Positions 1 through 16,848 of a stretch of 16,848 nt of DNA are shown here, in pieces. The position numbers and the translations under genes are program-made. Where the stretch lies: assembly GCA_016930515.1 (NCBI GenBank), contig JAFGGO010000075.1, positions 1-16,848 on the forward strand, given 5' to 3'. The notes below the pieces were generated by a model. It saw only the letters and a program-made list of their open reading frames with translations, searched no databases and had not been told where the DNA came from. Source of the DNA: Promethearchaeota archaeon. Its GTDB lineage: Archaea; Asgardarchaeota; Lokiarchaeia; Sigyniarchaeales; SOKP01. Position 1 is the stretch's first letter; each line of letters opens with the position of its first letter.

Positions 1-183
1 AATAAAAAATATTTGATTATAGGGATGATACAAGCATTTAAATGAAGTCCAGATTTGTCAAGAAATCTTTCAACTATGAATTTACACTAGCAACACAATT
101 CCGCGTATTTAGAAAAAAGTTAACATTCCTAAAGAGCGTATCTTGAATTATTTTAACTCGTTTGAAGTGCTGGTTGATCTTAT

Positions 184-552
184 TTAAATTAATTTAGCAA
201 TCTTCTCGCAAGTTCGCTTTGCGTCGAGTAAAATCAAACCAAGCCGAATGTCAATGGTTGTGGAGACGGTTAAAACCGCATTCCTTCCCGCGCTTAATAC
301 GATAAGATACCCATCAGAACCCTTGATGTATATCTCCTGAAAATCACCCTTGCTCATTTCATGAATTGCTCTCTCGGCGAGGGAGAGAATGGCAGCAGTC
401 ATTGCAGCAACGCGAGTTTCATCCACATCTGCGGCTAAAGCCGACGAAATTGGCAATCCCTCCACGGAAACGATAGCAGCAGCCGTGACCTCCGGCATAG
501 TCGATAATAATTTTCTTAATAGAACATCGAGAGTTTCTGGCGTATCTGACAT
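184..552 (-). CDS. Roadblock/LC7 (MglB/LAMTOR2-like) domain protein
   Basis: 122 aa with the typical roadblock pattern 'AAAIVSVEGLPISS...DETRVAAMTAAILSLAERAIHEM.KG...IYIKG.DGYLIV..AG..AVLTV...LGLILLD'; GAGGAG ribosome-binding motif upstream. Confidence 0.93.
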   Translation of the reverse strand: MSDTPETLDVLLRKLLSTMPEVTAAAIVSVEGLPISSALAADVDETRVAAMTAAILSLAERAIHEMSKGDFQEIYIKGSDGYLIVLSAGRNAVLTVSTTIDIRLGLILLDAKRTCEKIAKLI

Positions 553-563
553 GTTTTTATTTT

Positions 564-569
564 CTCCTC
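564..569 (-). promoter_or_regulatory. Shine-Dalgarno-like site of the roadblock gene
   Basis: Minus strand reads TGAGGAG-aaaataaaaac-ATG; GAGGAG lies 11 nt before the start at 552 in an otherwise very AT-rich region. Confidence 0.55.
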
Positions 570-748
570 AATTTTACTTAGTTACGCAAAATATTTTTAA
601 TATATCTTATAATTGAAATTTTTTATTTATATTTTTTTTTATTTAGGAAACATGTTGCTGAATTATTGATAAAAAATATGAAAAACCTTCGATAAATAAC
701 TTATTTTTTTTAGGAAATTAATTATCGATTTATTTAAAATCGTCAAAA

Positions 749-2305
749 TTATTTAAAATAACGTTCAATGATGGGGTCCGTATTTTCTAAAAAGACATTA
801 ATTTTACCCTTAAAATGTGTTAATTCGTATTCAAATTCTCTTTCAAATGTTTTCATAAATATTTCCATTTTTTTATACAATATAGGTAAAGATCTTGTAG
901 ATATTAGGGCTATATTCACGTGTTTTCCATAAGAAAACAAAATTTTTGAGTTTTCCTTGTCTATTATTCTCAAGTTCTTTTTTTCGTTAGTTATTTCCGA
1001 GATCAAGGCCATAATTCCCGTTAAACCGCTAGTAATCAAGTCTTCTGAAGGTAAGTGATCTATCTCGGATGAATCCGTGAAATCCTTATAATATAAACAA
1101 ATAGAATTTTTGTTAAATATATAGATACTTTTTATTGTATCGGCCCAATCTGCTTCTTTTGCGGATAAAATTTCTGGGAAAGGCATCATGAATAATATCA
1201 TTACTATTAACAAGAAAATATTAAATCTGTTTTTTATTTCAACGAACCACGCCAGCGATGGGTGAAGCTGGGATATTTCCGTAAATAATCCTTTTACTAA
1301 ACCCCCGCAGCATATGGCTATGATAAATAATAGTAAAAAAACGCAAAATATTTGCCCTCTATACCTAATGGCATTTCTTTTCGTGGTAAAATCTCCTGTG
1401 AAAGTAAAAAGAACTACAATACAAAATGGGATCGTTATACCAATTAAAAAATCTGAAAATAATGATCCAAATATTCCTTCAAATACAATTATCACGGCCG
1501 CATTAAATAGTCCAGCAGAGAAACACCATTTACGACCATTATTATCTAGTGAAATTCCCGTTAAAATTAAGAACAACACAAAAAGTGCCAAATACAAAAC
1601 TGAAGAAGAGAAAAAATTAAAAGATAATGGATATGAATACCCTAAAATAAAACCCAACATTGTAAATGAAAATAAATAGCCTTTAATGGGTTTTTGGAAC
1701 ACCAATTCTCGTAACTTTAAGTTTGATGCTAATCTTTCCTTAGTTTCTATATATGAATATTCTTTTACGATATATAAATAGTTAAAGAGCACATAGCAGA
1801 GTTCTACTCCAACTATGGCCCAAAGGTTTTGTGCTGTTATCGTAAAAACAACGGAAGCAATTATTAGAGCAAATCCAAATAAATAACCTGTTAATCTTCC
1901 TCGATTCAATATAGTTGATTCGTGGATAATGACCGTTTGTAAATTAGTGATATATATAGTAGATGCAAAAATGATCAACATTGCTCCAATAACTTGAAAG
2001 TGTGCTTCTTGAAGCGCTGCAATAATATCACCAATTAGTATGATTATAGACACGATTACTAGTAGATTCATTCGATTTTTAGAAAAATCAACTATCAAAC
2101 CAGCAAAGATAATAGATATTAATAAGGTTATGAGAATTAAAACTATAGTTAAGATGTTTAAATTTAGAAAAATCAAGAATAGTACGGTTTCAATAGATAG
2201 TGTATAAAAGAAAAAGCCCGCCAAAAAATAGAAAAATCCCTTTGCCGTAATGTCGACATCTCGCAAGAGCACGTCGTGCAATAAGAATTTTAATGATTTT
2301 TTCAT
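749..2305 (-). CDS. MFS-fold 12-TM membrane protein fused to a C-terminal longin-like domain
   Basis: About 12 hydrophobic segments in a 6+6 arrangement with a central loop; MFS motif A-like 'GLIVDFSKNR' after TM2 and 'GISLDNNGRK' after TM8; 'NRGRLTG' and 'RYRG' before TM5 and TM11. The soluble last ~130 aa ('SIYIFNKNSICLYYKDF...EDLITSGLTGIMALISEIT...LRIIDKENSKILFSYGKHVNIALIS...FMKTFEREF') have the longin beta-beta-alpha-beta-beta-beta-alpha pattern common in Asgard proteins. Confidence 0.82.
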   Translation of the reverse strand: MKKSLKFLLHDVLLRDVDITAKGFFYFLAGFFFYTLSIETVLFLIFLNLNILTIVLILITLLISIIFAGLIVDFSKNRMNLLVIVSIIILIGDIIAALQEAHFQVIGAMLIIFASTIYITNLQTVIIHESTILNRGRLTGYLFGFALIIASVVFTITAQNLWAIVGVELCYVLFNYLYIVKEYSYIETKERLASNLKLRELVFQKPIKGYLFSFTMLGFILGYSYPLSFNFFSSSVLYLALFVLFLILTGISLDNNGRKWCFSAGLFNAAVIIVFEGIFGSLFSDFLIGITIPFCIVVLFTFTGDFTTKRNAIRYRGQIFCVFLLLFIIAICCGGLVKGLFTEISQLHPSLAWFVEIKNRFNIFLLIVMILFMMPFPEILSAKEADWADTIKSIYIFNKNSICLYYKDFTDSSEIDHLPSEDLITSGLTGIMALISEITNEKKNLRIIDKENSKILFSYGKHVNIALISTRSLPILYKKMEIFMKTFEREFEYELTHFKGKINVFLENTDPIIERYFK

Positions 2306-2475
2306 TTCAACCGCAGATTCTTTACATTAATAAATGAACATCGTTTAAAATTTTTTTTGGTTTTAATTGAGGCTAATCCTATATTCTTTTCGATTGTCTT
2401 TTTAACAATTTTAATAAAATCTAATAATGATTTCTTATTTTAAATATCAATATATTACCATAATTTAAGAATATC

Positions 2476-3615
2476 ATGTGGGATGTCGTAGCAATATCGT
2501 ATAAAACGGGCTTTTCGTTTTTATTCTTCATTCTCGCCATTTTAGCCGTTATAGTAGCTAGAAAAGGATATGCTTCAAAGAACATCTACGGTGGTACTTC
2601 GACTCTGATATGTGGAATTCTCTTTGGATTTTTTGGGATCTATAACTTAGTTCACGCAATTCTCCCTTATCCATTTAATGGATTTATGGTTTGGTGGGTC
2701 GGAATTATTTGCTTGATATATATGTTATATGCCCTATTAATAAATAAAACAATTAAAAAAATTGAATTAGAACAATCGCGTGATTATGAGTTTGATTCTA
2801 ATAAATTGAGTCGTTTAAAAAGATATATTGTCCTTATTCGAAAGGAAAATCCGTATCAGAAAAAAATCTCTTTAAAAATGGAAGCCATCAGGAAGAGCTT
2901 TCACTCTACTGGTCTTCTGGTTTTGATTGCATATTATGGTTTATTATTCATTCCCCCACTTACACAAATGGTTAATGAAGGGCTAATCACGTATATCACA
3001 CAAGTAGGGGCCTTCTATAGTTCCTTATGGGGCGATATTGGTTTATATCCATATGTTCCAGGGGATTTCAACGCCGTAATTGATCTCACCATGTTTGCCT
3101 TGATCGCAGCATTGTTCTTCATGATGTTATCCGATTTAATACGAATTCTTTGGGGTCCAGAATATTCTATTTTTAGCCTTTTAACCAAATCTGTATTAAG
3201 AAATAAAGAATTCAATGCATTTGGACCTCAGATTCATCTAATTTGTGGTTCGATTTTCTCTTATCTATTATATATGATGGGATTAATTCCTGCCACCTTA
3301 GCTTTTTCTGCAATAACCGTTTCCTGCTTTTCGGATGCCTTAGCAGCTTTAATAGGAAGGAAATATGGCAGGCATCAAATTACTTGTATTGGAGGAGATG
3401 TAAAATCCATAGAAGGATTTATTGCTGGAGCTGGAAGCGCATTTTTATTTGCTCTATTCTTTGTCGGACCTTTTTACGCGCTCCTAGTTGCATTAATATT
3501 CTTTCTTTTAGATTACTTTCCTATAGTGATTGCCGATAATATTCTAAATCCAATTGCAATAAGCATAGTTTTGGGTCTTGTATCGGTATTCATTCCAATT
3601 CCCATTGGATTTTAA
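2476..3615 (+). CDS. CTP-dependent polyprenol/diacylglycerol kinase-type membrane enzyme (dolichol kinase/phytol kinase/Dgk1-like, cytidylyltransferase family)
   Basis: Polytopic membrane protein with 'EAIRKSFH', 'SDLIR', 'LRNKE' and the family signature 'SDALAALIGRKYGRH...KSIEG...DNILNP'; extra ~3-TM N-terminal segment. Confidence 0.85.
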   Translation: MWDVVAISYKTGFSFLFFILAILAVIVARKGYASKNIYGGTSTLICGILFGFFGIYNLVHAILPYPFNGFMVWWVGIICLIYMLYALLINKTIKKIELEQSRDYEFDSNKLSRLKRYIVLIRKENPYQKKISLKMEAIRKSFHSTGLLVLIAYYGLLFIPPLTQMVNEGLITYITQVGAFYSSLWGDIGLYPYVPGDFNAVIDLTMFALIAALFFMMLSDLIRILWGPEYSIFSLLTKSVLRNKEFNAFGPQIHLICGSIFSYLLYMMGLIPATLAFSAITVSCFSDALAALIGRKYGRHQITCIGGDVKSIEGFIAGAGSAFLFALFFVGPFYALLVALIFFLLDYFPIVIADNILNPIAISIVLGLVSVFIPIPIGF

Positions 3616-3655
3616 AATCATTAAACCTTTAAAAAAAATACACGAAATAAAAACT

Positions 3656-4510
3656 ATGAATATGAAATTTCAGGAATTAATTAAAGACCTAAAAGGTATC
3701 AAGCTTGCAATTTTCGATTTAGATGGTGTGGTTTATCTGGGACAGACACTTATACCTAAAGCTGACGAAGTAATACAAGCTTTAAAAGACCTATCAATAA
3801 AGGTAGTTTACAATTCAAATAATTCCACGATTACTAGAGGCATGTATGTCGAAAGACTTAGGAAGTTTAATATTTCTTGCGATTATTCTGATTTTTACAC
3901 GAGCGCTTCAATTACTGCCCAAGAAATAACAGCAATAAAAAAAAAGTCAAAAATATTCGTTATTGGTGAAAATGGCTTGAGAGAGGAACTCAAGGCTCTT
4001 GGGCACGATGTTGTCATAAAACCTTCAAAATCCCAATACAAAGAAATAGATTTCGTCGTCGTTGGGTTAGATCTTCATTTCAATTACGCAAACCTTGCGT
4101 TGGCACAAAGATGTATATTAGAGGGAGGTGCAAGATTTTACGCCACAAACTCAGATACCACGCTTCCTGTATCCGATGGATTAATGCCTGGTGCTGGTGT
4201 GATGGTTAATGCTGTAACGACATGTACGGGTCAAGAACCAATTAGAATTTTTGGAAAACCTCAACCAGATGGTATTAACCTGATAGTCAAGGATATAAGC
4301 GTTAAACCAGAAGAAGCAATTATATTTGGAGATAGACTCGAGACGGATATTTTAGCGGGAAATCGTGCGGGAATCAAAACTGCGCTTGTACTAACAGGTG
4401 TGAGTAACCTTGAAATGATTTCCACCTTGGAAAAGGATAATAATGCAGATAAAAAGTTACTTCCTAACTTTATATTTACTTCCCTAACAGAGATTTTTAA
4501 ACACGAATGA
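3656..4510 (+). CDS. HAD-superfamily subfamily IIA phosphatase (NagD-like)
   Basis: Motif I 'FDLDGV', motif II 'SNNS', cap 'ATNSD...PGAG', motif III 'GKP', motif IV 'GDRLETDILAG', 'LVLTGV'. Start moved from TTG 3578 (overlaps the upstream gene) to ATG 3656; ATG 3662 is an alternative. Confidence 0.93.
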   Translation: MNMKFQELIKDLKGIKLAIFDLDGVVYLGQTLIPKADEVIQALKDLSIKVVYNSNNSTITRGMYVERLRKFNISCDYSDFYTSASITAQEITAIKKKSKIFVIGENGLREELKALGHDVVIKPSKSQYKEIDFVVVGLDLHFNYANLALAQRCILEGGARFYATNSDTTLPVSDGLMPGAGVMVNAVTTCTGQEPIRIFGKPQPDGINLIVKDISVKPEEAIIFGDRLETDILAGNRAGIKTALVLTGVSNLEMISTLEKDNNADKKLLPNFIFTSLTEIFKHE

Positions 4511-4612
4511 ATTAAAGAGAATTACTATCAGAAAATAAAATTATTTAAATTTTAAACGCGATACTAATTTATTGAGGAGTATTGCTCATATCTTAAGACC
4601 CCGTGAAAAGAA

Positions 4613-5398
4613 ATGAAAGAAGTCCGCGTGAAATGTCCTATTTGTGATTACGAGAGTAGCATAAACATTCCAGAAGAAATTCTCTCTCAAAAAAAATTCG
4701 GCATTTTTAAAATAGAAGTCCCCGCTGGTGCGGCTTGTAGATCTCATAGATTTATTGTCTTCGTTGACACTAAAGGAATTGTTAGGGGTTATGAACGGAT
4801 CGATGTCTTGATGGAACACGAACAAAATATTGATGCGAGATCCAAGAATCGATCAAGCTTTCCAAGTTTGTCAGAAGCCATTAAAATTATTGGCTTGGAA
4901 CCTCTTGCTCATTTGATGCACGCAAGAATCTTTGATTACAAACGTGCGATATTGATTGATAACACATCGGACGAAATAACTGAAGTCTTGAAAATAATGG
5001 GAAATATAATTATGCCAAGAGAATATCGTGGTCATGAATCAGAAGTCAATCGTATCAAAATAGGTGAATATGATAAAGAAAAATTCAAGGATTTTTTGGT
5101 TATTGACCTTAATAAAAATATTATAAATATACCTTGGACTGGAAAAGCGAAATTTGAAGAAGAAATCATAAAAAAAGCGTTGGAAATCTTTAATCCTAAA
5201 GAGCAGCTTAAATTACTACAGAGGGACATTAAGAATTTCATTCATAGAGCAGAAAATACCAAGCTATTGATGGAGGAAGATCAGGAACAGTCTAAAAGCG
5301 ATTTAATTAGAAAAATAACTAAAGAATTAAGAATTCCAAAATTATCCAAACTTGAATTAAATTTAATTTTTGAATTCATAAAAAATCGCTATCCTTGA
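4613..5398 (+). CDS. Hypothetical protein with an N-terminal Zn-ribbon-like domain (Lokiarchaeia-type family)
   Basis: C8-x2-C11-x30-C42-x2-H45 followed by 'FIVFVDTKGIVRGYERID'; alpha/beta middle region and helical C-terminus. Confidence 0.75.
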   Translation: MKEVRVKCPICDYESSINIPEEILSQKKFGIFKIEVPAGAACRSHRFIVFVDTKGIVRGYERIDVLMEHEQNIDARSKNRSSFPSLSEAIKIIGLEPLAHLMHARIFDYKRAILIDNTSDEITEVLKIMGNIIMPREYRGHESEVNRIKIGEYDKEKFKDFLVIDLNKNIINIPWTGKAKFEEEIIKKALEIFNPKEQLKLLQRDIKNFIHRAENTKLLMEEDQEQSKSDLIRKITKELRIPKLSKLELNLIFEFIKNRYP

Positions 5399-5518
5399 TA
5401 TTTCAAGCAATATTGAACCAATTCTTGGTTTTACTTTTAAATTTATTGGTACATAAAGAAATAAAAAGCGATAATGTTATGTAAGATTTAGACATCACAA
5501 TATTAAAAAACTCCTTAA

Positions 5519-6001
5519 ATGATATTACTGGGAATAATTTTTACGCTCCTCCAAGTTGCTGATATTATTTCAACAAATATAGCTATAAAAACTGGCTGCT
5601 CGGAAGCCAATCCCTTGATCAAGGACTCCGTGGAGAGCAAGGGCTTTCCAATCTCTATAGCCTCTATTAAGATCATATTAAGCCTCTTCCTCACTATAAT
5701 GATGAGTTTATCTAACATTTTTCTTAATATCCTCGTGCTTTTTCTTGATATTGTGCTTTTAATCGTTGTTGTAAATAATATAACAAGAATTCCAGTACAA
5801 AAGAAATATAATCGTTTATTTTTTATGGAAAGCGCCACTATTGTAAAATTTACGCAATTTTGGGACGTAAGAGCGTGGGTGTCTTCTATTCATGGTCCAA
5901 CATTTAATAAAAGGCTCTCTGAGGAAGAATGGAAATTTAGGGCTTTTAAACATGTCAATATTGTTCGAAAGTGGATTAAAGCGATCCATCACGCTCCTTA
6001 A
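5519..6001 (+). CDS. DUF5658-like small membrane protein with a soluble C-terminal tail
   Basis: 'LQVADIISTNIAIKTGCSEANPLI' matches the D-x-x-(S/T)T...G-x-x-E-x-NP pattern of DUF5658; three hydrophobic segments, then an aromatic/basic tail. Confidence 0.65.
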   Translation: MILLGIIFTLLQVADIISTNIAIKTGCSEANPLIKDSVESKGFPISIASIKIILSLFLTIMMSLSNIFLNILVLFLDIVLLIVVVNNITRIPVQKKYNRLFFMESATIVKFTQFWDVRAWVSSIHGPTFNKRLSEEEWKFRAFKHVNIVRKWIKAIHHAP

Positions 6002-6021
6002 AACAAAAGAAGGGAAAAAAA
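6002..6021 (-). terminator. Putative archaeal oligo-T terminator region between convergent genes
   Basis: The minus strand directly after the 6025 stop reads TTTTTTTCCCTTCTTTTGTTT. Confidence 0.35.
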
Positions 6022-6024
6022 CTT

Positions 6025-7095
6025 TTAAATATCTTCTTTCTCGTCTTCCGCTATCCTATCAATACCAATTTTTTCGCAGTCTTTTATTAACGATTTGAAA
6101 TTTCCAGCAATATCTTTTTCAGGGTACCATGTTGACCAGTCCTTTCCCTCGCTAAATAAAATTGTTAGATGAAGGGACGGTTCACTTTCTTTTTCTTCTA
6201 CAAAAGCAAAATCTGGGTCTGATTGTCCCGATTCTATGATGCTATCGGCACTTATTAAAGAAGCTACTTTTTGAAGAATAATGTCTGTATCTGGCACTTC
6301 TTTGTGATAAATCACGAGTTCCTTGGATCCTTTGGGAATATAAGCAAAAGCAAATACATCTCCTCTTAGGACTGCAAACCTAAACTTGTCAGGAGCTAAA
6401 TAAAGACTGAAAGCATCGATTTCACCCCATTCTGGAGGTGTTTCTTCCTCTGATAAGACCTTTACACCAGATGCTTTAACTTTATTTAGAATGCTTTCAA
6501 CATCTTTTGATGGTTTATACATTAACGCTTCTCTGAAACAAGCAATGGATTGCTTCTTGCTTTTGAGTTCGCTAAGTTTTTTACTGAGCTCTTCTTCATT
6601 GATCTTTATGTCGTTAAAAAAGACTTGACCGCGCTTTCCTATTTTTAAAATTCCGATGTTTTTCTCTTTATAAATTCCTGAATGTTTCACTTCAAATACT
6701 TCTTCGGTATCGTGGTTCATACAATCGAATATTTCAAATTCAAGAACTGCTGAGGGAGAAATATCGTATATATCCTTAAATATTTTTATGGTATCTTTTG
6801 CTAATTCATAAGAAAGATTATCCGTGGAATTAACTTCGATTTCGATAGTTTTTAAAAAATTGTGTTCTGTTGGTTCAAATCCTTTTTTTTTTAATAATAT
6901 GATTTTTTCTTCGGTTAATTGGAACTCTTCGCTTAAATATTCGTTAGATACAAATTCCCATATAAAGTCGTTTTCATCTAACGAAGTAAAATCAAATTGA
7001 GCGTATACATTTTTACTCTGGTCAGCCAAAACAATGAACGCGCATTTGTTTTCTATGGCTTTTTTTAACGCTTCAACTAATAAATTTTCATCCAT
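6025..7095 (-). CDS. Acidic multidomain hypothetical protein (putative T3SS-chaperone/YbjN-like N-terminal domain, ExbD/TolR-like middle domain)
   Basis: 356-aa ORF. The N-terminal 'YAQF...WEFVSNEYL....LTEEK...L..KGF....NF' resembles TY-Chap-type domains; the middle 'LKIGKRGQVFFNDIKINEEELSKKL...V..IL..VK.SGV' resembles the ExbD/TolR soluble domain. Both domain calls are by eye. Confidence 0.6.
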   Translation of the reverse strand: MDENLLVEALKKAIENKCAFIVLADQSKNVYAQFDFTSLDENDFIWEFVSNEYLSEEFQLTEEKIILLKKKGFEPTEHNFLKTIEIEVNSTDNLSYELAKDTIKIFKDIYDISPSAVLEFEIFDCMNHDTEEVFEVKHSGIYKEKNIGILKIGKRGQVFFNDIKINEEELSKKLSELKSKKQSIACFREALMYKPSKDVESILNKVKASGVKVLSEEETPPEWGEIDAFSLYLAPDKFRFAVLRGDVFAFAYIPKGSKELVIYHKEVPDTDIILQKVASLISADSIIESGQSDPDFAFVEEKESEPSLHLTILFSEGKDWSTWYPEKDIAGNFKSLIKDCEKIGIDRIAEDEKEDI

Positions 7096-7400
7096 TTTTA
7101 ATCCTTTAAATGTAATTTATTACTTGTTCATTGAAAGAATTTTTTATGTGTTATTATATTATCGAAAAATACTTTCAACAAAACATTAAATCAATGTATT
7201 TCCAAAATGATTAAATGTTTTTAAAAAATTGGAATTAAATATCAAATATTAATAGTAATATTTAAGCTATTTTTTAATAAAAATAATTGTAATGAAATAT
7301 ATATAAGGTTCAATTTTATTTAAGATGTAATAATTCGCTTAAAACGGGATTATATTCAGAAAACTCTATTATGTCAGTATCCTTTTTTTTTGAATGAAGA

Positions 7401-7934
7401 TTATATTAAATCGTTTTTTTCCATCATAATATGTGTTAATTCTAGAAAAATATTCTCAACATTTTGACCCGTTTTAGAAGAACATTCAACATATCCGTAT
7501 AATCCGTTATTTTTTGCCATTTCAATAGCCTCTTCTGAAGAAACTGCTCTCATGTGGCTTAAATCGAGCTTGCTCCCTACCATTAATACGGGAATATGTT
7601 CCTCGTTTGCTAGTGTTCCTTGATCGACAATTCTCAGCCAATCGTCAAAATTTTTCAAGCTAGAATATCTCGTGATGTCAAACATGAATATGCCACCAGA
7701 GGCACCCATTAAATAGCTTGGGAGAAGAAATCGAAATCTATCCTCCCCCGCAAAATCCCAAATTTGTAAAGAAATTTTTTTTCCTTCAGATTCAATTTTT
7801 TTTAAATGGAAATCAACACCGATCGTTATGCCAGAATCTTCTTTAAAAATACCTGTTAAATATCTATTAAGAAGAGTGGTTTTTCCCACGCCTCCATCTC
7901 CGAAAATGCACACTTTGAATAATGCGTCCTGCAG
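7401..7934 (-). CDS. Rab-like small GTPase (Ras superfamily), probable CTG start
   Basis: G1 GDGGVGKT, G2/RabF1 TIGVDF, RabF2 LQIWD, G3 DFAGE, RabF3-5-like 'RFR', 'YLMGA', 'FDIT', G4 SKLD, G5 SSK; no C-terminal Cys. The frame extends upstream of GTG 7913 as CTG-Q-D-A-L-F-K-V, which completes strand beta1. Confidence 0.93.
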   Translation of the reverse strand: MQDALFKVCIFGDGGVGKTTLLNRYLTGIFKEDSGITIGVDFHLKKIESEGKKISLQIWDFAGEDRFRFLLPSYLMGASGGIFMFDITRYSSLKNFDDWLRIVDQGTLANEEHIPVLMVGSKLDLSHMRAVSSEEAIEMAKNNGLYGYVECSSKTGQNVENIFLELTHIMMEKNDLI

Positions 7935-7939
7935 GATAT

Positions 7940-7948
7940 ATCATCTCC
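7940..7948 (-). promoter_or_regulatory. Shine-Dalgarno site of the Rab-like gene
   Basis: GGAGATGAT (8/9 match to GGAGGTGAT) lies 5 nt upstream of CTG 7934. Confidence 0.6.
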
Positions 7949-8010
7949 AATAAAAAGAAAAGGATTATTTGAGATATCAAAAACTTATGATATAATAATA
8001 ATAAGCTATG

Positions 8011-8020
8011 TTATATAAAA
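8011..8020 (-). promoter_or_regulatory. Putative TATA box for the Rab-like gene
   Basis: TTTTATATAA on the minus strand about 80 nt upstream of the start; specificity is low in such AT-rich DNA. Confidence 0.35.
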
Positions 8021-8053
8021 TATTTAGGAATTTAATAAATGTATTACTTGCTC

Positions 8054-9439
8054 TTAGAATTGATCGAGATAATAAAATGTGCATAATCTTGAATCAATAA
8101 TGGACTTTAATTGAATGAATTCGTTAGGTGAATGTGCGTGTCCGCCAATCCCTAATCCCCCAACAACAAATTCAACTCCTAAATGGTTTTTGATTTGACT
8201 TAAAGGAGCAGCAGCGGCACTTATTGGCCAGATTTCAGTAGAGACGCCTAATATTTCGAAACTATTGATTAAATTTTTAACAATTATAGATTGCTCCGAT
8301 ATTCTAGAACCGTCGTATCCCATATTTTTTATAAGCTCCACTTTAGATCTTGACCTCGAAGAGAATTTATCCACGATTGCCTTTATCTCTTCAAAAATCT
8401 CGTTTACGGAGATATCGTGAGCAAAACGAATGTCAATATTACTCTTTGCCGAATTGGGAATATTATTTTTAAAACCCTCTCCTAAATAGCCTGCTTTTAA
8501 TGTTGAAATGTTAAATGTAGGACCAAATAAGTATTCAATAAACGCAGCTTTAGGATCTTGAATCGCCAAGCTGTTTATGCCTGCTTTCTTTTTTATTTTT
8601 TGCATGTTGATCATATTTGATAGTTTCTCTATTAAGGAAAGTGTTTCTTTTGAAACATCGTAAGATCGGGCTAGACTTTTAATTTTAAATTTTTGATGTA
8701 AGTAAATCTCGTTGATAAGAGAAATTAAATCCAATATTGGATTTGGGATCAACCCACTAAAAGAAGAGTGTGGTTCGCTGTTATCTGTGCTTATTGTTAT
8801 TGTGATTGACAATATTCCTTTATATCCTAATTTTAAAACGGCTTCGCCTGAAATGTTTTGCTTTGCGGCAGGATAATAAGCGCCAATCACGTCTTTAAAA
8901 ACAGATTTGTGCGTTTTTATGAAGTTAATCAAGGATGGAGATCCCATTTCTTCTTCTCCATCAAATAAAAGTAAAAGGGAAATTTTCAGCTTCGATAGTT
9001 TTTTTAAAAGCTTTAAAACGCTTAAAAAGTTCAATAATGGTGTTTTTGAGTTAAAAGCACCCCTAGAAATCAAGCAATCCCCTAGATCGTTTAATGGTGG
9101 TGAAAGTTGCTTAATTTTTGCTCCAAATGGTTCGCTTATCCATTCTTTCTCGTTGGTTATTGGTTGGGTGTCATACATCATGTAAATTAGAAGTTGTTTC
9201 TTACTTTCTCCATTAACTCGAGCCAATATTAACGGGTTAATATCTCCTTCGATCACTTCAATATTCTCACAAAAATCTGCTATATAAGATAAGATATATT
9301 CCTTAGCGTCATCGATTCCTTTTTTATTTAAAGTATTACTAGGAATTGACAAAAATGGGATTAATTCGTTTTGGATATAGTTCTCGTTGCTTTCTATAAT
9401 TTGCGATACGATCGAATTTTGAGCGTTGTCGTTAACCAT
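8054..9439 (-). CDS. M20/M25/M40 family metallo-hydrolase (dipeptidase/ArgE-DapE-like), divergent active site
   Basis: 'FLSIPS', 'YMMYDTQP', 'WISEPF', 'SRGAFNSK', 'DGEEEMGS', 'LGYKG', 'HSS', 'PTFNI', 'IP..A...IDIRF', 'AHSPNE'. Confidence 0.9.
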   Translation of the reverse strand: MVNDNAQNSIVSQIIESNENYIQNELIPFLSIPSNTLNKKGIDDAKEYILSYIADFCENIEVIEGDINPLILARVNGESKKQLLIYMMYDTQPITNEKEWISEPFGAKIKQLSPPLNDLGDCLISRGAFNSKTPLLNFLSVLKLLKKLSKLKISLLLLFDGEEEMGSPSLINFIKTHKSVFKDVIGAYYPAAKQNISGEAVLKLGYKGILSITITISTDNSEPHSSFSGLIPNPILDLISLINEIYLHQKFKIKSLARSYDVSKETLSLIEKLSNMINMQKIKKKAGINSLAIQDPKAAFIEYLFGPTFNISTLKAGYLGEGFKNNIPNSAKSNIDIRFAHDISVNEIFEEIKAIVDKFSSRSRSKVELIKNMGYDGSRISEQSIIVKNLINSFEILGVSTEIWPISAAAAPLSQIKNHLGVEFVVGGLGIGGHAHSPNEFIQLKSIIDSRLCTFYYLDQF

Positions 9440-9486
9440 AAATAATAAAATTGATTAATTTTATTTAATTTGAACTATTTGTTGTC

Positions 9487-9879
9487 ATGAACGAAAAGAA
9501 GCATTTTATTGATAAAAAGGTTAAAAATTTAGAAGAATCTTTGGAGGAAATAAAACAACGGGGTAATCTTTCGGGTGTGTTGCTTGTTTCTCGAGAAGGA
9601 AATATACTTTCAAATAATTTCGAAGAAGAAATAGATACAACTATTTTTTCAGCAATGTGTGCTTCTGTTCTTGAAAGCGCCGAAACCTTACGGAACATTC
9701 TTGCTGAGGTTAAACCCCCAAAAATCATTACAGAATTGGACGATCGTTCCATTATGCTTATAAGATGTTCAAGCACATTGTTTCTCGTACTTTTCATAGA
9801 TGATAATTCAAATATAGATCCAATTCTCGATACTATAGACGATTATATACACAAAATAATCCTTATATCCTCAACTTGA
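9487..9879 (+). CDS. Roadblock/LC7 domain protein
   Basis: 'GVLLVSREGNILS...IDTTIFSAMCASVLESAETL...KIITEL...IMLI...LFLVLFI' is the roadblock pattern; 130 aa. Confidence 0.88.
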   Translation: MNEKKHFIDKKVKNLEESLEEIKQRGNLSGVLLVSREGNILSNNFEEEIDTTIFSAMCASVLESAETLRNILAEVKPPKIITELDDRSIMLIRCSSTLFLVLFIDDNSNIDPILDTIDDYIHKIILISST

Positions 9880-9957
9880 ATTAATATAGATGGTTTTTAA
9901 TTAGAAAGCGATAAACACCTTTAATTTTGTTAAAATATTTACATTTCATGTCTATTT

Positions 9958-10683
9958 ATGAAGTTAAATAATTCTAAATTCATTACTCGCATCTTTGAAT
10001 GGGATGAGCGAGTAGTGATAAAATATAACTCAAAACGAAATAAGGTTCTAGTTTTTTTTTTAAAATTTATATCATTTTTTGGTAAGGACCCTTTTTGGGA
10101 CCTTTTAATTGCGTTTTATTTGTTAATTTGGTACAATCCAGTTTTATTTTCGTATATTGGAGTCACATTCTTGAATGGTGTTTTGGTGAATCTGCTTGTA
10201 AAGAAATTTACTAATCGAGATCGTCCTTATTTACAACTTGAGAGTGTAAAGACCTTAGAGCGTCCCCCTTCTTCGAAGAGCTTTCCCTCTTGGCACGCAT
10301 ATACTTCTGCAGCTGAAACGCTTGTAATTAGTTATATATTTCATAATCCTATTTTATCGATAGTCTTATTCGTTTTATCGATCCTAATTTGCTTTTCGAG
10401 AATTCAATTAGGTGTTCATTATCCTAGCGATGTAATTATTGGATATGTAATCGGACTTCTTGGTGGTATTATTACGATTGTCATTCTAGGACCACTTATT
10501 CTAAATTTAATTCAATACTTCGAGTCTCTTATCCCACATCTCATATATCACGATAGAATCAACCCCCTTCTTTCGGAACCTTGGTATGCATTAGTTTGTG
10601 TCGGTATATTTGTAGGGTTAATTTTTTATACTATATATAGGACAATAGGAAAACAGAAATTAAAAGAAATCTTGTTGAGATAA
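9958..10683 (+). CDS. PAP2-family membrane lipid phosphate phosphatase (polyprenyl-pyrophosphate phosphatase-like)
   Basis: C1 'KKFTNRDRP' (K-x6-RP), C2 'SFPSWH', C3 'SRIQLGVHYPSD'; several TM helices. Confidence 0.92.
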   Translation: MKLNNSKFITRIFEWDERVVIKYNSKRNKVLVFFLKFISFFGKDPFWDLLIAFYLLIWYNPVLFSYIGVTFLNGVLVNLLVKKFTNRDRPYLQLESVKTLERPPSSKSFPSWHAYTSAAETLVISYIFHNPILSIVLFVLSILICFSRIQLGVHYPSDVIIGYVIGLLGGIITIVILGPLILNLIQYFESLIPHLIYHDRINPLLSEPWYALVCVGIFVGLIFYTIYRTIGKQKLKEILLR

Positions 10684-10696
10684 AGAAGGACGAATA

Positions 10697-11944
10697 TTAT
10701 AATTCTAGTCTTTTTTGCTTTTTAAATAGGACTTTAAGCTCGTCTAGTACTGTAGATCTGGCCATGTCCTCTCTCGTTTGTATGGGTTCTTGAGAAGAAC
10801 TAATTTCTATGGGTATTCCAGATTGTGCTGCTTGGAATCCCACGCTTTCAATTGCCCTCAATCGATGGTCTAGTTCCCTGATCTGAAGGGATATAGATTC
10901 GGAAAGTCTGATTATCGCGTTCATCGTTTCTTCAAGAATCCTTCCCATTCCATCGACTTTTTTATGAACAGGGTCTGCGATAGATCCATGGGCTGTCATG
11001 ACTTCCTTGATGTATTTGGAGAATTTCGGCTCGTTTGAAATTAAGGAAAAGATCGATGTCAGATACATCTCGTATTCTAAAGTGGAATTTTTTTCTTGAA
11101 TGAGCTTGTAAATTTTATCCTTTAAAAGTTCAATATTTAACAATAATTCGGGATCTTGTTTGAGATCGGGATCGTATTTGTGAATATATATCATAGTATA
11201 AGGTTTCTCTTCTAAGAATTGTATGATATCTAGTATATGTCCAAAATATTCCAACGATTCGTCAAATCTTTGCGAATCCTGCACATCAATAACATAAATG
11301 AGTAGATTTACTTGAAGAAAATATTGTTCAGGGTTTTCAATGTATTTTTTTCTATATTCTTTCTGACCTCCAAAATCCCATATGACGAGTTCCATGTTAT
11401 TGGTTTTCACGTTTTGCCTTTGAATGCCTTTTGTTGGCTTTAACGACGCCAAGTCGTTAATCCCAAGCCTCTTTCCAAACTTGGTTAAAATAGCTGTTTT
11501 GCCTGCGTTGTCTAATCCGACTACTACTACTTTTTGACCTGGAAATTCGGCGCCTTCGGAGGTTTCAGGCATTTTATAGATAATTGAGCTAATGGTAATC
11601 GCTTTTTGCATTTCTTTTTCAAGACCTGGAAATTTATTTTTTAGCTCTTCTATTTTTGCCTCAAGTTCTCGTCGCATGTTTGAATCGTCAATTGTATCAC
11701 TGGTCTGATCAAAAACCAGTAACTTTTCGAAAGGATCTTTCTTGTTTAATTTGGCAATCTCGCCAATGTTAGATACCTCAAATAGTTCTTGAATGATTTT
11801 TACTTTTTCTTTATCAAGGAACTTAAAGCTAGAAATCGGCAAGTTCAAGATGTCTTCAATCGTTTTTACTTTCTTGACCTTGCTCGATGTCGTGTCTAAA
11901 AATTTTGTGAATTGAGTAATAATATTGGTGATTTTTGTAGACAT
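10697..11944 (-). CDS. Multidomain Arf/Rag-like small GTPase with an N-terminal helical domain and C-terminal coiled coil
   Basis: G1 GLDNAGKT, G2 PTKG, G3 WDFGGQ, 'YVID', G4 HKYD, G5 TSI; ~135-aa N-terminal and ~110-aa C-terminal extensions. Confidence 0.9.
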   Translation of the reverse strand: MSTKITNIITQFTKFLDTTSSKVKKVKTIEDILNLPISSFKFLDKEKVKIIQELFEVSNIGEIAKLNKKDPFEKLLVFDQTSDTIDDSNMRRELEAKIEELKNKFPGLEKEMQKAITISSIIYKMPETSEGAEFPGQKVVVVGLDNAGKTAILTKFGKRLGINDLASLKPTKGIQRQNVKTNNMELVIWDFGGQKEYRKKYIENPEQYFLQVNLLIYVIDVQDSQRFDESLEYFGHILDIIQFLEEKPYTMIYIHKYDPDLKQDPELLLNIELLKDKIYKLIQEKNSTLEYEMYLTSIFSLISNEPKFSKYIKEVMTAHGSIADPVHKKVDGMGRILEETMNAIIRLSESISLQIRELDHRLRAIESVGFQAAQSGIPIEISSSQEPIQTREDMARSTVLDELKVLFKKQKRLEL

Positions 11945-12022
11945 GAAAAAAACTCTTTTTTTTAATATATTATGTTTATACTACTATTTATGTTATTTGG
12001 ACACGACCATGAAAAGAAAATA

Positions 12023-12053
12023 TCACATATGTGACACTTGTATTTATATAAAT
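12023..12053. promoter_or_regulatory. Palindromic operator-like site plus palindromic TATA element in the divergent promoter region
   Basis: TCACATATGTGA (12023-12034) and ATTTATATAAAT (12042-12053) are both perfect 12-bp palindromes between the divergent GTPase and tfb genes. Confidence 0.5.
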
Positions 12054-12152
12054 TCAATTAAATTTAAATATGTTATAGATTATGTAACAATACTTAGAAT
12101 AAAAAATACTTAATTTTAGTTATCCTTGACTAATAAAGTCCGTTTAATTACG

Positions 12153-13079
12153 ATGTCACCTTCTAATCATGACGACAATATTTTTTTCGAAGAAAAAGAT
12201 CACGCGGAAGAAGAATGTTGTGATTCTCCAAAGATATCTCAAGAGGATGGATTTTATGTTTGCCTAAATTGCGGTTCTGTTTATTCTAGAGTATTAGACG
12301 ATTCTCCCAGAAGGGCCTTCACTCAAGAAGAAATTCAAAAAAGAAAAAGTAATGAACGGGTTTATAGTCCTATAGGGCCACGAACAATCATTCGGGGTAG
12401 TCGTGACGCTCGAGGGACCCTGCTCAGCCCTAAATTTAAATCAAAGTTCAATCGATTGGCGAAAATACACAGGTCGCTAACCACGAGCTACGAAAGAAAC
12501 TTATGGATCGCCCTCCCTAACTTGCAAAGGTTACAAAAGCGTTTGGCAATTCCCGACATAGTCGCTGAAGATGCTCTTCGGATATATACCCAAACTGTAA
12601 AGAAAAAACTCACAATGGGAAGAAGCATTGACACGCTTCTCGCAGCTTCGATCTTTTGCGCATTAAGAGTTCACGGAATTCCAAGAACTGTGGAAGAAAT
12701 CACTTCTGTTGCTCAAATAACAAAGAAAAAAGTGATTAGAAGTTACAGGTTGATATACACCGAGATTCTTCCTAATTTGAATCTTAAGGTCAAACGATTC
12801 ACAGCAGATAGGTATGTGGATAAATTCAACGACGAGCTTCACTTATCCATGAAATGCAGAAATATTGCTGTAAAACTAATCGAGCAAGCTAACGAAAGCG
12901 GTTTCAATTCTGCAGGAAAGGACCCTAAAGGTATTGCTGCTGCTGCGATCTATATAGGATCGAAGATGTGTAATGAAAATCGGACGCAAAAAGAAATTAG
13001 CAAGCTAGCTCAAGTTACGGAAGTCACTTTAAGAATGCGAGTTAAGGATTTGGGTAGATTTGTAAACATGATCAAATAA
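12153..13079 (+). CDS. tfb: Transcription initiation factor IIB (TFB) paralogue
   Basis: Zn ribbon 'CC...VCLNCG', 'RAF' reader, 'ERNL..AL' linker, cyclin repeats 'GRS...LAASIFCALR..GIPRT' and 'GKDPKGIAAAAIY...RTQKEI...VTEVTLRMR'. ATG 12153 is preferred over TTG 12126. Confidence 0.95.
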   Translation: MSPSNHDDNIFFEEKDHAEEECCDSPKISQEDGFYVCLNCGSVYSRVLDDSPRRAFTQEEIQKRKSNERVYSPIGPRTIIRGSRDARGTLLSPKFKSKFNRLAKIHRSLTTSYERNLWIALPNLQRLQKRLAIPDIVAEDALRIYTQTVKKKLTMGRSIDTLLAASIFCALRVHGIPRTVEEITSVAQITKKKVIRSYRLIYTEILPNLNLKVKRFTADRYVDKFNDELHLSMKCRNIAVKLIEQANESGFNSAGKDPKGIAAAAIYIGSKMCNENRTQKEISKLAQVTEVTLRMRVKDLGRFVNMIK

Positions 13080-13088
13080 ATCCGCAGC

Positions 13089-16000
13089 TCAATAGAGATC
13101 GATTTCAGTCATGTTCCTTTCTTCCATAAATAAAGGAAGTACTTCGAGAAGTTCTTTAATTTTTTGAATATATCCGGTTAATTTCCTTTTAAACACTTCG
13201 AGAATAAATAAAACAAGACTTATCTCGTAAGTTTCTTTAACAAGAGGTTTATTTAATCCTAAAGAATTCAAATAAACTTCAATTTTATTCTCAATATCTT
13301 CAATAGAATTTTCAGCTTTCAAGCTTGTTAACACGAATAATAACACTAGCAGGGAGCTTGTTTTAAAATCATTTCTTTTAGAAATTTTTTCAGCTATTTG
13401 TAAATATTTTTTATTAGCTTGTTGAAACTCTTTCCTTTTAAGCAGTAATAAAACATCGTCGTAATAATGTCGTCGCATTGCTGTTCTTTTCTCAAGTAAG
13501 CTTTTAGAATCTGAAAGAACATCTCTCATCTTTAGTTGGAGGTCGTCCAATAATTGTTCTATTTTTAAATTATAATCCGATAACTGTGCTCTTTCCTTTC
13601 GTGAAAGCATTTGTTTTGAATCATCTACTAAATCTACAGCATCTGTATATTGACGGAGAAATTCGATTTCAGGTTCAAATAATATGAGTTTGTCAATAAT
13701 TTGTTTGTAGGACAATCTAATCAATGAATTTGAATGGCTTTCGTGCGCTTTAAAAATGTGCTCCATGAGTAGAATTTCTGCTAAATTTTGTAATTCATTC
13801 CTTTTAATTTTAGGGGTGGTCGATATTTGCCTGTCAAATGTTAAACTAGCAACTCGAACGCTTTTTTCTGTTATTAATATTAAGCATCCCATTATCAAGG
13901 AAATGGCCGCGTGTTTATATAGATCTTTTGAAGCAAGTTCGTTAAATGTATCTAAGTAAATAATTGATGCACTTGTTAGATTTCCTTCTGAAAGTTGTTC
14001 TAATGCTTTTTCCCAATAATCTTTTTTCATTAAATTTCTTTTTCCAACATCTCTCTTGGTGTTTTCTATCTTATCGGCGTAATTTCTGATATTTTTTTCA
14101 ATATCACTAATATTGACGATTTTTTCTATTGTTTTTTCTTCTTGTTCATGAACTCTTTTTCGACCTAAATGATCGTAAAGAACATCTAATTCTTCGTCAA
14201 AAAGCGGTAAACTTTCTAGGAATAACGCTGCTTCTTCGTATTTTAAGTTCTCATTGATATTTTTCATATCCATGAGATAATTAATTAATATAACAGGAAA
14301 AGTCTCGGTAAATAATTTATTGCTAAATAATTCATTTTCTTCTTCAAAAAGATTACTGATATCGTTTATTTTATTTTGTTTAAAAAGTAAAAGACACGAC
14401 ATGGCAAAAGACACGGCAGCTAAATTATACCTGTTAATGATCAAAAGCCGCTTAGTACTATTTAAATATGATTCAATAGCCTTCTCAAAATCTTTATTTT
14501 TTAGGTAATTTAATGCGTCCTTGAAATAAGCTCTTTTTATCCCAGTTCTTTTTTTCAATTCGTTAACCTTGTCATGTAATGCGTCTCGTGCTTTTTTTTC
14601 TATAATTGAAAACCTTTCTTTTAAAAATTCTCCCTTAATTGAATCTTTTGCGATTCTTGCTGCCTCAGCGCTTTTTTCGGATTCCTTATGAGCAATTATT
14701 TTATGAATTTCCTTTTTTATTTCCTTGTCCTCTATTTTATCGTTACAAACATTTGCAGAGGCTAAATCGTTTAACTCGTAAATATATATTTCGGCTATTT
14801 GCTTGTAAATGTCATCAAAATTAACCTTAAATTTATCTAAATAAGCTGAAGTAATAGTAAGGATTTTTTTTATTATTCCTAAAGCGAGATTAATTCCCTT
14901 TAAATTACGATTTTCTGATACGATCTTTTTTCCTTCCTCTTCTAAAAGTCTTATGAAAATCTCGCTAATTTGTTTTGATTCCTCGTATAGATCGTGAGTT
15001 CTATAGATTGTGATTGATTTTTCGAAAATCATTAAAATATCGTCAAAATCTTTTCCACTTTTAATCTCTTTTAATTGAGCGATAAAACTAGGGTACACGC
15101 GTACTAGATATGCTTTTTGTAAATCTTCGTTTAAAAAAGAAAAATACTCAAAAAATTCGTTATAATATTTACCTTCTAATAATATATCCATGCTTTTTGC
15201 TAGAATCTGGCTTTCAATTTTAGATTTCCCTATTTCTCGAAGGAAATCTGCTTGGGTTTTAATATGAAGGGCTGCTTTTAACCAATCGTTTTGTTCTATA
15301 AAAGAATTTGCTTGTTCTATCTTTTTAGAGTTCATTTGTGCAATAATGTCCATCTCTGCTTGAAAAAATTCGTTTAAAACCTCTATTCCTGTCTGAATAT
15401 ATTCCTGTTGTTCTTTTTTGACGAATTTCTTATTTTCCTCCTCTTTTTTCAGGTTGTATTTATTTAATTGCTTTTTTAGATCCATTGATTCGAGTTTATT
15501 GATTAAAACTCCCGCCATGCTAAAATCCAATTTTTCAATAGCTAACGTGATTAATTTTTCAAGTAAATTATCATAATTCGTCTTTTTTATCTTAAAAGAA
15601 TCCCAAATATTTTCGATTTCGTCAAAGGTTTCTTTAGCAAGTAAAAAGGTCCTCGAAGATATGGCTTCTTCGTAAATCTTTATAAGTACTTCTAATAATT
15701 TTACAACAAATATTTTAAGATGTTCAAATAAACTCTCTTTTTGAAATCTGAATATTGCGTAGTAAAGTTGTTCCTTGGCATCAATGAAATTTCCGTTTGA
15801 AATTAAGAAATCCGCAGCAGCATTAATTTTACTAGCAAGATTTTCGAGTAAAGGAACAATATCCTGATGTGGCAATCTTTCAAGAATTAAAAAAGCTTTT
15901 TCCACTTGACAGGCAGAAATCCAAGCATTTATGGCTAATTCAAACGCAGATTTAACGATTCGCTTGTCGTTTAGTTCAATTGAAGCCCATTGTCCTGCGC

Positions 16001-16820
16001 TCTCGTATTGAATGGCCGCATCTTCGTACTTATTCTTATTAAAAAGCAAATTACCTTCTAAAATCATCCTCTCAGCGTAATATTTCTTGAAAGTATTAGA
16101 TAACTTAGGATCTGTTGCTTCTAAAACATTACTGGCTTCCAAAAAAAGGCTCATTTTGGTAAAAAGATAGGCTGATTGTTCGGAAAAAATATAAAATTCT
16201 TGTTTATTGTAAATTTCGGCAATAGCTGATAATTTCTTTATTGCTTGGGCAGCATAAAAATAATTTTTATTTATAAAATAAAAATTTGCAAGCTGTAAAT
16301 ATATTGGATATCTCATCCATGCGTTCTCAATGTTTAACGGGGTATCTCCCGAAATCATTGCTAAACAGAGACATTGAAGTACTTGATGAAATTGATTTGG
16401 GAAAAGATTAACAAATGCTTCGAGATTGGGATAATTAACCCATACTTTTTCTAATAACTCGTTCGTGGAAATTGGAATTATTCCATCTGGATTGTAAAAA
16501 AGAATTATTGTTGGAATGTCGCGCTTTACTGAAAATATTATCGGGATGATGATATTAAAAAGTTCTGATTCTTCTTCGTTTAACGGGTCTAAAAAATATA
16601 CGATTCCATCAACGCTAGGGATGATATCGTCAAAATCTGCCGTGATAAAATCGGTAATCGCATCGATTTCTAAATCGCAGATGTTTTCTAAAACATTTAG
16701 TTCTCTATACCACTCTTTATATGGGCCTCTATTTTCACCTTTATCGTTAAAAGCAGCTACAAGATGTTTAATTGAGAACCTTGGATTTCCTAGCGCTAAT
16801 ACTTTAAAAACATATCTCAT
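13089..16820 (-). CDS. Large alpha-solenoid (TPR/SNAP-like) protein with a degenerate N-terminal small-GTPase-like domain and three C-terminal repeats
   Basis: 1243 aa. It begins 'MRYVFKVLALG' and has 'VDGIVYFLD' and 'DIPTIILF' at GTPase beta4/beta5 positions. TPR-like helices follow ('EGNLLFNKNKYEDAAIQYESAG'), then three repeats 'KR..(M/I)(K/R)..Y...AL..L......A...YL...L.LF..E'. Confidence 0.8.
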   Translation of the reverse strand: MRYVFKVLALGNPRFSIKHLVAAFNDKGENRGPYKEWYRELNVLENICDLEIDAITDFITADFDDIIPSVDGIVYFLDPLNEEESELFNIIIPIIFSVKRDIPTIILFYNPDGIIPISTNELLEKVWVNYPNLEAFVNLFPNQFHQVLQCLCLAMISGDTPLNIENAWMRYPIYLQLANFYFINKNYFYAAQAIKKLSAIAEIYNKQEFYIFSEQSAYLFTKMSLFLEASNVLEATDPKLSNTFKKYYAERMILEGNLLFNKNKYEDAAIQYESAGQWASIELNDKRIVKSAFELAINAWISACQVEKAFLILERLPHQDIVPLLENLASKINAAADFLISNGNFIDAKEQLYYAIFRFQKESLFEHLKIFVVKLLEVLIKIYEEAISSRTFLLAKETFDEIENIWDSFKIKKTNYDNLLEKLITLAIEKLDFSMAGVLINKLESMDLKKQLNKYNLKKEEENKKFVKKEQQEYIQTGIEVLNEFFQAEMDIIAQMNSKKIEQANSFIEQNDWLKAALHIKTQADFLREIGKSKIESQILAKSMDILLEGKYYNEFFEYFSFLNEDLQKAYLVRVYPSFIAQLKEIKSGKDFDDILMIFEKSITIYRTHDLYEESKQISEIFIRLLEEEGKKIVSENRNLKGINLALGIIKKILTITSAYLDKFKVNFDDIYKQIAEIYIYELNDLASANVCNDKIEDKEIKKEIHKIIAHKESEKSAEAARIAKDSIKGEFLKERFSIIEKKARDALHDKVNELKKRTGIKRAYFKDALNYLKNKDFEKAIESYLNSTKRLLIINRYNLAAVSFAMSCLLLFKQNKINDISNLFEEENELFSNKLFTETFPVILINYLMDMKNINENLKYEEAALFLESLPLFDEELDVLYDHLGRKRVHEQEEKTIEKIVNISDIEKNIRNYADKIENTKRDVGKRNLMKKDYWEKALEQLSEGNLTSASIIYLDTFNELASKDLYKHAAISLIMGCLILITEKSVRVASLTFDRQISTTPKIKRNELQNLAEILLMEHIFKAHESHSNSLIRLSYKQIIDKLILFEPEIEFLRQYTDAVDLVDDSKQMLSRKERAQLSDYNLKIEQLLDDLQLKMRDVLSDSKSLLEKRTAMRRHYYDDVLLLLKRKEFQQANKKYLQIAEKISKRNDFKTSSLLVLLFVLTSLKAENSIEDIENKIEVYLNSLGLNKPLVKETYEISLVLFILEVFKRKLTGYIQKIKELLEVLPLFMEERNMTEIDLY
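13116..14552 (-). repeat. Three diverged protein-level repeats (~125-aa core, ~170-185-aa period) inside the large CDS
   Basis: R1 ~14552-14188 KRTGIKRAYFKDALNYL...LPLFDEE; R2 ~14042-13665 KRNLMKKDYWEKALEQL...LILFEPE; R3 ~13490-13116 KRTAMRRHYYDDVLLLL...LPLFMEE. Confidence 0.8.
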
Positions 16821-16848
16821 GGTAAAACCCGAATTGACTGCGCATTCT

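Follow-up and report, generated by a model that had tools for sequence, protein, structure and literature searches.

The window analysed here, a 16,848-nucleotide stretch of DNA from a Promethearchaeota archaeon of the Lokiarchaeia, contains a gene whose product (P0001) joins a 12-helix membrane domain of the MFS fold to a cytoplasmic tail of predicted longin fold. The fusion is kept in the orthologues, and the same type of tail is spread widely over the Asgard archaea. We put at about even the chance that the protein is a DHA1-like MFS carrier in which the longin tail serves as a protein-docking module. The gene, its parts and the adjoining roadblock gene are as follows:

Positions 184..552, minus strand: Roadblock/LC7 gene of 122 aa, co-oriented with the MFS-longin gene and 196 nt downstream of it (Pfam Robl_LC7, 4.8e-20).
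Positions 749..2305, minus strand: complete MFS-longin gene encoding P0001, 518 aa, with an ATG start and its stop codon at 749-751 (ORF list and translation).
Positions 752..1135, minus strand: cytoplasmic longin domain, residues 391-518, predicted order beta1-beta2-alpha1-beta3-beta4-beta5-alpha2-alpha3 (AF2 tail model, VIA-align, Foldseek).
Positions 1136..1186, minus strand: linker from TM12 to the longin core, MPFPEILSAKEADWADT, residues 374-390, highly conserved and containing a short helix.
Positions 1178..2305, minus strand: membrane domain, residues 1-376, a short N-terminal amphipathic helix and 12 TM helices in an MFS fold (6+6) (AF2, Foldseek).
Positions 1355..1393, minus strand: TM10-TM11 cytoplasmic loop, DFTTKRNAIRYRG, residues 305-317, the counterpart in the C-terminal half of the TM4-TM5 loop.
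Positions 1529..1558, minus strand: second copy of motif A, GISLDNNGRK, residues 250-259, in the TM8-TM9 turn.
Positions 1895..1924, minus strand: TM4-TM5 cytoplasmic loop, HESTILNRGR, residues 128-137, an invariant loop.
Positions 2072..2101, minus strand: first copy of motif A, GLIVDFSKNR, residues 69-78, in the TM2-TM3 cytoplasmic turn.

The MFS-longin open reading frame is far beyond chance. Its 1557 nt stay open in DNA of 31% GC, and a sequence search finds about 50 full-length homologues of 39-83% identity, with E values down to 1e-281; the N-terminus of P0001 agrees with theirs in a 47-sequence alignment. These orthologues come from independent assemblies, all of them Promethearchaeota/Lokiarchaeia, and every one keeps the fusion, which is thus not an assembly artefact. 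The architecture was present in each of the 47 aligned full-length homologues, and 21 genomes at species level, every one from the Promethearchaeota, have it. P0001 belongs to a tight subfamily found only in Lokiarchaeia; in one family, 9 of 69 genomes contain a close orthologue (over 219 bits). Two 'tail-only' proteins were considered as split forms and rejected: the locus of one (144 aa) has the MFS-longin and roadblock genes both called in pieces, and the other (193 aa) sits on an 898-nt contig. The initial annotation had proposed that an MFS fold is fused to a longin tail, and AF2, Foldseek, VIA-align and conservation across orthologues bear this out: the tail came out longin-like, the membrane part MFS-like, the tail inside the cell and the fusion present in homologues. 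The statement that no MFS-longin fusion has been characterised agrees with the literature that we searched, in which we found no description of one; an earlier mention of TM-linked longins may exist.

The membrane domain is predicted to contain the 12 TM segments of an MFS protein, as had been claimed. In the AF2 model the helices run from 21-47 through 352-373, with a pLDDT of about 90 for the membrane part and a central loop of 25 residues. Foldseek matches this part to solved MFS carriers, among them VMAT2 (8jtb, E 1e-7, TMt 0.72, the highest TM-score by target), VMAT1, LmrP, YajR, NorA and VGLUT2 (probability 1.00, E 8e-8 to 1e-5). P0001 itself has no match to Pfam MFS_1 (PF07690) at E<=0.1 and no significant family in Pfam and NCBIfam searches, and a profile of the full MFS-longin family found no MFS chain among PDB sequences. 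MFS_1 matches 41 of the 47 aligned family members, with a best E value of 1.2e-14. Since P0001 lies below the Pfam thresholds for MFS_1 and for the longin families, the two assignments depend on structure prediction and on other members of the family.

Conservation is highest in the longin domain (0.71), followed by the cytoplasmic loops (0.64), the TM helices (0.55) and the outer loops (0.43), and the invariant residues of the membrane part are all on the cytoplasmic face in the 47-sequence alignment. Motif A belongs to the TM2-TM3 loop of MFS proteins and often recurs in the TM8-TM9 loop. Both copies that had been quoted from the sequence are in the translation, and their key residues do not vary among 47 homologues. 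GISLDNNGRK is a full match to the motif, G-x3-D-x2-G-R-K/R (G250, D254, G257, R258 and K259 invariant), and GLIVDFSKNR is a degenerate match (G69, D73 and R78 invariant). The TM4-TM5 loop contains six further invariant residues (H128, E129, L133, R135, G136 and R137; mean conservation 0.88) and the TM10-TM11 loop contains four (D305, T308, R310 and R316; loop conservation 0.80). In MFS proteins, motif A and the elements in these two loops stabilise and switch conformations. Their invariance here fits continued conformational cycling and is compatible with a transporter or a transceptor alike.

The initial annotation also noted that the TM helices carry few charged residues and took this to favor a sensor or uniporter over a proton symporter. 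The observation is only roughly right. P0001 has several charged residues in its TM helices (E39, D93, E168, E276, D285, K338 and others), but none is invariant across the family. Only two mid-membrane positions are semi-conserved as polar, N/E/D at 39 and E/N/Q at 168. The helices that line the cavity are poorly conserved and contain no invariant charged residue, so transport is not assured. The argument from sparse charges is weak: the invariant motif-A and TM4-5/TM10-11 loops fit a protein that cycles between conformations.

The tail had been described as a soluble domain with a longin pattern (nt 752-1147, residues 387-518), and a longin fold is what the models place there. When folded alone by AF2 (pLDDT 82, pTM 0.78), it adopts longin topology, with strands at residues 16-23, 28-33, 72-75, 78-84 and 88-94 and helices at 46-64, 99-121 and 128-142 of the tail model. 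The linker helix occupies residues 9-15 of the same model, and the linker as a whole (conservation 0.86) contains the invariant residues E378, E384 and W387. The order beta1-beta2-alpha1-beta3-beta4-beta5-alpha2-alpha3, with two C-terminal helices, is that of a longin, whereas a roadblock has an N-terminal helix instead (PMC10933270). In VIA-align comparisons, longins matched the tail over residues 15-143, including both C-terminal helices, with Z scores of 10-13.3 (Fuzzy 13.3, Sec22 12.8, VAMP7 12.8 and Bet5 11.7), whereas roadblocks aligned only to about residue 114-122, with Z scores of 8.5-10.2. Judged by these models, the tail is a longin and not a roadblock. Foldseek matches include zeta-COP, sigma-adaptin (sigma-AP2) and TRAPPC1 (E ~1e-4). 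Pfam Sybindin matches the tail of P0001 with 18.4 bits against a cut-off of 25 bits (E 0.0023) and reaches E 5e-4 among relatives, and a profile search of the PDB gave Trs23 (E 0.024) and TRAPPC1 (E 0.11). A feature search of the ESM Atlas with the tail gave scores of <=0.86, which are leads only. Both termini of MFS proteins are cytoplasmic. The claim that this holds for the tail of P0001 is borne out by the positive-inside rule: with 12 TM helices, the 'in' loops contain 13 K+R and the 'out' loops contain 0.

Tails of this type are found in 243 of 301 Asgard genomes and make up a family of 1186 representative proteins at E<=1e-3; the window's genome has 12 membrane-tethered copies. The tail nearly always follows a membrane domain, which can be an MFS domain, a 6-7-TM domain with no annotation or just 1-4 TM helices, and it also occurs on giant proteins of 1100-2600 aa. 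Among the best 147 of the 1186 representatives, 51 have 4-8 TM helices and 47 have at least 9, and 41 of these 47 match MFS_1. Some members of the tail family have weak matches to Fuz_longin_1 or Intu_longin_1. Some relatives come as tandem pairs; the gene in the window is single. On a tree of the tails the TM class changes 47 times, compared with about 75 in shuffles, a pattern suggesting that a small number of old fusions later radiated.

We postulate that the MFS part is a DHA1-like secondary carrier that, to judge from its sequence, is probably still in an alternating-access cycle, and that the longin tail, by analogy, could be a docking module that keeps a soluble partner beside the carrier at the membrane. 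The invariant motif-A and gating loops suggest that the MFS part is conformationally active. Longins serve eukaryotes as docking sites for small GTPases. This behavior and the position of the tail as the most conserved part of the protein both point to partner docking. The most likely candidate for the partner would be another longin- or roadblock-bearing protein or a small GTPase, and docking might provide a tether or a means to regulate the carrier.

A more specific role, suggested in the initial annotation, is possible but in our view unlikely. The longin tail could read solute binding or conformation in the MFS part and, alone or with the neighboring roadblock, serve a small GTPase as GEF, GAP or scaffold, making the protein a one-polypeptide analogue of SLC38A9-Ragulator-Rag. 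The closest structural matches to the tail include GEF-type longins (Fuzzy, Z 13.3; Bet5, 11.7; Mon1/Ccz1, ~10.5), its only matches at the level of sequence are TRAPP longins, and the invariant cytoplasmic face of the carrier would suit conformational coupling. According to a 2016 review (PMC4917890, Table 1), neither CAAX domains nor prenyltransferases were found in the composite genome of Lokiarchaeum, and a docking site embedded in the membrane would thus be useful. The roadblock gene adjoins the MFS-longin gene in 14 of 18 informative orthologous loci, in either orientation, and an orthologous Ras-like GTPase gene lies within ~3-6 kb in the window and in 7 other loci. However, these neighbors are part of a ~12-kb block that also holds ribosomal and Kae1 genes and keeps its synteny throughout, and this accounts for the adjacency. 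The roadblock belongs to the core Asgard genes; its identity between Asgard classes is 72-78%, and it is conserved far beyond this MFS-longin subfamily. It heads an Rpb7-Spt4 cluster and keeps its place there in genomes that have no MFS-longin gene at the locus; in other genomes, the MFS-longin gene upstream of the roadblock is replaced by one for a 265-aa membrane protein without a longin tail. Furthermore, the roadblock is on the opposite strand in 5 of the 14 adjacent loci, three genes intervene in one genus, and within 7 kb of the most divergent orthologues there is neither a roadblock nor a GTPase.

Asgard genomes encode small GTPases, roadblocks and longins by the dozen; the window's genome has 91 GTPase-like ORFs, 27 roadblock-like ones and 30 longin-like ones. 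Its membrane-tethered longin genes show no enrichment near GTPases: 33% of them have a GTPase within 10 kb, vs 27% of all long ORFs, and 8% have one within 5 kb, vs 18%. Overall, neither GTPase nor roadblock genes showed a consistent association in the orthologous loci or in the window's genome. The proposed coupling of solute binding or the transport cycle to GTPase regulation drew no support from these analyses, and a functional link between the roadblock gene at 184..552 and the MFS-longin gene is not supported. We saw no Bet3-like gene in the window. The divergent neighbor at 2476-3615 resembles a polyprenol-kinase-type protein by eye; no profile supports this, and we rejected the assignment.

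The tail might also work without any outside partner, by dimerizing carriers or by gating through docking on the cytoplasmic face, which we likewise consider doubtful. Accessory domains occur on other transporters, for example YAM in YajR, STAS in SLC26 and CBS in ClC. The structural matches include YajR (3wdo, E 1e-6), itself an MFS protein whose C-terminus carries an extra cytoplasmic domain. In addition, conservation of the linker and of the carrier's cytoplasmic loops matches that of the tail, tandem gene pairs exist among some relatives, and longins and roadblocks generally work as dimers (PMC10933270). However, the same type of tail is found behind unrelated membrane domains and on the giant proteins, which argues for a shared external function rather than the gating of one type of carrier. 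There is also no confident docking of the tail on the carrier in the full-length AF2 model, where the pLDDT of the tail (33-70) is too low to place it. A complex prediction for two copies of the longin tail gave a score of 0.24 (mark 0.42), which speaks neither for nor against pairing. A tail that only dimerizes or gates would still be a new accessory domain for the MFS.

It is very improbable that the MFS fold no longer transports and merely fixes the longin domain to the membrane. In favor of this reading, the TM helices are less conserved than the tail (0.55 vs 0.71) and have no invariant buried charge, P0001 falls below detection by Pfam MFS_1, and simple anchors of 1-4 TM helices are also used in the tail family. 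Against it, both copies of motif A and the TM4-5 and TM10-11 loops are invariant in 47 sequences, and an anchor needs neither conformation-switching elements nor 12 helices.

P0001, which we prefer to read as a carrier with a docking tail, belongs to a large and apparently undescribed class of proteins in which longin domains are hard-wired behind transporters and other membrane domains. These tethered longins offer concrete, expressible baits to find partners, and they could be used to test whether the coupling of transport to GTPase signaling predates eukaryotes. A bolder proposal, which we think rather improbable, is that Asgard membrane proteins with built-in longin tails are membrane receptors for small GTPases, and that the conformation of the MFS carrier sets the recruitment or activation of a Rag/Arf/Rab-like GTPase by the tail. 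If this were true, P0001 would be a prokaryotic precursor, in a single polypeptide, of lysosomal nutrient sensing, which runs from a carrier over a roadblock/longin platform to a GTPase.

Several families of eukaryotic longins resemble the tail. The TRAPP longins Bet5/TRAPPC1 and Trs23/TRAPPC4 (Pfam Sybindin PF04099; PDB 3cue, 2j3t, 7b6d) have the same fold and strand order; Bet5 (3cue_C, Z 11.7) superposes with an rmsd of 3.0 A over 119 residues, and the sequence-level matches to TRAPP longins all fall over beta1-beta2-alpha1 and below the Pfam threshold. However, the TRAPP longins are soluble Rab GEF subunits that form pairs among themselves and with Bet3, whereas the tail described here ends a 12-TM carrier. 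The best structural match, 7q3d_C (Z 13.3, rmsd 2.7 A, 120 residues), is from the tri-longin GEF subunits (Fuzzy-Inturned/CPLANE, Mon1-Ccz1 and HPS1-HPS4), and Mon1 and Ccz1 have Z scores of 10-10.7. Tri-longin subunits have three longins and are soluble, acting as heterodimers on Rab GTPases; P0001 has one longin, on a membrane protein. The longin SNAREs (Sec22b, VAMP7 and Ykt6) are, like P0001, attached to the membrane with a cytoplasmic longin (Z 12.8 for 3egd_C of Sec22 and 4afi_B of VAMP7). In these proteins, the longin is N-terminal, with a SNARE motif after it and then either a single C-terminal TM helix or a lipid anchor, whereas the longin of P0001 is C-terminal to 12 TM helices. Its 128-residue core, after a linker of 17 residues, reaches the C-terminus and leaves no room for a SNARE motif.

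Known MFS sensors and transceptors (yeast Snf3/Rgt2 and Pho84) and the SLC38A9-Ragulator-Rag system combine a carrier fold with a cytoplasmic extension that addresses a signaling machine. The likeness to P0001 is one of functional analogy only. The tails of Snf3/Rgt2 are unstructured motifs that bind Mth1/Std1. SLC38A9 addresses a roadblock/GTPase assembly, but its fold is that of an amino-acid transporter and not of the MFS, and it does so through an N-terminal peptide, not through a fused longin. Structure 6wj2 is among the Foldseek matches to the tail, via LAMTOR2. In overall plan, P0001 is similar to E. coli YajR (PDB 3wdo), in which a 12-TM MFS part of the DHA type precedes a small folded domain in the cytoplasm; YajR matches the whole model with E 1e-6. 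YajR is bacterial, however, and its YAM domain is ferredoxin-like, whereas the tail of P0001 has a predicted longin fold. Lastly, the Roadblock-Longin protein of Lokiarchaeota (PDB 8yqg), from the same phylum, shares its fold with the tail (8yqg_B, Z 11.1). This protein and the other solved Asgard proteins, the Rag-like GTPases with a fused roadblock (9m28 and 8yl2), are soluble, whereas the protein encoded in the window is membrane-bound.

P0001, the 518-residue MFS-longin protein, is encoded in an AT-rich window (~31% GC) whose gene content, with TFIIB, Ras-like and Arf/Rag-like GTPases and Roadblock/LC7, marks the source as an Asgard archaeon. The features discussed here are as follows.

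184-552, minus strand: roadblock gene, 196 nt downstream of the MFS-longin gene and co-oriented with it
749-2305, minus strand: MFS-longin gene, an ORF of 518 residues
2476-3615, plus strand: 379-aa polytopic membrane protein, overlapping the HAD-type hydrolase gene by 38 nt
3578-4510, plus strand: HAD-type hydrolase gene, overlapped by the membrane-protein gene
7401-7913, minus strand: Ras/Rab-like GTPase; the GTG start as listed gives 170 aa
13089-16820, minus strand: 1243-aa ORF, filling the final 3.7 kb of the window

Neither Pfam nor NCBIfam assigns a family to the 379-aa membrane protein, and the 1243-aa ORF has no significant Pfam family. The membrane-protein/HAD pair is conserved; in most loci it is divergent from MFS-longin, and genomes without MFS-longin retain it too.

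The fusion of an MFS carrier to a longin domain, proposed in the initial annotation, is not an assembly artefact, because homologues come from NCBI, JGI, ENA and Logan assemblies; the N-terminus, every TM segment and the tail (the C-terminal longin domain) are collinear in an alignment of 47 of them. Searching 5.8 billion proteins with a word index yielded 51, of which 50 are 362-533 aa long. Identity of these 50 to P0001 is 39-83%, query coverage is 97-100% for most, and all named sources are Promethearchaeota, Promethearchaeia or Lokiarchaeota. With one genome scanned per species, 21 species have an orthologue, all represented by Promethearchaeota MAGs or 'uncultured archaeon' records. Within the window's own family, only 9 of 69 genomes have a close orthologue of P0001 (over 219 bits).

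Structure prediction bears out the MFS fold of the membrane part. AlphaFold2, given the homologue alignment, produced 12 TM helices (pLDDT ~90), and the top Foldseek matches in the PDB were MFS carriers only, with VMAT2 first (8jtb, E 1e-7, target TM-score 0.72), followed by VMAT1, LmrP, YajR, NorA, VGLUT2 and sialin; this is a DHA1-like set. The two motif-A strings recognized earlier span residues 69-78 and 250-259; in the 47-sequence alignment their key residues do not vary. Also invariant there are the TM4-5 loop HESTILNRGR, its counterpart in the C-terminal half (D305/T308/R310/R316) and, in the central loop, a YxYxETxER motif. Pfam MFS_1 matched 41 of the 47 family members (best 1.2e-14); P0001 itself is too divergent and was unmatched. 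The inner loops carry 13 Lys+Arg and the outer loops 0. This bias and the 12 helices place both termini, and hence the tail, in the cytoplasm, as had been supposed. No buried charged residue is invariant in the 47 sequences; position 39 (TM1) is N/E/D in 40 and position 168 (TM6) is E/N/Q in 41. Conservation is highest in the tail (0.71), followed by the inner loops (0.64), TM helices (0.55) and outer loops (0.43).

The assignment of the tail as a longin domain also held. The last 143 residues, folded separately with their own alignment (A2), gave a model with pLDDT 82 and pTM 0.78, in which a short helix is followed by beta-beta, a long alpha, beta-beta-beta, alpha and alpha. An exhaustive VIA-align search of 48,161 PDB representatives was topped by longin domains (Fuzzy 7q3d_C, Z 13.3; Sec22, 12.8; VAMP7, 12.8; Bet5, 11.7). 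Next among these longins came the Lokiarchaeota Roadblock-Longin protein 8yqg_B (11.1), then sigma/mu-adaptins, SRX and Mon1/Ccz1. Roadblocks (MglB, LAMTOR, Asgard roadblocks) match at Z 8.5-10.2; their alignments end near residue 115-122, whereas longin matches extend to residue 143. Foldseek agreed with VIA-align. Sequence matches were all sub-threshold and all to TRAPP-type longins (Sybindin, E 0.0023; Trs23, 0.024; TRAPPC1, 0.11). The modeled topology and structural matches thus identify the tail as a longin domain, remote by sequence.

The tail belongs to a distinct, widespread family. The A2 profile, searched against 1.84 billion representatives, retrieved 1186 proteins at E<=1e-3, 380 of them at E<=1e-10. 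Within the phylum, 243 of the 301 genomes scanned have this tail type, including 81 of the 90 rated high-quality. Among the best 147 of the 1186, the longin domain nearly always follows hydrophobic segments: at least 9 TM helices in 47 proteins (41 of these match MFS_1, best 1.8e-28), 4-8 in 51, and 1-3 in many. TM class is clustered on the tree of tails (47 changes vs ~75 in shuffles, minimum 66), a rough measure since related sequences share labels. One large class (among P0061-P0200) comprises proteins of 340-380 aa with 6-7 TM helices, whose membrane part has no clear Pfam family; G000:C47:29908-32203 (L007), a tandem pair in the window's genome, is an example. A few giants of 1100-2600 aa (P0070, P0075, P0095, P0144, P0164) have one or two TM helices and then the same tail near the C-terminus; the window's genome encodes two of these giants (G000:C130:5518-10269 and G000:C161:19254-22970). 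In several genomes of the window's family (G049:C5, G195:C9, G276:C21, G207:C13; L025-L028), a second-tier MFS-longin subfamily (~550 aa, tail-profile scores of 135-165 bits) is sometimes present as tandem pairs arranged head to tail.

Two apparent stand-alone tails were rejected: a 144-aa match, whose locus has MFS-longin and roadblock genes called in pieces, and a 193-aa match on an 898-nt contig. At L060 (GCA_030620005.1), the MFS-longin gene and adjoining roadblock gene are each split into two or more calls. These splits look like indel errors in the assembly, which would account for the apparent stand-alone tail proteins.

The roadblock gene adjoins the 3' end of MFS-longin in 14 of the 18 species-level orthologous loci with enough flank, co-oriented in nine and convergent in five. 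In those five (L040, L043, L044, L046, L049) the roadblock is inverted, and so divergent from Rpb7, with its position unchanged; it is not inverted at L039, L041, L045 and others. According to the gene-order map, synteny extends over the entire block: unknown gene - Ras-like - HAD - 380-aa membrane protein - (URO-D) - MFS-longin - roadblock - Rpb7 - DUF359 - S24e - S27ae - Kae1. An orthologous Ras-like GTPase (217-274 bits) lies a few kb off in seven further loci, again beyond the HAD gene in the same relative place.

Records labelled Loki-, Thor-, Hod- and Hermodarchaeota carry this roadblock at 72-78% identity (585 clusters at E<=1e-10). In genomes without MFS-longin at this place, the roadblock remains at the head of the Rpb7-Spt4 cluster, the HAD and membrane genes lie upstream of it, and the gene in MFS-longin's position has no longin tail. 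Three genes separate a second-tier MFS-longin from the roadblock in one genus, and the most divergent P0001 orthologues, located elsewhere, have no roadblock or GTPase within 7 kb. We conclude that the adjacency is best explained as inherited block synteny, not dedicated pairing. The roadblock is a core Asgard protein, and in several lineages (L032, L035, L036) its gene immediately precedes the Rpb7-Spt4-DUF359-S24e-S27ae-Kae1-Bud32 cluster. For a protein presumed to regulate GTPases, a place beside such a housekeeping cluster is unusual.

The window's genome (4.0 Mb), surveyed with iterative HMMs, contains 91 small-GTPase-like, 27 roadblock-like and 30 longin-tail-like ORFs. Twelve of the 30 carry at least one TM helix; a second MFS-longin is at L005. 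These 12 membrane-longin genes showed no enrichment for a nearby GTPase-like ORF (33% vs 27% of ORFs >=200 aa within 10 kb; 8% vs 18% within 5 kb). Similarly, GTPase genes of the cultured Lokiarchaeon are reported to be generally not in operons with roadblock or longin genes (PMC10933270). Gene context is therefore evidence neither for nor against a GTPase partner of MFS-longin.

The MFS part is probably a carrier that still changes conformation, given its strictly conserved motif-A and gating loops. The most constrained parts of the protein are the tail, linker and cytoplasmic face, and the same tail type is attached to many unrelated membrane scaffolds. Together these features point to the tail as a predicted docking module that could position a soluble partner at the membrane, next to the carrier. 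The tail might bind a GTPase, as in the proposed 'transceptor' coupling solute binding or the transport cycle to GTPase regulation; it might bind another longin or roadblock protein; or it might act on the carrier itself, in a regulatory role.

Longin domains and MFS carriers are each well known. None of the literature searched, which did not extend to the asCOG tables or Klinger et al. 2016, describes a longin domain fused C-terminally to a polytopic carrier. New here are the definition of a Lokiarchaeia MFS-longin subfamily, the evidence telling longin apart from roadblock for its tail, the conservation pattern across carrier and tail, and the gene-order evidence for roadblock adjacency as block synteny rather than dedicated pairing. 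Among known analogues, YajR is an MFS protein with an extra cytoplasmic domain, and Snf3/Rgt2 and SLC38A9 are carrier-fold sensors.
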